Shown here: positions 1 to 64,000 of the stretch, piece after piece
Position numbering within the stretch: position 1 is the first letter of the stretch
Layout of the letters: each line of letters begins with the position of its first letter
DNA from: a virus
DNA length: 64,000 nt
Strand: one strand, 5' to 3'
IMG/VR virus record: IMGVR_UViG_3300027499_000006
Location: 10,950 to 74,949 of that record
The notes under the pieces: generated by a model
Databases searched by the model: none
Told to the model about the DNA's origin: nothing
The model's input: only the letters and a program-made list of their open reading frames with translations
Program-made: the position numbers and the translations under genes

Positions 1-3000
1 TACGAAACGGGTCCTGTTGCTCAACAGCGTGCTTTAGAGGGGTTCGATGAGTCCAAGTGGGTTCAAATTCGCGAACAAAGACGTGAGCGTGCTCGAGCTC
101 GACGGATGGAGACTCAGCAACAGAATGACGCCCTCAAGCAAGAGGACGGTCTACTTGTTGGTGAAGTTCCGAAGAATGACAATGACAAGCCAAAAAATCA
201 GGCTCTCATTCTTTCCCCCATTGGACAGGTTGTTGAGGTTACCAGCTCTAATGGACGCAAAATGCGTTTCATTAAAATTGGACGTGACACTTGGAAGCGT
301 GCGGACAAGCCTGACGACCACACACGGTACCGCTCCCATCAGATTCGTCGGGACAAAATGGAGTACGTCAAGACTACAGAGTCAGATGTCCCGTCCCTTG
401 ACTTACCTCCACGCTATTACAACTCTTTCCGTCCTGTTCCGTACTCTATCCCGAGGGGCTCCTCCGACGAAGAGCTTAAGCGCCTGCGTTCTATGTACGA
501 ACGACAAGCAGACACCACAGACAACTCAATTAGTGTCCAACGAGCAGAAGCCACCGTAAAATTTATCGACCGCCTTAGCGCAAGACGCGAGGGACGTACC
601 GCTACACCACGCCAAAACACCACCGACCGCGCTAATGCGTCTGGTTCTAGGGGGCGCAGACAGAATGCCCCACTTCTGGAGAATAATGACCCAGAGTCTG
701 GCTCCACAGAAGCACACGTCCCCACCAAGCCTACCCCCGATGAGAATGGTGTAACCGACAACCCAGAGCTTCTCGCAGATATATATGACCGATACACCCT
801 TACCACTGTGTACCTCCAAGCTCTTACTGCGGGTAGGGACTCTACAATGATGACATTTAGGACGGAGGCAGAAAAAGGAGTTCCCTACACTGGAACCCAA
901 GCTAGTGTTCCGATTACTGCCATCCGAGATGCTCTACAGCTTCAAGGTGTTGACACCAACAGATTAGTTGAAAATGCAAGAATCATTAGAGAAAATCGCG
1001 CTTCTGTCCGCGACCGTAATTCCGTCACCCCATCAGATATTCAGGAGTTCACTGATAGTCAGAAGCTAATGGAAAACCTGTGGGGCTCATTGAGACAGCT
1101 TGAAGAAAACCTTAGGGTGGCCTATATCACTGAGCGGGTTGATTCGCCAAGAATTACATCTCTCTCGCAGCGTGTAGAAGCACTACGCGCAAGAATTGCT
1201 CGCCTTGAGGAGAGGGGGTTCCGCCTAACGGTGCCACCCGAGGCTACATTAGTGGAGGGGTTTAGCTGGGACGACAACACCGAGCCAGATATCTACCGTC
1301 CAGAGCTTATTATGGACGCCCTCAAAGCCCGCTATCCAGATGCAAAACTCAACGATGATGGTGAGCTTATTGTTGGGGAGGCTGAGCACACTGTTGGAGG
1401 TAATAGATTTAGGTATGAGGCAGTCATTACTCGGACAGATGACGAGATGTTCTACGTTTATATTCGAGAGACTAACCTATCGGACGAAAACCCAGCAACT
1501 AGGTCTCGCTCTTTTAGATTTGATGTAATGCGTCATTCAGCTAGAGCTATCAACAACCAAGCAGCAAAAGCCCGAGAAAAAATTTTTAACACAGCCTCAG
1601 GCTCTAATATTCATTCTTGGTTTAACGACCCTCGGAGGCGCCGCGAAGGACGCGAGCCCAAGTTTGATGTCCCAGATGAGCAAGGTATGCCCCACCACGT
1701 TCGTGACCAAGTTCTTACCCGAGAAGCTCTTCGGAAGATTGAAGAGGCCACGAGTGAAGAGGGCATCACCGAAGAGATGATTGGTGTTCTCTATAACTAC
1801 ATTCGTAGTTTTGGAAACGACACTGGAGTTATGCAGGCCTTGTACTCCACATTTAACTTGGATGTGCCCACCCTTAACCGCTTCGTGGACGCAGTCAATC
1901 AGCACATTTACGAGCGTGATGGTCTTAACAGCTTCTCCCTTTGGGAATCTGACAATGGCACACCTCTTGCAGAGGGTGACCTTGTCACGTACACGGGAAA
2001 TGAACGGCAACGAGGATACGAAAATCTGAGCGGGAAGCGATTTATAGTCAGAATTCGCGGACTTGAGCACCGCTCTGATGGGTACTCCTACACAGACTAT
2101 CTTCAAGTTCAAGCTGTTGATGAGAACAACAATCCTCTGCCGGGTACTGATGGTAATTTCCGTTGGGTCTCTTCGCACAACCTCAGGTTGGATAGGACAT
2201 CAGGGAACACTGATGGCTCAGAACGCACAGGGGTGGGTGCGATATCTATGCCACTTCCCGTTCTCACTACTCGCGCTGGTAACCGCTATGCTGGGCAGGG
2301 GCGTCTCAACGAAGTCGCTCCATATGTTTCAGAGTATGACCGAGACACTCTAGCTAGCCCCACCGTTGACATTGACGGCATTCAATACCCCGTCCAAGCT
2401 TCTCGCCAGAGCTTGCTTGGTCCCGACCTTGCAAATGTCATTGCACGTCCTCGCCAAGTACAACAGGGTGACTTCCTCATGCACTTTGACCCCGAGACTG
2501 GCTCTCGCCGTCTGGTTGAAGTTGTTAACACTGAAACACTAGAAAACGGAAATATTCGTCTTACGACCGTTGAGCCTGTTAACCGCACATCTGCCAAGGT
2601 TTCCCAGACAGAGTTTGGTCCAGACGAGTTGTCGCTCGACATCTATCGTTACGACCCCAACTTCACTCCTGACGAGGAAACCCTTACCACCGCCCACGTT
2701 GGAAGAATCGCTGACGCGGTTCGCGGTGTCAACCTAGATGAGCTCTCTCGCGAGGCGAGAAGTACCATTGCTCGACTTCTTAGTTATGACCTAGATAGCG
2801 AAGACCTCACCATCAACGAGTACCGCGAGGCACTCGCAGAACTTCTCAATAGCAGGACTGATGAGGGTCTTATAGGTCAAGTATCTGTTGCTGACGCTCG
2901 AAGGGCACTAGATGTTGCCATGAACCGAGGACTTCCAACCCAAGACGCCCGCAATAACATACAAGCTGTCTCGAACGCTGGCACTCAACGTGGGGCACAA

Positions 3001-5190
3001 ATTGGCGCGAACACAGGGCAGACTACCACTCCCACTGGTCCGGTCCCCGTATCTAGTGCTAGTAGACCTCGGAATACTGTTGCGGGCTACGAGAACGGCC
3101 CCTATGGACCAGAAGACGGAACTCTAGATGGTATGGATAGAGATGCGTTTGAAGCGCTTTTACGTATGCCCGATGGGGTAGCAAAAACAAAGGCTTTCAA
3201 TAAACTAGTTAAAACAGTCCTTTTCGCTAAAATCTACGGAACTCAGTTTGCACTTGAATTTGTGCCAAGGAGCCAGTGGCGCAATGGCTTGTCTCTAAAC
3301 AGGGGAGAGCTGGGTTGGCAGGCCAATATAGTAGACCCAGCGACTGGGCAGAAAGTTGGTTTTGTACATAGAACATACAGATTTGCAGCTAATCCCATAG
3401 ACCCATCTGGTGACGACGTAATTGATGTCCACCACGACTATGTTTGGTTCACTGATAGTTCTGCTACTGGGACTGGGTTTGCCACTGATTTCTACTACGT
3501 TTCAGACAACTTCTACGAGTCTACTGGCGTGGATATAAACACCATAGGAACTGCCAGAGATGGCTCTTATACTTGGGGACTCGCCAACTTCACTTGGAAT
3601 TCCACAGTCAATATCCACAACATTATGCGTAAGCTCTACGACAAAGCCGATGAATACGAGCCTAGCGACCCAGTCACGGCCACTAAGTTGAGAGACTTGG
3701 CCGTCCGTCTCGGTGCCCCTGCGGGAACTGAGAGCCTCACTGGACCAGCTCGGGGGCGAGCTCTTATCGATGCTCAATACAATCTAGACTTGCGGTACGT
3801 TCAGACTTCCCCCGACTACCCAGACCCCGTCGACATTTCAAGTCTTCTAGACCCCAATGACGCTCAGAAGAGAGCCGAGCACGAGCGGGCGCAGGCGCTA
3901 CTACCAGAGGGCCAGAGAACAAGATATAAAACTCTAGGTAGAGAAATTATGGAGGGGACAGGTTGGTCTGGTATTCGGTACCTTAATCCAGCGCTAGACC
4001 CGAGGCCAGACAATAGGAAAAACAAAAAGTCCGCTCAGCAAATCGCGATAGAAGAGTCTGCTAAGAAGAAAGACGAGGCCGAAAAGACTGTAGCAGTTGA
4101 GAAGCTCAAAAAAGAAACTGAAGATGCTGAAGAGGCTCAAAAGAGCAAGTCTGGTCGGCCTCAAGGGAGGACAATCACCAGTCTTAGCGACGTAACTAAC
4201 GCCGCACCTGGTGACGTCATTAATGTTACTGAACCGGGATATGAGGCAGTATACGTAAGGCAGGAAGATGGCACGTGGGACGCGATTTTCTACGGAAGTG
4301 ATTCTAACCCCTTTAGAAGTGCCTACGACGATGACGATTTAGACATTGTTGACGGGTTCAGTGGTGACATTATGTCAGCACAGATTTTTACTACTCCTGA
4401 AGCGCAAGAGTATTTCTCCCAGTATGCGGCGGGAACTCTAAAAGTAGATAACCCCACAAGGGAGACTGTAGAGAAAGCTCTAAGAGATGGTGACCTTTTC
4501 ACGATGGAAGCCATCTACAGAGGAAATTTAACAAACAACGGTAAGTTTGGAAGAGACAATTTTACTCTTAGAGTAAACTCCTCTCGAATCGAAAGCCAAG
4601 GCACAGACGACGACGTTTACGAGGTCGGAGGGGATATCCTCAATGAGAATGGTCAAAGGATAGGACCTTTTAGGCGAAAAATACGCATGAGGCCTGACGG
4701 TAAACTCGAGATATACCACGGCATACTAAAAATTGAGGATGACAGGTACAAGAGAAGTGGTTTTGGTAAGGACTTTACAAAACAGAGTGAAGCCTTGTAT
4801 AAGCAAATGGGCGTCGATTTAATTAGATTACACTCAGCGTGGGATGGAAGTTACTTCTGGGCTATGCAAGACTACGAGTGGGACTTGGAACATGATAATG
4901 GTAGCAAATACTCTATTTTGAGTGGGGTCCCTGGTGCGCTCCAAGAAGAACTAGACCGTGCAAGAACTAGTGACCCACCGAGACCTAAAGATGTCGCGAA
5001 GCTTGAAGCCTTGATAGATAGGATGGCTGGCTTGGATATCGACGACCCTAACTTCCCTTCTCCCCGAGAAATTGCTATGCTGAAGAGTCAGGACCCATCT
5101 CTCAATGACGACGGAAATGGTGGAGACGGTGCCTGGATGCAAAAAATTCTGAAGAACACTGGGTGGCATGGAAGAAAAGAGCTTAGCTAA
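1..5190 (+). CDS. Giant virion-associated / polyvalent protein (5'-truncated, >1729 aa) with two C-terminal GNAT-like modules
   Basis: Frame is open from base 1 (YETGPVAQQR...) into the ATG at 106, so the gene starts upstream of the window. Duplicated module (HxxxxxxxxxxxxGxGF...DGSYxW...TGWxG) at ~3270-3990 and ~4560-5187. Sits directly before the head protease gene. Confidence 0.7.
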   Translation, partial: YETGPVAQQRALEGFDESKWVQIREQRRERARARRMETQQQNDALKQEDGLLVGEVPKNDNDKPKNQALILSPIGQVVEVTSSNGRKMRFIKIGRDTWKRADKPDDHTRYRSHQIRRDKMEYVKTTESDVPSLDLPPRYYNSFRPVPYSIPRGSSDEELKRLRSMYERQADTTDNSISVQRAEATVKFIDRLSARREGRTATPRQNTTDRANASGSRGRRQNAPLLENNDPESGSTEAHVPTKPTPDENGVTDNPELLADIYDRYTLTTVYLQALTAGRDSTMMTFRTEAEKGVPYTGTQASVPITAIRDALQLQGVDTNRLVENARIIRENRASVRDRNSVTPSDIQEFTDSQKLMENLWGSLRQLEENLRVAYITERVDSPRITSLSQRVEALRARIARLEERGFRLTVPPEATLVEGFSWDDNTEPDIYRPELIMDALKARYPDAKLNDDGELIVGEAEHTVGGNRFRYEAVITRTDDEMFYVYIRETNLSDENPATRSRSFRFDVMRHSARAINNQAAKAREKIFNTASGSNIHSWFNDPRRRREGREPKFDVPDEQGMPHHVRDQVLTREALRKIEEATSEEGITEEMIGVLYNYIRSFGNDTGVMQALYSTFNLDVPTLNRFVDAVNQHIYERDGLNSFSLWESDNGTPLAEGDLVTYTGNERQRGYENLSGKRFIVRIRGLEHRSDGYSYTDYLQVQAVDENNNPLPGTDGNFRWVSSHNLRLDRTSGNTDGSERTGVGAISMPLPVLTTRAGNRYAGQGRLNEVAPYVSEYDRDTLASPTVDIDGIQYPVQASRQSLLGPDLANVIARPRQVQQGDFLMHFDPETGSRRLVEVVNTETLENGNIRLTTVEPVNRTSAKVSQTEFGPDELSLDIYRYDPNFTPDEETLTTAHVGRIADAVRGVNLDELSREARSTIARLLSYDLDSEDLTINEYREALAELLNSRTDEGLIGQVSVADARRALDVAMNRGLPTQDARNNIQAVSNAGTQRGAQIGANTGQTTTPTGPVPVSSASRPRNTVAGYENGPYGPEDGTLDGMDRDAFEALLRMPDGVAKTKAFNKLVKTVLFAKIYGTQFALEFVPRSQWRNGLSLNRGELGWQANIVDPATGQKVGFVHRTYRFAANPIDPSGDDVIDVHHDYVWFTDSSATGTGFATDFYYVSDNFYESTGVDINTIGTARDGSYTWGLANFTWNSTVNIHNIMRKLYDKADEYEPSDPVTATKLRDLAVRLGAPAGTESLTGPARGRALIDAQYNLDLRYVQTSPDYPDPVDISSLLDPNDAQKRAEHERAQALLPEGQRTRYKTLGREIMEGTGWSGIRYLNPALDPRPDNRKNKKSAQQIAIEESAKKKDEAEKTVAVEKLKKETEDAEEAQKSKSGRPQGRTITSLSDVTNAAPGDVINVTEPGYEAVYVRQEDGTWDAIFYGSDSNPFRSAYDDDDLDIVDGFSGDIMSAQIFTTPEAQEYFSQYAAGTLKVDNPTRETVEKALRDGDLFTMEAIYRGNLTNNGKFGRDNFTLRVNSSRIESQGTDDDVYEVGGDILNENGQRIGPFRRKIRMRPDGKLEIYHGILKIEDDRYKRSGFGKDFTKQSEALYKQMGVDLIRLHSAWDGSYFWAMQDYEWDLEHDNGSKYSILSGVPGALQEELDRARTSDPPRPKDVAKLEALIDRMAGLDIDDPNFPSPREIAMLKSQDPSLNDDGNGGDGAWMQKILKNTGWHGRKELS

Positions 5191-5751
5191 ATGAAAAAAA
5201 CAATAATGCAGTCAACGGTTAAGTTTAATGGCATTTACGGGGTTGAAGTCGGAGACTACGCCATTATTACCGAATACGGCTTTGTGGTTCAAAAACCAAT
5301 TCCTGAGACATCGTACCTAGAGCTAGACCAGACAGATGGAAAAGTTGAAGTTAATGAGGAGCTTCTAGCTGAGGCTGACAGAATAAATAATCTGGGGGTT
5401 CTTATAGATGCGGGGGGAAACGACGAAGACAGCAACCCAACTTGGCTTCTCGATGAGTTGGAGGGTCCCGCAGGGGCAGATGTCCCCCCCTCAAATGTTA
5501 AAGTTATTAATGCAAATATGAGTTTAGATGGGAAACTCGGATGGGAGTATTTCCCCGGATACTATCTTCTCGAAGGCGGATTAAGCTACTCCCCGTACTC
5601 TAGGCCGCCAATTCAAGAGGATAAAATTGAGCCTGCAGAAGGGGAATTCACCGTAGATTATGAGCGCTACGTTGATGCGACCCGTGACGCTGAGAAGCTT
5701 GGGTTTATAGCTGAGGCAGAGAGACTTGGGATTGAGGGTTACATTGATTGA
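5191..5751 (+). CDS. Hypothetical acidic protein, head region
   Basis: 186-aa ORF abutting the previous stop (TAA-ATG); no recognisable motif. Confidence 0.65.
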   Translation: MKKTIMQSTVKFNGIYGVEVGDYAIITEYGFVVQKPIPETSYLELDQTDGKVEVNEELLAEADRINNLGVLIDAGGNDEDSNPTWLLDELEGPAGADVPPSNVKVINANMSLDGKLGWEYFPGYYLLEGGLSYSPYSRPPIQEDKIEPAEGEFTVDYERYVDATRDAEKLGFIAEAERLGIEGYID

Positions 5752-6355
5752 GGACGCCAAGAAGATACTTTATGCAGGCATAGGAGTTCTTGAAAGAGTA
5801 GATGAGCCTACAGAGCCTCTTGCCATTACTTACGCTGTTGAGAAAGAAAATGGCGATATTGAAGTTGAATACGTTGATGGTTCTCGGGAGTCATTTACCC
5901 CAAAACAAGGTAGTATAGTATCGTATACTTACGGAGTTGTACTTTTCACCGCAGAAGATGGTGAGGAGTATGTACTTCGACAAGTTTCAGACCTAGACGG
6001 TGAGTGGATTTCAGAAATAAAAATTTCACTTCCTGTTATCGCGTTGCAATATTTGCTATTAAAACCTGAGGAGACAGTAGAGATGGCGTACCTCGCTGAT
6101 GAGTTAGAAAAACTTATTGCTCTTAAATCCCCAGACAATGACAGCATTATCTCAATGATGTACCTCAACAGGTACGGAGCATTTGTTCGAGTCAACGAAA
6201 ACTGGGTTTCTATTGCTCCCATTGATTCCAGTCTTGATGGGACAGTTCCTTACAACGTTAATGCTGACACCGCTCAAGAGTTTGTTGACATGTATGACAA
6301 TGACAGTGGGCTAAAATACTCACAAGTAAAAGATTATCTCACACCACCTAGTTAG
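5726..6355 (+). CDS. Hypothetical protein, head region (start may be TTG 5744)
   Basis: ~200-aa ORF overlapping the previous stop; fills the operon. Confidence 0.65.
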   Translation: MGLRVTLIEDAKKILYAGIGVLERVDEPTEPLAITYAVEKENGDIEVEYVDGSRESFTPKQGSIVSYTYGVVLFTAEDGEEYVLRQVSDLDGEWISEIKISLPVIALQYLLLKPEETVEMAYLADELEKLIALKSPDNDSIISMMYLNRYGAFVRVNENWVSIAPIDSSLDGTVPYNVNADTAQEFVDMYDNDSGLKYSQVKDYLTPPS

Positions 6356-6365
6356 GTAGTCACCC

Positions 6366-9300
6366 GTGACAGAATTTATCGGCTCTTCTGGGCCACTAAT
6401 GCTATACACGCAGGGCGCGTGGGGTGTTGTTGTTGACTCAGAAGTTGGTTTGGTTGTTGCCTCTGGCGCTTCTGGCCTTCTCACGACTTCTCGGAGATGG
6501 ACAACCCAAGATGTTAAGCCAACTGGGGAAACTGATGAGATTGCCGAGGCTAGCCTATCTGGGCTTGTTGCCTCTGGTAAAGGCTCGAGTAGTAAGTACA
6601 CTATCCCCAAGTCAGTACAGGCCGAGGCGAAGAAAGCTCTTGAGTGGCGCAAGAAGGAGGGTAGGGGAGGAACCGATGTTGGTCTCAATACTGCTCGGAC
6701 TCTTGCTAAAGGTGGTCAAATTGGAATTGAAAAGATTCGCCACATCGCCAAGTACTTTCCTCGTCACGAGGTAGATAAAAGAGGTCGTGGTTACCGCCCT
6801 GGCGATGATGGGTTCCCTAGTAATGGTCGTATTGCGTGGGCTTTGTGGGGTGGTGACACTGGCTGGCGTTGGGCTAGGACTATCGTCGAACGCGAAGAGA
6901 AGAAGGCTCTAAACGCCTCAGGATACGACCTGAAGAATTTCCCCACCACAGCTGTCGATGCTGATGAATTCACATACGACGACTCTCCAGACTACATGTC
7001 AGAGTTCCTCGCACGGATGCGCCTCGACGGTTCGGGTATGGACCGTCTATACCGAGTTGACTCGGAGAACAACTGTTTTGTGTGGGATGACGGCCAATGG
7101 GACGACCTCGGTATTTCTGGTGGAAACGTCTGGGACTACGACGAAGAACTCGACCAAGGCGTCCAAGATTCCGTAGAAAAGACTCACTTTGTCATTGACC
7201 CAGAGTCCGCAATTATTGTCGCTGCTCGCCTATATGTGAACCCCAGCACTCCCGTTACCGTTGAGGACATCGACGAATACGAAGCCAAGCTAGCCGTCGC
7301 AGCCATCGAGGACGAAGACTGGGACTTCATTGACCGTACTCTACTTTCCGATGGCTCTTTCCAGTCTCAGGAAGAGGAAGACGGAGACTACACCCCCGAA
7401 GAGCGTGCAGAAAATGCTTCCAAGCAAGTTCGTAATAAAGAGGGAAAATTTGCAAAAACGGGTTCTCGGGTTGTGGTGGGTAATGACCCCGCAAGGGGTT
7501 CTGGGGTTATCAAAAGAATTGAACCAGAGACTCAGAGTGTTGTTGTTGAGCTCGATGGTGGTAGAGAGATTACGGTCCCCGCAAAAACAGTGGAAGACGC
7601 CAAAAACTACCCTGCTCAGACACAAGAGGTTGCTCCCGCAGAGAAGAAAACTGTAGACACTTCTGGAATTCTCGGTGAAAGACGTTCCGCAGTAAAGAAG
7701 TCCAAGGCCAAACTATCTAAAGACATCCCTACAATTGAGCCTAAAGAACTCAGAAACATTATCTCCAACTATCCTGCTTGGGTTAAGGAGCAGAGAGATA
7801 ACAAGATTGTAGATGAAAAGAGTCCTGCTACTAGGCCTAGCCCCTATGAGCACCCCCTTCTTCAGAACTGGCTAAGGAAGAGAAGTGGCTCAGATAAATA
7901 TCCAATGAGCTCTTGGTCTAATCCAATTACAGCTGCTGCGGACGAGAAGCTTGTTAGTCCAGACACTAGTGATGTTCAACCTGTTTATATGGCCGTTGTG
8001 GATGCAGACGACCCGAGGGCAGTGTTGGATTTGATTAGTCTTGTACCAGCAAGCACCGTGTCCAATTCTCCGATGGTCTACACCCGTGAGCAGGGTAAGT
8101 GGGTTCGTGACCCTAAAACTCTTACTGACCTCAATTCTCCTACTCCTCCCCCCGTTGTGCCACTTGACTCGGAGGAAACTCTTAATGATGTTCTGAAGCA
8201 GGTTGACTTTGCCCAAGGCGTGACAGCCTCTATCGCACTCACTGTTTTGTATGGAAACGAGCCGATTGTTTCTTCCATCAAGGAAAACATCTCGAAAGCT
8301 CTCCGCAAGTACTGGATTGCTGGTGCTGGGGCCAAGAAGATTCAGTGGGGTGTTGGTGGCGACTGGTACCGATGTGTCCGTCAGCTTGCCCCTTTCATGG
8401 GGGTCAGAGCAAAGAGCTATTGCCAGATGCTCCACAAGACCGCTTTGGGCTACTACACCTCGACACATGCTCGCATGGAGAGGGCCAAGCTTGGGCAATT
8501 CGAGTTGGAAGAAGAAGAGCTTGCCGTTGAATTTACCGAAGTTACTCAATCCGACATGCACACCCCCCTCGAAAAGATTCTTTCTCAGAAGGGGGAGGAC
8601 GAAGACTTTGACATTGATGAGGACATCAAGATTCTTCTGTCCGATGTTGAGGCTTTAGATTACGAGGATTACGCCCTAATCGCAGCTGGGGGTGCTGACC
8701 GCAACCGTGGTGGAGCTGAGAACCTTCGTCGCTACTGGACTATCGGTAAGGGTGGTCTCAAGATTCGTTGGGGTACACCTGGTGACTGGACTCGATGCGC
8801 TCGTCAACTCCGCAAATACATGGGCGCCCGTGCACAGGGCTATTGTGCCCTCCGTCACAAAGAAATGAACGGGTTCTGGCCTGGGGATAAGAAAAACAGG
8901 CGGAAGTTTTCTTTTGATGACACTTATATTCTTAAAGATGAAGAGCAACTAATCTCAGACTCTTTCTTCTCTGCACTATCTGACATGAGTCTCGAAGAGA
9001 TTATTTTGGCTTCTGTTCACCATGAGACTGGAGACTTGGGCTACTCCCCTGAGGGAGAAGAAGAAGTGTTCATTACCGAGGATGGAGAGACATGTCCTCC
9101 ATCTACTCAAGATATTCAACTTAATCTCGCCAATCGACAAAATGCAATTGACAATGTTGGTTACGGCCCACTAAACCCAGCTCAAGCAAATGACGTCTTC
9201 TGGCAAGACAAAGCTGAACGGTGGAACACCACTGTTAGAGAAGCAAAATCAGCACGGTGTGGGAATTGCGTCTTCTTCATTCGTACCCCAGACATGCTCA

Positions 9301-12300
9301 ACTGCATTGAAAAGGGAATCGGTCTTGACCAAGAGGCAGAAGGCTCCGTAGAGGCTGGGGAGCTCGGCTATTGCAACGCTCTTGACTTTAAGTGCGCCTC
9401 TGAGCGAACCTGTAACGCTTGGGCATCTGGTGGCCCAGTTACTGCTGGTGGAGACTACAAAGTTGGAGACGACGTAAACGTTGATGTCGAAGAGTTCTTC
9501 GCAAGGCCGATGTACGAACTCCCTGAGGGACTAAAAGAGTATGTCGAAGAGGTAGAGCAAAGTGACGAGTATGAAATTATGCTTGACGACCTTGTTCCTA
9601 CTCAACGTACCGTAAACATGGCTCGCGTTAAAGACGCTATGGACTCCGACAAGCCAATCCAAGTTTGGGTTAATGAAGACGGTGAGCCTGAAATTGTGAA
9701 TGGCCACCACCGCTCTGTGGCAAAAAGAATGAGTGGCGAAGACACTATTATGGCTAAAGTTTACGACTTTAGGGGGTTTGTTGCTACTGCTGGCTCAAAG
9801 CCTGCTCCCAAGAAAGAGCGAATTAAGGGCTCAAAGCGAAACAAGTCAGGGTCTGGAAAAACTGGTGCTGGAGTAACTTTCACTCAGAAGATTGAAGATG
9901 CTCTGGCAACCAAAGCTACCAAGCACAATGAAACTGCCAAGCAGGGTAGAAAAACCAACATCAGAACTTTGAAGGCTGTCTACCGTAGAGGGGCAGGAGC
10001 ATTTTCAACTTCGCACCGCCCCGACCAGAACCGCAACAGCTGGGCCATGGCTCGAGTAAACGCATTCTTGCACCTACTTAAGACTGGTACCCCCAAGAAC
10101 AGTAAGTACATTACTGACAATGACCTTCTTCCCGCTAGCCACCCAAAATCCACAAAAAGCGCGTCAAGTGCTTTAGTTTCTGCTGGCTATAGCGGTCAGG
10201 ATGGGGCATCCTTCAGTATTCCTCTTGTCATTCCTGAAGAAGTCGAGTCTGGAGATGGCAGAAAGTTTAATAAGGGTGCTATTGAAATAAGGGAGCTTCC
10301 ACTTCCACTCTTGTGGCAGATTGAAACTGGCAATGGCCACGATGGTTCTGTTGTTGTTGGTCGGATTGACCGCATGGAACAAACCGAAGAAGGTATTGGA
10401 AACGCCTACGGTGTCTTTGATTCTGGGGTGTACGGGAGTGAAGCTGAGCGTCTAGTTCGCGAGGGCTTCCTCCGTGGTGTTTCTGCTGATATGGACAAGT
10501 TTGAAGCAACAGAAGAAGTTGTCACTGAAGCAAGTGACGACGATGATAACAAGAAAATCAAAAAAGAAAAAATTATTATTAAGTCGGCTCGTGTAATGGC
10601 CGTTACAATAGTACCTAAGCCCGCTTTTCAAGAGTGCAAAATTTTCCTTGAAGAACCCAAGGACCAACCCCAGGAGGATAACATGATTCCCGACGGAATC
10701 TATATTGAAGACATTGAGCCCGCTGAGGCAGAGGCAGTTGTTGCTTCTGGCCTTATTGCTGGGTCCATCCCCGTTGCACCACCCAAGTCGTGGTTTACTA
10801 ACCCACAGCTTAAGCAACCGACACCCCTTACCGTCACCGACGAGGGCCGTGTCTATGGACACATTGCAGCGTGGGATGTTGACCACATTGGTATGGTTTC
10901 AGGCACTCGCCCCCCACGTAGCCGTAGTAACTATTCCTACTTTCACACAGGGGTCCTCCGCACTGAAGAGGGTGTTGATGTTCCTGTTGGTCAGATTACT
11001 CTTGCTGGTGGACACGCTGACATTCGCGCAAGCGCATCCGAGGCCGTCAAGCACTACGACGACACCGCAAGCGCAGCAATTGATGTTCACGCTGGTGAGG
11101 ACGCTTACGGTATTTGGGTAGCTGGTTCGCTCCGCCCAGGTGTCACCCCCGAGCAGGTTCGTGCCCTCCGCGCATCTGCTCCGTCTGGTGACTGGCGTCC
11201 AATTCGTGGCAACCTCGAGCTTGTTGCAGTGTGTCAGGTTAATGTTCCTGGGTTCCCCATTGCTCGCGCAATGGTTGCCTCTGGACAGGTTACAGCGCTG
11301 ATTGCGGCTGGTGCCTCGGTTCTGGCTAAGATGCGACACAACCCCATGCAGGAGCTCAATGAGCGTCTATCTAAGCTCGAGCAGAAGGAGAAGGCTGGCC
11401 TTATCGCAGCAGCACAGGAAGCTCGCGCTAAGTTCCAAGCTCTTCGCCCATCACAGGAAGAGCCTGTTGTTGCAGATGCCTTCTATCAGGAAGTTCAGCC
11501 AAGTCTTGTCCCGATGCTAGAGAAGACTCTGGCTGATGTCGTATCCTTTACGTTTATCGCTCAGGGGTACCACTGGAACGTCAAGGGCAAGAACTTCCCT
11601 CAGTATCACGAGTTTTTCGGAGAAATTTACGAAGAGGTTCAGGGCTCGATTGACCCCCTCGCTGAGAACATTCTTAAGCTCGGTTACGACGCTCCCATGG
11701 GCATCCTGGCTTACGCCGAGATGAGTGAGCTTTCTGCTTCTGGCACAAAGGACTCTTCCTGTGAAGCAATGGCTTATGACCTGTACTTTGCTAACAACAA
11801 AGTCTTGGACGACTATAAAGAAGCTTTCGCAACAGCAGATTCCATGAACGAACAGGGCGTTGCTGATTTCCTTGCGGGACGCATTGACATGCACCAGAAA
11901 TGGGCGTGGCAGTTGAAGGCTTCTTCAATGCCCGAGAAGATGCGCAAAGAGAGCTACGAGGACGCTCTCGAGCCGATGGACATGATGCGTGAATACGTTG
12001 ATGAGGTCCCCGAGGTTGCCATGATTTCTAGTGGAGCCGAGCACAACTTTGAAGCTTTTAGCGCCCTTACTGAACTGGCTAAGTTCACTAAGGAGGAGCG
12101 CGAAGAGCTTGCCAAAGAGGGCAAGGCTATGCCAGACGGTTCCTACCCCATCAGGAATGAAGAAGACCTGAAGAATGCAGTGTCAACTTATGGACTTGGT
12201 AAGTCTGCAAAGAAGGACATTAAAGCTCACATTATTAAGCGTGCCAAGGAGCTCAACAAAGAAGACCTCATCCCTGAGAATTGGATGGGCAAGAAGGACT

Positions 12301-12359
12301 TCTCCGTTGAGGACATGCGCAACCGTATTGCCGAGCTTAGTGCCAATATGGAGAAGTAG
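6366..12359 (+). CDS. Capsid maturation (prohead) protease polyprotein with multiple accessory domains including ParB-like and Dps
   Basis: Protease-type region (ESGDGRKF...LPLLWQ...HDGSVVVGRID...LRGVSADMD; TVTDEGRVYGHIAAW...SGDWRP...LELVAVCQVNVPGFP) as in actinophage maturation proteases; position upstream of the MCP; 1997 aa. Confidence 0.8.
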   Translation: MTEFIGSSGPLMLYTQGAWGVVVDSEVGLVVASGASGLLTTSRRWTTQDVKPTGETDEIAEASLSGLVASGKGSSSKYTIPKSVQAEAKKALEWRKKEGRGGTDVGLNTARTLAKGGQIGIEKIRHIAKYFPRHEVDKRGRGYRPGDDGFPSNGRIAWALWGGDTGWRWARTIVEREEKKALNASGYDLKNFPTTAVDADEFTYDDSPDYMSEFLARMRLDGSGMDRLYRVDSENNCFVWDDGQWDDLGISGGNVWDYDEELDQGVQDSVEKTHFVIDPESAIIVAARLYVNPSTPVTVEDIDEYEAKLAVAAIEDEDWDFIDRTLLSDGSFQSQEEEDGDYTPEERAENASKQVRNKEGKFAKTGSRVVVGNDPARGSGVIKRIEPETQSVVVELDGGREITVPAKTVEDAKNYPAQTQEVAPAEKKTVDTSGILGERRSAVKKSKAKLSKDIPTIEPKELRNIISNYPAWVKEQRDNKIVDEKSPATRPSPYEHPLLQNWLRKRSGSDKYPMSSWSNPITAAADEKLVSPDTSDVQPVYMAVVDADDPRAVLDLISLVPASTVSNSPMVYTREQGKWVRDPKTLTDLNSPTPPPVVPLDSEETLNDVLKQVDFAQGVTASIALTVLYGNEPIVSSIKENISKALRKYWIAGAGAKKIQWGVGGDWYRCVRQLAPFMGVRAKSYCQMLHKTALGYYTSTHARMERAKLGQFELEEEELAVEFTEVTQSDMHTPLEKILSQKGEDEDFDIDEDIKILLSDVEALDYEDYALIAAGGADRNRGGAENLRRYWTIGKGGLKIRWGTPGDWTRCARQLRKYMGARAQGYCALRHKEMNGFWPGDKKNRRKFSFDDTYILKDEEQLISDSFFSALSDMSLEEIILASVHHETGDLGYSPEGEEEVFITEDGETCPPSTQDIQLNLANRQNAIDNVGYGPLNPAQANDVFWQDKAERWNTTVREAKSARCGNCVFFIRTPDMLNCIEKGIGLDQEAEGSVEAGELGYCNALDFKCASERTCNAWASGGPVTAGGDYKVGDDVNVDVEEFFARPMYELPEGLKEYVEEVEQSDEYEIMLDDLVPTQRTVNMARVKDAMDSDKPIQVWVNEDGEPEIVNGHHRSVAKRMSGEDTIMAKVYDFRGFVATAGSKPAPKKERIKGSKRNKSGSGKTGAGVTFTQKIEDALATKATKHNETAKQGRKTNIRTLKAVYRRGAGAFSTSHRPDQNRNSWAMARVNAFLHLLKTGTPKNSKYITDNDLLPASHPKSTKSASSALVSAGYSGQDGASFSIPLVIPEEVESGDGRKFNKGAIEIRELPLPLLWQIETGNGHDGSVVVGRIDRMEQTEEGIGNAYGVFDSGVYGSEAERLVREGFLRGVSADMDKFEATEEVVTEASDDDDNKKIKKEKIIIKSARVMAVTIVPKPAFQECKIFLEEPKDQPQEDNMIPDGIYIEDIEPAEAEAVVASGLIAGSIPVAPPKSWFTNPQLKQPTPLTVTDEGRVYGHIAAWDVDHIGMVSGTRPPRSRSNYSYFHTGVLRTEEGVDVPVGQITLAGGHADIRASASEAVKHYDDTASAAIDVHAGEDAYGIWVAGSLRPGVTPEQVRALRASAPSGDWRPIRGNLELVAVCQVNVPGFPIARAMVASGQVTALIAAGASVLAKMRHNPMQELNERLSKLEQKEKAGLIAAAQEARAKFQALRPSQEEPVVADAFYQEVQPSLVPMLEKTLADVVSFTFIAQGYHWNVKGKNFPQYHEFFGEIYEEVQGSIDPLAENILKLGYDAPMGILAYAEMSELSASGTKDSSCEAMAYDLYFANNKVLDDYKEAFATADSMNEQGVADFLAGRIDMHQKWAWQLKASSMPEKMRKESYEDALEPMDMMREYVDEVPEVAMISSGAEHNFEAFSALTELAKFTKEEREELAKEGKAMPDGSYPIRNEEDLKNAVSTYGLGKSAKKDIKAHIIKRAKELNKEDLIPENWMGKKDFSVEDMRNRIAELSANMEK
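9580..9775 (+). other. ParB/Sulfiredoxin-like domain within the polyprotein
   Basis: LVPTQ...KPIQV...IVNGHHRSVAKRMSG...: PIxV and (D/N)GHHR motif. Confidence 0.6.
11500..11930 (+). other. dps: Dps/ferritin-like domain within the protease polyprotein
   Basis: QGYHWNVKGKNFPQYHEFFGEIYEEVQGSIDPLAENILKLG: H, H+12, D+27, E+31 spacing matches the Dps ferroxidase centre (H31/H43/D58/E62 in Listeria Dps); C-terminal helix DFLAGRIDMHQKWAWQL. Confidence 0.9.
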
Positions 12360-13063
12360 TGCCTGATAACCTCAAAGAGTTTATTGCTTCTGAAGACCTG
12401 CGCAAGCTGGTCGAAAAAGTCGACCCATCCATCAAAGATGAGGCTGAAAAAGAGGCAGATAAGCTTGAGAAAGAGGCAGAAGAGCTAGAGAAGATTGATG
12501 GTCAAGCTCCCTCAGTTGACACTAAAGAACAAGAATACGACAAAGAAGGTCGTAGGCGCTACACCGCCAAAACTCAGCCACGTGACGCACAAGGCAAATT
12601 TAGATTAGTTCTTGCAAGAATTAAACAGAATCTTGGGACATCTGGAAACCAAGGTGTTCTAGAAAAAATTGAACAGGCTGAAAATCTTGACAATGCTGGT
12701 GACTACGCTGGCGCTGTGGAGGCGTCTTCTGACCTCATTAGCACAGTGGACCGCCTCGACTCTGGGGCTCTTAATGCAAAGTCTGTGGAAAATGTTCGAC
12801 TCGCCACATCAGATTTGGGCAAGGTAATTTCTAACTTACCTCTTCCTTTTGATAATCAAGCTCAAAAGGTTCGGTATAGCGATTTACCCGCTGCTCTAAA
12901 GACTCTCACCAAGAAATTAATTTCTCGTGTTGAGGAAAAAATCGGAGCGGAAGACGCCGAGATTGCAACAAAAGAACTACGCGACTTTATGTCAGGAGCT
13001 GACTTCTATAGTCAAGCAGAGGTTTCTGCACAATTAAATAGAATGCTCAGATTACTAACTTAA
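12359..13063 (+). CDS. Hypothetical head-region protein
   Basis: 234-aa helical ORF overlapping the previous stop; contains QPRDAQGKF motif. Confidence 0.65.
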   Translation: MPDNLKEFIASEDLRKLVEKVDPSIKDEAEKEADKLEKEAEELEKIDGQAPSVDTKEQEYDKEGRRRYTAKTQPRDAQGKFRLVLARIKQNLGTSGNQGVLEKIEQAENLDNAGDYAGAVEASSDLISTVDRLDSGALNAKSVENVRLATSDLGKVISNLPLPFDNQAQKVRYSDLPAALKTLTKKLISRVEEKIGAEDAEIATKELRDFMSGADFYSQAEVSAQLNRMLRLLT

Positions 13064-13151
13064 ATTTAGTGTAGTATATAATCATAAACTAGCGGGTGTA
13101 GTGCCTAAACATTTTTGTGTATTAGTCCCTATGCCTCAGACTATTCGAACG

Positions 13152-13175
13152 CATGTGAGTACCATTACTCACATG
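13152..13175 (+). promoter_or_regulatory. Perfect 10-bp hairpin in the MCP leader
   Basis: CATGTGAGTA-ccat-TACTCACATG, about 15 nt upstream of the AAGGAGAGG ribosome-binding site. Confidence 0.5.
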
Positions 13176-13201
13176 TATAACTGGCCCAAAGGAGAGGTAC
13201 A

Positions 13202-15238
13202 GTGGACCAAATCAAATCGCAGCTAGACAGGCTTGCAGACCTCGATGACGAACTAGTCACCGAGCTCGAGTCAAGTATCGTCACTGAGTTTGAATCGGTC
13301 GAAGCAGGTGAAACTACTCCCGAGTCAGTTGATGCCATGACAGCTCTCGCTGAAATGCTCGAAACCGTTCGTGCGGAAACTCAACGCCGTGTTGCACAAG
13401 CTGAAGAGCTTACTGCCCGCGCTGCTGAGGCCGCTGCCCGAGTTAAGGGTGACGGAATCGAAGAAGCAGAAGTTGCTCCCATGGAAGAAGAGGAACCTGT
13501 CTCTACCGAAGAGGACGAGATGCCAGCTGAGGAGACTCCAGAAGAAATGATGGAAGACCCTGAGATGGAAGAGGAAACTCCTACCATGGAGGAAGAAGAG
13601 GACGAGGATAAGGATAAGACTATGTCCAAAGCATCAACAGAGTCGGGTAAAGCTGCAGAATTCACCGCAGAAGCCGATGAGAACGTTGTCGAAGAGGCTG
13701 TAGTAGAGGTCGCTGAAACAGAGTCTGAAGCAGGGGTGGCCGAAGAAGCCACTTCCGTTGAAGAGTCTGCCGAGGTCTTTGCAACAGAAGAGACAGAACC
13801 TGTTACCGAAGTAGAGGAAATCTCCGCTGAGGAAGCAGTAGAAGCACCCGAGGAAGCAACTGGTGAAGAAGTGTTCTCCACCGAAGAAGTTGTTGCTGAG
13901 GAATCCGAAACAGAAACTAGTGAGCCTGAGGCTCAGGAAGAGGCACCCGTGACCGCCGCAGTTGATGGAACTATTGATGTTCCTGCTGACCGCCGCCCAG
14001 TTGTATCCGTGGCGTCCGCTCCAGTAGCAATTACTGCTGGCGCTGACATCCCTGGACACTCGGCTGGTAGCACCCTTGCAGATATGCGCGAAGTTGCGGA
14101 GGCAATGGAGAAGCGTCTCCACAGCCTTCGTCGCGTAAATGGTGGAGATGGAGAGCAGCACATTGTTGCATCTATCACCACTGAGTACCCCGAGGAACGT
14201 ACTCTCGGTACTGACCCCGAAGAGAACCGCGCCAAGATTGAAAGATTAGTAGGAGCTGAGGCACTTGTTGCTTCGGGTGGTTTCGCCACCCCGCTTGAGG
14301 TCCGCTATGACGTTTTCGGTCTCGGTACAGCAGTCCGCCCCGTGCGTGACTCTCTTCCCCGTTTCCAGGCAGACCGTGGTGGCGTTCGCTACGTGACTCC
14401 GCCTGTATTGTCCAGCTATGCAGACGCCGTTGGTGTTTGGACAGCTTCTAACGATGCAGCAGAGACACCCGACCCCGCAACCAAGACCAGCCTGACCGTC
14501 ACAGCTGCTGCTGAGCTGACAGCCGTCACTGACGCTGTTACTCTGCAGATGCAGTTTGGTAACCTGTTTACTCGCGCATACCCTGAACTGCTTGCTCGCC
14601 ACAACGAGCTTGGTCTGATTCAGCACGCACGTGAGGCAGAGCAGAACATCCTATCTCGCATCGGAACTGGTTCAACAGCTGTCACAACCACAAGCCTCAT
14701 TGGTGTCGGTCGTGACTTCTTGGTCCAGATTAAGCGTGCTGCAGCGGCCTACCGTTCGCGTCACCGCATTGACCCTAGCACCCAGCTTCGCGCCATCATC
14801 CCTTCGTGGGTGTACGACGCAATGGCTGCGGACCTCGCTCTGGCAATGCCTGGAGATGGCACCATCTCGGTGAGCAACTCCGAAATCAACGGATACCTAG
14901 CGAACTCCAACGTTGCCCTCGTGGCTTCTTTGGACGCAAATGTGTTCGGTTCTCAGGGTACAGCTGCACTCCTTGAGTTCCCCGACTCATTCACTTGGTA
15001 CCTGTTCGCTGAGGGAACATTCTTGTTCCTCGACGGTGGAACACTCGACCTCGGAATTATCCGTGACTCGGGTCTCGTTGGAACCAACGACTACAAGATG
15101 TTCGTTGAGACCTTCGAGGGTGTTGCCAAGGTTGGCGTTGAATCGCTTGCCATCACCTCGACCATCTCGGTCAACGGTGCAGCAGCTGCCCTCCGCGACA
15201 CCACTGGTGGCGCAACCGCAGCGGCTATCGAGTACTAA
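13202..15238 (+). CDS. Major capsid protein (HK97 fold) with N-terminal acidic scaffolding region; probable hexamer protein
   Basis: About 250 aa of Glu-rich scaffold, then ALVASGGFATPLEVRYD...RDSLPRFQADRGG; strong SD; followed by a UUCG hairpin; synteny like cluster B mycobacteriophages. Confidence 0.85.
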   Translation: MDQIKSQLDRLADLDDELVTELESSIVTEFESVEAGETTPESVDAMTALAEMLETVRAETQRRVAQAEELTARAAEAAARVKGDGIEEAEVAPMEEEEPVSTEEDEMPAEETPEEMMEDPEMEEETPTMEEEEDEDKDKTMSKASTESGKAAEFTAEADENVVEEAVVEVAETESEAGVAEEATSVEESAEVFATEETEPVTEVEEISAEEAVEAPEEATGEEVFSTEEVVAEESETETSEPEAQEEAPVTAAVDGTIDVPADRRPVVSVASAPVAITAGADIPGHSAGSTLADMREVAEAMEKRLHSLRRVNGGDGEQHIVASITTEYPEERTLGTDPEENRAKIERLVGAEALVASGGFATPLEVRYDVFGLGTAVRPVRDSLPRFQADRGGVRYVTPPVLSSYADAVGVWTASNDAAETPDPATKTSLTVTAAAELTAVTDAVTLQMQFGNLFTRAYPELLARHNELGLIQHAREAEQNILSRIGTGSTAVTTTSLIGVGRDFLVQIKRAAAAYRSRHRIDPSTQLRAIIPSWVYDAMAADLALAMPGDGTISVSNSEINGYLANSNVALVASLDANVFGSQGTAALLEFPDSFTWYLFAEGTFLFLDGGTLDLGIIRDSGLVGTNDYKMFVETFEGVAKVGVESLAITSTISVNGAAAALRDTTGGATAAAIEY

Positions 15239-15250
15239 AATATGTGGACT

Positions 15251-15274
15251 CCCGGGGGGCTTCGGCCCCCTGGG
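15251..15274 (+). terminator. C(UUCG)G hairpin after the MCP (terminator or mRNA-stabilising)
   Basis: CCCGGGGGGC-TTCG-GCCCCCTGGG; no clear U-tract. Confidence 0.55.
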
Positions 15275-15315
15275 TACCCCCATCCACACACAAGACTTAG
15301 CTAAGGAATAATCAC

Positions 15316-16191
15316 ATGGTCTTTCCAAAGAATGGCGTTGTAACGGCACCCAAGATTGTGCCTTCCGCATTTGGACTTTTGACTGTTGCCAAGCCCGAGA
15401 ACTCTGCCGATGAGGACAGATGGATTCGTGGATTTGCCCAAGAGTGGGAGACCACAGTCAACTACCTGACCAACTGGGACGACACAGACACAACGTCAGA
15501 TGCAATTGTCAACAATGCAACAGTTAACTACTACGACGACATCAAGCCTTTCTTCATTGAAGTTGAAGAAAACATTTCTACTTTAGGTCTAATCGGGCTG
15601 GACAGATTCGCCCGTCTTACTCGTCAAATTGAGGGTGTTTCTCAGAAAGCTATGGAAACTGAGCTTTGGGATGGGACCATCCGCAAAGGCGAAAGCCACA
15701 ATAATCTCGCACTTTCTTCTGCGGGAGCAACAGTTCTTAATGGTGGAACAGCACTTAATGCACGTCGCGCACTTGCCCTTCTTGAGTTTCAGATGGGAAC
15801 TGTGTCCCACGCGGGGGAGCAGGGAGTAATCCACATGACTCGCGACGTTTTTGCCCTAATTAGTGCAAATGGTCAAGCTTTCTACCACGAAGAGGGAATG
15901 GACCACTTGCAGACTCTTGCGGGAACTCCCGTAATTGTTGGCTCCGGCTACACAGGTGTGGGACCAGATGGCGACGCAAACCTATCTGCCACTGCCACAA
16001 ACAAATGGATGTATGCCACTGGCACTGTCAAGACTTATCTTGGTGAGGTTGATGTGGTAAACGATAACTTGGCACAAGCTTATGATGTGTCGGGAAACCA
16101 GAATGACATGAAGCTAAAAGCAATTCGCCCAGCGGCGGTTTACTTTGACCCTTCGATACACCTCGCAGTACGAGTAGACCTCACGGTTTAA
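15316..16191 (+). CDS. Second capsid protein, probable major capsid pentamer protein
   Basis: 291 aa between MCP and major tail protein, METELWDG motif; same position as the pentamer gene of Rosebush-type phages (synteny-based). Confidence 0.55.
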   Translation: MVFPKNGVVTAPKIVPSAFGLLTVAKPENSADEDRWIRGFAQEWETTVNYLTNWDDTDTTSDAIVNNATVNYYDDIKPFFIEVEENISTLGLIGLDRFARLTRQIEGVSQKAMETELWDGTIRKGESHNNLALSSAGATVLNGGTALNARRALALLEFQMGTVSHAGEQGVIHMTRDVFALISANGQAFYHEEGMDHLQTLAGTPVIVGSGYTGVGPDGDANLSATATNKWMYATGTVKTYLGEVDVVNDNLAQAYDVSGNQNDMKLKAIRPAAVYFDPSIHLAVRVDLTV

Positions 16192-16238
16192 CTGTACAAT
16201 TGAAATAACCAACAAGCTGAAAAAGGAGAATAGCTAAC

Positions 16239-17294
16239 ATGGCTACTCAAGATTATGCCGCAAGCATTCAAGGTGTGTCCATCCGTGTCACGCGCCTGAA
16301 TGCCGACGGGACACTCGCTAATGGCGCTGGGGATAGCTACACTACCTCGGCTTTTATGCGCATGTCTTTCACCCCAGAGTACGAAGAAGGCGATGAAATT
16401 ACAGAGAAGTCGGCCAACGGCTCCATCTGTGTTTCTTACAAAGCCCCTGACACACTCAAGCGCATCACGATGGAACTTGCCATCTGTGAGCCCGACCCCG
16501 AGCTGACAAACCTCATTTCTGGTGGTCTCTTGCTTCGCAAGAACCTCGGAACTTTTGGTACACCCAACCGCAAGAGCATTGGTTGGTCGTCACCAAACGT
16601 TGGAGATGACCCCTCTGGTAACGGTGTTGCCATTGAATGTTGGTCCTTCGCGGTTAAGGACGGACGTCGTGCTTCGACTCTTCCGTACTTCCACTGGGTC
16701 TTCCCCTACGCCAAGCTTCGCCAGAGTGGTGACCGAGTTATCGAAAACGGTATGCTCGCAAACACCTTCGAAGGCTATGGATTGGGCAACGTTAGTTTCG
16801 GCTCCGGCCTTGACGAGCGCTGGGAGTTCCCAACTGCCACGGAGCGTCCATACTCATACGCTCGCGCTTCCTATGCACCGACTGGACGTAATGGATTCTA
16901 CACTTGGCATGGTGAACTGGACGCTACCATCACAGACCTAGCTGTCGCATCTAACGTTGCTACCGTTACCACATCCGCAGCACACACTTTTGCTGTTGGT
17001 GACGAGGTCATAATTGATTCTCTTGAGGATTCGGGAAATGTCGTTTACGATGGCACCTACACAATCACTGTTGTACCATCAACTACCACCTTCAGGTTCG
17101 CGTTTACGGGTGACAACCTAACTGAAGAGGCAGCCACGGGAACAGCTACTGTTCTCGCCGGTAGTCGTGAGGTGACCACCCTGCCAGACGTCAACACTGA
17201 GTCTGACGGAGATAACGTACCTGGTGCTGTTGACTTCAACGCCGACGAGCCGATTGACTTTGTCTTGAACTCGTCTGAGGACCCCGCGTCCTAA
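16239..17294 (+). CDS. Major tail (tube) protein with C-terminal HxFxxGD beta-domain
   Basis: IRVTRLNADG...EYEEGDEITEK...C...LKRITMELAICEPDPE...YFHWVFP; SD AAGGAG; C-terminal NVATVTT..HTFAVGD...YDGTYTIT...TTFRF domain. Confidence 0.85.
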   Translation: MATQDYAASIQGVSIRVTRLNADGTLANGAGDSYTTSAFMRMSFTPEYEEGDEITEKSANGSICVSYKAPDTLKRITMELAICEPDPELTNLISGGLLLRKNLGTFGTPNRKSIGWSSPNVGDDPSGNGVAIECWSFAVKDGRRASTLPYFHWVFPYAKLRQSGDRVIENGMLANTFEGYGLGNVSFGSGLDERWEFPTATERPYSYARASYAPTGRNGFYTWHGELDATITDLAVASNVATVTTSAAHTFAVGDEVIIDSLEDSGNVVYDGTYTITVVPSTTTFRFAFTGDNLTEEAATGTATVLAGSREVTTLPDVNTESDGDNVPGAVDFNADEPIDFVLNSSEDPAS

Positions 17295-17308
17295 CAAGTA
17301 CCAACGAT

Positions 17309-17345
17309 TAAGCGGGTGGTATGCGTAATGTGTACCACCCGCTTA
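17309..17345 (+). terminator. 13-bp inverted repeat after the major tail gene
   Basis: TAAGCGGGTGGTA...TACCACCCGCTTA. Confidence 0.55.
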
Positions 17346-17361
17346 CCGTAAGGAGGGCAAA

Positions 17362-18420
17362 ATGACTAACTTGTGGCTCACAACCCAGGAGCTCGGCGCA
17401 GACTGGGAAGATTCGCCCTACGCAGAAGAGGCAGTTCGTAGTGCCTCATATATTCTGTGGGCTCTTTCTGGTCGCAAATACACAGGGCTCACAACAGTAA
17501 CTGAGCGGTACGTTCGCTTTGTGCCCCTCATCAATACTCGTATGCTCCAGCAGGAAGCGATTCTCAACTCTCGCGTAAACCGCGCCCTCCAGCTTGTTGA
17601 GCCTTGGGTCTCTCCCGAAACTAGGATTAGACTTCGTGGCCAAGCTGTTCGAGAGATTAAGACAGTGCGTGCCACTAATGGGGACATAATGTCTCCCGAT
17701 AAGTATTACCTTGTTGACCACTCAACAATACAGTTTGCCGAGGGCGCTCTGATTGTTCCTGCCGACATCGAGATTACTTACACATACGGTTCTGAGCCAC
17801 CCGTCATGGGTAAAATGGTTGCCAAGAGGCTCGCCACTGAACTTCTAAAGTCGTGGAACGGACACTCCGACTGCGCTCTCCCCGAGCGTGTGACGTCTAT
17901 CACTAGGCAGGGAGTCTCCTATACTCTGCTAGATAGCCAAGACTTTCTTGAGGAAATGCGTCTTGGTATTTATGAAATTGATTTGTTCCTGAAGACAGTT
18001 AACCCCAACAAGGCTCAGAAGCGCTCTAAAGTGTTTTCCCCCGACATCTCTCGTGCTCGCAGATACACACCAAAACCTATTAAGCTTGCAGTAGACGCAG
18101 ATTTTGACATTTCTGTACCCAAGCTAGGGATTGGAACCAAGAGTTTTACCCTAGAAGATGTCAACGCAGAGTTTCTCGAGTCTGAGGCTGGTTGGACACT
18201 CCAACTAGTTCTCAAGAGTTGGGGCGCTGACAGACAGAAGACTTTAACCGATGAAGAGTATATAAGTTTAGAAGACGGAGAAATAACCGTATCTATCTCA
18301 TATTACGATGCATACTCCGCCATTCAGTACACCGACCCAGGGACTTGGGACCTCTACGGTGAGAAAGATGGGGAGCTTACTCCTATTGCATCTGGTAACT
18401 TGTCTATAAATCTAAATTAG
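17362..18420 (+). CDS. Head-to-tail adaptor
   Basis: ASYILWALSGRKY...ITYTYG...C.LPERVTSITRQGVSY...GIYEIDLFL; synteny. Confidence 0.7.
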   Translation: MTNLWLTTQELGADWEDSPYAEEAVRSASYILWALSGRKYTGLTTVTERYVRFVPLINTRMLQQEAILNSRVNRALQLVEPWVSPETRIRLRGQAVREIKTVRATNGDIMSPDKYYLVDHSTIQFAEGALIVPADIEITYTYGSEPPVMGKMVAKRLATELLKSWNGHSDCALPERVTSITRQGVSYTLLDSQDFLEEMRLGIYEIDLFLKTVNPNKAQKRSKVFSPDISRARRYTPKPIKLAVDADFDISVPKLGIGTKSFTLEDVNAEFLESEAGWTLQLVLKSWGADRQKTLTDEEYISLEDGEITVSISYYDAYSAIQYTDPGTWDLYGEKDGELTPIASGNLSINLN

Positions 18421-18436
18421 ACCGGAGAGACAAACA

Positions 18437-18949
18437 ATGTCAGTTATCAACATTAGCAATCTAGATTTAGACCCAACGGCCTTAAATCTTAGGGACCTGC
18501 TCGAGGGAGTTCTGAATAGAGTTGTAAGTATTTACGAGTCATATGGAATGCCACTTCCTACTAGACGCTACTACACCTTTGGACAGCCTGCCGTCGACTG
18601 TGAACAAGTTGTTGTCTCGTTTGCTCAAATGTATTTAGGCCCCCCAGGGGATGAAGCATCTCTCCCCCAAAGATGCAACATGCCAAGAACAGTAGTTATG
18701 AACATCTTTGTCTCTCGGGCTATCCCTGTAGTGGGCGCTAATGGTAAGGCCCCAGATGGAGATAAAATTGAAAAGGCAGCTGAAGTATCTGCTGTCGATG
18801 CTTGGATTCTTATGAACTCTCTCTATCTACTTGACCAGTGGGAGGAAGACGGTCCTTTTGGGCTGGGGGTTATTGCAACAGTAGATGTGGATGAGCCCCA
18901 AGGCGGGTTCCAAACAGTCAACATGCAAATAACCATGGCGGTCCCCTAA
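18437..18949 (+). CDS. Neck / tail-completion protein
   Basis: 170 aa, PAVDCEQVVV...PQGG; synteny between adaptor and gp10-like gene. Confidence 0.5.
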   Translation: MSVINISNLDLDPTALNLRDLLEGVLNRVVSIYESYGMPLPTRRYYTFGQPAVDCEQVVVSFAQMYLGPPGDEASLPQRCNMPRTVVMNIFVSRAIPVVGANGKAPDGDKIEKAAEVSAVDAWILMNSLYLLDQWEEDGPFGLGVIATVDVDEPQGGFQTVNMQITMAVP

Positions 18950-19494
18950 TGGTTTATGGAATTAGAGACAGCTGGGTCCTTTGGGGGGCAAGGAGAATTG
19001 CTCGTTCATTAGCTAGAGCGGGAACGGTGGCTGCTTCTGGTTTTGGGGGTACTGACGGAGTTAGATATACCTGGCGTGTGGGTAATGTAAAAATATATGA
19101 CGCCAAATTAAAAACTATGTTGAAGGGGCCTAGAGGCGATGTAGCAAGATTTATGAGGGGTATTGGACAAGAAATTCAAGTTTTAGCTAAGCAACAAGTA
19201 AAAATTAGAACCGGAAAGCTGAGAAGCTCCATCAGAGTAACCCAAAGAACGTGGAGAACTGAGCGAGCAGTGGAAGTTGGTTCTAAGATGAAATATGCAT
19301 ATATGCATCACGAGGGCACTAGACCGCACTTAATTGTTCCCGTTAGAGCCACTCATTTAAAGTTCCGCTCAGGTGCCCGAATTGTTTTTGCTAAATCTGT
19401 CCTACACCCTGGGACTAGGGCTAACCCATATCTCAGGAGAGCAATGCGCCTAGTTATGATGTCTTCCACTTACAACGCTCGAATTGGGGCTTAG
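18949..19494 (+). CDS. HK97 gp10-like neck protein
   Basis: Basic; RTGKLRSSI...YAYMHHEGTRPH...V.HPGTRANPYL. Confidence 0.65.
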   Translation: MVYGIRDSWVLWGARRIARSLARAGTVAASGFGGTDGVRYTWRVGNVKIYDAKLKTMLKGPRGDVARFMRGIGQEIQVLAKQQVKIRTGKLRSSIRVTQRTWRTERAVEVGSKMKYAYMHHEGTRPHLIVPVRATHLKFRSGARIVFAKSVLHPGTRANPYLRRAMRLVMMSSTYNARIGA

Positions 19495-19574
19495 AGTTTT
19501 GTTTCTCAGGTATACTGAGTATTAGGCTGAATGCCAAAATGACAATTTAAGTTAACGAAAAAAGGAAAAATATA

Positions 19575-19916
19575 ATGAGTGAAAAAGCTAGGTTCAAAGA
19601 CTTTGGAGCTGGAGTAGCAAAAGAGGCTAGTCCGCTTTCATTTAAAATTCATTCTGAGGAGTTTCATTGTGTTCCCAGAATTCAGGGTCAAGTTCTTCTT
19701 GATTTGATTGCCAGCACTGGCGACAATAGTGCTCAAAATTCTGCTGGAGTTATGAATATGTTCTTTAAGAATGTTCTTCAGGATGAGAGTTACACACGAT
19801 TTGACGCTCTCACCCGCGACAAAAACCGCATCGTGGAAGTTGAGACTCTTGCTGAGATTGTTTCTTGGCTTATGGAAGAGTACTCTGACCGCCCCCCGAC
19901 GCAGCCAGAGGATTAA
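19575..19916 (+). CDS. Tail assembly chaperone (gpG-like)
   Basis: 113 aa, two genes before the tape measure; slippery C-CCC-CCG near the 3' end. Confidence 0.75.
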   Translation: MSEKARFKDFGAGVAKEASPLSFKIHSEEFHCVPRIQGQVLLDLIASTGDNSAQNSAGVMNMFFKNVLQDESYTRFDALTRDKNRIVEVETLAEIVSWLMEEYSDRPPTQPED

Positions 19917-20326
19917 TAGGTTGGGCTATAGCCCTCTGGCCCTACATAAATGGAAAAGCCCTAACACAACACCTTAGTTTGAAAGAAATGGAGGCATCAG
20001 AGATGCTTGATGTTATTCATTTTTATCTTGAGGATGATTTTGCGGGCAACTCTCAAGAGTCAATACAAATTAGAAGCATGTCTCGAGAAAACCTATATCA
20101 AGAGCTATATGGAGTGACATACCAGTTCCCCGTAAAAAATAGTGAATCCCGAAAAGGAAAATCCTTTGACGTCGAAATGTTACCGTTCGACAACGAAGAT
20201 GGACCAGAGGAAGAGATAAAGCCGTTTGACCCCAAACAAAAGGCGAAGCCCTATGTTGCTCCGACACTTGTTTCCGCTTCTGAGCCACTTCCCTTCGGGA
20301 ACATACTAGATGCACCACTGAAATAG
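19889..20326 (+). CDS. Tail assembly chaperone C-terminal part (gpGT), reached by -1 frameshift
   Basis: The -1 frame opens at 19889 right after a TGA and reads PPPDAARGLIGWAIALWPYINGKAL...EMLDVIHFYLEDD to 20326. Confidence 0.7.
   Translation, partial: PPPDAARGLIGWAIALWPYINGKALTQHLSLKEMEASEMLDVIHFYLEDDFAGNSQESIQIRSMSRENLYQELYGVTYQFPVKNSESRKGKSFDVEMLPFDNEDGPEEEIKPFDPKQKAKPYVAPTLVSASEPLPFGNILDAPLK
19892..19898 (+). promoter_or_regulatory. -1 ribosomal frameshift heptamer C CCC CCG
   Basis: X XXY YYZ register in the gpG frame (CGC CCC CCG). Confidence 0.65.
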
Positions 20327-20333
20327 GTAGATA

Positions 20334-23300
20334 ATGGCAGTCGTTGGCGAAGCCCACATCATTGTTAGAGCTATTACTACTTCCGTTGAGAAGGATATTC
20401 GTAAAGGGTTTAGCGGTATATCTGGTGCTGGTGGTGAGGCTGGAGACAATTTAGGTAAGTCTTTTAGAAAAGCTCTCGATAAGCAGATGAGTGCTAGCGG
20501 ACCAGGGAAGCTTGCAGACGCACTTAGAGGACTTGTCCCTGAGGCTGAAAGAGTATATCTACAGTTTAGGCGACTTACTCGTATTGGCTATGCTGCCCAA
20601 GCTGGGTTTGGTGCCATTGTCGGTTCAATTGGCTCCATTGTAGGCGGGCTAGGTGCTTTAATTGGTGTTGCTGGGGCTGCCGCATCCTCGCTTATTGCGG
20701 TGGCCAGCGCTGGTGCAAGTATTGGAACAGCATTTGGGGTTGCTAAATTTGCTTTTGGCGGTATTGGAGAAGCAATGCAAGAAGCCAGGGGTGGTGGTGG
20801 TGGAGGTGGACAGGACAACACTGCAGCTATAGAGGCTGCGCAACGTAAGTTGGCAGAAGTTATTGCAAAAAATAGCGACAAACTAGTTGACGCAAACAAC
20901 AAGGTGACAGTAGCGCAGGAAAAACTTAATCGAGCTCTAAGGGAGGGTAGGGAGGAACTTCAGCAAATATCCTTCTCTGCCGAGCAAGCTGCTCTCGATG
21001 AGAAAGAGGCAGCTATTGAACTGGAGAAAGCCAGAGAGACACTCCAAGGTGTGCAAGACCTACCACCAAATTCTAGGGCTCGAAGAGAGGCGCTTCTTGC
21101 ATATGAGCAAGCCGAACTAAATCTCAGATTGGCTCAAGACGCTGCCTCGGACTTGGCTACTGAAGAGCAGAGACTATCTCGATTAGGTGTCGAAGGCACG
21201 GAAGATGTTATTGATGCTAGGCGGGAGCTAGCCGAAGCAGAAGAAGACAGAATCAGAGTTATCAGAGACAATGCTTTTGACTTAGCAGATGCTGAAGCTG
21301 ACCTTGAGGAAGCCCTACGAAAAACTTCTGCAGCACTTGGAGCAGCTACCCGAGCCTATGACAAGTTGACTGCCAGTCAAAAAGTTTTTGTTGGATTCCT
21401 GAAACAGATTAAACCCCTCTTTGCTGGGCTACGAGAAGATGTTGCTGGGGGGTTCCTTCCAGTTCTTCAGACACAGATACAGAGGTTTATTGACGCTGGG
21501 CTCGTAGGAGTTCTTAGTGCGGGGTTTACTGAAATTGGTGTTGCCCTTGGCGAGACTAGTGAGCTATTTACAAGCGCGTTCTTGAATTCTCGGGGGCTAG
21601 ATAATCTTTCTAGCTTCTTCACTACTACAGCTCGAGTAGTTCCTTCTATGGGTAGGGCACTAGGTCTTAGTTTTGGGAGCTTCCTAGAAGTACTAAAGGC
21701 TGCCGAGCCAATCACTATAAGATTTGTAGAGTTTATTGAGGGCAAGGCAGAGACTCTCCAAAATTTTCTAAGTGTTAAAGGCGCAAGTGGAGAACTTGAA
21801 GCATTCTTTACTAGAGCTGGGGATTTGGGTGCCCGCTTTGGAGACGTATTTGGGAACATATTTGGGTTCTTAGGCGATATTATTATGGCCAACTTTGGAC
21901 CTGGTAGTGGCGGAGACATGGTCCTATCGTGGCTTCAAAAAGTCACACAGGGATTTAATGATATTGACCCAACCTTCTTGGAGAGCTACTTTAAGGGTGC
22001 ATCAGAAAATGCAATTGCTCTCCTAGACTCATTTGGAATTTTGTTCGAGCTCCTTATTAGAGCTGGTGATGACCCTGGGGTCAAGGGATTTTATGACAAT
22101 CTAAACCAAGGTGCTTCAGCACTAGCAATAATTATTAGGGAGTCTGTGGCAGCTGCTCCATCTTTAGGAAGATTTTTGGCCCTAGCGACCGAAATTATTG
22201 CTATATTTGCCGACTCTGGGTCTGTCAAGGCATTTTTTGACACACTAAATATAGGTCTTGGGGCACTTCTCAACTTCCTAGAAGCGATAAAACCGGCTAT
22301 TGACTTTGTTGGACCAATTTTTGCTACCATTACCGCTATAACCTTGATGGGCTCTCTTCTACTTACAGTAGGTAAAGTCTTTGCTGGATTCGGCATTACT
22401 GCGCTTACTAGTCTGGCAAGAATACCCGCAACTGCCACTCTTGGTATTAACGGCTTAACAGGTTTATCTGGTGCTTCTACGAGGGCAGCTGCTGCTCTTG
22501 CAACTGTTGGCCCCGCTGCCACGGTAACCGCAGCGCAGACGACAGCTGCTGCCAAACTTACAGCTGCTGGATGGACTGTTGTGCCTCCCGCCATTGCAAA
22601 ATCAACAGCTGCTCTTGCAACTGTTGGCCCCGCTGCCACGGTAACCGCAGCGCAGACGACAGCTGCTGCCAAACTTACAGCTGCTGGATGGACTGTTGTG
22701 CCTCCCGCCGCGGGGGCAGCAGCTACAGCATCAACAGTTGCTGGAACAGCGATAAAGGCCGCTTTTGGTCCGATTGGTATAGCGATTGGATTAGTAACTG
22801 CAGCTTTTGCTTTACTTGCGTACCAATCTGGGAAAACTCAGGAGGCAATTGATAATGCCTCTGTAGCGACAACAAACGCCATGAAGTCTGGGGCTGACGG
22901 AACAGAAATCTTTAATAGCGCTCTCGCAGCCGTTGGGGATACTGCCACTAGGGATGTTCTTGCTGGGACCAAGAATCTTGCCGGTAGCATAGATGGTCTA
23001 ATCTCCAGTCAGGAGAACGCTACCACAGTAATGACACGCTATGGTAGGGCTACTATAGGCCCGAACAAAATCTCAGAGGGATATAAAAATACCCTAGAAG
23101 CTGTCGGAAATTCTTTGGGAAACCTTGCTACAACTAATCTTCCCGAAGCTCAACGCAGTTTTAGTAGTCTGGTAAAAGCACAGAAAATCTCCAACGACGG
23201 TGCTTTGGAAATGCTTGCCACCAATGACGGTATGAGGCAGTCTTTTATTGACCAAGCAAACCAAATGGGAATTAATATTCTTGGCATCAACGGAATGGTT

Positions 23301-24437
23301 GATGAGCAACTTCTCCTCAATTTTGCTCTAGGTCAGGGAGAAGTTGCTGTTAGGGCAGCGGCGGATGCGGAGCGCTCAAGGCTGGAGGGCATCCGTAGAG
23401 TAAACCAAGGTCTCTCTGAGGCGGCTCAAAGAGCAGTTGGATTTGGTGACGCCACTTCTATTGCGCTAAAGAACGGCGAAGTAAATTTTGAGCAGACAGT
23501 CAAAAATCTTAATGACAAAGCATTTGCATCTACTCAGTTCTTTAATAATCTACTTACACTCCAGCAAAAGGGCATAAGCGAATCGGCTATTAATTTCTTG
23601 AAAACAGCAGGAGACCAAGGTGTGCTTCTTGCTCAAGATTTGGTGGGTAGGACCTCAGCTGAGCTTTTGAAATTTAATGCTCCATTCAAAACATTGGAAT
23701 TGCAGTCTGGCCCAACTTTTACTCGAATTAGTGACAGCATAACTAAAGCTTTGAACGGTGGGAAAATTGGTACTGAAACTGCAGCCAGACTGCAGGCTCA
23801 ACTTTCCAGTGCCACAACCGCAGCAGATATGCAACGAATCGGAGGGCAACTTGCCCGAGAGATAGAGAAGTCTGTAAGTGCAAAAGACCCTTGGAAGAGA
23901 ACATCCGCGGCAGTCACTGCGGGCGTCGATGGTGCAGCCACGGGTAAGGGCATCGCTGATGCAGTTACGGGAGCACTTGGAAGTGTAAAGACTATGAATG
24001 ACGCCAAAAATGCTGGAAATGGGATAAGAAATTCACTACAGAGTAGCTTTAGTACGCCAATTAGTGTGACTATACAGGTTAAAACCAAATACCTAAAGGC
24101 TACTGGAGGAATTGTTGAAGCAGCAGTTGGAGGTCTTATTCGAGGCCCTGGGACTGGGACCAGTGACAGCATTCCAGCAATGCTTTCTGATGGTGAGTAC
24201 GTCATTAATGCCAAAGCAACTTCTATGTTTAGACCAATCCTTGACGCAATCAACTATGGAAAGTCAATTCCTGCGTCTCCCCCAACAGGGGCTGTCAATA
24301 CTAAACAAGGCTCCACTTCTTCCCCTCAAAATATCAACATCACCGTAAACCCATCCGCTGGTATGAACGAACGAGAGCTCGCTAAACTGGTATCTAGAGA
24401 GATTGCATACTCAATGCGTAAGGGGGCCATGTCGTGA
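20334..24437 (+). CDS. Tape measure protein
   Basis: 1367 aa, Ala/Gly-rich with coiled coils and hydrophobic segments; N-terminal AVVGEAHIIVRA; C-terminal GGLIRGPGTGTSDSIPAMLSDGEYVINA. Confidence 0.92.
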   Translation: MAVVGEAHIIVRAITTSVEKDIRKGFSGISGAGGEAGDNLGKSFRKALDKQMSASGPGKLADALRGLVPEAERVYLQFRRLTRIGYAAQAGFGAIVGSIGSIVGGLGALIGVAGAAASSLIAVASAGASIGTAFGVAKFAFGGIGEAMQEARGGGGGGGQDNTAAIEAAQRKLAEVIAKNSDKLVDANNKVTVAQEKLNRALREGREELQQISFSAEQAALDEKEAAIELEKARETLQGVQDLPPNSRARREALLAYEQAELNLRLAQDAASDLATEEQRLSRLGVEGTEDVIDARRELAEAEEDRIRVIRDNAFDLADAEADLEEALRKTSAALGAATRAYDKLTASQKVFVGFLKQIKPLFAGLREDVAGGFLPVLQTQIQRFIDAGLVGVLSAGFTEIGVALGETSELFTSAFLNSRGLDNLSSFFTTTARVVPSMGRALGLSFGSFLEVLKAAEPITIRFVEFIEGKAETLQNFLSVKGASGELEAFFTRAGDLGARFGDVFGNIFGFLGDIIMANFGPGSGGDMVLSWLQKVTQGFNDIDPTFLESYFKGASENAIALLDSFGILFELLIRAGDDPGVKGFYDNLNQGASALAIIIRESVAAAPSLGRFLALATEIIAIFADSGSVKAFFDTLNIGLGALLNFLEAIKPAIDFVGPIFATITAITLMGSLLLTVGKVFAGFGITALTSLARIPATATLGINGLTGLSGASTRAAAALATVGPAATVTAAQTTAAAKLTAAGWTVVPPAIAKSTAALATVGPAATVTAAQTTAAAKLTAAGWTVVPPAAGAAATASTVAGTAIKAAFGPIGIAIGLVTAAFALLAYQSGKTQEAIDNASVATTNAMKSGADGTEIFNSALAAVGDTATRDVLAGTKNLAGSIDGLISSQENATTVMTRYGRATIGPNKISEGYKNTLEAVGNSLGNLATTNLPEAQRSFSSLVKAQKISNDGALEMLATNDGMRQSFIDQANQMGINILGINGMVDEQLLLNFALGQGEVAVRAAADAERSRLEGIRRVNQGLSEAAQRAVGFGDATSIALKNGEVNFEQTVKNLNDKAFASTQFFNNLLTLQQKGISESAINFLKTAGDQGVLLAQDLVGRTSAELLKFNAPFKTLELQSGPTFTRISDSITKALNGGKIGTETAARLQAQLSSATTAADMQRIGGQLAREIEKSVSAKDPWKRTSAAVTAGVDGAATGKGIADAVTGALGSVKTMNDAKNAGNGIRNSLQSSFSTPISVTIQVKTKYLKATGGIVEAAVGGLIRGPGTGTSDSIPAMLSDGEYVINAKATSMFRPILDAINYGKSIPASPPTGAVNTKQGSTSSPQNINITVNPSAGMNERELAKLVSREIAYSMRKGAMS
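22491..22709 (+). repeat. Identical 102-nt direct repeat (period 117 nt = 39 aa) in the tape measure gene
   Basis: 22491-22592 equals 22608-22709 (AALATVGPAATVTAAQTTAAAKLTAAGWTVVPPA x2). Confidence 0.9.
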
Positions 24438-27256
24438 CTAGAGTAAATTTAGCTTTCAACCCCTCCTTCCGTCTGGGTACTAGTGGCTGGGAACCTATTG
24501 GTGACGCAACAATTGCAGAGTCAACTGCATATGGTTTCTTTGGGACGCGCTCTCTAGCAGTCACTCGCTCTTCAACTGTTGGTACGGGTGTAAGAAACTC
24601 CACTCCTTATCGAGTGCAAGCAGGGTTGCCCTATAGCGCGTCTATCTATGTCTTTATCCCAGTTATTGTCCCAGCCATTGAGTCTGCTCCTCTCCAGCTC
24701 ACCATTACATGGCTTGATATAACTGGAACAGAAGTCGGACAAAACTCTTCCGTAGTTGTGACAAAAACTCCCAGCGCCTCGTGGAGCAGACTGACACTTT
24801 CCGTTGCGCAGGCCCCCGTTGGCGCTTATTCTGCCTATGTCTCTCTGGCGCAGGTTATCTCTGGCTCCTCAGGGAAGCTTTTCTACATAGACGCAGTTTT
24901 GTTTGAGCAGTCTGACTTTGTTGGTGAGTATGTTGACAATCTCACTCAAACTGAAGAAAACACTTATGTTAATAACTCACTGACTCAAGTTCCAATTCCA
25001 AAAATTACTGGTATGGAGCTCAATGGTGACATTAGCTTGGGAAGTCTTATCCTCAATACTATTGACGAGGACGGTGTTGTGTGGGTCTGCACCAACATCA
25101 CGGGATGGTGGGAACAGCCAAACGCTGAAATGCCCGATATCACTAGAGGAACAGAAGACGGCTCTTATCAAGTAAATGGTCGCTATACGGCAAGATTTAT
25201 CACTTTAGAAGGAGTGTTCCTCCCCCAAAACAAAACTCAAATTGCTACGGCACGTGACAAGCTGACGGCAGCTAGCAATCTTGTCCGTCGCGGGGAGTGG
25301 CTACGTGCTAACGAGGGGCCAACTCGGGCAGCCTTTGTTCGTTTGACTGGTCAGCCCAGAATGGAAACAGTTAATCCTCGTGGGCGCACTGAATTTTCTA
25401 TAGGTCTTGTTGCTCCAGACCCAATTAAATATCAGTGGAATGATAACGACTCAGAAAATGGTCTGTTTCAAGCCACGTCGCCCGCTGGGTCTCCCTTGGT
25501 AATATACAACAGTGGGACAGCAGAAGTTAAATGCGTTTTGGCAGTACGTGGGCCTCTTGGGGCCGAATCAACTATTGAGAATGCAAGCAATGGAAACATT
25601 TTAACACTCTCTGAGCCTCTACGTGGACGTGGGCCAATAGGAAAAATAACTCAGATTCAAAGATTTCAGGGTGTTGCCACAGCCACCACAGAAAAAGCTC
25701 ACAGCCTAGTTGTGGGAGATAAAATTGAGGTCTTCAACGCCCCCACTCAATTTAACTCAAGTCAAGGAACACCATTTTTTACTGTTTTGAGTTCTACAAC
25801 CGAAGAGCCGTATCAATTTAGCTATAGCCTACCTGGAGGAGACATCTCTGAAGTTAATGTGTCAGGTACAGTAGCTCTGGTAAGCGAAGATGTCATAGAA
25901 ATAGACACTTATGACCAGTCGGTTAGTTTTAATGACGACACCGTCGGGGAGAGATTCAGACTATCCCCTTTGGTTGACTGGATTGCTCTCATCCCAGGAA
26001 ACAACACTCTAGTTGTTACTGAAGACCATGACCCATTTAAGGTTGAATCTAAGTCTTACGCTCGTAAGGTTCTCGGTGTTGCTAGTGGTGCTAACACTGG
26101 TGCTACCGTACCCGTGGACGACGCCACCCTATTTGAAGTTGGTATGGTTGTTGACACTCAGACTGGCGCTACTGTTGACAACACTGGACTGGTTGTTGCG
26201 TCTAGGAGCCTCACTGTTGGTGCCAACACGGTTACCTTTACCACTACCCCATCCACACCCACTGCTGATGGTGACACCCTTCTTCATGTTGGTAATGGTG
26301 TCGCCACTCTTACTTTGGATAGGGCCCACTTTATTAGGATTGATGGTGAGAAAACCATCGACGTTTTTCTGCCAGAAACAGCCGAGGTTGTGGCTAAAGA
26401 GATTGACGAGGAAGTTGCTACTCTGACGACCACTGCCCCCCACGGGTTTGCAGTCGGAGATATCATTGATGTCAAGCTGACCGTGTCTGTTGATATTGAC
26501 ACTAAAGAAGTAGATACTAACGTTGCAACACTTATTACCACTGAGAGCCACGGCATTGAAGTAGACGAAGAATTTGACGTTGATATGGCGACTGTGGCAT
26601 CAATAATTACCAAACAGAGTACAGGCAATGTAGTAACCTTGAGAACTTCTGCTGACCACAGGTTCTCGGATAATGACTCGGTGGAAGTAGATTTACCAAC
26701 AGAAGCTTCAATCTCCAAAAAACTTCTATTTGCCAATATTGCAACTCTAACTACTTCAGCCACGCACAACTTTTCAAACGGAGACACCATTGATGTCAAT
26801 CTCCCCGAGACTGCCACTATCAACCAAAAAACAATTCTCGGAGATACTGTAACTCTGCGGTCAACCTCTGCGCATGGATTCTCTTTGCAGGACAAAGTTA
26901 CAGTAGACTTTAATGAAACTGCTAATATTACAGATTTTTCTTTTGATGGAACTACTTCTTATTCTGTAACACTTACAACAGAAGACCCACATAATTTTTC
27001 AGTCGGTGATAGAATAGAAGTTGATATTACTGACGACAATGTAAATGTGCAATTCAACGGAACATGGATTGTCAATGCCATTCCTTCCTCTACTCAGATA
27101 AAGTACTTGTACTACGAAGACGACACCACCGTGACCTCCTTAGAACTCACTGGAACTGGAACTGTTACCAACCTCACCAACCAAGAGATAAATGGACTGG
27201 TCACAATTACATCTATTCCCAGTAGCACTACGTTCACATACGTTAAGGAGGTGTAG
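24434..27256 (+). CDS. Distal tail protein (Dit) with N-terminal CBM-like domain and nested HxFxxGD repeats; lacks the Dit C-terminus
   Basis: Follows the TMP (GTGA overlap); NLAFNPSF...DAVLFEQ CBM-like domain; Dit core DGVVWV..ITGWW...GRY.ARFITLEG...F.IGLVAPDPIKY. Confidence 0.8.
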   Translation: MTRVNLAFNPSFRLGTSGWEPIGDATIAESTAYGFFGTRSLAVTRSSTVGTGVRNSTPYRVQAGLPYSASIYVFIPVIVPAIESAPLQLTITWLDITGTEVGQNSSVVVTKTPSASWSRLTLSVAQAPVGAYSAYVSLAQVISGSSGKLFYIDAVLFEQSDFVGEYVDNLTQTEENTYVNNSLTQVPIPKITGMELNGDISLGSLILNTIDEDGVVWVCTNITGWWEQPNAEMPDITRGTEDGSYQVNGRYTARFITLEGVFLPQNKTQIATARDKLTAASNLVRRGEWLRANEGPTRAAFVRLTGQPRMETVNPRGRTEFSIGLVAPDPIKYQWNDNDSENGLFQATSPAGSPLVIYNSGTAEVKCVLAVRGPLGAESTIENASNGNILTLSEPLRGRGPIGKITQIQRFQGVATATTEKAHSLVVGDKIEVFNAPTQFNSSQGTPFFTVLSSTTEEPYQFSYSLPGGDISEVNVSGTVALVSEDVIEIDTYDQSVSFNDDTVGERFRLSPLVDWIALIPGNNTLVVTEDHDPFKVESKSYARKVLGVASGANTGATVPVDDATLFEVGMVVDTQTGATVDNTGLVVASRSLTVGANTVTFTTTPSTPTADGDTLLHVGNGVATLTLDRAHFIRIDGEKTIDVFLPETAEVVAKEIDEEVATLTTTAPHGFAVGDIIDVKLTVSVDIDTKEVDTNVATLITTESHGIEVDEEFDVDMATVASIITKQSTGNVVTLRTSADHRFSDNDSVEVDLPTEASISKKLLFANIATLTTSATHNFSNGDTIDVNLPETATINQKTILGDTVTLRSTSAHGFSLQDKVTVDFNETANITDFSFDGTTSYSVTLTTEDPHNFSVGDRIEVDITDDNVNVQFNGTWIVNAIPSSTQIKYLYYEDDTTVTSLELTGTGTVTNLTNQEINGLVTITSIPSSTTFTYVKEV

Positions 27257-27259
27257 CAG

Positions 27260-30200
27260 ATGACTACCCAAGTTGTTAAAAATGCACCAAATAGTCTTGT
27301 TCAGTCTGCGAACACTACTGTAACCACAACAGGCATTGTTTTCGCGTCCACTACTGCTTCTACTACAGTAGCTGGACGAGTCGCTGCAAATGGCAACTTC
27401 CCCATTCTCGTTACCCAAGTTGGAACTTTTGTTTCCGGTAGTGGTGGCACTAGAAACATAACCCTCACCTTAGGAACTTCCTCGGTAAACTTGCCGTCTG
27501 TTGCATCAAACGCGGCCGCCCAAGATACTGGGTTTCAAACACTAACCACAGCCCTATTAATTCCCGATACTAGAGCCACTACTAATAGGCCAAGTTTCTC
27601 TATATCGGTGTCTCCTACGGGCGCTGGGAACGAGTTTTTATTTGGAGCACTAACAACTGCCACAGCCACAACTAGCGCGGGTTCCCCCGGTACCAGCCCC
27701 ATCCAAGTTTCTACTGACCCTGTCACGACTATCACGGGTAAACTTCCCATTAAGTTTGGCTATGTTCAGGCACCAGCACAACCAGTTCTCACACTTACCT
27801 CGCCAACTACCTTAGGCTCCACATCGGGGAGAATTACAGCATCGTGGACTGCCCCCGACAACGGTGGAACAGCCATTACGGGCTATCGTCTTGTGTGGTC
27901 TACTAATTCTCTTCTAGGTAGTAATAATAATGAAGTAACTGTTAGTGGGTCAACGCTCACATACAATGTTGACGGCCTGATTCCTGGCACTAGGTACTAC
28001 TTCAAAGTTTTTGCAAAGAACGCAGTAACCGATACTGCTGGGACAACTGGTCCCTACCCAGATGCCCAAATTAAAAATATAGTTGCTGAGGGTACTCCAG
28101 TTAATGCCCCCACTCTTACCGCAGCCAACCCCAGTACAACTGTTCTGGGTCGGGTAGACCTCACTTGGACCGCGGCACCTGCAACTTTAAGTCCCATAAC
28201 TAGGTATAAAGTCTACGCAGACAACGTTCAAATTGCTGACGTGGCTAGCACAGTACTTTCTCATAGTGCTACTGGGTTAAACCAACGTCAAACTTACTCT
28301 TTTACGGTAAGAGCCCTAAATGCTTACGCTGTAGCTAACAGCACAACTGGTCCTAATTCAAATGCTCTGGAGAGACAATCTCCTGGAGTTCCTAGCGCCC
28401 CTCGAAATTTAAGTGGGGTTTCAGTGGAAAATTCAGTAGACCTATCTTGGGATGTGCCCGAAAATGTCGGAACAACTGGCGGTTCTATCACTCAATACGA
28501 GGTTCTCAAGTCCGGTTTTACCCCCATTACAGCCACTGGTGGTACGGTAACACAGGTTACTAGGGATGGCGTTGTGTGGAATGTGCACTCTTTCACTGGC
28601 AATGGGAGCTTTGTCGTTTCCAATGCTGGTTCTGACGGGGAAATCAGATACTTAACCGTTGGTGGTGGTGGTTCGGGTGGTAAGTCGGCAACCGTTTCTG
28701 GTGGTGGTGGTGCGGGTGGATTCGTCTCCAGCAATGCATTCCTAGACGCTACAACCTACACGGTCACGGTTGGTGCTGGTGGGGCAGCAAAAACTACAAT
28801 TGGTGTAGGAAATTCAGGTGGAAATTCCTCTATATCCACTATTGCCGAGTCTGTCGCCCTAGGTGGAGGTGGTGGTAGTGACGGAGTTTCTGCTGGTGCT
28901 GTAGGTGGCTCCGGTGGTGGTGGAGCGCCATCAACAACTGCTGTTCTTGCTGGCGGGCTTGGTACCGCTGGGCAGGGCAACAACGGTGGCTCTGGGTTCT
29001 TCAATGCAACAGTCGCTAACCGCTCTGGAGGTGGTGGTGGTGGTGCTGGGGCCTCGGGTAGTAACGGTGTATCAGCACAGGGTGGCAATGGAGGAGTAGG
29101 TCTTTCCAGCGATATTAGAACTGGGTCCGCAGTATTTTATGCTGGCGGTGGTGGTGGTGGTAAGGCCACTACCACTGGAGTAAATCCTACGGGAGGAACT
29201 GGAGGTGGCGGTGCTGGTGGGGAGACCACAACAGCTGGAACCGCAGGAACAGCAAACACAGGCGGTGGTGGTGGTGGTTCGGGTACGGGTAACGGTGGAG
29301 CAGGTGGCTCGGGTATTGTTGTAATTACCTACCCAACAGCAACTCCTGTACTGTCTAGGCAGGCTGGAGCTTTGCCAAGAACTTTTACCCACACTGGCAG
29401 AGTGATTGGTAGTACTTATAGCTATGTAGTCCGTGCTCGTAATGCTATTGGGGACACTAACAACACCACAAGCGCCAATTCAAACATAGTCTCCGTTCTT
29501 ATCTCAGTTAGTGGACCAGAGAACTTTACTGTGGAGGCTGCAACTGACGCAGCTGGTCGACTAGTTCTTTCGTGGAGTGAGCCAGCTACATCAACTGGAT
29601 ACAAAATTTTCCAAGTTATTGATGGAAATGATGTTTTGATTCAAGACCTCGGTCTCGTCACTGTCTTTAAGATTGATGAACTAACTGCTGGAACTACGTA
29701 CACGTACAAAATTAAGGCAACAAGCATTGCTCAGCCACAGGGGGGGTACTTCTCTGGTCCAGTAGATGCTTCGCCAAACGCGGGTAGTGTGCAAACAGTT
29801 CCAAGTGTTGCGGTGACTAACGACACTAACGAGCGCTTTTCGGGAACTTTTGCAACTATTAACGTCACCGCAACCACTCTTGAGTACGCTAATGAGAATC
29901 CCAGCTACCCAGAAAACACCGTTCCAGCAACATTTGGAACCATCAACAACTTGACCAACCAAAACCTAGAAGGCACATACACAATTGCTATCCCTACCTC
30001 TGACACAATAACCTTTTCCCGAGACGGGTCTGACATCCCTGCCAACACTTCTGTGGCCCAAGGAACCCTTACTAATGAGACTAATGTGCCTTTAGTAGGA
30101 ACTAAGACTGCCCTGGCTGGAACAACTGGCTCCTCAATTTTATATTCGGTGACTAGCCCAGATGTCACTGCCGAGAGTGCCATAGGAACTGTTACTGGTC

Positions 30201-30532
30201 TGACCAGTCGTGAATTTAACGAAACTGGGGCTGAAATTACTGCAGTCACAGAAACAACTTTTTCTTACGCTCTTGCCGGAGAGGATGACTTGGCCCCCTC
30301 AGTTGCTGCGGGAACTGTTAGCAACAAAACTAATGCTGAAATTTTTAATGGTGAAGACATTGAAGTAGATAATATTGTAGGCTACGACACAGTTTCGTAT
30401 AATGTAACAGGAGCCAGTGCGCTATTAAATAGTGCCCACTCCTCTACGGTAGACTATCCTTTAGACGCAGTGGAAAAGGTTGACAGCGAGGCTGAACTTA
30501 CAGTCAAGTATCGCTCTGGCTGGCTCGCCTAA
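27260..30532 (+). CDS. Minor tail protein: FN3 repeats, Gly-rich insert, C-halves of the nested repeat and Dit-type C-terminus
   Basis: FN3 motifs (ASWTAP...ITGYRLVW...LIPGTRYYFKVFAKN etc.); SD AAGGAGGTG; ends ELTVKYRSGWLA. Confidence 0.8.
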   Translation: MTTQVVKNAPNSLVQSANTTVTTTGIVFASTTASTTVAGRVAANGNFPILVTQVGTFVSGSGGTRNITLTLGTSSVNLPSVASNAAAQDTGFQTLTTALLIPDTRATTNRPSFSISVSPTGAGNEFLFGALTTATATTSAGSPGTSPIQVSTDPVTTITGKLPIKFGYVQAPAQPVLTLTSPTTLGSTSGRITASWTAPDNGGTAITGYRLVWSTNSLLGSNNNEVTVSGSTLTYNVDGLIPGTRYYFKVFAKNAVTDTAGTTGPYPDAQIKNIVAEGTPVNAPTLTAANPSTTVLGRVDLTWTAAPATLSPITRYKVYADNVQIADVASTVLSHSATGLNQRQTYSFTVRALNAYAVANSTTGPNSNALERQSPGVPSAPRNLSGVSVENSVDLSWDVPENVGTTGGSITQYEVLKSGFTPITATGGTVTQVTRDGVVWNVHSFTGNGSFVVSNAGSDGEIRYLTVGGGGSGGKSATVSGGGGAGGFVSSNAFLDATTYTVTVGAGGAAKTTIGVGNSGGNSSISTIAESVALGGGGGSDGVSAGAVGGSGGGGAPSTTAVLAGGLGTAGQGNNGGSGFFNATVANRSGGGGGGAGASGSNGVSAQGGNGGVGLSSDIRTGSAVFYAGGGGGGKATTTGVNPTGGTGGGGAGGETTTAGTAGTANTGGGGGGSGTGNGGAGGSGIVVITYPTATPVLSRQAGALPRTFTHTGRVIGSTYSYVVRARNAIGDTNNTTSANSNIVSVLISVSGPENFTVEAATDAAGRLVLSWSEPATSTGYKIFQVIDGNDVLIQDLGLVTVFKIDELTAGTTYTYKIKATSIAQPQGGYFSGPVDASPNAGSVQTVPSVAVTNDTNERFSGTFATINVTATTLEYANENPSYPENTVPATFGTINNLTNQNLEGTYTIAIPTSDTITFSRDGSDIPANTSVAQGTLTNETNVPLVGTKTALAGTTGSSILYSVTSPDVTAESAIGTVTGLTSREFNETGAEITAVTETTFSYALAGEDDLAPSVAAGTVSNKTNAEIFNGEDIEVDNIVGYDTVSYNVTGASALLNSAHSSTVDYPLDAVEKVDSEAELTVKYRSGWLA

Positions 30533-30555
30533 AGACGTGAAAGATAGAAAGTGAC

Positions 30556-38399
<7,844 letters not shown>

Positions 38400-38438
38400 T
38401 CAATAAATGGTGTATAATTACACCGATTGGAGTTTTAA

Positions 38439-38678
38439 GTGCCACTAGACTTTCCCGCCAGCCCGTCTGACGGGGACCTATATGAAGACTTTTACTGGAG
38501 TGCATCCGCAGGCATCTGGAGAAGGCAGCTCAGTACCGTTGAGAATATTGACGACTTAGCTAACGTCGATGCTGTGAACCCAGCTGATGGGGATATACTT
38601 GTTTACAGCTCATCTTCAAGTACTTGGGTGGCGCAGGAAGATGCTACAATTGGTTTAATACTTGCCCTAGGAGGGTAG
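38439..38678 (+). CDS. Small fibre-associated protein with LDFP-GD N-terminal module
   Basis: MPLDFPASPSDGDLYEDFYW...GIWR; C-terminal IGLILALGG. Confidence 0.7.
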   Translation: MPLDFPASPSDGDLYEDFYWSASAGIWRRQLSTVENIDDLANVDAVNPADGDILVYSSSSSTWVAQEDATIGLILALGG

Positions 38679-38681
38679 TCT

Positions 38682-39008
38682 ATGGCGCAAACATTTAAAA
38701 ACGCAAAAAAGGTTCTAACTGCCTCTTCATCTGCCATTTACACCGTGCCATCGGCAACAACAGCAATTATTATTGGGTGTCAGGTCACAAACGTGGGGAT
38801 TGCCAGTCACGACTTGACTATGTCTTGGACAGATAGCTCAGACGGTGATGCTGAGATTTATTTAGCTGAAGTAATCCCCATTCCAGACTCGGCTGCTTAT
38901 GAACCCATTGGCGGGAAGTTAGTTCTTGAGGCTGGAGATGTTTTAAAGGGTCTTGGTGACACCACGGAAGTTCTAGAAGTGACTGTGAGTATCCTGGAGA
39001 TATCGTGA
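38682..39008 (+). CDS. Small beta-rich virion protein
   Basis: MAQTFKNA...IYTVPSATTAIIIG...KLVLEAGD...VSILEIS. Confidence 0.7.
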   Translation: MAQTFKNAKKVLTASSSAIYTVPSATTAIIIGCQVTNVGIASHDLTMSWTDSSDGDAEIYLAEVIPIPDSAAYEPIGGKLVLEAGDVLKGLGDTTEVLEVTVSILEIS

Positions 39009-40057
39009 CAGGTGGCGGAGGCTATCTAGGCTTCGGCAGGGTCCCAGAGTGGCTCAATGCAACTACTGGGATTGGTAGGTGGGGTAGTGATGACGTCTAC
39101 CTTGCCAGACTAGAAAATGAGTGGCCTGGTTATCAGATACCAGTTGAGTACGTTGTTGTTGGGGGCGGTGGTGGCACAGGCGGAACTAGAGACGACCTAC
39201 AACTCTCTGGTGGGGGCGGTGGTGGTGGGTATAGGTGCAGTGTCTTTGGTGAAAGAAGCGGTGGTGGTACAGCTATACCAGCAGAACCCCCTTTTCTTGC
39301 CAGTGTTGGTCAGTCCGCCACAGTAACTGTCGGGGCTGGGGGAGCGTCTGGTGTGGGGGGCGGTACCCCAACTAACGGGGCAAATGGGGGTAACTCTGTT
39401 TTTGGCAGTATCACAGCTTTGGGTGGTGGCTATGGAGCTACTGACACTGGGACTGGTCTTGGAGGAGACGGAGGCTCTGGCGGTGGTGGCACTAACAGGA
39501 GCAGGAACGGAGGCATAGGGACACCTGGTCAAGGCTTAAACGGTGGTAAAGGTGGCCCATATGGCGTAAACCCAACGGGGGCTGGTGGTGGTGGTGGGTC
39601 TAGAGAGGGTGGTTATGGGGGAGACGTTGTAGAGTTTGATGCTATTGGTGACGTAAATGTTGGTGGAGATGGTATTGGGGGGAACGGTGGTAGAGGTCTC
39701 TCCAGCTCGATAACTGGCTCCTCCGTGGCTCGTGGTGGTGGTGGTGGTGGTGGTGCCAGTGGAACAGCTGGGCTTGGCAGGGCTGGCGGTGCCAACGGAG
39801 TAACGGGAACTACAGATGGGCTTTCTGGAACAGCAAACAGGGGTGGCGGTGGTGGTGGTTCTGCATATTTCTCCAAGATAGCGGGTTCTAGTAATGGTGG
39901 AGCAGGTGGCTCTGGAATCGTTATACTCCGATACCCAAACATATATGGTAATTTGACTGTTGGTGCTGGACTATCATTTACTGGTCCTACAACAGTTGGA
40001 GAGTATAAGGTGTACCAATTTACTTCTGGTAGTGGGTCGGTGACTTTTAATGCCTAA
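39005..40057 (+). CDS. Glycine-rich domain virion protein
   Basis: VEYVVVGGGGG...TVGAGG...GGSGIVILRYP...YQFTSGSG. Confidence 0.8.
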   Translation: MTGGGGYLGFGRVPEWLNATTGIGRWGSDDVYLARLENEWPGYQIPVEYVVVGGGGGTGGTRDDLQLSGGGGGGGYRCSVFGERSGGGTAIPAEPPFLASVGQSATVTVGAGGASGVGGGTPTNGANGGNSVFGSITALGGGYGATDTGTGLGGDGGSGGGGTNRSRNGGIGTPGQGLNGGKGGPYGVNPTGAGGGGGSREGGYGGDVVEFDAIGDVNVGGDGIGGNGGRGLSSSITGSSVARGGGGGGGASGTAGLGRAGGANGVTGTTDGLSGTANRGGGGGGSAYFSKIAGSSNGGAGGSGIVILRYPNIYGNLTVGAGLSFTGPTTVGEYKVYQFTSGSGSVTFNA

Positions 40058-40958
40058 AAATGCTGGCTTTAAGGGATTCCAAAACATCCCCACATATTCT
40101 TCTGCTCCCGGTATATGGAGTGTTAAACAAGTTTACACCGCTCTTAGTGCTGGTCCTTGGCCAAATCCTCCTCAGGTTGAGTATTTATCTGTTGCTGGGG
40201 GTGGAGGTGGTGGAACTGCTGACAACGAAACCGAGGCTGGTGGAGGTGGTGGTGCTGGGGGATTTAGAACTGGCACAACAAGGCTAAATATTGGTGCTGG
40301 TGTTTTGATTTCTGTTGGTGCTGCTGGTATTGGTACTGGTGGTATCTCCTTCCTCGCTAATGGTACCCCCGGTGGAATATCTAGGGTAGGGAGTATTATC
40401 TCTGCTGGCGGTGGTGGTGGTGGGCAGGCTAGAGGTGGCGACAATGCTGGCGACGGGGGCTCCGGTGGTGGTGGAGCTTCGAGAAATACTGAGGGTGGAC
40501 TTGGAAACGTTCCAGAAACAATTCCGGCACAGGGATATGACGGAAGGCTCGGCTCCGGTAATGACGGTGGTGGTGGTGGTGGTGCCGGAGGCGTTGGTGT
40601 TGGTTCTATATACATAGCTGGAGTCGGAGTTTCCTCTTCCATCTCAGGGAGTCCTGTAACTTATGCTACGGGTGGACAGGGTGGTAGGGGGACAAATAGT
40701 TCTGGGTCTGTAGTGGGGACTGCTAATACTGGGCAAGGTGGTGGAGGTGGTGTTGCCTCTGGAGAGGCAGCTGGTGGGGCCCAACGAATGGGCCCTGGGA
40801 AAAATGGTGGTAGTGGGGTAGTTATTATAAAATACCCAGAAGCATACCCAGTTTTATCATTTGTAAATGCGCCTGGGCTTGTTTCTGATGCACCAACTGT
40901 TTCTGGAGGATACAGGGTATATAGGTTTACTTCTGGTTCTGGCACCGTAAGTTTTTAG
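40050..40958 (+). CDS. Glycine-rich domain virion protein (paralog)
   Basis: VEYLSVAGGGGGG...GGSGVVIIKYP...YRFTSGSGTVSF. Confidence 0.8.
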   Translation: MPKNAGFKGFQNIPTYSSAPGIWSVKQVYTALSAGPWPNPPQVEYLSVAGGGGGGTADNETEAGGGGGAGGFRTGTTRLNIGAGVLISVGAAGIGTGGISFLANGTPGGISRVGSIISAGGGGGGQARGGDNAGDGGSGGGGASRNTEGGLGNVPETIPAQGYDGRLGSGNDGGGGGGAGGVGVGSIYIAGVGVSSSISGSPVTYATGGQGGRGTNSSGSVVGTANTGQGGGGGVASGEAAGGAQRMGPGKNGGSGVVIIKYPEAYPVLSFVNAPGLVSDAPTVSGGYRVYRFTSGSGTVSF

Positions 40959-40973
40959 TTTATAGGAGATAAA

Positions 40974-41351
40974 ATGGCGCACTACGCACTGATAAATGAA
41001 AACAACGTTGTTTTTAACGTGATAACTGGTCGCGATGAGGATGAAGTTGTCGGTGGTATCTCCGACTGGGAGCAGTATTATGGTGAGCTTCATAACTGTC
41101 TCTGCCTCAGAACTTCTTATAACACTCTAGGGAACACACATCTTTCTGGTGGCACCCCCTTCCGTGGCAACTATGCTGGAATTGGGTTTATGTATTTGGA
41201 AGACTTAGATATTTTTATTCCACCAAAACCATATGAGTCTTGGGTTATCGATGAGACCACTGCTCTGTGGGTGCCCCCAGTTGCGTATCCTTCTGACGGA
41301 GAACGCTATGTCTGGAATGAAGATAGGATTTCTTGGGATATAGAGAGCTAA
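40974..41351 (+). CDS. Hypothetical protein typical of Gly-rich fibre clusters
   Basis: MAHYALINENNVV...RTSYN...FRGNYAGIG...FIPPKPYESW...WVPPVAYP. Confidence 0.75.
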   Translation: MAHYALINENNVVFNVITGRDEDEVVGGISDWEQYYGELHNCLCLRTSYNTLGNTHLSGGTPFRGNYAGIGFMYLEDLDIFIPPKPYESWVIDETTALWVPPVAYPSDGERYVWNEDRISWDIES

Positions 41352-41393
41352 ATAAGACTCTATGCTATACTTAGTCAAGATTGGAGATACCTT

Positions 41394-41651
41394 ATGTCAC
41401 TAGACTTTCCTAATGCACCAGATGATGGTGACCAATATGAAGGTTATGTGTGGAATGACGCTGTCGGTGTTTGGCAGATTGACAATAACTTTAATTACAG
41501 CGACCCTATAAGGCTTTTCCAAGCTGACCCAGAGATTGGTGCAGACTTTTCTGTACCAGAAAATTTTAATTTTATGACTATTGGTCCGCTGTCAGTGGCT
41601 TTTGATATGACACTGACAATACCAATTGATTCAATAGTTATTGTTTTTTAA
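41394..41651 (+). CDS. Small protein with LDFP-GD N-terminal module
   Basis: MSLDFPNAPDDGDQYEGYVW...GVWQ. Confidence 0.7.
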   Translation: MSLDFPNAPDDGDQYEGYVWNDAVGVWQIDNNFNYSDPIRLFQADPEIGADFSVPENFNFMTIGPLSVAFDMTLTIPIDSIVIVF

Positions 41652-41676
41652 GTAAATTTAGCTAACAAGGAGAAAA

Positions 41677-42423
41677 ATGAGTGTCATTAGGGTAAACCAG
41701 CTTAAGAATCTGGATGACCAAGAAATCTTTACTACCACTAGTGGAACACTGGTTTTGCCAGCTGGAAGCACAAGTAGGGCTCCCATGCAGTTCACTGCTG
41801 GTCCAGGACTGACTACCCCCGTTGCTGGTAGCCTTGAGTTTAATGGGAACACGTTTCTCACAACATCGAACGCAACCTCTGGTCGAGCCTTCAACGACGA
41901 CAGCCTTTTGTATGGACTAGATGCTGACAGGACTATTGTTGCTACTGTTGTTGCCGGTACTTTTTACGATATTTTTGGTTTTGGTATTTCTGTACCCGCT
42001 GGTGGCTCATACATTTTTGATATTTTTGTGGGTCTTAGGACTGGTGCAACTTCACACACTGTTTCTTTTGCTTTTGGTGGAACAGCAGTAATCGATAAAA
42101 CTCAGTTCCGCACAGAGTTTACAAACGCTCTGGTATCGACTGGTGTAGCTGTCCCAGCTGCCCCCGCATCTTCAGTAGAAGTATTTTTCACGGGAAACCC
42201 CAACTCAGCTGCCAACGGTGTGATTTCAGCAGCTTCAACTGGTGTCACTAAATTTTTTAGGGTTCACGGCATGGTTGAAATTTTGACTGGTGGGGTGCTT
42301 AGACCCCAAATTGCTTTCAGCGCAAACCCCACAGGAACAAATCAAGTTACTCGCTTGTCTTACGCAAGGTTTAACTCTGTTGGGTCATATTCAGGAAACT
42401 TGATAGCAGGGAACTGGTCTTAG
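41677..42423 (+). CDS. Beta-rich fibre / appendage protein
   Basis: MSVIRVNQLKN...; SD AAGGAG; jelly-roll-like C-terminus. Confidence 0.65.
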   Translation: MSVIRVNQLKNLDDQEIFTTTSGTLVLPAGSTSRAPMQFTAGPGLTTPVAGSLEFNGNTFLTTSNATSGRAFNDDSLLYGLDADRTIVATVVAGTFYDIFGFGISVPAGGSYIFDIFVGLRTGATSHTVSFAFGGTAVIDKTQFRTEFTNALVSTGVAVPAAPASSVEVFFTGNPNSAANGVISAASTGVTKFFRVHGMVEILTGGVLRPQIAFSANPTGTNQVTRLSYARFNSVGSYSGNLIAGNWS

Positions 42424-42429
42424 TGATTA

Positions 42430-43932
42430 ATGACAGCCCTAAACTTTCCGCTAGCCCCCGATGACGGTGACACATACGAAGACTATTTTTATGACGCCGA
42501 ATCTAGTGCTTGGCGTCTAAACCCCTCTCCTCTGGTAACGGGTCCAACAGGTCCTGCTGGGGCTCAAGGAAAATTTACTGTATCTCCAACAGCTCCCATA
42601 GGTCCTGTAGAGGGTGACACTTGGTTTTACTCTGAAGACGGTACATCTTTTATTTGGTATGAAGATGCTGACGGAGGCCAGTGGGTAGAGTTCGGTAATC
42701 TCTCTCAGGGGCCCGCAGGGGAGAACGGGGCCGTGGGCGCTACAGGTCCTACTGGTCCTAGGGGACTTAGTGACACTCCCGCTGGTGTCGTGGTACCGTG
42801 GCCATCCACCACACCGCCCACCGACTGGTTGTTATGTGATGGGTCTCAGGTCAATAAAAACACATACCCCAGTCTTTTTGCCGTAATTGGATACACCTAT
42901 GGGGGGTCGTCGCCCAGCAACCTTTTTAACCTACCCAACCTATCTGGTCGGGTTGTTGTGGGGCGCAATGCTTCTGATGCAAGTTTTGACGTTTTGGGTG
43001 AGACTGGTGGCTCAAAAACGCACACCCTCACAACTTCGGAAATCCCATCTCACACTCACGCCGGAGAATCTCATAGCCATGCCACCACTACAACTAGTGA
43101 AGCCGGAAGTCACTCCCACACTATAAGTACAAATAGTGCTGGCACGCACGGCCACAACTCAAGTATCGGAAGCGGTGGCTCACACTCCCACGGCGGTAGT
43201 ACTACTAATACTGGCTCCCACAGCCACACCCACAGCAGAATTGGAAGTCTTAACACTGCTAACGTCGCGGCTGGAGCTAACGCACTTAGGGCAACAGGGT
43301 TTAACACCATTAACACCGCAACCACTAGCAATACTGGTAGTCACTCGCACAACATCACCACAAACACTGATGGGTCACACAACCACAGTATTTCTATAGC
43401 TGAAAATGGTAGCCACTCACACAGTGGTAATACGAGTAACACGGGAAGCCACACTCACACTGTATCAGTAGATAGCTCAACAGCAACGGTACAAAACACT
43501 GGTGGTGGACTAGCACACAATAATCTTCAACCCTACATAACACTTAACTACATTATTAAAGCAACTGCTGCTGAAGTTGCGGGAGAGCCAGAACTTGCCG
43601 TTCGGGTTACAGCGTTAGAAAACGCAACCGAAGTAACCACTGTCACAGTAAATACAATAGTTTTAGACTTTTCTTCGGGCGACGGGCTCCTATCTAGGAC
43701 GGTTACAGGAAACATAGATTTTAGTGTTTTTGCTTACGCAACTGGGGCAGAAAGAACAGTAAGACTAGTTGGAGATGCCTCAACGCGAACTTTAACTTTT
43801 CCAGCAGGGTGGGTATTTCTTGGCACCAAACCTACAGAACTGGCTGCGAACACGGTTGGTGTTTTGAATCTAAGATGCTTTGGCTCCAACGAGGCCAACT
43901 GCGTTGCTCAGTGGGGGGCTAGTGTTGCATAA
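42430..43932 (+). CDS. Tail-collar-domain fibre with HxH needle repeats
   Basis: PAGVVVPW...[11 protein letters not shown]...[11 protein letters not shown]...[13 protein letters not shown] (tail collar); about 10 GSHSH-type motifs; [15 protein letters not shown]. Confidence 0.85.
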
Positions 43933-46226
43933 TGGCTGAACTAGAATTCCCCGACGGGCCAGATGATGGGGACATCTACGAGGATTTTGAATACGACGCC
44001 ACTCTAGGTGTGTGGCGTCTTAAAGTTCTCCCCACACCTACTGGTCCACTTGGACCAACTGGACCTACCGGACCTACAGGTGCCACTTCAACTGTTACAG
44101 GACCAACTGGACCTACTGGCCCTACTGGCCCTACAGGTGCTGTAGGTTCTACAGGTGCCACAGGGCCCGAGGTAACAGGTCCAACTGGACCTACTGGCCC
44201 CACCGGACCTACAGGTGACACAGGAGTAACTGGACCTACAGGAGCACAGGGAGAAGCATCAACTGTCACAGGTCCCACTGGACCAACTGGAGCCACAGGG
44301 CCCACAGGGGCTAAAGGAGATTCTATAAACTTCAGAGACAGCCTCTCTCTTATTAGTGAACTTCCGTCAGGAGGAAACTCTGTTAACGATGCAATATACG
44401 TAGAAGAAGATGGTGTTTTGTACGTATGGGACGGAACAATCTGGGTATACGTAGGTAGAATTGAAGGCCCACAAGGGGAGCAGGCCTATCCAATTAATTT
44501 GCTAGGAAGTGTTGCAGCATTCGCCAACCTTCCTACGGGACCTTTTTTTGAAGACGCCTACGTCACTCTTGATACGGGTGATGTGTATTTCTGGGACGGA
44601 ACCGAGTGGGATGACCTTGGCCCCATTGTAGGACCGCTGGGGCCTACGGGTCCTACGGGTCCTGTCGGTGCACCAGCCTATCCAATTAATTTGCTAGGAA
44701 GTGTTGCAGCATTCGCCAACCTTCCTACGGGACCAACCTTTGAGGATTCTTATTTAACCCTCGACACGGGGGACGTTTACTTCTGGGACGGAACCGAGTG
44801 GGACAACATAGGTCCCATTGTTGGCCCTACGGGTGCAGTAGGTGGAACAGGTCCCACAGGTCCTTCGGGACCAACTGGACCTACAGGTGCCACAGGCCCT
44901 GCTGGTTTCATTTTGCTGGGTTCTCTAGCTTTAATTGCTGACTTACCCCCCAGTGGCAACACAATAGGAGATGCCTACTACGTTGAAGAGGGCACAGATG
45001 TTTATATCTGGGATGGCACTGAGTGGGACAACATTGGAAACGCCCTAGGACCTACTGGCCCTACTGGCCCTACAGGTTCCGAAACCCTTTCTGGGCTGAC
45101 AGACACAACTATCACCTCTGTTACTCAGGGGGACCAGCTTGTATACAACGGCTCTGTCTGGACTAACCAGCCTCGTTTTGGACAGAATTTGCTCTATAAC
45201 GGTGCGATGCAGGTGCACCAACGGGGAACATCTTCAACTGCGATTACTACTACTGGGTACTACACCGCAGATAGGTGGAGCACTGACATTGTTTCGTTAG
45301 GGACGTGGACACAAACTGTAGAGAACGACGGCCCAACTGGCTCAGGGTTTAGGAAATCACTAAAAATGCTGTGTACTACAGCTGACTCAAGCCCCTCAGC
45401 ATCCGATGAGTTAAGGGTAGTGCAACGCCTAGAAGGACAAGATGTACAGGGAATAAAAAAGGGAACTTCAGATGCGCAAGCTCTTACTGTTTCTTTCTGG
45501 GTAAAATCCAACGTCACTGGCGACTACGTTTTTAATGCTGTTGATTTAGACAACACTAGACTTTTTTCTCAGGAATACACTATTTCAGCCTCTGGGGTCT
45601 GGGAAAAGAAAACTATTAGTATCCCAGCGGACAGCGTTGGTGTCATAGATAATGACAATACCACTGGATTACTTGTTAGTTTTTGGCTGGGGGCTGGCTC
45701 CGATAGGACTTCTGGTTCTCTTCAGACGACGTGGGGCGCATCAGTAGACGCCAACCTTGCGCCAAGTCAGACTAACCTTGCTGCTAGCACCTCTAACTAC
45801 TGGCAGATTACGGGCGTCCAATTAGAGATTGGGTCCGTTGCTACCCCGTTTGAGTTTAAACCGTATGGTCAGGAGTTGGCAAAATGTCAACGGTATTATT
45901 ACAAGACGGTTTTGGGTGCCACTAATAAACGTATTGGAACAGGATATGCAGCAAGCACAACATTGGCGAGAATTATGACCCCCCTACCTGTAAGTATGAG
46001 AACTGCCCCGACTGCACTCGAGCAGAGTGGTACTGCCACCGACTACGGATTGTTGTACCTAGCAACTGGGGCAACGTGTTCTTTCGTTCCGTTGTTCCTA
46101 GACGCAACCACCGAGGCTGCTTTTTCTACGTTTTCTGTTTCATCTGGATTGACTGCCGGAAATGGGTTATTTGGTTACTTGGTAACTGGTACAGACAGTT
46201 TCTTAGCTTGGAGTGCTGAACTATGA
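43932..46226 (+). CDS. Collagen-like fibre with 4 repeated modules and C-terminal carbohydrate-binding-like domain
   Basis: GPT repeats; 4x GS...LP...DAY...YxWDGTxW; [14 protein letters not shown]...[16 protein letters not shown]...CQRYY; 59-nt identical repeat 44484/44676. Confidence 0.85.
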
Positions 46227-46375
46227 CTTGGGTTATTGTGGCTGAAAATGAAGACGGCTCAAACCTTTACGGGCGCATTGACGGAGACGGTTTAATGCGG
46301 ATTACCGCCATTGAGGGATACCCAGAACTTGATGAGTGGCTCGCAGAAGGTAACATTCCAGAGGAACACTCTTAG
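46223..46375 (+). CDS. Small fibre-assembly-like protein (50 aa; not in the ORF track)
   Basis: ATGA overlap with the fibre stop; [50 protein letters not shown]. Confidence 0.65.
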
Positions 46376-46462
46376 ACCCGCCTGAGAAGGCTATCAACGA
46401 GAAAATTTCTACATAGTCCTGTAGAGTATGGGTGTGTCAATACATCTAACGGAGTCTACAAA

Positions 46463-47518
46463 ATGAAAATAGCCGTGTACTCAATTGCTCTTAATGAAGA
46501 GCAGTTTGTTCAGCCGTGGTTTGATAGCGCACAAGAGGCAGACTACCTTCTTATTGCAGATACAGGCTCAACGGACAAAACAGTTCAGAAAGCCAAAAAA
46601 CTTGGTATTAACGTTGTTAATGTAGTTGTAAAACCTTGGCGTTTTGATATTGCAAGGAATACTGCACTAGCTTCCTTGCCAGCAGATATTGACTATTGCG
46701 TTGCTCTCGACATGGACGAAGTTCTTCTTCCTGGTTGGAGGAAAGAGCTTGAAAACGCTCATAAAGCTGGACTAACTCGTCCACGCTATCAGTACACTTG
46801 GTCGTGGGTTGATGAAGAGAAGGGTATTCCTGGTCTTCAGTATGGTGGAGACAAAATTCACGCTCGTTTTGGGTATAGGTGGAAGCACCCCGTTCACGAG
46901 GTAATTGTCCCAGACCGTATTGAGGAGAAGCAGGGTTGGGTAGGACTGGAGATTCACCACCACCCAGACTCTGAAAAGTCTCGCTCTCAATATATGCCTC
47001 TTCTTGAGCTTGCTGTTCGGGAAGACCCATCAGACGACAGAAACACTTATTACTACGCCAGAGAACTTTTTTTCCACAGAAGGTACAAAGAGGCTAGGCA
47101 GGAGTTTCTTCGCCATCTTTCTCTTCCTAGAGCAACGTGGAAGCCCGAGCGTGCAGCATCAATGAGGTATATTGCCAAGTGCTCAGAGGACGCAGAGAAA
47201 GAGCTTTGGTTTAAAAAAGCAATCGAGGAAGCCCCCGACAGGAGAGAAGCTCGGGTAGACCTTGCCGAATATTACTATCTTAAAAAGATGTGGCAAGAGT
47301 GCTACGACTCCTGTAAAGAAATTTTGGAGATTAAAACTAAGCCTCTTGAGTATTTAGTTGAGGCTAGGGCTTGGGGATTTCTTCCACATGATTATCTTGC
47401 AATTTCTGCCCACTATCTTGGCAAAAAAGAAGAGGCTTTGGAGCATGGAAACATTGCTCTGGAACTAAGTCCTGGTGACCCGAGGCTGGAGAAAAATCTA
47501 GAGTTCTACAAACAGTGA
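46463..47518 (+). CDS. GT2-family glycosyltransferase with C-terminal TPRs
   Basis: KIAVYSIALNEE...IADTGSTDKT...WRFDIARN..L...ALDMDE (DxD)...RWKHPVHE; TPR-like helices. Confidence 0.9.
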   Translation: MKIAVYSIALNEEQFVQPWFDSAQEADYLLIADTGSTDKTVQKAKKLGINVVNVVVKPWRFDIARNTALASLPADIDYCVALDMDEVLLPGWRKELENAHKAGLTRPRYQYTWSWVDEEKGIPGLQYGGDKIHARFGYRWKHPVHEVIVPDRIEEKQGWVGLEIHHHPDSEKSRSQYMPLLELAVREDPSDDRNTYYYARELFFHRRYKEARQEFLRHLSLPRATWKPERAASMRYIAKCSEDAEKELWFKKAIEEAPDRREARVDLAEYYYLKKMWQECYDSCKEILEIKTKPLEYLVEARAWGFLPHDYLAISAHYLGKKEEALEHGNIALELSPGDPRLEKNLEFYKQ

Positions 47519-47553
47519 TAAAATAGGTGTAATCGTCTTCTTACAGGAGCCAC

Positions 47554-48480
47554 ATGCCTATCATCAATGTAACAACTCTTCAGGACATCTTGGGTGGAAC
47601 TGCTTCGACTGACGCAATTTTTACCGCGTACATGATGCGAGCCGACACTCGAGCAGTCAGAGTGCTAGACGATGAAGTGATATTCCCTGCTCAAATAAAT
47701 GTAAAGTTTGTAGACGGAGAGCCAGAAGAGCCGATTGAGCTTGAGACTCCGCCAGCAGATTGCTACTGGAGTATCCGTATCAAGGGACCAGAGCGCGTTC
47801 TTCTAAGGACCAACGTAATTCTTCCAGCAGGGGCTGGACCCTTTGACTTTGATGAGCTGATTGAAGTTGACCCTACGACGGCACTCCCAGATGCTGGGTC
47901 CGCTCTAGCCGATGCTTTTCTAGAGTCAATAGAGACTGCAACGCAGGGAGCAACAGGACCTACGGGCGCAACGGGGCCAACAGGCCCGACAGGTCCTACT
48001 GTAACTGGACCAACTGGACCTACGGGTGCAACAGGACCCACAGGTGCATCCGTGGGTGCCGAAACAACATATACCGTTCAGGGGGGTACGTCTGGTACTC
48101 AGCCGACTTTTAGTGGGGAACCGCTATTCACTGGTAGTTATGTCCTAATATCAAGTGAGCTTGTACATTTCCAAATTCAAGTAGACTTTGACAACATCAC
48201 CAGTTTTGGTACTGGCCAATATTATGTGAGTCTGCCTTTTCCTGCAAAATATGGTTATAAATTTAGAGAGGGTTGCCTCCACGACATTTCAACAGGTAAG
48301 GACTACGAAATCGGTGGGCACGTCAATGCAGGTTCTTCTACCCTGGAACTCACCAGCACGGACACACAGAGCGGGGCGGTCTTTGACATTGACTTTACGG
48401 CAACTGCTCCAGTCACACTAACTACCGCTGACAACTTCCACATTGCTGGAACGTACATTGCAGATACAGAAGCTCCGTAA
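47554..48480 (+). CDS. Short collagen-containing fibre / receptor-binding protein
   Basis: Ig-like N-terminus, (GPT)n, C-terminal FTGSY...VHFQIQV...[11 protein letters not shown]...FHIAGTY tip domain. Confidence 0.7.
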
Positions 48481-48538
48481 TACTCTTTTGTAAGTGCTAA
48501 GATATTAATACGAAGCGACAGTAATAAAGGAGACAGAT

Positions 48539-49009
48539 ATGTACGCTGTGAAAGACGGAGACAGGACTCTCGAGTTCGATGGCGTTCTATTGGGCTCCTC
48601 ATCTTCCAAGCGGAGAGACTCCCTTCGCTGGATTGAGTTTAAACTATATAAAACTGAAAATGGCACGTATATTCTCTCCCGTATTGGGGCTTCAGTTGTT
48701 TATCACTCAGGAGCGTGCCATTTAGTAAGTAAGTACAGACTTTCTGAACTATCAGTGGGTAAAATATCCTTACAAGCAGAGCCGTGTGAATCCTGTAATC
48801 CAACTTTAGAGGCTCCAATTATTTTTCCCGAAGAATACCGCTACTGGGCACAAGTCAGTGAAGAGCCTCAGGCCGTGCTGGATGCACTGTACAAATATGA
48901 TGAGGGAGGTGCACGATACCTCACCGCTGTGGCGAAAAGAGTCCTAAAAGAGGCTGCCACAAAAGACAAAGACATCGACATGGTTTATAGATTTGAGCGT
49001 ATTCCATGA
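48539..49009 (+). CDS. Hypothetical protein (first gene of the replication module)
   Basis: SD AAGGAG; 156 aa with Cys pair. Confidence 0.7.
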   Translation: MYAVKDGDRTLEFDGVLLGSSSSKRRDSLRWIEFKLYKTENGTYILSRIGASVVYHSGACHLVSKYRLSELSVGKISLQAEPCESCNPTLEAPIIFPEEYRYWAQVSEEPQAVLDALYKYDEGGARYLTAVAKRVLKEAATKDKDIDMVYRFERIP

Positions 49010-49293
49010 GCGAGGAGGGAAAGGAGTCCTCTGCTGAATCTCCAGTGAGCCCTACCAGCCCTCTGAAGAATATTCTTATAGAGTTTCACGAGATTTATCA
49101 AGAGCTAGAGGGGGTCGGCTTTTCCGAGAGAGTAGCCACTCAAATTCTTTCTAACATGCTTATTGAAATTATTCTCTACAGAAGTGGTGGCGATAACCCT
49201 CAGTTTCAAGTAGAGTTAGAAGAAGAAGACGAAAATGACGAAGGAGATACAATTGACGGACCAGAGCCAGACGGAGAGCCAGGGGTTGGGTAG
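49006..49293 (+). CDS. Hypothetical acidic protein
   Basis: ATGA overlap; 95 aa. Confidence 0.55.
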   Translation: MSEEGKESSAESPVSPTSPLKNILIEFHEIYQELEGVGFSERVATQILSNMLIEIILYRSGGDNPQFQVELEEEDENDEGDTIDGPEPDGEPGVG

Positions 49294-51094
49294 CGTAAAG
49301 CTCCATCTAGTCGATAGCGTAGAAAAAGCCAACGATTTTATATCATGGTTGGCTCAGAGAAGGCCATACAACGCTGTCGCTGTCGACATCGAAACTGGTG
49401 AACTTCCCGGTCGCAACCCTAAAGATGCCTTATCTCCTTGGCATGGCCGTATTCGTCTTGCTCAGATTGGTGACGGAGAGCAGGGATGGTCTATTCCTTG
49501 GGAGCAGTGGTCTGGCGTCTTCTATCAAGGTATGAATGACTATGACGGCCCTGTTGTTTTTCACAACATTGCTTTCGAGGCTAGGTGGTTTGCCACTAAG
49601 TCAGAGTGGACCATGCCTTGGCATCAAGCTCACGACACCATGATTATGGCTCAGATTATTGACCCACTGGGTACTGGTGCTCTCAAGCAACTCGCAGCTA
49701 GGTATGTAGACCCGCGTTCTGTAGCACTTCAGAACACTTTAGATAAAGAGCTTTCTGCAAATGGTTGGACTTGGGGGACCGTTCCTGTTAATTTTGAACC
49801 CTATTGGGCATATGGAGCTCTCGATACTGTTCTTACTATGAGAGTTTGGGAGCAGTTCTATGAAAAGTGTGGCCCCGGGAAGGCCTACAGCAGTCCTTAT
49901 GAGTTGGAGATGGCCACTCGTCGTATAGTCACTCAGATGGAGCTAAACGGTGCTCGAGTGGACCTAGAGTACTCGCAGAAAAAACTAGACGAGCTAACTG
50001 CGTACACAGAGGGTGTAAAGACTTGGGCTAAAGAGGCGTATGGCACCTCGATAACTAGCAATGTCCAACTTGTCAAAACCTTCGAGGGCCTTGGTGCAGT
50101 TATCACTGAGTTTACGCCCTCTGGACAGAAGTCCATGACAAAAGAGCAGATAGAGAAACTTCTTCGTGATGGAAACGACGAAGTTAAGACTCTTGCTGAT
50201 GCTGTTCTCAAGCAGAGGAAGGCTGACAAACTTGCTAGCTCGTATTTCTCTAACTTTCTTAAGGACAATATTGACGGAATCGTCCATCCCTCGGTGCGCA
50301 CCCTCGGAGCACGTACTGGTCGTATGTCTATTACTGACCCAGCTCTGCAGACTCTTCCTGCAGGAGACGCCACAGTCCGTCGGGCGTTTATTCCTCGAGA
50401 GGAGGGCAATGTCATTATCTCTTCCGACCTTGACCAAGTGGAGTTCCGCTTAACTGCCTCATTCTCGGGGGACGAGTCTCTTATTAAACTGTTCCACGAG
50501 GCAGACGCCACTGGTGGGGACGTGTTTACATCAATTATGCGTCAGGTCTATCAAGACGAGACTCTTACGAAGGACGACCCTCGAAGGAAGCTCATCAAGG
50601 GAGTGGTCTACGGAAAGTTGTATGGGGCAGGTGTTGAGAAAATGGCACTTACTGCAGGAGTACAGACAGACCTTATGAGAAGCGTTGTTGATGGCTTTGA
50701 TAGGAACTACCCTGGAGTTCGGGAGTTGCAGAAAAACATTGAAGATGCTGGGACCCAGAGGCTAGAAAATGAGGGCCAAGGATATGTGAGCACCCGTACT
50801 GGTCGTCGCCTCCCCTGTGATGATGACCGTGTATATAGCCTTACAAACTACCTCATTCAAGCCAGCGCTGCAGAAGTCTTTAAACAGAACCTTGTCAAGC
50901 TGGACCAAGCTGACTTAACCGACTATCTTATTGTTCCCGTTCACGACGAAATTGTTTTGGAGGCCCCCAGAGGGGAAGCCACGGAAATTATGGAGCTCGT
51001 ACAAGAGTGTATGACAACTCGAGATGGGTGGGCAGTTCCACTTACGGCTGGAGTAGATGGCCCATTTGAAAATTGGGGGGAGAAGTACCAGTGA
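49235..51094 (+). CDS. polA: Family A DNA polymerase (3'-5' exo plus pol; likely start TTG 49253)
   Basis: Exo I AVDIETG, Exo II FHNIAFE, Exo III YGALDT; motif A DLDQVEFR, motif B RKLIKGVVYGKLYG, motif C VHDE. Confidence 0.95.
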   Translation: MTKEIQLTDQSQTESQGLGSVKLHLVDSVEKANDFISWLAQRRPYNAVAVDIETGELPGRNPKDALSPWHGRIRLAQIGDGEQGWSIPWEQWSGVFYQGMNDYDGPVVFHNIAFEARWFATKSEWTMPWHQAHDTMIMAQIIDPLGTGALKQLAARYVDPRSVALQNTLDKELSANGWTWGTVPVNFEPYWAYGALDTVLTMRVWEQFYEKCGPGKAYSSPYELEMATRRIVTQMELNGARVDLEYSQKKLDELTAYTEGVKTWAKEAYGTSITSNVQLVKTFEGLGAVITEFTPSGQKSMTKEQIEKLLRDGNDEVKTLADAVLKQRKADKLASSYFSNFLKDNIDGIVHPSVRTLGARTGRMSITDPALQTLPAGDATVRRAFIPREEGNVIISSDLDQVEFRLTASFSGDESLIKLFHEADATGGDVFTSIMRQVYQDETLTKDDPRRKLIKGVVYGKLYGAGVEKMALTAGVQTDLMRSVVDGFDRNYPGVRELQKNIEDAGTQRLENEGQGYVSTRTGRRLPCDDDRVYSLTNYLIQASAAEVFKQNLVKLDQADLTDYLIVPVHDEIVLEAPRGEATEIMELVQECMTTRDGWAVPLTAGVDGPFENWGEKYQ

Positions 51095-51504
51095 AACTGT
51101 GTTCAAGTTGCAATATAAGTAAGCCATATAGTGACTTTGAAAGTGATTCTCGATATAAATCTGGATACAGAAGTCAGTGCACATACTGCAACAGAAAAGG
51201 AAAAACCTTATCAAGTCTAGGTAACAACTTAAAAAAGTACGGTATAACTCTAGAGCAGTATAATTTTCTACTTGACAGTCAAAAGGGAGTCTGTAAAATA
51301 TGCCAAGAAAAAGAGACTAGAGTTACTAGACCTAAAGCAAAAATATCTATGGGCTATGAGCCAAGACTTGCTGTAGACCATGACCATAAAAATGGAGAAG
51401 TCAGGGGGCTTCTATGTCATAGATGCAATGTGGGGCTAGGAAACTTTCAGGATAATCCAGAACTTCTATTAAAAGCTTATAAATATCTTAAGGATTTTAA
51501 ATAA
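51091..51504 (+). CDS. Endonuclease VII-like (HNH-type) free-standing endonuclease
   Basis: CSSC...CTYC; YGITLEQY...QKGVCKIC...LAVDHDHKNGEVRGLLCHRCNVGLG; GTGA and TAATG overlaps; AT-rich. Confidence 0.88.
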   Translation: MKLCSSCNISKPYSDFESDSRYKSGYRSQCTYCNRKGKTLSSLGNNLKKYGITLEQYNFLLDSQKGVCKICQEKETRVTRPKAKISMGYEPRLAVDHDHKNGEVRGLLCHRCNVGLGNFQDNPELLLKAYKYLKDFK

Positions 51505-51965
51505 TGCACATCCTCTCAGTTGACCCTGGGAAAACAACAGGTGTTGCTCTTTTTTCTTGGGAGCTAGAGGGGGAGCCAAAACTTATTGATTCTAATGAGG
51601 TTGACTTCTCTGGGTATGCAAAGTTTTTAAGAGATAAGTTTGATGAGCACTCTGAGGAACATGAGTTCCATGTGGTTTGCGAACGCTTCACAATTAATGC
51701 TCAGACCGTAAGAAACTCTCAAGCTCCTTTCTCTCTAGAGAAAATTGGGGTTCTCAAGCAGATTCTCCTTGACTACGGGCTAACAATTGACTCCCTCCAC
51801 ATGCAGTCACCAGCAGATGCGAAAGCCATGTTTGACAATGCTAAGTTGAAAAAACTTGAGTACTGGCACCGAGGAGGTGAGGGACACGCTCTTGATGCTA
51901 TTAGGCATGGACTGCTCTATATGGTAAGATTGGGCTGGAGTCCACTAGACAGACTTCGTAGTTAA
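51504..51965 (+). CDS. RuvC-like Holliday junction resolvase
   Basis: ILSVDPGKTTG, VVCERF, HALDAIRH. Confidence 0.8.
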   Translation: MHILSVDPGKTTGVALFSWELEGEPKLIDSNEVDFSGYAKFLRDKFDEHSEEHEFHVVCERFTINAQTVRNSQAPFSLEKIGVLKQILLDYGLTIDSLHMQSPADAKAMFDNAKLKKLEYWHRGGEGHALDAIRHGLLYMVRLGWSPLDRLRS

Positions 51966-51980
51966 CCACAGAAAGACACA

Positions 51981-53798
51981 ATGACTATTTTTGTTGAGCT
52001 CGATGCTTCGAGCAGTAAGATTCTTATTAACGCCGAGTGGCGTTACAAAGAGTTGTGCAAAAGTATTCCTGGGGCTAAGTGGGACCCTAAAGAAAATTAC
52101 TGGCATTTACCACTCTCATGGTCTGGTTGCCTTGCTTTGCGCTCTACATTCAAGTCCAACTTGGAAATTGGGCCCAATCTAACTCAGTGGGCGACGAATG
52201 AAAAGACTAGTCGAATTGACCCCGCTAACTTCCTCCGCGAAGTTACAGAGCAGATGGAGGGAGACGAAGACCTTTTTCCTCATCAGCGTGCTGGTGTTAA
52301 CTTTCTTAGCACAGCACGTCGGGCTTTGCTTGCCGATGAACCGGGGCTAGGTAAGACTGCTCAAGCTATTCGGGCACTAAAGAAACTTAAAGATGGCGGA
52401 GAAGCAGTTTTTCCCGCTCTTATCGTGTGCCCCAACACACTTAAAATGAACTGGAAGCGCGAGTTTGCTCTGTGGTGGCCCGAGGTAAAAGTTGAAATTG
52501 TGACTGGCACTCCCGCTCAAAAGAGAAAACAGTTTGACTCTTTTGGTAGCTCTGAAGAGCCAGCAGATGTGTTAGTTATTAACTGGGAGTCTCTCCGTAC
52601 CCACTCGAGGCTGGCACCTTACGGCTCTGTAGCACTAGCCCGCTGTAATGAGTGCGGTGGACTTAGTGAAAAGGTTACCCCCGCCCGGTGTGAGGTACAC
52701 AAGCGTGACCTTAATGAAATTGATTTTAAATCTGTTATTGCTGACGAGGTTCACCGCTCCAAGGACCCCAAGTCAAAACAGACTAGAGCTCTTTGGTCCG
52801 CTACAGGTGACGCAGACATCCGATTTGCTTTGACTGGTACGCCTATTGCAAACAACGTCGTGGACCTGTGGACAATTCTTCACTGGCTCTCCCCCGAAGA
52901 GTGGCCTAGTAAAACTCGCTGGATTGACCGAATGGTTGATACTATGCTTAACGCTTTTGGTGGTCTTATGGTTCTTGGAATCAAGTCCCACATGAAAGAA
53001 GAGTTCTACGCAACTCTCAATCCCCGTATGCGAAGGATGCTTAAGACTGTTGTACTTCCTTGGCTTCCAGAGGTTACCGTAGAGCGTCGCGATGTTGAGA
53101 TGTCAACTAAGCAGAAGAAGGCATACAACGAGATGCGGGACTGGATGATTGCTGAGCTGGAGACTGGAGGAGTTGTTTCGGCTCCTAGTGTTCTGACTCA
53201 AACTCTTCGACTCCTTCAGTTTGCTAGCTCATACGCTGAGATGACAGCTGACCCATCAACTGGTGAGCCCAAAGCAACTCTCATTGAGCCTTCCTGCAAA
53301 ATTGATGCGTTGATGGATGATATCTCTCATGGAGACTTTGGCGATGACTCTATTGCAGTTTCTGCGGTATCTCGTCAGCTTATTGAGTTACTGAGTGCTC
53401 GTCTAACTAAAGCAGGCATTGCACATGGACTAATTACGGGGGCTCAGAATGAAGAAGAGCGCCAGCGTGCTGTAGACGACTTCCAGTCTGGTAAGAAAAA
53501 GTGGATTCTTTTTACTGCTCAGGCTGGTGGGGTTGGTATCACCCTAACCGCTGCTCGTCGATTGATTCGTCTCCAGCGTCCTTGGAGCCTCGTGGACGAC
53601 AAGCAGGTCAACGACCGAGTTCACCGTATTGGTTCTGAGATTCACGACAACATCATCATCACTGACTACGTTACTTCGGGTACTGTTGAGGAACGTGTAC
53701 GACAGGTTCTTGAAACCAAGGCAGACAGCTTTGAAGAAGTGGTGAAGGATAAAGAGCAACTTCTTAAGATGCTCCAAGAAGAGAAGGCCAACAAGTGA
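51981..53798 (+). CDS. SNF2-like SF2 helicase
   Basis: LLADEPGLGKT, IADEVH, LTGTP, AGGVGITLTAA, QVNDRVHRIG. Confidence 0.92.
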   Translation: MTIFVELDASSSKILINAEWRYKELCKSIPGAKWDPKENYWHLPLSWSGCLALRSTFKSNLEIGPNLTQWATNEKTSRIDPANFLREVTEQMEGDEDLFPHQRAGVNFLSTARRALLADEPGLGKTAQAIRALKKLKDGGEAVFPALIVCPNTLKMNWKREFALWWPEVKVEIVTGTPAQKRKQFDSFGSSEEPADVLVINWESLRTHSRLAPYGSVALARCNECGGLSEKVTPARCEVHKRDLNEIDFKSVIADEVHRSKDPKSKQTRALWSATGDADIRFALTGTPIANNVVDLWTILHWLSPEEWPSKTRWIDRMVDTMLNAFGGLMVLGIKSHMKEEFYATLNPRMRRMLKTVVLPWLPEVTVERRDVEMSTKQKKAYNEMRDWMIAELETGGVVSAPSVLTQTLRLLQFASSYAEMTADPSTGEPKATLIEPSCKIDALMDDISHGDFGDDSIAVSAVSRQLIELLSARLTKAGIAHGLITGAQNEEERQRAVDDFQSGKKKWILFTAQAGGVGITLTAARRLIRLQRPWSLVDDKQVNDRVHRIGSEIHDNIIITDYVTSGTVEERVRQVLETKADSFEEVVKDKEQLLKMLQEEKANK

Positions 53799-54742
53799 TT
53801 ACTAACGGTACAGGAGAGGTATACACCCTCTCAAACTCCGAAATTCAGACGTATAAAGACTGCCGAAGAAAGTGGTGGTTGTCTTACTATCGACGTCTCA
53901 AGCCTAGGGAGAAGAAGTTTACTGGCCCTCTGGCTTTGGGGTCTAGAATTCACGAGGCCCTTGACCAGTACTACACCAATGGGACCCCTCTTCTGGAAGC
54001 TCACGAGAGTCTTGTTGAGCAAGACCGACTTACTATTTCTGATGACTTTCGTGACCCCAGTGAGCTGGACAGCGAAGCAGACCTCGGGAGAGTGATGCTT
54101 GAGGGCTATCTTCAGTGGGTAGAGGAAGAGGGCATTGACAATGAAATTGAAATGATTTCTACTGAAGAAATTCTTTCGATGCCACTGTTCGATGGTGAGG
54201 TGGAACTCCAAGGCAAAATTGATATGCGAGTTCGTAGGAAAGCTGACGGAGTTCGTCTTTTTAGGGACTTCAAGACTGTCGGAGGTTCATTCGGTGAGTT
54301 TGCTAGCACAGCGCACATGAACGAGCAAATTTTGACATACATGTTGCTAGAAAATCACCAGAACGAGGGTACAGAGGAGCGCTCTGAGGGAGGTATTTTT
54401 ACTCTTCTCAAAAAGGTTAAAAGAACAGCTAATGCAAAGCCTCCTTTTTATGAGCAGTTTGAAGTACGTCATAACTTGTTTTCTTTGCGTTCTTTCTGGA
54501 ATAGAATTCATGGTGTTGTATCTGACATGATGAGTACGAAAAAAGCACTTGATGAGGGAGTTTCTCACCAAGTCGTTGCGTATCCCCGACCAAGCCGAGA
54601 CTGTACTTGGAAGTGTCAGTTTTTCTCTATCTGCCCGATGTTTGATGACGGTAGTGCAGTTGAGCAGGCTATTGAAAATGTATTTGACGAAGGCGACCCA
54701 TACGACTACTATGGGAAACAAGATAAGAAAGGAACTGACTAG
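53795..54742 (+). CDS. Cas4/RecB-family PD-(D/E)xK exonuclease
   Basis: LSNSEIQTYKDCRRKW, GKID...DFKT, C-terminal CTWKCQFFSIC (Fe-S staple). Confidence 0.85.
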   Translation: MITNGTGEVYTLSNSEIQTYKDCRRKWWLSYYRRLKPREKKFTGPLALGSRIHEALDQYYTNGTPLLEAHESLVEQDRLTISDDFRDPSELDSEADLGRVMLEGYLQWVEEEGIDNEIEMISTEEILSMPLFDGEVELQGKIDMRVRRKADGVRLFRDFKTVGGSFGEFASTAHMNEQILTYMLLENHQNEGTEERSEGGIFTLLKKVKRTANAKPPFYEQFEVRHNLFSLRSFWNRIHGVVSDMMSTKKALDEGVSHQVVAYPRPSRDCTWKCQFFSICPMFDDGSAVEQAIENVFDEGDPYDYYGKQDKKGTD

Positions 54743-55485
54743 TGTCAGAAGTACAGCGTTCGCTTACAATGATGATTTACGGTGAATCAAAGGTTGGTAA
54801 GTCAACTTTTGCCGTTACTGCTCCATACCCACGGCTTATGCTTGATGTGGAGGGTGGCCACCGCTTCCTTCCTATTAACGTCAAGTACTGGGACCCAATG
54901 AGTGAAGAGCCCCCCAAGGCCGACGGTACTTGGGATACTTGTGTTGTACTCGTTCACGATTACGACACTGTTCTCAAGGCATACCAGTGGCTTCAGGCAG
55001 GCCAGCACCAGTTTAAGAGCTTGATTATTGACTCCATCTCGGAGCTCCAAGTCAAACTGTTTGACAAAATTGCTGGGACAGATGCTCTCAAGATGCAACA
55101 GTGGGGTGAAATTCTCCGTCACATGGGCTCGCTTTTGCGTGACCTCCGTGACTTGACTATGCACCCTATTGCCCCACTTGAGGCAATTGTTTTGACTGCC
55201 ATGGCTAGCCCAGACAGGGATGGTCGTTTCCACCCCTATCTTCAGGGACAGCTCCGTGTGCAGGCTCCATATTTCTATGACATCTTAGGTGCAATAACAG
55301 TCGAGTCATTTCCAAACCCAGACCCGATGAAGCCACCGTACAAAGTACGAAGGATGTATGTAGAACGTACTGATAAGTACGAAGCTGGCGAGAGGGTTCA
55401 GGGTAGACTTGGCCCAATTGTCGAACAAGAAAACCTTGGAGTAGAGCGTATGCTAGACTTGGTTTTCGGACCAAAAGCGGAATAA
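54742..55485 (+). CDS. AAA / Sak4-like ATPase (recombination)
   Basis: Walker A GESKVGKST; LIIDSISELQ. Confidence 0.8.
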   Translation: MSEVQRSLTMMIYGESKVGKSTFAVTAPYPRLMLDVEGGHRFLPINVKYWDPMSEEPPKADGTWDTCVVLVHDYDTVLKAYQWLQAGQHQFKSLIIDSISELQVKLFDKIAGTDALKMQQWGEILRHMGSLLRDLRDLTMHPIAPLEAIVLTAMASPDRDGRFHPYLQGQLRVQAPYFYDILGAITVESFPNPDPMKPPYKVRRMYVERTDKYEAGERVQGRLGPIVEQENLGVERMLDLVFGPKAE

Positions 55486-55512
55486 TATCCACCAATAAGT
55501 AAGGAAAACATA

Positions 55513-56079
55513 ATGACGCAGTTAAACTGGAATGAGCTTCTGGAAGCAGCAGACAGCTCTGGTGGGGGAGACTACGCCCCCATTCCAGAGGGGGTATATG
55601 AGCTGAAGATTGTTGAATCTGTCCCAGCCATGTCCTCCACTGGAAAAGTAATGTTCAAGGTGAAATCTGAGGTCCAGTCTGGCCCTCACGCACGTCGCCT
55701 TGTGTGGGATAACATTGTTATCTCCCCTGAGAACCCTAAGTCAATGAATATCTTCTTTTTGCAGATGGGCTCTCTCGGACTGAGCAGGGAGTACTTCTCG
55801 CAACAGCCGAACAATGACCAGATTGCTAGCGCAATGAAAGACCGTCTCTTCCGTGGTCAGATTGGTGTTCGTCAGTGGAATGGTCAGGACCGTAACGAGA
55901 TTAGTCGTTATATGGCTATGGCTTCAGATTCAATTCCAGCAATGGTTTCTGCATCTGCACCAGCACCAGCACCAGCACCTGCTCCATCTCCCGCTGGAGC
56001 TGCGGTTCCACCGCCTCCACCAGCTCCGACTGTGGTGCCAACTGCTGGAGGAGCAGTTCCTCCTCCTCCTCCGTTCTAG
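55513..56079 (+). CDS. DUF669-type ssDNA-binding protein
   Basis: YAPIPEGVYELKI...STGKVMFKVK...GPHARRLVWDN; Pro/Ala tail. Confidence 0.75.
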   Translation: MTQLNWNELLEAADSSGGGDYAPIPEGVYELKIVESVPAMSSTGKVMFKVKSEVQSGPHARRLVWDNIVISPENPKSMNIFFLQMGSLGLSREYFSQQPNNDQIASAMKDRLFRGQIGVRQWNGQDRNEISRYMAMASDSIPAMVSASAPAPAPAPAPSPAGAAVPPPPPAPTVVPTAGGAVPPPPPF

Positions 56080-56091
56080 AGATTGCTTTAA

Positions 56092-56138
56092 GTAGGAGGG
56101 GGCTGGGTCGACAAGACTCGGCCCCTTTTTACTATTTT
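56092..56138 (+). terminator. Intrinsic terminator
   Basis: GGGGCTGGGTC-gacaa-GACTCGGCCCC followed by TTTTT. Confidence 0.75.
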
Positions 56139-56156
56139 TAATGTAAAGTAGGAGAT

Positions 56157-56579
56157 ATGAATTCAGTAGATTATGAATGGGTCAAGGAACAATTGACCAA
56201 AGCAAGAGCCCGAAAAGGTTCTGGTGATGCTGCTATTGAGCTTCTTAAAACTTGGGAGAATATTGATATTCCCGAGGAGTTGCAATCAGAGGCAGTAAAA
56301 ATTTTTGCCTCTCTCGCTCAAGGCCACGCCCTCGTAGCTGAAGGTGACAAAGAAGAAGTCTGGGTGCCAGCGCAAGCGGGAAAGATGAAAGTCGCCGACC
56401 AAATTAGAGTTAAGACCGATGCATTTTCTGGCTCTCTAGGTAAAATGCATAATGGTAGGCGTGGAGTAATTATTGCCATTAGATACGGGGACATTATTGT
56501 TAACAGTACAGACAGCCGTAATCCTAAATTATCTGGTGCTCACTATGCCCCACATCATCTTGAAAAACTAATAAAATAA
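56157..56579 (+). CDS. Hypothetical protein (helical N-terminus, SH3-like C-terminus)
   Basis: SD AGGAG; 140 aa. Confidence 0.7.
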   Translation: MNSVDYEWVKEQLTKARARKGSGDAAIELLKTWENIDIPEELQSEAVKIFASLAQGHALVAEGDKEEVWVPAQAGKMKVADQIRVKTDAFSGSLGKMHNGRRGVIIAIRYGDIIVNSTDSRNPKLSGAHYAPHHLEKLIK

Positions 56580-56612
56580 AATAGGGCCAGCGTAAGCTGG
56601 TCTTATTTTTTT
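56579..56612 (+). terminator. Intrinsic terminator with GNRA loop
   Basis: AATAGGGCCAGC-GTAA-GCTGGTCTTATT then TTTT. Confidence 0.75.
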
Positions 56613-56637
56613 GTACTTTTACGTGTATAATTATTAA

Positions 56638-56991
56638 ATGGACTTTATTAGAGCTGCAGAAGACTTGTGGTTTGAGTGGGACGGCATTGGGTTTACTAGC
56701 AGTGGCTATAAAAGTGTTGTGTACTTTACATATGACCATGTAGATATGGAAAACTCCATATGCCTCGGTGGCCTTGCTTCTTCTCTTCAAAGAGACGGTT
56801 TGGTAGATAGTTTATTCGATGGTAGAAGTGCAATTCAAAAATCTAGTGTTTTTTGTCATGGTTTTGCTGGGTCGGTAGACGACAGCCCAGAACTAACTAT
56901 CTGTAGCGCTACTGGGGAAACATTTTACGGAGACTTTGTAGATACAGCAAGAAGTATAACTTTGGTTGAGGTGTACGGAATTGGGGAGTAG
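56638..56991 (+). CDS. Hypothetical protein
   Basis: 117 aa, leaderless-like start just after TATAAT (56626-56631). Confidence 0.55.
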   Translation: MDFIRAAEDLWFEWDGIGFTSSGYKSVVYFTYDHVDMENSICLGGLASSLQRDGLVDSLFDGRSAIQKSSVFCHGFAGSVDDSPELTICSATGETFYGDFVDTARSITLVEVYGIGE

Positions 56992-57454
56992 AAAAAACTC
57001 TTGGCAAGATGATGCCCTCTGTGCACTTCCTCAAATAGAACCCTTCAAAGAAATGTTTTTCTCTGACAACGAAGACGACATAAAAAACGCAAAAATTATT
57101 TGTGGTTCCTGCCCCGTAAGAAAACAGTGCCTAGAGTTGGCTCTTGAGAATAAGGAAATATGGGGGGTCTGGGGAGGAGTAGACCAAGACGAACTCAGGA
57201 TAGTCCTATCTGTGGACGAAGACGGTCAAGAAGTTAGAAGAATTAGAAAGGGAGAGGCACCTTTCTGCCCAAACTGCAAGGCTGGTACCGCAGAGCTCAA
57301 ACTATCTGAGCGGGAAGTCCCTGGTGGAGGAAGGTGGACAACTAAAAAGGTTATTACCTGTAGTTCATGCTCCTTCTCTTGGGAGAGTAGAGCAAGTGCC
57401 AACTCGATTGAAGCTTTTTCAAACTTAAAGCAAAAACCTAATCAACAGGAATAA
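56966..57454 (+). CDS. whiB: WhiB-family Fe-S transcription factor with C-terminal zinc ribbon
   Basis: WQDDALC...FF...AKIICGSCPVRKQCL..AL...GVWGG; extra CPNC...CSSC. Confidence 0.9.
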   Translation: MRCTELGSRKNSWQDDALCALPQIEPFKEMFFSDNEDDIKNAKIICGSCPVRKQCLELALENKEIWGVWGGVDQDELRIVLSVDEDGQEVRRIRKGEAPFCPNCKAGTAELKLSEREVPGGGRWTTKKVITCSSCSFSWESRASANSIEAFSNLKQKPNQQE

Positions 57455-58661
57455 TCCCAACAAACTCTCTCGGGTCTTGGTTTCTACCAATTACCATGGA
57501 AAGAACCCCTGGCTTTGATGAGCGTCCAGAACGGTCTCTAAACCAGTCCGAGCCTGGGTCTGTTGTGGGGCACTGTACCCAGAGGCGTTCTCCCACTTCC
57601 TGTGCTTTGAAGTGGTGGTAGTGTCCTGAAATCCAAACATCAGCGCCACCTAGAGCTGTCTGTCCAAGCATCTGCCCCGACAGGTATTTCTCGACATCCC
57701 TAGAGAACTGGTGACCGTGGAAGAGGCCAAGCATCACTCCATTGATGTCTATAGCTAGAGTTTGATGACCTGACGCTGGGTAGCGGAACTCTACGTGGGA
57801 GAGCTTGTCACTCTCTCTACAAGCATCCTCAACAGCGGAAGCAATCTCGACGTTCCAACCGTCAGCAGGGTCTGCAGCAACCTGACGAGTCACCTCATCG
57901 TGGTTTCCATTAATTACTGGGACAATAATTCTTTCGGCGTGGGGAACAAAAGCTTTAATCTGTGCCATGAGTAGACGACGAGCAACCCTGACCTGTTCGG
58001 TCTGGCCGAGGTCGGAGGATGCTAAACCTTGAAGACGTCCAGCCTGCGAGACGTTGCCCTCCACGTGGTCACCTGGAAGAGCAATAACAACTGTGCCAAT
58101 ACTCAAACCCATTTTTCGAAAGGCTTGTAGTTTATGTACACCGCGCTCGGTGGCAATAAGTAGCCTGTCAATCGATTCTTGTGTCCCACTATCGCCACTT
58201 TTCTTACCAATTTGCTGGTCGCTCGGAGCGAAAACGAAAGAAGAATCTCCCGAGGTAGCAGATGGGGACTTTGATGGCTTCCAATTCTTAATATCATCCA
58301 CAAGCTTTTCAAGGTCAAAGTCTGATTGAGCGATGTGCTGTGCTGGGGCCAGTGTGATTCTGGAAGACTCTAGCCAGTCCCCATTAAATGTTTGCCACTT
58401 TCCGTGGCGAGCGTTTGTTACTACCCACTCTTGGGGGTTTAGCCCATGCTCGAGCATAATGTCTTCGGCCCCCGGAGTGTTCCCGAGGGGGCGAGGGCTA
58501 GAGATTGCGAAACCGCCTTGCTGGTCGACCTCGGAGCGTGGACGCCAATTCTCTGGGGTCTGTGTTGCTCTGGTATCAGAACCAGATATTCCTGGGCTTG
58601 CCAACTCGGCAAGTTTCTTTTTGAGGGAGTCGGTCATTTCGTGCTTCTTCCTTTGTAGCAT
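57438..58661 (-). CDS. Calcineurin-like metallophosphoesterase
   Basis: SDQQIG, PGDHVEG, NGNHDE, FHGH, GHYHH. Confidence 0.85.
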   Translation of the reverse strand: MLQRKKHEMTDSLKKKLAELASPGISGSDTRATQTPENWRPRSEVDQQGGFAISSPRPLGNTPGAEDIMLEHGLNPQEWVVTNARHGKWQTFNGDWLESSRITLAPAQHIAQSDFDLEKLVDDIKNWKPSKSPSATSGDSSFVFAPSDQQIGKKSGDSGTQESIDRLLIATERGVHKLQAFRKMGLSIGTVVIALPGDHVEGNVSQAGRLQGLASSDLGQTEQVRVARRLLMAQIKAFVPHAERIIVPVINGNHDEVTRQVAADPADGWNVEIASAVEDACRESDKLSHVEFRYPASGHQTLAIDINGVMLGLFHGHQFSRDVEKYLSGQMLGQTALGGADVWISGHYHHFKAQEVGERLWVQCPTTDPGSDWFRDRSGRSSKPGVLSMVIGRNQDPREFVGIIPVD

Positions 58662-58900
58662 GTGCAGACTTTTCTTCGGTGCTCAGATAGAACCGAGCGA
58701 CCTATGTCGTAGCCTTCTTCTCGTAGAGTGAGAACTAAGTTTACATTGGAGACAGAACCTTGTCGGTCTTGAGGCACAGAAATAATCTGTTGAAGGAGGG
58801 CGCGAGACTCCTCATCCATTGAATGCAGAAGCTCAGCAAACTTGCATCGCTTGGATGTGTTGCTGAGCTCTTGGAGCTTGTTTGCTAGGGTAGATGTCAT
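58634..58900 (-). CDS. Small HTH-like / Cys-His protein
   Basis: CKF...LREEGYDIGRSVLSEHRRKVCTC; precedes the phosphoesterase. Confidence 0.65.
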   Translation of the reverse strand: MTSTLANKLQELSNTSKRCKFAELLHSMDEESRALLQQIISVPQDRQGSVSNVNLVLTLREEGYDIGRSVLSEHRRKVCTCYKGRSTK

Positions 58901-58966
58901 AGTTTGTGTAGTCCCTCCCCTTTAGTGGGGCGTACTACAACATACTAGCGCAGATATTAGATATTT

Positions 58967-59398
58967 CTAGTTATTTAAGAATATACCGTTGACAATGAAA
59001 GCCGTCGTTAAACTTACTATGAGAGATAGAAGGGCACCAAATACTGCCATATATACAGAGAGAACTCGGGTTTTTTTCTGTTTCTGGGTCTCCTGCTGAC
59101 CCTCAATAATGTTATCGATTCGACTATTGATAAGCTCGCTCTCCTCATCAAAATCTGCAATAACTTGATTAATTCTTTCGGTAATCATGTTTTTAAGTTC
59201 TTGAGTCGAACGGGTGGAGTTCTCATTCATCTGACGAACGTCAGTTTCAATCCTCTGTACTCGGTCATTGAACAAACCAAATTTATTGTCCACAAAATCT
59301 TTAGTAGCCATTTCAGACTTGACTTGATGAAGAGTCTCTAAGATACTGTCCAGAACGAGCTTAGTCTCGCCTGGGGTGGGTGAGTCAGGTACCTTCAT
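58967..59398 (-). CDS. Coiled-coil protein with C-terminal transmembrane segment
   Basis: Heptad-rich body, then VLSVYMAVFGALLSLIVSLTTAFIVNGIFL. Confidence 0.7.
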   Translation of the reverse strand: MKVPDSPTPGETKLVLDSILETLHQVKSEMATKDFVDNKFGLFNDRVQRIETDVRQMNENSTRSTQELKNMITERINQVIADFDEESELINSRIDNIIEGQQETQKQKKTRVLSVYMAVFGALLSLIVSLTTAFIVNGIFLNN

Positions 59399-59528
59399 AG
59401 AAAGACTTTCTTATTGGACAGTGGTTATTCCTATGATACCGAGTTTTCCTACCCTCGACCCGAACTACCTCGTGGTACTATTAAGATAATTCTCTACTCA
59501 AACCACAACACCGACGTGACGGATTTAA

Positions 59529-62156
59529 ATGGACAACCCCTCTCCCCTTGCTAAATACTCTAGCTACTTTGGGCAAATAGGCTGGGCAGTTCTGCCTTGT
59601 CACGGAATTACTGCGGAGGGGATGTGCACGTGTGGGGGCACTCACTCTGCACCCAAGGACGTGGGGAAGCACCCAGCTTGTAGCTGGGACAAGGAAGCAA
59701 CTTCCGACGTAAACAAAATCGACCTGTGGTGGAACACTAATCCCGAATACAATATCGGGGTCCTTTGCAAGAATTCTGGGTTTTTTGTTATTGATATTGA
59801 CCCTCGCTCTGGGGGGTTTGAATCTTTTGAAGAATTTGAGGCTCTTGTTGGTGGAAACATTCCTCCAACAGTAGAAGCGATTACAGGGTTCTACTCAGAC
59901 AAGGGTAGGCAGGTTCGCGGGAGACACCTCTACTACAAAGTTGAAGATGGCGAAGCACTTATTGGAAATCTTCGTGGTGCCAAATTGCCGGGTATCGATA
60001 TTAAGCACAATGGCTATGTTCTTGTTCCTCCGTCCCGTCACGTCTCGGGAACGTCCTATGAATGGAAACCAGGACACGCTCCTTGGGAGATTGAGATGGC
60101 TAAGGCTCCTGAAGAGCTTTTGGCTCCACTAAGGAGACGTACTACGAGCTCCTCAAGGGTGGCATCCTCTTCCACTTCCTCATCAGAGTGGGGAGTGTTT
60201 GATGGACTTGAGTTTCAAGGCGAGAAACTTGATATTGAAAAAATTATGCGCGAGGGAATCGACGAGGGGGCACGAGCCGTCGAACTCTATCGTTTAGCCT
60301 GTGCCCTCGGAAATAAATACGGAACTGACGAAAGTGGTCGGTATATTGTCGAAACCGCAATGATTCGACTGAACGCAGAAAACGTTCGTCCCCCTCTAGA
60401 GTTAAACGGCCCTGGTGGTCTGCTTATGCACGTCAACAGAGCCCTAGATTTTGTTGATGCAAATCCTAAGACTTCCTCTAGGACATGGGGGGATATCGAG
60501 GACTGGCAGAAAGAGGCTGCTCAGAGGATTAGTCAGGGAATGTTTAGGGCTGGTGGTGGTGTCGTTGAATCCACTAGTGACCCCGATGACGTAGATAAAA
60601 ATGATATCTACACAGCGCCTGGAACTATTGGTGGCGCTGTTGCAAATGCAGCTTATGCTGGTCACTCTTCTCGCGAGGCCTCCAAGCTGACAAACGTTGA
60701 TGTGCCAAAAGACCGAGATGCTCTTACCGAAGAAGAGGGTGGAGACCCATCAAAACGAACTCTTACTGACGTCGGTAATGGCCGTCGTCTTGTGGACGCC
60801 TATCAGTCTGTTGTTCGCTACACCCCAGGGTTGGGGTGGTTTGCGTGGTCGGGGCAACACTGGGAGGTAGACGTAGAGCACCTAAATCTTAGGGAACTAG
60901 CCAAACAAATTGCACCAAGCATTGCGAGTGAAGTGGCTGAGTATGACGAGAAAGAGCGAGTAGAAGTTCTTAAGTGGGCGAACATGGCCAAATCTACTGC
61001 TCGAATCGATGCCACAATCAAAAACGCCAACTCGGACCCCCGCATAAATGTACGAGTGGACGAGTGGGACCACGACCCGTATCTTCTTGGAGTATCCAAT
61101 GGGGTGGTAGACCTTCGCACGGGGGAGCTTCTAAAGTTCAGACCAGACCTACATATCACTAAAAAGACTCCCGTTGCTTACACTCCTGGAATGCAGAGCT
61201 CTAGATTTAAGAACTTCTTGGACTACGCCACCAACGGCGATGTCGAGTTCCAAGACTGGCTCCAGCGTGCTGTTGGTTATACCTTTACTGGACTCAACAA
61301 CTTAGATTTAATGTTTGTAGTCTACGGAGCACCTGGTTCTGGTAAGAACACTTTTGTCGAAGCATTTATTAAGGCTCTTGGAACTAGGCAGTATGCGTGG
61401 CCTATGGACTCAAGTATTTTGGCGCAGAATGACAACAATGTGTCTTCCACAGACCTGTATCACTGGGCAGAGCTTCGTGGCAAGCGTGCTGTGTGGTTTG
61501 ACGAACTCCCCGATGGGGAACGCATTAAAGAGAATTCAGTAAAGAAGCTGACGGGTTCGTCAGAAATTTCCGCTCGGTCCCCTGGAGAACGTCCGTTTAC
61601 TTTTCAGGCTCAGGCAAAGATGTGGATTACAACCAACCACCGACCCATTATTACCGATGATGCTATGTGGCGTCGTATTCGTCCTATCCCATGGGCTCGC
61701 GTCCCCGAGAAGTCAGACCCAACTTTAAAGAAGTACCTTTTTGACTCGGAGGGCGGATTACCGGCAGTTCTTGCTTGGGCTATCGAGGGAGCGTACAAGT
61801 ACTTGAACTCTACAGAGGTAGATGGTCTGGGCTGGTGTGAGGTTGTTAGCAAAGCTGCAGAAATGTATCGAAAGAGTGAAGACCGTCTCGGCATGTTCTT
61901 TGATGATGATATGCAAAAGATTGACGGGGCCTCGGTACCAATCAAGTCTGTCTACACTATTTATCGTATGTGGAGTGAGGGACGTGGTGAACGTCCAGTA
62001 TCTCAGATTAGGTTTATTAGAATGTTGCGTGACCGAAGTGTTGAGGTCACTGGTGAGAGCGGTGGGGCTGATATTCTCGGGTATACTCTTAAACCAAAGA
62101 CAGCTACTGCAAATACCGATTTAGACTGGACTGTATTAGGGAGGTTCGCACAATGA
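59529..62156 (+). CDS. Bifunctional primase-polymerase / D5-like SF3 helicase
   Basis: VLPCH...CTC...GKHP, NIGVL...VIDIDPRSGG, GRHLYY, GIDIKHNGYVLVPPS; LTDVGNGRRL; Walker A GAPGSGKNT; DELPDG. Confidence 0.92.
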   Translation: MDNPSPLAKYSSYFGQIGWAVLPCHGITAEGMCTCGGTHSAPKDVGKHPACSWDKEATSDVNKIDLWWNTNPEYNIGVLCKNSGFFVIDIDPRSGGFESFEEFEALVGGNIPPTVEAITGFYSDKGRQVRGRHLYYKVEDGEALIGNLRGAKLPGIDIKHNGYVLVPPSRHVSGTSYEWKPGHAPWEIEMAKAPEELLAPLRRRTTSSSRVASSSTSSSEWGVFDGLEFQGEKLDIEKIMREGIDEGARAVELYRLACALGNKYGTDESGRYIVETAMIRLNAENVRPPLELNGPGGLLMHVNRALDFVDANPKTSSRTWGDIEDWQKEAAQRISQGMFRAGGGVVESTSDPDDVDKNDIYTAPGTIGGAVANAAYAGHSSREASKLTNVDVPKDRDALTEEEGGDPSKRTLTDVGNGRRLVDAYQSVVRYTPGLGWFAWSGQHWEVDVEHLNLRELAKQIAPSIASEVAEYDEKERVEVLKWANMAKSTARIDATIKNANSDPRINVRVDEWDHDPYLLGVSNGVVDLRTGELLKFRPDLHITKKTPVAYTPGMQSSRFKNFLDYATNGDVEFQDWLQRAVGYTFTGLNNLDLMFVVYGAPGSGKNTFVEAFIKALGTRQYAWPMDSSILAQNDNNVSSTDLYHWAELRGKRAVWFDELPDGERIKENSVKKLTGSSEISARSPGERPFTFQAQAKMWITTNHRPIITDDAMWRRIRPIPWARVPEKSDPTLKKYLFDSEGGLPAVLAWAIEGAYKYLNSTEVDGLGWCEVVSKAAEMYRKSEDRLGMFFDDDMQKIDGASVPIKSVYTIYRMWSEGRGERPVSQIRFIRMLRDRSVEVTGESGGADILGYTLKPKTATANTDLDWTVLGRFAQ

Positions 62157-62344
62157 GCATTACAATGAACTTTGGAGAAGAAGACCTGCCAAAGATTGTA
62201 GATGACGGAAAGGGCTACATCAAAATTGGTGACTGGAGTTTTGATATTGAAGATGAGCTCGAAGCTAAGAATTGGTGGGACTCCGTAAAGACTTGGATTG
62301 TTTTAGCTAGACACATGGACAGTATGTCCAAATCCGAAGAGTAA
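62153..62344 (+). CDS. Hypothetical protein
   Basis: ATGA overlap; 63 aa. Confidence 0.55.
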   Translation: MSITMNFGEEDLPKIVDDGKGYIKIGDWSFDIEDELEAKNWWDSVKTWIVLARHMDSMSKSEE

Positions 62345-62403
62345 CTGTATTTTTTCTTCTGTGTGTTAGAATTAATCGTCATTACACATAGACTAGGAGA
62401 AAT

Positions 62404-62703
62404 ATGAACGACCAAATTATCGCAATTATTCGCACAGTAGTCCCCACTTTGGTAGGAGCCTTTGGAGCATTTCTATTGGCTGCAGGAGTTGAGCTGGATA
62501 ATGAGACTAAGAGTGCAATGGTTGTTGCACTGACAGGCATTTTTTCAGGAGCTTATTACGCCATTATTCGCTCTTTTGCATCTAAGGTTCCACTGGCAGG
62601 ATGGCTTTTAGGCTATCCAGCAACTCCCGCATACGGGACACCCAGTACCCCCGAACCAGTAGCAAAAACCTCGCCTAAGGGCAAGACTGGCGCAAAGAAG
62701 TAA
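62404..62703 (+). CDS. Holin-like membrane protein (actinophage type)
   Basis: IRTVVPTLVG...two TM segments...YYAIIR...GWLLG..P.Y; basic tail; SD AGGAG. Confidence 0.7.
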   Translation: MNDQIIAIIRTVVPTLVGAFGAFLLAAGVELDNETKSAMVVALTGIFSGAYYAIIRSFASKVPLAGWLLGYPATPAYGTPSTPEPVAKTSPKGKTGAKK

Positions 62704-62722
62704 ATTGTCTAGTAAGACTAGA

Positions 62723-62759
62723 GCTAGGGAGGTCAGAAATGGCTTCCCTAGTTTTATTT
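62723..62759 (+). terminator. Intrinsic terminator
   Basis: CTAGGGAGGTCA-GAAA-TGGCTTCCCTAG then TTTTATTT. Confidence 0.75.
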
Positions 62760-62796
62760 AGTGTGTATGTAGAGAGTGTAGTAATATTATTAGACT

Positions 62797-62994
62797 ATGA
62801 AAAAAGACTGGTCTTTTTTACTTGGCAATGTTGAATTTTATATAAAACATTACCATCCACTTGGCGCAGGGGAAAAACCAAAGTTTGGCTGGCTTATCAG
62901 CAAGAACCCTAGCGGACTTTTTGGTAGGGGATTCACGACGGAACTTTATTTTGGGCAGAATCTTTTTGTCCTAGTGGTTTCGAGGTTTAATTAG
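62797..62994 (+). CDS. Hypothetical protein
   Basis: 65 aa ORF. Confidence 0.45.
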   Translation: MKKDWSFLLGNVEFYIKHYHPLGAGEKPKFGWLISKNPSGLFGRGFTTELYFGQNLFVLVVSRFN

Positions 62995-63230
62995 TGTCGT
63001 ACTGTAGATTTTTAGAGGGGGATGTTTATGTCTTCCTCAGTGGGGTTGGAGAGCTCGAGTGTTGCGCCTGCATACTGGACCCGATGGGGGAGCCATGGGG
63101 ATTTTTTAAAGCAGAGAGTACTCAAGAAATGGTGGACCACCTCGAGGCGCACAAAAAAGTTGGGCACTTTATTCCTTGGGGGGTAGTTGAACACTTGTGG
63201 GATGATGACAAAGAGAACTTTCCACTATGA
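62994..63230 (+). CDS. Hypothetical protein (Cys/His)
   Basis: SYCRF..GDVYVF....LECCAC...EMVDHLEAH. Confidence 0.6.
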   Translation: MSYCRFLEGDVYVFLSGVGELECCACILDPMGEPWGFFKAESTQEMVDHLEAHKKVGHFIPWGVVEHLWDDDKENFPL

Positions 63231-63475
63231 AAATCACAACTGAGACAGGTTCTGTCTACGACATCGACGACCACGGTTTCTGTGTCAAGACCGACAAGCA
63301 CGGCAATCGTATGGATGCTTTTAAGGCATTCGTTATGATTCCTGTCCCCGAAAGTGTAAAAATTGTAAAAGAGGTTTTTACCCTCCCAGAAGGAAAACCT
63401 GTTGTTGGTCAGCGTCTCTACATTTCAGGGCTTAATGTCTGGTGGCTCACCACCCTCGTAGTTTCTGTCGAATAG
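63227..63475 (+). CDS. Hypothetical protein
   Basis: ATGA overlap; MKITTETGSVY...T..VVSVE. Confidence 0.6.
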   Translation: MKITTETGSVYDIDDHGFCVKTDKHGNRMDAFKAFVMIPVPESVKIVKEVFTLPEGKPVVGQRLYISGLNVWWLTTLVVSVE

Positions 63476-63642
63476 ACAAACCCCCCACCAGCACGACTTG
63501 GCGGGGGGTGCGGACTGGGCATCAGTCCTTGCCTTGGACACGACATGAGTGGTTTCTAGCGTCAAGCGGGTGTCGGCCCAATCTCACTGCCCGCGCTAGT
63601 CCTTGGCTTAAACGGGATGCCTCCCGTCGGCTGGACGCTGAT
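63473..63642 (-). ncRNA. Candidate structured ncRNA (~170 nt)
   Basis: Minus-strand TATACT (63649-63654), several stems with complementary loops, terminator-like hairpin 63480-63509. Confidence 0.4.
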
Positions 63643-63665
63643 GGGGTAAGTATAGCGCTAAAAAC

Positions 63666-63695
63666 TTGACTTGATGTAGCAGATGTGGCTATACT
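63666..63695 (+). promoter_or_regulatory. Sigma70/SigA-type promoter
   Basis: TTGACT-18 nt-TATACT upstream of ATG 63719. Confidence 0.65.
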
Positions 63696-63718
63696 AGCCC
63701 TAATTGAAGGGATAAAAC

Positions 63719-63856
63719 ATGGCAGGAAAAGGCAGAGGTGGGGGAAACTCCGCCCCAAAGAGCCCAATTAGTGACCGTAAAAATAACAAGTCTTCGAAAA
63801 AGCGTCCTAAAGTATTCGATTCTGTGAAGCGCAGATTAGTCACTAAAGATGTCTAG
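63719..63856 (+). CDS. Small Lys/Arg-rich protein (45 aa; not in the ORF track)
   Basis: MAGKGRGGGNSAPKSPISDRKNNKSSKKRPKVFDSVKRRLVTKDV; SD GAAGGG. Confidence 0.55.
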   Translation: MAGKGRGGGNSAPKSPISDRKNNKSSKKRPKVFDSVKRRLVTKDV

Positions 63857-64000
63857 AGGACAATGTACTCTCTGCGGGGACATCATGGAATCCAAGCACC
63901 GTCACGATTTTGTGAAGTGCAAGTGTGGTGAGTCTTTCCTAGATGGAGGAGACGACTACTGGCGCAGAACAATGACGACAGTTATGATTGACGAAACGAC
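63849..64000 (+). CDS. Zinc-binding small phage protein (3'-truncated)
   Basis: MSRGQCTLCGDIMESKHRHDFVKCKCGESFLDGGDDY; runs off the window. Confidence 0.65.
   Translation, partial: MSRGQCTLCGDIMESKHRHDFVKCKCGESFLDGGDDYWRRTMTTVMIDET

Follow-up and report, generated by a model that had tools for sequence, protein, structure and literature searches.

A Dps mini-ferritin domain in the protease-bearing head polyprotein of a lake-water phage: a candidate procapsid cargo

The window analysed here, a 64,000-nucleotide stretch of the record of an uncultured lake-water phage (IMGVR_UViG_3300027499_000006), encodes a 1997-residue head polyprotein (P0001) in which a complete and intact Dps (mini-ferritin) domain lies in frame with a capsid-maturation protease region and C-terminal to it (Table 1). 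Comparison with homologous proteins suggests that this Dps is a cargo loaded into the procapsid: built into the protease-bearing head polyprotein, excised from it by the protease, and endowed with ferroxidase function. We put the probability of this reading at about 0.7. The presence of free-standing Dps in phage virions is already published (PMC7881722, PMC12484599); a survey of the literature, in which subscription journals were thinly covered, returned no description of a Dps or ferritin fused to a prohead protease.

Table 1. Features of the head polyprotein gene and its downstream neighbours (nucleotide positions within the window).
Feature	Residues	Position	Strand	Remarks
P0001, head polyprotein	1997 aa	6366..12359	+	GTG start, TAG stop; open throughout
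Prohead (capsid-maturation) serine protease domain	1290-1432	10233..10661	+	fold match to T4 gp21
Candidate catalytic His	His1325	10338-10340
Candidate catalytic Ser	Ser1373	10482-10484
Second, very conserved domain	1470-1650	10773..11315	+	matches to PHROG 18402 and PHROG 29860
VVADA motif, candidate protease cut site	1701-1705	11466..11480	+	just upstream of Dps helix A
Dps (mini-ferritin) domain	1714-1855	11505..11930	+	Pfam, PHROG, PDB sequence, AlphaFold2 model
Ferroxidase-centre residues		11571..11666	+	conserved in fused domains
Ferroxidase-centre His	H1736	11571-11573
Ferroxidase-centre Trp	W1737	11574-11576
Ferroxidase-centre His	H1748	11607-11609
Ferroxidase-centre Asp	D1763	11652-11654
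Ferroxidase-centre Glu	E1767	11664-11666
MISSG, candidate C-terminal cut site	1886-1890	12021..12035	+	variant of the same motif, downstream of Dps
'DGSYPI' module, C-terminal	1905-1997	12078..12356	+	tblastn: Microbacterium, Gordonia and Arthrobacter phage proteins
P0128, ORF ending LLRLLT	234 aa	12359..13063	+	overlaps polyprotein stop (TAGTG)
Major capsid protein		13202..15238	+	PHROG 777, E 2.5e-78; ~280-aa acidic N-terminal extension
ITAGA in major capsid protein		14030-14044	+	within PVAITAG/ADIPG junction

The identity of the domain, which the initial annotation had proposed from the sequence, was borne out by profile, sequence and structure comparisons. The Pfam Ferritin model (PF00210) matches residues 1718-1852 (nt 11517-11921) at 58.4 bits, above its cut-off of 24.5 (E 9.8e-16), PHROG 3636 (phage Dps-like) covers residues 1713-1853, and a phmmer search of PDB sequences returned 58 entries (best 8ff9, E 1.9e-16), every one of which carries Dps-family sequence, a few being engineered Dps chimeras. 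The NCBIfam Dps equivalog models score below their cut-offs (for example, 40.6 versus 114 bits), so the domain is a divergent member of the family that is orthologous to no named cellular Dps. An AlphaFold2 model of residues 1700-1870 (pLDDT 87.5) has the four long helices (model residues 15-39, 45-72 (kinked), 100-127 and 131-154) and the short BC helix (81-87) typical of Dps, with the latter in the crossover loop of the four-helix bundle and no ferritin E helix. The best 50 PDB matches of this model in Foldseek are all of the Dps family (TM 0.78-0.92, target-normalised), most at an r.m.s.d. of 1.3-1.7 Å from subunits of solved Dps dodecamers. Prediction of a two-copy complex of the domain gave a score of 0.41 (mark 0.42), which counts neither for nor against oligomerisation.

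The ferroxidase centre has exactly the spacing first noted, with H1736 followed by W1737, a second histidine at +12, an aspartate at +27 and a glutamate at +31, and these residues align with the same residues of solved Dps proteins. Among 79 fused domains the two histidines, the aspartate and the glutamate are invariant and the tryptophan is conserved in 97%; all five are invariant in 86 aligned representatives of differing architecture, which points to selection on catalysis and not on a packing surface. Ferroxidase function is the best reading of this conservation. By contrast, the Lys/Arg-rich tail and basic surface of the DNA-binding subgroup (E. coli Dps type) are absent: the Dps core has a pI of 4.48 (10 K+R versus 21 D+E) between acidic linkers, and the 79 fused domains range from pI 4.05 to 4.96, with no Lys-rich tail. 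Direct protection of DNA by binding is therefore unlikely.

A frameshift or an assembly error joining a separate Dps gene to a protease gene had been named as the finding that would overturn the fusion. The record is metagenomic and ~48% complete, and the homologous region of the cultured relative DSL-LC01 is annotated as three CDSs, both of which leave room for such an artefact. However, contigs from independent studies (lake, lagoon) span positions 10500-12274, 10668-11673 and 11644-12700, differing only by substitutions and showing no indel, so that both fusion junctions are bridged by independent assemblies, and the survey of homologous proteases found 78 divergent polyproteins that keep the same cassette in one frame, with the four metal ligands invariant in all 78. 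The artefact is already refuted by these homologues and contigs, and we assign it next to no probability. The distribution of Dps on the protease tree requires 6 changes, where shuffles require 35, and the Dps tree agrees with the protease clades; judged from these trees, the cassette is old and mostly vertically inherited.

In cultured phages the fusion was not found. A megablast search with the gene in 50,697 phage records gave 0 matches, and tblastn with residues 1700-1997 retrieved only the C-terminal module and one free-standing Dps, that of Synechococcus phage S-SRM01, which is the sole match to the Dps domain in the phage collection (28.5% identity). The closest cultured relatives lack Dps, which is thus dispensable for assembly. 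Relatives with Dps carry one 'DGSYPI' module and those without carry two, the second in place of Dps; a Pfam search of the inserts and tails of the Dps-lacking relatives gave nothing informative.

The association of the polyprotein with the phage head is evident from its neighbours and its own modules. The head genes follow the order terminase, portal, giant minor head protein, P0001 and capsid protein, with P0001 between the portal (L003:5063-6661; PHROG 776, E 8.5e-103) and the major capsid protein. Profile searches recognise at least 8 modules in P0001, whose homologues (1400-2360 residues, more than 120 clusters) have gained and lost modules and shuffled their order; many domains, shuffled modules and head association are the features by which polyvalent proteins are defined, and all three are found here. 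A ParB-like match in P0001 is faint. The 'DGSYPI' matches are the C-terminal parts of actinophage proteins, several of them annotated as capsid maturation protease. The product of the adjoining gene, P0128, is homologous to a domain that forms the polyprotein C-terminus in many relatives; its encoding here as a separate gene is an observation that speaks against the cargo reading.

The initial annotation placed the Dps C-terminal to, and in frame with, a protease region, which is correct, with the refinement that the protease fold is confined to residues 1290-1432. The PHROG protease region (residues 1290-1693) comprises two domains, and strong matches to PHROG head maturation protease families lie mainly over residues 1470-1651, in the second domain, which accompanies the protease domain and has low pLDDT in the model. 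Over residues 1290-1700 the alignment has a mean column identity of 74%. Foldseek with the 411-residue model of the protease region found nothing significant in the PDB, and phmmer with residues 1290-1700 gave 0 matches to PDB sequences; only re-alignment with VIA gave usable Z scores, and these for the first domain only. The model aligns with T4 gp21 (5jbl) at Z 8.8 (r.m.s.d. 2.3 Å over 107 residues) and with at least 10 herpesvirus proteases (assemblins) at Z 5-7, every alignment falling within model residues 1-143, and Pfam Peptidase_S78 (PF04586) matches residues 1324-1427 with 20.0 bits, just under its cut-off of 21 (E 8e-4). The predicted structure of the first domain thus has an assemblin/T4 gp21-like prohead-protease fold. 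His1325 and Ser1373 (H36 and S84 when counted from residue 1290), 48 residues apart and invariant in 40 homologues, are a candidate catalytic pair by motif resemblance.

The Dps is flanked by a candidate cut motif, [LIVM]-[TIVLS]-A-[ASDG]-[GA], which occurs 11 times in P0001 versus 0.7±0.8 times in shuffled sequences (16-fold enrichment). Of 76 homologues, 58 have it no more than 35 residues upstream of Dps (3% expected by chance) and 51 no more than 60 residues downstream (6% by chance); the upstream copy stays aligned in linkers that otherwise vary, and MISSG is aligned with GL[IV]A[SA][AG] of the homologues. One further copy, LSASG at residue 1789, lies within the Dps fold and is not conserved, which means that the presence of the motif alone defines no cut. 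When the major capsid protein is compared with two homologues, its variable N-terminal part stops at the invariant PVAITAG/ADIPG. The motif, flanking Dps and found again at this junction between scaffold and mature capsid protein, is likely to be a cut site, and its enrichment, conservation and recurrence fit release of Dps by the protease. As to a nested internal start before Dps, no Shine-Dalgarno-like sequence was seen at the sole nearby ATG (nt 11514), and the methionine it encodes is not conserved among homologues.

In unrelated phages the same Dps subtype (at least 319 sequence clusters at E<=1e-30) is joined to prohead proteases of other kinds: canonical S78, XkdF-type and Mu-type. A scan of 86 mid-length proteins identified Peptidase_S78 in 23, XkdF-type S78_2 in 2 and Mu-like_Pro in 1; P0177 is a Mu-like protease gene with Dps within it. 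Such fusion genes lie in head modules, either adjoining an SU10-type capsid gene or after portal and MuF genes, and the Dps is found on either side of the protease and also in tandem. An S78-Tudor-Dps gene occurs in SU10-like podophages. Other partners of the subtype are Zeta-toxin, HAD-phosphatase, DUF5824, MuF and ParB-like modules, and 43 of 146 newly listed representatives have 250 residues or fewer and may be free-standing. Going by these architectures, Dps-protease joining is a widespread strategy that involves at least four lineages of prohead protease, 319 sequence clusters and hundreds of uncultured phages; its conservation and its recurrence with other prohead protease families are as a capsid-loading arrangement predicts.

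In the proposed course of events, the polyprotein would be co-assembled into the prohead in the manner of prohead proteases and protease-scaffold fusions, and the protease, once activated, would cut at the motifs described above. Cuts on either side would release a Dps of some 185 residues within the head, where it would remain beside the DNA, since the folded protein, and a 12-mer even more so, is too large for capsid pores. At its conserved di-iron site, Fe(II) would be oxidised by H2O2 or O2 and the iron sequestered, which would clear Fenton reactants from the surroundings of the packed genome; lake-type waters contain photochemical H2O2 and Fe(II). Because the Dps is acidic and without a basic tail, any protection would be by chemistry and not by coating of the DNA. 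Action solely within the virion is the preferred form of the proposal, at slightly less than even odds. Ejection with the DNA and action early in the cell is possible though rather unlikely; it is favoured by the Zeta-toxin and HAD-phosphatase co-fusions and the faint ParB-like match, which look like intracellular effectors.

The Dps might instead be a late auxiliary enzyme that stays unpackaged in the infected cell, its fusion providing strong late co-expression and cytoplasmic processing, and the freed protein lowering oxidative stress or managing iron during progeny production. The free-standing Dps proteins of Gratiaviridae, Lactobacillus phages and others have been interpreted in this way (PMC8008677), and the short, possibly free-standing representatives of the present subtype agree with it. 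Yet co-expression alone hardly explains why Dps has been joined repeatedly and independently to at least four types of prohead protease, always in the head module. Prohead proteases, moreover, are normally active only within the assembled shell. Phage Dps has also been detected in purified particles: that of Proteus phage Privateer by mass spectrometry of virions (PMC7881722), and a ferritin-like protein in the particle proteome of phage G (PMC12484599), which together set a precedent for phage Dps in virions. We consider an unpackaged enzyme improbable.

A mainly architectural role, in which the Dps fold is a self-associating hub (dimer to 12-mer) that clusters the polyprotein into the prohead core or inner body and metal binding merely stabilises the oligomer, is judged about equally improbable. 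Dps does form very stable 12-mers by self-assembly, oligomerising modules are needed in phage scaffolds and inner bodies, and the domain sits where protease-scaffold fusions have their scaffold, between protease and C-terminal modules. Against this stand the close relatives and all cultured relatives, which assemble without Dps, the variable position of Dps in the fusions, and the invariance of the four ferroxidase ligands and adjacent tryptophan across the aligned representatives.

Loading of Dps as a procapsid cargo would have several parallels. The internal proteins and Alt of T4 carry a capsid-targeting sequence of ~10 residues that is removed by the gp21 prohead protease; they are products of separate genes and are ejected against host defences. 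As in the present proposal, they are non-structural cargo of the prohead core that is trimmed at a short consensus and kept with the DNA, whereas the cargo here is an iron enzyme and a covalent part of the protease polyprotein. In lambda C/Nu3, Mu I/Z and P2 gpO, the prohead protease is followed by in-frame domains that build the prohead interior; only scaffold follows the protease, and the products are degraded and leave the head. The Dps fusion shares this same-frame layout, most directly in the Mu-like gene P0177, but for P0001 no ribosome-binding site was seen for a nested start before Dps. Polyvalent proteins and MuF-toxin fusions (Iyer et al. 2017, PMC5512222) are likewise huge, multidomain and head-associated and combine peptidases with enzymatic modules, which are exchanged among phages and have been suggested to be delivered together with the DNA. 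Their anchor is typically MuF or a zincin-like peptidase, in place of the S78/assemblin-fold maturation protease found here, and that paper makes no mention of Dps, ferritin or iron.

Free-standing phage Dps proteins (Privateer, a Kuravirus-type podophage, QIN94861; Gratiaviridae; Lactobacillus phages; phage G) are also phage-encoded mini-ferritins, but are products of separate small genes with putative function and no known loading route, whereas the present domain lies within a protease polyprotein with candidate cut sites on both sides. Encapsulins (PMC5012862, PMC11202242) similarly enclose an iron-oxidising protein of the ferritin superfamily, EncFtn or Flp, in an HK97-fold shell by means of a built-in lumen address. 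They differ in having no DNA, portal or tail and in using a short C-terminal loading peptide; here the cargo is a canonical Dps whose address would be its fusion to the maturation protease, and the record is that of a true tailed phage, with genes for TerL, portal, head-tail adaptor, major tail protein and tail completion protein. The encapsulin-like strategy suggested at the outset thus holds as an analogy between iron-enzyme cargoes; the resemblance is functional only and is not one of membership. The intact Dps, its conserved ferroxidase centre and the true in-frame fusion within a head module are the parts of the initial interpretation that stand.

If the Dps is packaged, the fusion would be the first defined route by which an antioxidant, iron-sequestering enzyme is placed beside a packed phage genome, and would account for the hitherto unexplained detection of Dps in virions of Privateer and phage G by proteomics. 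A broader conjecture by analogy, that many uncultured tailed phages, notably those of lakes, use DNA-filled capsids as encapsulins are used, with protease-carried Dps 12-mers mineralising iron in the virion, is doubtful; were it true, virions would protect themselves from Fenton damage and carry particulate iron, which would give a molecular basis for iron in viral particles. The arrangement brings together three commonly separate fields: capsid cargo loading, as in T4 internal proteins and polyvalent proteins; encapsulin and ferritin biology; and the decay of viruses and cycling of iron in sunlit waters. In the flanking motif, a large family of actinophage-like head proteases has a cleavage code that can be tested, and the protease-Dps layout lends itself naturally as a template for putting foreign proteins into phage heads.

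As regards expression, no RNA dataset with the sequence was found among the public runs listed. Elsewhere in P0001, a HiPIP reading of the Cys-rich module at residues 965-1029 was accompanied by 0 Pfam matches and no meaningful PDB sequence match; the one lead, a weak one, is an atlas match (score 0.75) of the module to a cluster with HIPIP in 11% of its members.

The head polyprotein of this phage, a single 1997-residue reading frame, carries near its C-terminus an intact Dps (mini-ferritin) domain, and the span that the initial annotation had assigned to it agrees with that found here. In Pfam, residues 1718–1852 match the Ferritin-like domain PF00210 (E 9.8e-16; 58.4 bits, cut-off 24.5), PHROG 3636, a phage Dps-like family, matches residues 1713–1853, and a phmmer search of PDB sequences returned 58 Dps entries, headed by Pseudomonas Dps (8ff9, E 1.9e-16), in whose alignments the HW...H...D...E of the polyprotein falls on the Dps ferroxidase residues. 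The spacing proposed earlier for this centre is confirmed, with H1736, W1737, H1748 (+12), D1763 (+27) and E1767 (+31). An AlphaFold2 model computed from 51 homologous domains (pLDDT 87.5) has the Dps-typical four long helices and short BC helix, and all of its top 50 Foldseek matches in the PDB are Dps-family proteins (target-normalised TM mostly 0.83–0.92, rmsd 1.3–1.7 Å); the two checks suggested at the outset, profile search and structure prediction, thus both return Dps. Across 79 fused Dps domains, with identity down to ~40%, both histidines, the aspartate and the glutamate are invariant, and the tryptophan is 97% conserved, a pattern that points to selection on the catalytic site.

Features of the head region (nucleotide positions refer to the window unless stated otherwise)
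Feature	Position	Strand	Remarks
Large terminase	upstream in record		
Portal	upstream in record		PHROG 776, E 8.5e-103
Minor head protein	L003 (same record, upstream of window):7440 to window 5190		~2899 aa; between portal and polyprotein; PHROG 16619 in N-terminal third
Polyprotein ORF	6366-12359	+	uninterrupted over 1997 codons
PHROG 6439 module copies	8304-8330 and 8727-8753		aa 647 and 788
Dps domain	11505-11930	+	near polyprotein C-terminus; Pfam, PHROG, phmmer, AlphaFold2/Foldseek
234-aa ORF	12359-13063	+	separate-gene form of LLRLLT domain; GTG overlaps polyprotein TAG
Major capsid protein, N-terminal extension	13202-14030		~280 aa, variable, extremely acidic, Glu-rich
Genes downstream of polyprotein			234-aa ORF, major capsid protein (PHROG 777), major tail protein, head-tail adaptor, tail-completion protein

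The IMG/VR virus record, of 82.6 kb and with an estimated completeness of 48%, thus holds the polyprotein within a head module. PHROGs assign polyprotein residues 1290–1693 to protease or portal families, and this stretch comprises two domains, at residues 1290–1432 and 1470–1650. The first is a near-threshold match to Peptidase_S78 in Pfam (20.0 bits, cut-off 21); its model matches the T4 capsid assembly protease gp21 (Z 8.8, rmsd 2.3 Å over 107 residues), with herpesvirus assemblins ranking next (Z 5–7), and His1325 and Ser1373, invariant across 40 homologues, are a candidate catalytic pair. The second domain is extremely conserved, with a low-confidence fold prediction. Given the likeness to gp21 and the assemblins and the neighbouring head genes, the original placement of the Dps domain, behind the protease part of a head protein, was correct. 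The minor head protein upstream is a second giant head-associated polyprotein, with homologues that are up to 4119 aa long and contain an RNase_T domain (L005).

An assembly or frameshift artefact joining separate Dps and protease genes was ruled out by aligning Logan contigs, assembled from public runs of different, independent studies, to nucleotides 10500–12700: one contig covers 10500–12274 and two others 10668–11673 and 11644–12700, and all show substitutions but zero indels relative to the window. A survey of homologous proteases, also proposed initially, revealed the same fusion repeatedly: a search with polyprotein residues 1290–1997 found >1200 related proteins, and 78 of the best 120 carry a Dps cassette in the same place (1338–2361 aa long, 52–98% identical to the polyprotein over the searched part). 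Most runs containing this DNA are lake-water metagenomes, drawn from many studies; it also occurs in a lagoon study and in a subsurface study, the latter possibly the source of the record. Judged by the protease region, Actinomycetia phage DSL-LC01 of Dishui Lake is the nearest cultured relative (69.5% identity), and large phages of Microbacterium and Arthrobacter come next; Dps is absent from all of these cultured relatives compared. The homologous region of DSL-LC01 (L002:6578-11497, OQ999401.1) is annotated as three successive ‘capsid maturation protease’ CDSs, as against one 1997-aa ORF and the following 234-aa ORF in the window phage, reflecting either a true gene split or sequencing frameshifts.

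Distances were measured from the invariant VNVPGFP motif that ends the second domain. Relatives without Dps have the first ‘DGSYPI’ module ~117 residues past this anchor, and usually two such modules, whereas relatives with Dps have it 265–330 residues past the anchor, and usually only one. Dps therefore forms a discrete cassette of ~170–190 residues in a conserved frame; in the homologues P0054 and P0060, it is placed C-terminal to the first DGSYPI module. A ~200-residue domain ending in LLRLLT follows DGSYPI in many relatives. Its separate-gene form in the window phage has zero family matches; it overlaps the polyprotein by a stop/start TAGTG at 12357–12361 and holds the position of a scaffold gene, immediately upstream of the capsid gene. 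Mapped onto the protease-region tree, Dps presence takes 6 changes, compared with ~35 for shuffled labels, with at least two of the 6 forced by well-supported branches, and the Dps-domain tree recovers the protease clades at the lowest number of changes possible. The cassette is thus old and, apart from a few gains or losses, mostly co-inherited with its carrier. One apparent loss, in P0107, may be a simple truncation, as this protein stops soon past the VNVPGFP anchor.

Dps domains of this kind are also fused to other prohead proteases. A profile of the fused domains, searched against 1.84 billion representative proteins, gave 319 clusters at E ≤ 1e-30; the best 150 rows comprised four polyprotein homologues already known from the search with residues 1290–1997 and 146 others, 103 of them >250 aa and with the Dps in highly varied positions. 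Aligning 86 of these longer proteins shows no exception at the H, W, H, D and E positions; among the 86, Pfam recognizes Peptidase_S78 (23 proteins, best E 9e-49), Peptidase_S78_2 (XkdF-type; 2), Mu-like_Pro (1), Phage_Mu_F (2), HAD acid phosphatase (6), Zeta toxin (2) and DUF5824 (5). S78 precedes Dps in P0164, P0185, P0195 and P0228, and follows Dps and/or HAD in P0187 and P0239. Genome contexts confirm head modules: P0185 is immediately upstream of an SU10-type capsid gene, P0144 is downstream of Portal_Mu and MuF genes, and in P0177 the Dps lies within a Mu-like protease gene. The fusion therefore recurs with several protease families, and the theme is far wider than the family of the window phage. 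That one enzyme was joined independently to prohead proteases of four kinds argues most strongly for delivery into the prohead as the purpose of the fusion. The same Dps subtype occurs with a Zeta-toxin kinase, with a HAD-type acid phosphatase plus canonical S78, or as a tandem double Dps (P0130), as seen in P0149, P0187, P0239 and P0130; a repertoire of Dps-containing head polyproteins thus exists.

The polyprotein contains 11 copies of a proposed cleavage pattern, [LIVM][TIVLS]A[ASDG][GA], compared with 0.7 ± 0.8 (maximum 4) in 500 shuffles. One copy, VVADA (residue 1701), lies directly N-terminal to the Dps and is conserved in alignments amid variable linkers, and a variant, GL[IV]A[SA][AG] (MISSG in the window phage), is conserved ~30 residues past it. 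With a slightly relaxed pattern, a motif lies ≤35 residues upstream of the Dps in 58 of 76 homologues (chance 3%) and ≤60 residues downstream in 51 of 76 (chance 6%); a copy within the fold (residue 1789) is not conserved there. The capsid N-terminal extension terminates at an invariant PVAITAG-ADIPG, with highly conserved sequence beyond, which is where maturation cleavage would be expected. As it is enriched, flanks the Dps and marks this capsid junction, the motif is a good candidate for the cut site of the protease. The capsid extension is unusually long and poorly conserved, its end being an invariant PADRRP...PVAITAGADIPG.

The reading of the Dps as prohead cargo is supported in part, by domain identity, an intact active site, an ancient recurrent fusion and the head-module setting. 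The domain is unlikely to condense DNA in the manner of E. coli Dps, because all 79 fused domains are acidic (pI 4.05–4.96; 4.48 for the core in the window phage) and none has a Lys-rich tail; they resemble those Dps proteins that do not bind DNA and serve to detoxify Fe(II). We infer that the Dps is packaged, excised at the flanking motifs, assembled as a 12-mer and active as a ferroxidase in the head. If freed in the prohead, the folded Dps would stay with the DNA, being too large for the capsid pores. It might then remain in the virion and scavenge Fenton reactants there, which would fit the lake habitat, or exit with the DNA and act early in the cell, which would fit its Zeta toxin and HAD phosphatase partners, a faint ParB-like match in the polyprotein and the polyvalent-protein concept (PMC5512222). 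Where phages carry Dps as a stand-alone gene, it is commonly interpreted as an auxiliary gene against oxidative stress (PMC8008677). Proteomics detected Dps in purified Privateer virions (PMC7881722) and a ferritin-like protein in phage G particles (PMC12484599); phage Dps can thus be virion-borne. Known systems include capsid cargo trimmed by the T4 prohead protease, polyvalent proteins, which are large, modular and head-associated, and encapsulins, whose HK97-fold shells enclose ferritin-like proteins; the carrier principle as such is not new. Neither Dps nor iron is mentioned in the paper on polyvalent proteins (PMC5512222), and the literature searched, of limited coverage, yielded no published joining of Dps to a prohead protease. 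What is new is the Dps cargo and its breadth, and the suggestion of virions with their own iron and peroxide chemistry.

Further modules accompany the Dps. A Cys-rich segment at residues 965–1029 (window 9258–9452; CxxC...C...C...C...CxAW, with a VTAGG motif at its end) resembles high-potential iron-sulfur protein by eye; Pfam and PDB sequence searches gave zero matches, and a protein atlas pointed only weakly (score 0.75) to a cluster with HIPIP in 11% of members. As 12 of 121 homologues have the Cys pattern, the segment is another optional module; it may represent a second metal-binding cargo. A neighbouring gene in DSL-LC01 is annotated as high-potential iron-sulfur protein. The homologous polyprotein P0076, from another metagenome, has a metallothionein-like Cys-rich insert at residues ~1700–1780, with GCGCCS...SCC.NC twice, immediately N-terminal to its Dps, which hints at metal handling near the cassette. 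The polyprotein also holds two copies of a ~65-residue module of unknown function, PHROG 6439 (RKYWIAGAGAKKIQWG... and RRYWTIGKGGLKIRWG...), another shuffled module, which in some relatives occurs at the C-terminus as well.

Follow-up and report, generated by a model that had tools for sequence, protein, structure and literature searches.

The distal tail protein (Dit) encoded in the analysed window, a stretch of 64,000 nucleotides of viral DNA, appears to be completed by the product of the following gene, the two polypeptides forming an obligate heterodimer held together by fold complementation. A probability of roughly 0.85 is assigned to this reading, which rests on computation only, the co-folding results being a measure of model confidence. 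The original prediction, in which two polypeptides complete one out-and-back stalk, is supported by the co-folding, by the rule of five unclosed half-domains and by the conserved split between the two genes.

In the proposed assembly, an insertion would be placed just before the last beta-strand of the Dit peripheral C-domain and would consist of a rod of seven FCCH-like beta-barrels (beads), each set in a loop of the preceding barrel. The chain would run out as N1 to N7 and back as C7 to C1, with the gene cut on the return path, between C6 and C5, which would leave five half-barrels on Dit. The last ~245 residues of the second protein would provide C5 to C1 and then the strand ELTVKYRSGWLA, docking into the Dit C-domain, while an arm of ~850 residues (N-terminal domain, fn3 repeats and Gly-rich domain) would be fixed to the rod at the joint of beads 5 and 6. 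The presence of six arms per baseplate, one for each Dit subunit, the translational coupling of the Dit and arm genes and the adhesion of the arm to the host surface are inferred.

Organization of the two genes

The position of the Dit gene, immediately after that of the tape measure protein, is the one required of a Dit: a 1367-aa ORF (20334-24437) overlaps its start at 24434, and in relatives the preceding gene is annotated as tape measure protein. Its product matches PF22768 SPP1_Dit (E 8.1e-6, 26.4 bits, cutoff 25) and the minor tail protein phrog_5577 (E 9.6e-19); the closest unsplit Dit, that of phage DSL-LC01 (385 aa), shares 40% identity with it. From the N- to the C-terminus, it comprises a CBM4_9-like domain, the Dit ring domain, a SPP1_Dit-type C-domain with one intact barrel, an additional domain of 75 aa and then N1-N7, C7 and C6. 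The CBM_4_9-like match is confined to the N-terminus and remains below the cutoff (19.4 vs 25.9 bits); the inserted beads are FCCH-like barrels. Extra modules on the peripheral C-domain, the hallmark of evolved Dits, are present as the intact barrel (P0001 414-470), the 75-aa domain (~545-620) and the stalk.

The second protein begins with a region of ~180 aa, which is followed by fn3 repeats, a Gly_rich_2 domain (448-691), further fn3 repeats and the zipper segment. Comparison of its first 185 residues against the protein atlas provided only sub-threshold lectin-like and DUF4082 leads (score 0.87), and its N-terminal domain is therefore left without assignment. PDB sequence searches gave no match for Dit and for the tail protein Tal, and only generic fn3 domains for the arm protein; no match was obtained in a search for near-identical DNA in the phage collection.

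At the junction, GTT AAG GAG GTG TAG CAG ATG, the two ORFs share one frame, and a 9-nt Shine-Dalgarno sequence, AAGGAGGTG, is read within the last Dit codons, in agreement with the frame, the TAG-CAG spacing and the strong Shine-Dalgarno originally described. The coordinates of all features are reported in Table 1.

Table 1. Features of the Dit and arm protein region, in window coordinates.
Feature	Position	Strand	Extent or basis
Open Dit (distal tail protein; P0001)	24434..27256	+	940 aa; ORF, domain and repeat analysis
Five unclosed N-halves, N1-N5, with 16-aa linkers	26318..26800	+	P0001 about 629-789
Nested tip N6-N7-C7-C6, closed inside Dit	26834..27253	+	P0001 801-940
Gene junction AAGGAGGTG TAG CAG ATG	27242..27262	+	Shine-Dalgarno in Dit 3' end, stop, next start 3 nt on
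Putative stalk-closing arm protein (P0002)	27260..30532	+	1090 aa; ORF and domain analysis
Five C-halves, in the order C5, C4, C3, C2, C1	29792..30400	+	P0002 about 845-1047
Canonical Dit C-terminal strand ...SEAELTVKYRSGWLA, predicted to be supplied in trans	30485..30529	+	Homologue comparison, co-fold contacts

Half-domain repeats and the Dit terminus

Inspection of the checked sequence revealed all the repeats on which the original prediction was based, namely seven N-halves but two C-halves in Dit, and five C-halves followed by the terminal strand in the next ORF. Profile HMMs built from the repeats recover 6/7 N-halves and 6/7 C-halves (i-E <= 2e-3); the two elements missed, DRAHFI (N-half) and LVGTKTA (C-half), are divergent, yet conserved in relatives. 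When the whole window was scanned in six frames, matches were limited to tail genes on the + strand, encoding the major tail protein, Dit, the next ORF and Tal. The major tail protein (phrog_792) contains one intact unit, at 16956-17099, as had been proposed. The structural bead, a barrel of ~85 residues, also includes the outgoing linker strand and a returning 'GTVTNxTN' strand, so that the halves first described correspond to bead cores and not to the full extent of the beads; the strand preceding C5, within the C-half interval of Table 1, probably finishes bead 6.

At every locus read by eye five N-halves are left unclosed, either as 7=2+5 or as 8=3+5. An automated N-minus-C count over 35 open representatives gave 5 for 22 of them; the other 13 scored 4 or 6, values which probably reflect missed divergent halves, although they were not checked individually. 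In an alignment of 9 sequences without bead 8 and 14 with it, this bead is an insertion located precisely at the junction of the orthologous N7 and C7, an indel which, at the level of aligned sequences, shows the beads to be nested.

The canonical Dit C-terminal strand is defined by the motif [YF][RK]SGW[LI][GA] at the end of the protein. As the original prediction had suggested checking in homologues, such an end is canonical: it closes the unsplit Dit of DSL-LC01 (...FYRSGWLG) and is found in cis in 90 of 150 Dit cluster representatives, while in about 36 'open' representatives the terminal element is a C-half rather than YRSGW. The Dit of the window, which ends with ...TTFTYVKEV followed by TAG, does not carry this strand within the same polypeptide; the motif is located at the end of the next ORF. 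In four closed Dits (P0067, P0093, P0095 and P0111) the insertion is located before the last strand. One locus (L017) is split in three, and a 231-aa CBM-like ORF, homologous to the fused form present in L006, carries only the final strand (...TITYRSGWLG); a CBM_4_9 domain precedes the final strand in both relatives. Long Dit representatives, of 1900-2760 aa, had been considered as possible fusions, but they end in a C-half and are therefore regarded as open Dits with extra insertions.

Structure models and co-folding

The nested tip was modelled by AF2 with a mean pLDDT of 93.9 and a pTM of 0.83. Residues 25-118 of the model superpose on the FCCH domain of UBA1 (Z 8.1, rmsd 3.0, 80 aa) and on the beta-barrel of the phi92 endosialidase (4hiz_A 255-339; Z 9.5, rmsd 2.3, 84 aa). 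Since a Foldseek search of the tip model against PDB gave no match at E <= 1e-3, these likenesses are taken as similarity at the fold level only. The gathering score of PF16190 (29.5 bits) is reached neither by Dit (17.0 bits) nor by Tal (26.5 bits).

Co-folding of the two ORFs, a check indicated by the original prediction, passed its controls, with ipSAE values of 0.71, 0.70 and 0.71, the best control scoring 0.00. The score reached a mark met by 58/80 solved complexes and by 2/110 mismatched pairs, counts which hold only roughly here, because own, shallow and unpaired alignments were used. About 1000 confident contacts were predicted, with an interface formed by N1-N5 (residues 264-446 of chain 1, corresponding to P0001 619-801) and by Dit core strands. 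The C-half segment is buried against N1-N5 over practically all of its residues, and the pLDDT of the arm protein partner is 87 with Dit vs 37 with an unrelated chain. The YRSGW strand provided in trans is placed in contact with the Dit core at P0001 367-375 and 526-545. The co-fold output does not list residue pairs, so the reverse-order register of the N- and C-halves is not directly seen; this antiparallel pairing is inferred from topology and indels, without a contact map.

The lack of residue-level evidence for pairing leaves some room for a different reading, according to which the genes did arise by fission but the halves are no longer complementary, the N-halves being structured by themselves, for example between Dit subunits, and the C-halves being separate or binding elsewhere. 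The N-half repeats, of ~36 aa, have the regularity that an independent repeat structure would require, and the Dit core is modelled with a pLDDT of ~88 in the absence of the trans strand; on the latter ground, the stronger claim that the core folds only by complementation is unsupported as originally stated. Loss of complementarity is nevertheless considered unlikely, as the five unclosed halves stay constant while the number of inner beads varies, barrel-core motifs are retained down to ~35% identity, and the C-half segment, confidently folded and buried against N1-N5 in the co-fold, drops to the low pLDDT quoted above without Dit. A model of the Dit piece alone (AF2, 9-row alignment) could not be used as a control, because the whole stalk was below a pLDDT of 50, complete beads 6-7 included, and low confidence in isolation is therefore not discriminating.

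Conservation of the split

The split was found in 16/16 loci read, with TAG, TAA or TGA as the stop, gaps of 2-24 nt and the second ORF in the same or in a different frame. The junctions of the closest relatives read TGA TA GTG (89% identity) and TAA AG ATG (80%), and an environmental variant carries TAA CAC ATG, a natural change of TAG to TAA. Judged from these comparisons, the stop codon between Dit and the arm protein is genuine. The alternative left by the original prediction, amber readthrough or TAG recoding producing a single Dit of ~2032 aa from both ORFs, could draw on their common frame and on the TAG CAG alone separating them. It is rejected as very improbable for the window, and across the family it is contradicted by the other stops, the other frames and the several in-frame stops of relatives, besides the natural variant. 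In addition, TAG terminates 13/37 large ORFs of the window and behaves as an ordinary stop, no tRNA gene, and hence no suppressor, was detected in the window or in the 82.6-kb contig, and a strong Shine-Dalgarno and an ATG are located at the stop; the features expected of programmed readthrough or recoding (an in-frame layout that is conserved, one leaky stop only, and either a suppressor tRNA or avoidance of that codon as a stop) are not met. A sequencing or assembly error at 27254, or a recent pseudogenising mutation, for which nothing more than the shared frame can be invoked, is practically ruled out, since the same junction recurs in L018, which was assembled independently and is 98% identical, and in contigs that derive from three runs on lake water belonging to two further studies, and the split is kept down to ~35% identity.

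At a clustering identity of 50%, the split extends over at least 35 clusters, among them those of cultured ~190-kb Microbacterium phages such as A3Wally, Cece and Pumpernickel. A candidate arm-less closer starting at the zipper (P0019 in L005) proved to be an artefact of a 5'-truncated contig. The split stalk analysed here belongs to a freshwater phage, and the split is present in at least 35 related lineages.

Discussion

In evolved siphophage Dits, the peripheral galectin-like domain carries CBMs within its loops (PMC7291167). The Dit described here shares with them the location of the gene after the tape measure, the ring domain and a peripheral C-domain with inserted modules; unlike them, it carries its insertion before the last strand, in the form of a rod built of seven or eight nested barrels instead of a CBM, and is distributed over two genes, the last strand and five half-domains coming from the other polypeptide. 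On computational evidence, the system is a variant of evolved Dits, new in its assembly by fold complementation. The Dit peripheral domain also anchors host-binding arms in p2, where an arm-and-hand holds the RBP, and in TP901-1, through BppU docking (PMC7291167), but there the contact is made between the surfaces of folded domains, whereas the joint proposed here lies inside domains.

The barrel unit and the out-and-back order recur in Tal (30556-34257; N1-N6, then C6-C1) and in the four closed Dits, which share with the split Dit the insertion site before the YRSGW strand; all these are single chains, without completion in trans. FCCH-like beta-barrels decorate siphophage tail tube proteins (PMC13576161), and these decorations, like the endosialidase barrel (4hiz), have the bead fold, of which the major tail protein of the window has one unit; they are contiguous single domains, neither nested nor split. 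Literature searches on strand complementation with Dit and on nested domain insertion in phage tails found no precedent, and no such joint is described in a mycobacteriophage baseplate preprint (PMC13252515). A Pfam scan of the tail proteins gave no match to pilin, chaperone or usher.

In chaperone-usher pili, a donor strand from another polypeptide completes a beta fold and creates a very stable non-covalent joint. The likeness, an incomplete beta fold completed by another chain, is a functional analogy only: the pair of the window has no homology to that system, nor its Ig-like pilin fold, chaperone or usher, and would supply five half-domains and two single strands as an antiparallel zipper, forming a heterodimer and not a polymer.

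The attachment of phage baseplate appendages is ascribed to docking of folded domains; the joint proposed here would run through five consecutive domains and one core strand, making a natural multi-domain split-protein system. The presence of cultured Microbacterium phages among the carriers makes direct testing possible. The extreme nesting of domain insertions, seven to eight levels deep, offers a case for studies of folding order, the family clearly illustrates gene fission in which the break stays at one point of the structure, and the rod may serve as a scaffold of self-assembling proteins. As for annotation, a 'minor tail protein' following Dit would in these phages be partly Dit. It is possible, though still tentative, that the zipper is a general plug-in docking device, in which a fixed five-bead Dit socket accepts interchangeable arms bearing a five-half plug and the Dit strand, the last strand alone docking a separate CBM protein in the three-way split locus. 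If this is true, intra-domain complementation would give phages a distinct means of assembling and exchanging baseplate appendages, and might also act as an assembly checkpoint.

Sequence content of the two genes

The distal tail protein (Dit) gene, P0001, and the next one, P0002, which encodes an arm or 'zipper' protein, meet at GTT AAG GAG GTG TAG CAG ATG. In P0001 a CBM4_9-like N-terminus is followed by the Dit ring domain and a SPP1_Dit C-domain (PF22768, 26.4 bits against a Pfam cutoff of 25); PHROG 'minor tail protein' families also match. C-terminal to the Dit core lie seven repeats VATLTTxxxHGFxxGDxIxV, spaced by 36 residues, which are outgoing halves of stalk beta-barrels, or beads (N1-N7), followed by just two returning units GTVTNxTNxxFNGTxxIxxxPxxTTFTY (C7, C6) and the stop. 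P0002 contains fn3 repeats and a Gly_rich_2 domain, its final 245 residues being five further C-type units (C5-C1) and the terminus ELTVKYRSGWLA. The original prediction, that seven N-halves are matched by two C-halves in one ORF and five, with a Dit-like terminus, in the next, proved correct in every detail. Profiles of the two halves found no match outside tail genes in a six-frame scan.

The related Microbacterium phages share the CBM_4_9-like domain, which the DSL-LC01 phage, with its unsplit Dit, lacks in that protein. The extra domain preceding N1 is also present in locus L014 but not in L013 and L004, both close relatives, which points to a single small module recently gained or lost.

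Features of the window and of one related locus
Feature	Coordinates	Strand	Remarks
Intact unit, major tail protein (phrog_792)	unit 16956-17099 in gene 16239-17294	+	N-half directly followed by C-half, near C-terminus
P0001 (Dit) ORF	24434-27256	+	940 aa; 3' of a 1367-aa tape-measure-sized ORF
CBM_4_9-like domain, P0001 1-160	24434-24910	+	N-terminal to Dit ring domain; below Pfam cutoff
Extra ~75-aa domain, P0001 about 545-620	26066-26290	+	between Dit core and N1
P0002 ORF	27260-30532	+	1090 aa; same frame as P0001
Tal-like protein (phrog_1885 N-terminus)	30556-34257, stalk about 31981-33410	+	unsplit nested stalk
L017 three-way split	L017:4501-7325		zipper protein 709 aa, stops after fifth C-half, TAATG overlap

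The stop between the two genes

Amber readthrough to one protein had been put forward as the alternative to two polypeptides. The nearest cultured relatives, the ~190-kb Microbacterium phages A3Wally, Cece and Pumpernickel (about 35% identity), all have two annotated genes at this position, with junctions TAA plus 20 nt in another frame, TAG GAA TGA CAC ATG, and TAA TGA followed by more stops, respectively. Across 13 compared loci the stop is TAA or TAG, the gap is 2-24 nt long and the next gene may be in either frame; TAA AG ATG is found at 80% identity to the window (L013), and TGA TA GTG in two assemblies at 89% (L019 and L020). In one environmental run TAG is changed to TAA (27256 G>A), the TGA form being present there too. 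TAG terminates 13 of the 37 large ORFs in the window, and no tRNA gene was found in it or in its 82.6-kb contig. Readthrough or recoding was rejected on these grounds: the relatives' other stops and frames, the TAA variant, the ordinary use of TAG and the lack of a tRNA gene. An assembly error, the other possibility raised, is ruled out, as TAG CAG ATG recurs in an independent assembly at 98% identity (L018) and in contigs of three lake-water runs from two other studies; the stop is genuine.

The last strand of Dit is carried by the next gene

The closest unsplit Dit, from Actinomycetia phage DSL-LC01 (385 aa, 40% identity), can be aligned to P0001 through the core and ends in MRLFYRSGWLG. An exhaustive HMMER search for Dit homologues gave 675 matches, of which the best 150 cluster representatives were classified: 90 have a [YFW][RK][SAP][GA]W-type terminus, while about 36 terminate in a C-half, and these same ones carry surplus N-halves. 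YRSGW ends every homologue of the next ORF, with the sole exception of L017, where a third ORF (231 aa, CBM-like) terminates in LTITYRSGWLG and is homologous to a CBM_4_9-plus-strand segment fused to the zipper protein in L006.

Nesting of the half-units

In the bracket reading of the loci, five N-halves remain unclosed in each Dit and five C-halves lie in the next ORF. The count is 7 = 2 + 5 in the window, L004, L010, L013, L014 and Pumpernickel, and 8 = 3 + 5 in A3Wally, Cece, L012, L015, L016 and L017; L006 has additional intact beads, with five N-halves still open. Among 35 open Dit representatives, those ending in a C-half, automated counting found five unclosed in 22 and either 4 or 6 in the others. 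Eight-bead Dits have one insertion relative to the seven-bead type: an intact bead with a linker before it and a return linker after it (alignments A5 and A6). Falling exactly between orthologous N7 and C7, the insertion is direct comparative evidence that the two halves of a bead remain partners across an inserted one. Separately, in the L014 zipper protein (P0016; L014:4501-8010) an intact barrel unit (about 1015-1070) is inserted into the return strand, after C2 and before C1, as a side bead on the rod's split portion.

The next tail protein, Tal, carries N1-N6 and then C6-C1 on a single polypeptide, with intact units ahead of them, and offers a natural one-chain control with which to compare the split Dit stalk. 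Closed Dits (P0067, P0093, P0095, P0111) have an out-and-back insertion N-terminal to their own YRSGW strand. DUF5122 ('delta-60') beta-propeller repeats occur inside the insertion of P0093 (1687 aa) and also in zipper protein P0019 (L005:852-3800), where they and CBMs separate the C-halves from the final strand. The position before the last Dit strand seems to accept varied cargo.

Structure predictions

Co-folding of P0001 356-940 with P0002 845-1090 (alignments A3 and A4) gave ipSAE values of 0.71, 0.70 and 0.71 and about 1000 confident contacts; the best of three controls had an ipSAE of 0.00. The pair reached a mark that 58 of 80 solved complexes attain, compared with 2 of 110 mismatched pairs (rough counts, as own alignments were used). 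Confidence (pLDDT) for the zipper segment was 87 when paired with Dit and 37 when paired with an unrelated chain; for the Dit piece the values were 86 and 75, respectively. The interface involves P0001 619-801 (N1-N5 and linkers), a few bead-6 residues and core strands 367-375 and 526-545, and nearly all of P0002 845-1085. The result is unlikely to reflect a structure memorised by the model, because no related solved structure was found by sequence in the PDB. An antiparallel register, with C1 beside N1 and C5 beside N5, is inferred from geometry, as the last strand lies in the Dit core, with C1 only about 29 residues away; residue pairs were not reported.

The nested tip (P0001 801-940, N6-N7-C7-C6; A6) was modelled with mean pLDDT 93.9 and pTM 0.83. 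Its residues 25-118 form one barrel, similar to the beta-barrel of phi92 endosialidase (Z 9.5, rmsd 2.3 over 84 aa) and to UBA1 FCCH (Z 8.1), so that a bead also takes in the strand of the outgoing linker and the GTVTNxTN strand on the way back. By this reckoning the strand preceding C5 probably completes bead 6 too. With the Dit piece alone, AF2 modelled the core without the trans strand at about 88 pLDDT and the whole stalk below 50; complete beads also fell below 50, making this run uninformative on incompleteness.

Proposed mechanism and related systems

On the best explanation, the Dit C-domain is broken just before its last strand and holds FCCH-like barrels nested into a rod, with the gene cut between C6 and C5. 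The tail of the second protein would zip back over N5 to N1 and then insert the canonical Dit strand, so that the fn3/Gly-rich arm of this protein is anchored where beads 5 and 6 join. Tight spacing and an internal Shine-Dalgarno suggest that translation of the two genes is coupled.

Donor-strand complementation, known from pili, is the closest principle. The closest family is the evolved Dit, which differs in being one polypeptide with CBMs placed in its loops (PMC7291167). FCCH-like barrels of the same fold decorate tail tube proteins of other siphophages, like the contiguous unit of the window's major tail protein, but as single domains (PMC13576161). Full-text literature searches turned up no account of a trans-completed Dit or of phage tails with nested barrel rods.

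Judged from comparative genomics and structure prediction, without biochemical or cryo-EM confirmation, the split stalk is real, conserved and unusual. Window positions 26700-27800, or close variants, were found in lake-water, freshwater and subsurface metagenomes of 13 studies (runs X1-X20), and the phage lineage, with relatives of 100-190 kb, is widespread in fresh water. If Dit is hexameric, each baseplate would bear six arms; their N-terminal domain differs among relatives, which would fit an exchangeable adhesion module.

What the first reader, a model, noticed from the sequence alone, without database searches (positions are those of the whole stretch)
63473..63654. Candidate ~170-nt ncRNA with complementary (kissing) loops
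Seen (minus strand): TATACT, then hairpin ACGGGA-ggca-UCCCGU (63612-63627); a long stem GCC-aa-GGAC...CUAGCG/GCGGG...CCCGC/CGCUAG...GUCC-aa-GGC; hairpin GGACUG-augcc-CAGUCC (63512-63528); and an 11-bp G/C terminator-like stem (63480-63509). The two loops GGCA(U) and AUGCC are complementary. No convincing ORF; it lies back-to-back with the promoter at 63666. Inference: a stand-alone structured RNA. Size and loop-loop pairing recall phi29 pRNA or an SRP-Alu-like fold, which is speculative.
Basis: partly seen in the sequence, partly recalled or inferred. Interest (0 to 1): 0.6.

Follow-up and report, generated by a model that had tools for sequence, protein, structure and literature searches.

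The report
Uncatalogued pseudoknotted RNA of lake phages
The flagged stretch is very likely a real gene for a folded non-coding RNA of about 165 bases, shared by a small group of uncultured freshwater actinobacterial phages and matching no catalogued family; in relatives it sits back-to-back with a second small RNA gene that this genome has lost, and its job is unknown.

Summary
Both hairpins, the complementary loops, the -10 box and the terminator are at the stated coordinates; the two-hairpin pattern occurred in 0 of 3000 shuffles. Homologues lie behind the same 82-aa gene in eight other phage lineages (eight distinct RNA sequences, 74-97% identical to the window). Indels break every reading frame and G-U changes point to the minus strand. 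There is no Rfam match.

The homologues revise the fold. Compensatory changes support a long 5' hairpin, an H-type pseudoknot (5 + 11 bp) and the 3' hairpin. The kissing pair never covaries and loses one pair in one lineage, so it is unproven.

New finding: all eight relatives carry a second small RNA gene on the opposite strand, driven from an overlapping two-way promoter. This genome lost that gene and its -10 box is mutated. pRNA and SRP-Alu membership are rejected. Transcription could not be shown. Best guess: an accessory, trans-acting phage RNA that works as a protein-binding decoy or scaffold.

The parts
63476..63642 (-). Predicted RNA-A transcript (about 167 nt), from inferred +1 A at 63642 to the terminator U-run
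   Evidence: Ends inferred from -10 box and terminator, not measured; model R2 scores the window 146 bits and relatives not used to build it 128 and 159 bits
63649..63654 (-). -10 box TATACT of RNA-A; TANNNT kept in all nine lineages (TACACT in L171); no good -35
63642..63647 (+). Decayed -10 box of the lost partner RNA-B (TGGGGT here; TANNNT in all eight B-bearing relatives); predicted starts 12 bp apart
   Evidence: bidirectional promoters are defined as start sites 7-25 bp apart in PMC10268837
63595..63638 (-). Domain 1: long irregular 5' hairpin (D1a 63633-63638 with 63595-63602; D1b 63629-63631 with 63606-63608) capped by P1
   Evidence: D1a 48/48 cells paired with a C-G to U-A change in L070; D1b 23/24
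63612..63627 (-). P1 hairpin, 5 conserved bp, 6-nt loop ARGCAN (63617-63622)
   Evidence: 40/40 cells paired, G-U/A-U changes; loop G to A in L171
63566..63594 (-). Pseudoknot stem S1 (63590-63594 with 63566-63570)
   Evidence: 39/40 cells; G-C/G-U to U-A change in L070
63534..63581 (-).
   Evidence: 88/88 cells; two columns changed on both sides, four on one side
63530..63533 (-). Invariant linker GGCA, a second possible partner for the 3' loop (likely only in trans or in another fold)
   Evidence: 32/32 cells complementary to UGCC; the steric argument is inference
63512..63528 (-). P5 hairpin with invariant loop AUGCC (63518-63522)
   Evidence: stem 53/56 cells, several compensatory changes
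63475..63509 (-). Intrinsic terminator hairpin and U-run, shared with the convergent 82-aa gene; also present where the RNA is absent (L105)
63655..63658 (+). GCGC junction: similarity to B-bearing relatives stops here; these four bases are what remains of RNA-B
   Evidence: L060 is identical across the ORF and RNA-A but diverges beyond this point; same break in an independent run
63227..63475 (+). Convergent 82-aa small beta-fold protein gene; constant neighbour, not required partner (7 loci have it without the RNA)
63666..63695 (+). Sigma70-type promoter of the downstream basic-peptide/DUF7695 genes; neighbour only in the window-type arrangement

Best explanation
RNA-A is an accessory, independently transcribed non-coding RNA of a freshwater actinophage lineage related to Microbacterium cluster GD. 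Inferred: host housekeeping RNA polymerase starts at 63642 from a -10-only two-way promoter and stops at the terminator shared with the convergent gene. Supported by covariation: the RNA folds into a long 5' hairpin, an H-type pseudoknot (S1 5 bp, S2 11 bp) and a 3' hairpin. Inferred: the invariant loops ARGCAN and AUGCC dock by 3-4 pairs, within one molecule or between copies, to make a compact shape. It has no gene downstream to regulate and no conserved peptide, so it must act in trans. Most likely it is a shape-based binding surface, a decoy or scaffold for a host protein during infection. The target is not identified. RNA-B is a co-expressed companion gene, not an obligatory half.
For: Homologues in 8 further lineages. 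227/228 cells paired and 5 pairs with double changes on six sequences, above all 500 shuffles and all slid controls for percent paired and covariation score; hand counts on eight sequences agree. RNA identity 74-80% where four-fold synonymous sites of the next gene are only 35-48% identical. G-U changes fit the minus strand. TANNNT kept while its inner bases vary. Terminator U-run faces the RNA in all nine lineages. Present in 9 lineage types and absent from 7 at the same site, including one with the same terminator. Next to tRNA-Trp in five relatives by ARAGORN, the setting of ROOL and GOLLD (PMC12286853).
Against: No transcript: the only RNA run gave no contig. Only eight distinct sequences, and the double changes come from few events (D1a and S1 one each, both in L070; S2 one clade split). 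The kissing pair has no covariation and one lineage breaks a pair (31/32). The rod fold is compatible in all variants and 2-5 kcal/mol more stable than the nested part of the pseudoknot fold in 7 of 8. Nothing here points to a specific protein partner.
Confidence: 0.45

Rival explanations
1. RNA-A and RNA-B form a two-part switch: the 3' arm of B pairs with the 5' strand of A (4 bp, 3x3 loop, 9 bp), opens domain 1 and flips A from the pseudoknot fold to the rod fold.
For: B accompanies A in 8 of 9 lineages on a shared two-way promoter; the duplex can be drawn in all eight with one column showing U-A, U-G and C-G; two folds of near-equal energy are kept in all variants; B keeps two C-rich repeats even when the hairpin between them grows to 42 nt.
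Against: Binding energy beats shuffled B at p < 0.05 in only one of eight (p 0.03-0.92). An A-C mismatch occurs in two lineages. B has its own covarying fold. The window type keeps A without B, also in an independent study, and B was not found elsewhere in the held contig, which is about 48% complete.
Confidence: 0.17
2. RNA-A self-assembles into RNA-only dimers or rings through its loops, like a miniature ROOL/GOLLD or pRNA ring, without a packaging role.
For: The complementary loops sit at opposite ends of a 16-bp pseudoknot, and a second invariant GGCA cannot easily reach the adjacent loop in cis (inference). Intermolecular kissing loops build ROOL and GOLLD cages (PMC12286853).
Against: Only 3-4 pairs, no covariation, one broken pair in L171. 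Those cages use many bridges in RNAs of 500-800 nt.
Confidence: 0.15
3. RNA-A is a ribozyme or stand-alone ligand-binding RNA whose pocket is built by the pseudoknot and the invariant unpaired bases.
For: Long pseudoknot with invariant unpaired bases; most large structured bacterial ncRNAs of known function are ribozymes (PMC10861870).
Against: No match to any ribozyme or riboswitch model; hammerhead, HDV-like, pistol and group I consensus features were checked by eye and fail; single copy, not inside a gene.
Confidence: 0.12
4. The element works as DNA (single-stranded origin, recombination or protein-binding site) or is a neutral palindromic relic.
For: No transcript seen; three copies of a short direct repeat span the cassette in relatives; the region recombines often.
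Against: One-strand G-U bias, pseudoknot covariation, promoter and terminator at its ends, no GC-skew turn there, neighbouring genes differ between relatives.
Confidence: 0.08
5. It is a phi29-type packaging RNA.
For: Similar length and two complementary loops.
Against: No Rfam match; the phage has a terminase large subunit with ATPase and nuclease domains; the RNA was not found in three complete related viral contigs (G001-G003) or three related isolates, so it is not essential for assembly; no three-way junction bearing both loops.
Confidence: 0.02

Closest known systems
ROOL and GOLLD orphan RNAs of phages and prophages (PMC12286853)
   Same: Phage-encoded, stand-alone, near tRNA genes, pseudoknots and loop-loop contacts, patchy distribution, unknown function.
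   Different: Those are 500-800+ nt with many covarying bridges; this is about 167 nt, has no Rfam similarity, one unproven loop-loop contact and a divergent partner RNA.
phi29 pRNA (PMC2241910, PMC5340915)
   Same: About 170 nt; two loops with short complementarity.
   Different: pRNA is essential, has a three-way junction and serves a phi29-type motor. This RNA is accessory, has an H-type pseudoknot and lies in a terminase phage.
SRP RNA Alu domain
   Same: Two hairpin loops that could pair.
   Different: Alu loops sit on adjacent hairpins at one junction next to helix 5 (own knowledge); here they flank the core, there is no S domain and no SRP model matches.
raiA motif RNA (Rfam RF03072; PMC10861870, PMC12968392)
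   Same: Size class, pseudoknots, actinobacterial setting; RNA-B has a loop-E-like internal loop.
   Different: No covariance-model match; lacks the conserved UUAGA(C/A)GUAA linker and the closing P1 stem.
Bacterial bidirectional promoters (PMC10268837, PMC12825309)
   Same: Two -10 boxes on opposite strands with predicted starts 12 bp apart, inside the 7-25 bp definition.
   Different: Both products are structured ncRNAs of a phage; 12 bp is not among the commonest spacings (18, 10, 23 bp).

Membership tests
phi29 pRNA | Match to the Rfam pRNA model | tested here: not met
   No hit at E up to 5-10 on window or relatives
phi29 pRNA | Host phage uses a phi29-type motor rather than a terminase | tested here: not met
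   Terminase_6N and Terminase_6C in the contig; relatives are 130-195 kb phages
phi29 pRNA | Essential, so present in all related phages | tested here: not met
   Absent at the same site in 7 loci; not found in complete related genomes
phi29 pRNA | Covarying intermolecular loop-loop pairing and prohead binding | tested here: inconclusive
   Loops complementary in 31/32 cells, no covariation; binding not testable here
SRP RNA (Alu domain) | Match to SRP models; S domain with helix 8 | tested here: not met
   No Rfam hit; no helix-8 motif in alignment A7
SRP RNA (Alu domain) | Two adjacent hairpins whose loops pair | tested here: not met
   The hairpins are 83 nt apart, on either side of the pseudoknot
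ROOL / GOLLD / manA | Match to the family covariance model and family size | tested here: not met
   No hit; 167 nt
ROOL / GOLLD / manA | Stand-alone phage RNA near tRNA genes | tested here: met
   tRNA-Trp near the cassette in L060, L063, L064, L071, L171; none in the window's own contig
ROOL / GOLLD / manA | RNA-only oligomer formation | not testable with these tools
   Needs native gel or cryo-EM
raiA motif | RF03072 match and conserved UUAGA(C/A)GUAA linker | tested here: not met
   No cmscan hit; linker absent from A7. One search was uninformative because its controls did not ring
Riboswitch or 5' leader | A downstream gene on the same strand | tested here: not met
   A terminator and the 3' end of a convergent gene follow in all nine lineages
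tRNA / tmRNA | ARAGORN or Rfam call; acceptor stem and T-loop | tested here: not met
Small protein gene | Reading frame conserved across homologues | tested here: not met
   Non-triplet indels and differing open frames

The most novel reading that the evidence does not exclude
The cassette is a natural two-RNA machine: a 12-bp two-way promoter makes a bistable pseudoknot RNA (A) and a trigger RNA (B) whose 3' arm pairs with A's 5' strand and switches its fold, and so its loop-loop assembly or activity, during infection. The window's phage would be a natural trigger-less variant.
Probability: 0.15. Interest if true: 0.8.

Novelty: new variant of a known kind. Interest (0 to 1): 0.5.

Why it matters
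It adds two uncatalogued RNA families (A and B) from phages of freshwater Actinobacteria. At about 135 structured bases, RNA-A is far easier to probe than ROOL or GOLLD, so it is a tractable test case for what orphan RNAs near phage tRNA genes do. Natural variants with both RNAs, with A only, and with neither give built-in controls. It matters less than it might because the family is narrow (nine lineages), the host is uncultured and no function or transcript is shown.

Tried and rejected
Rfam scans of the window and three relatives gave only a tRNA and weak chance hits. blastn of the element and of the full cassette against INPHARED gave chance hits. Five DNA patterns in IMG/VR, one in JGI metagenomes and one in GTDB gave chance matches only. 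Model R2 found nothing beyond the window's own type in 100 loci, 40 related viral contigs, DSL-LC01, A3Wally or Pumpernickel; best E 0.076 at 10 bits. RNA-B was not found in the held contig, which is incomplete. The one metatranscriptome (X20, poly-A library, share 0.04) laid no contig; this is no evidence either way. The 82-aa neighbour has no Pfam, PHROG, PDB or BFVD match, only unnamed phage clusters in the ESM Atlas, so no RNA-binding role could be assigned. Recalled resemblances to group II intron domain I, group I P3/P7 core, hammerhead, HDV-like, pistol, T-box, Y RNA and raiA were compared by eye with the alignment and dropped because the key bases are not conserved; these were leads from memory, not tests beyond the Rfam scan. 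A UAAGC/GCUUG pairing was dropped (broken in L171). The A-B duplex is not better than shuffled B in most lineages. The gene tree of the neighbour is mostly unresolved (3 of 13 branches supported), so gains and losses were not counted.

Full report
Setting. The window lies in an 82,589-base linear virus contig, about 48% complete. Its primase is about 50% identical to those of Microbacterium cluster GD phages and 57% to freshwater phage DSL-LC01; it encodes WhiB and a terminase large subunit. Runs holding the stretch are subsurface, lake and lagoon metagenomes. The host is inferred to be an actinobacterium.

Check of the observation. The two-hairpin pattern with complementary loops appeared in 0 of 3000 shuffles and once in the contig, but that descriptor was chosen after the fact and a looser one fires often. 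The core's folding energy is ordinary (z -0.7); the z of -2.47 includes the terminator. Rfam has no match.

Homologues. DNA pattern scans of IMG/VR, JGI and GTDB found only chance hits. Homologues came through the convergent 82-aa gene: 26 related proteins and their contigs. The element follows that gene in nine lineage types (window type, L060, L063, L064, L066, L070, L071, L171, L194), giving eight distinct RNA sequences. It is absent in seven (L001, L002, L003, L105, L106, L107, L173). L105 has the same terminator and the start of a tRNA but no RNA, so the RNA is an accessory cassette and the terminator is not specific to it. RNA identity to the window is 74-80% in the distant lineages, where four-fold synonymous sites of the neighbouring gene are 35-48% identical. 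Non-triplet indels rule out a conserved peptide.

Fold. D1a pairs the invariant 5' segment (63633-63638) with 63595-63602: 48/48 cells, with a C-G to U-A change in L070. S2 pairs 63571-63581 with 63534-63545: 88/88 cells, two columns changed on both sides and four on one side. S2 crosses S1 (63590-63594 with 63566-63570; 39/40 cells, U-A in L070), which makes an H-type pseudoknot with no linker between the stems, a 5-8-nt first loop and a 19-23-nt third loop holding a variable hairpin. On six sequences the whole model pairs in 227/228 cells; slid controls give 26-45%. The two sequences found later fit the model without refitting (128 and 159 bits). The number of independent double changes is small, so this is good but not overwhelming support. 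G-U changes are common on the minus strand, which fixes the strand.

Its helices pair in 23/24, 32/32 and 24/24 cells, but every change in them is also explained by D1a or S2, whereas the changes at the 5' strands of D1a and S2 are explained only by the new model. Energies are close: rod -42 to -47, nested part of the new fold -40 to -48 kcal/mol before adding S1. The 5' hairpin would form first during transcription (inference). Either the rod is a by-product of repeated short motifs or the RNA is bistable.

Kissing loops. The P1 loop is ARGCAN and the P5 loop is always AUGCC. Three pairs are invariant, the fourth is A-C in L171 with no compensation, and the fifth seen in the window pairs in only 4 of 8. 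A second invariant GGCA at 63530-63533 is complementary to the same loop in all eight. The contact is plausible but not shown, and cis or trans cannot be told.

Promoter and partner RNA. TANNNT is kept on the minus strand in all nine lineages, 7 bp before a conserved A (63642). One base away, on the plus strand, all eight relatives have a second TANNNT whose inner bases vary freely, mostly preceded by TG. The predicted starts are 12 bp apart, within the 7-25 bp that define bidirectional promoters (PMC10268837). That box faces a second conserved unit, RNA-B (about 75 nt; about 110 in L194): a hairpin with a loop-E-like internal loop, two C-rich repeats and a variable apex, then a GC-rich hairpin with mostly UNCG loops. 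RNA-B has four pairs with double changes on six sequences and a U-run after the hairpin in L171. tRNA-Trp follows or lies near in five relatives. The window matches L060 across the gene and RNA-A but diverges at GCGC 63655-63658, lacks B and has TGGGGT in place of the plus-strand box, as expected if an unused promoter decays while the minus-strand one is kept. The B-less arrangement also occurs in an independent study at about 6% divergence (X12). So the promoter at 63666 is a replacement neighbour.

Mechanism. Shown: sequence, conservation, helices, non-coding state, accessory distribution, pairing with B. Inferred: transcription, ends, pseudoknot geometry, loop docking. With only a terminator downstream it cannot be a leader, so it acts in trans. 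I judge it about 85% likely to be a real transcribed RNA. Among functions I rank a shape-based decoy or scaffold for a host protein first (0.45), an A-B switch (0.17), RNA-only assembly (0.15), ribozyme or aptamer (0.12), DNA-level element (0.08) and packaging RNA (0.02). The A-B duplex can be drawn in all eight relatives but is not better than shuffled controls in most, and A persists without B.

Comparison and novelty. It fails membership of pRNA, SRP-Alu, raiA, ROOL, GOLLD, manA, tRNA/tmRNA and riboswitches (see table). It resembles in kind the orphan structured RNAs near phage tRNA genes (PMC12286853). Literature searches found no description; the viral candidate-RNA set of PMC10690425 could not be checked because no supplement is held. 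Earlier scan notes hold no look-alike sequence but list several other uncatalogued kissing-loop phage RNAs, so new families of this kind are not rare. Verdict: a real, new, narrowly distributed family with an unusual paired-gene layout; interest 0.5.

Noticed in passing
L060:766-838 +, L063, L064, L066, L070, L071, L171, L194 (absent from window): RNA-B: a second uncatalogued structured RNA gene with a loop-E-like internal loop, two C-rich repeats and a covarying terminator-like hairpin; apex expanded to 42 nt in L194.
   Followed up: yes
window 63719-63856 +: 45-aa basic peptide overlapping the start of the DUF7695 gene. Its KKxPKxFDxxKRRL motif is conserved in L064, L071, L171, L173, L001 and L111 at different positions, so it is probably a real unannotated small gene.
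   Followed up: partly
window 63227-63475 +: 82-aa protein folds confidently (pLDDT 97) as a small all-beta domain with no Pfam, PHROG, PDB or BFVD match.
   Followed up: partly
window 63480-63509: The terminator hairpin comes in two loop versions that are swapped independently of RNA and ORF alleles; L067-L069 carry an 82%-identical protein next to a 99.5%-identical RNA. This points to a recombination hot spot.
   Followed up: partly
window 5917-5929, 13073-13082, 51257-51264: Other pairs of opposing TANNNT boxes between genes, suggesting two-way promoters are common in this phage.
   Followed up: no
window 62719-62756 +: 17-pair terminator-like hairpin after the 99-aa membrane protein gene (62404-62703, phrog_10742).
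   Followed up: no
L060:927-1367 -: A Dam-family methyltransferase gene is inserted just beyond tRNA-Trp in one relative; L070 has a weak HicA hit upstream.
   Followed up: no
L063:2200-2280, L071:2530-2595, L064:2500-2630, L171:2560-2660: Further small GC-rich hairpins with promoter-like boxes between RNA-B and tRNA-Trp, differing between lineages; possibly more small RNAs.
   Followed up: no
L178:4273-4698 (genome 76272-76700, beyond the window): Free-standing HNH endonuclease gene about 1.7 kb from the RNA; not seen next to the cassette in relatives.
   Followed up: partly
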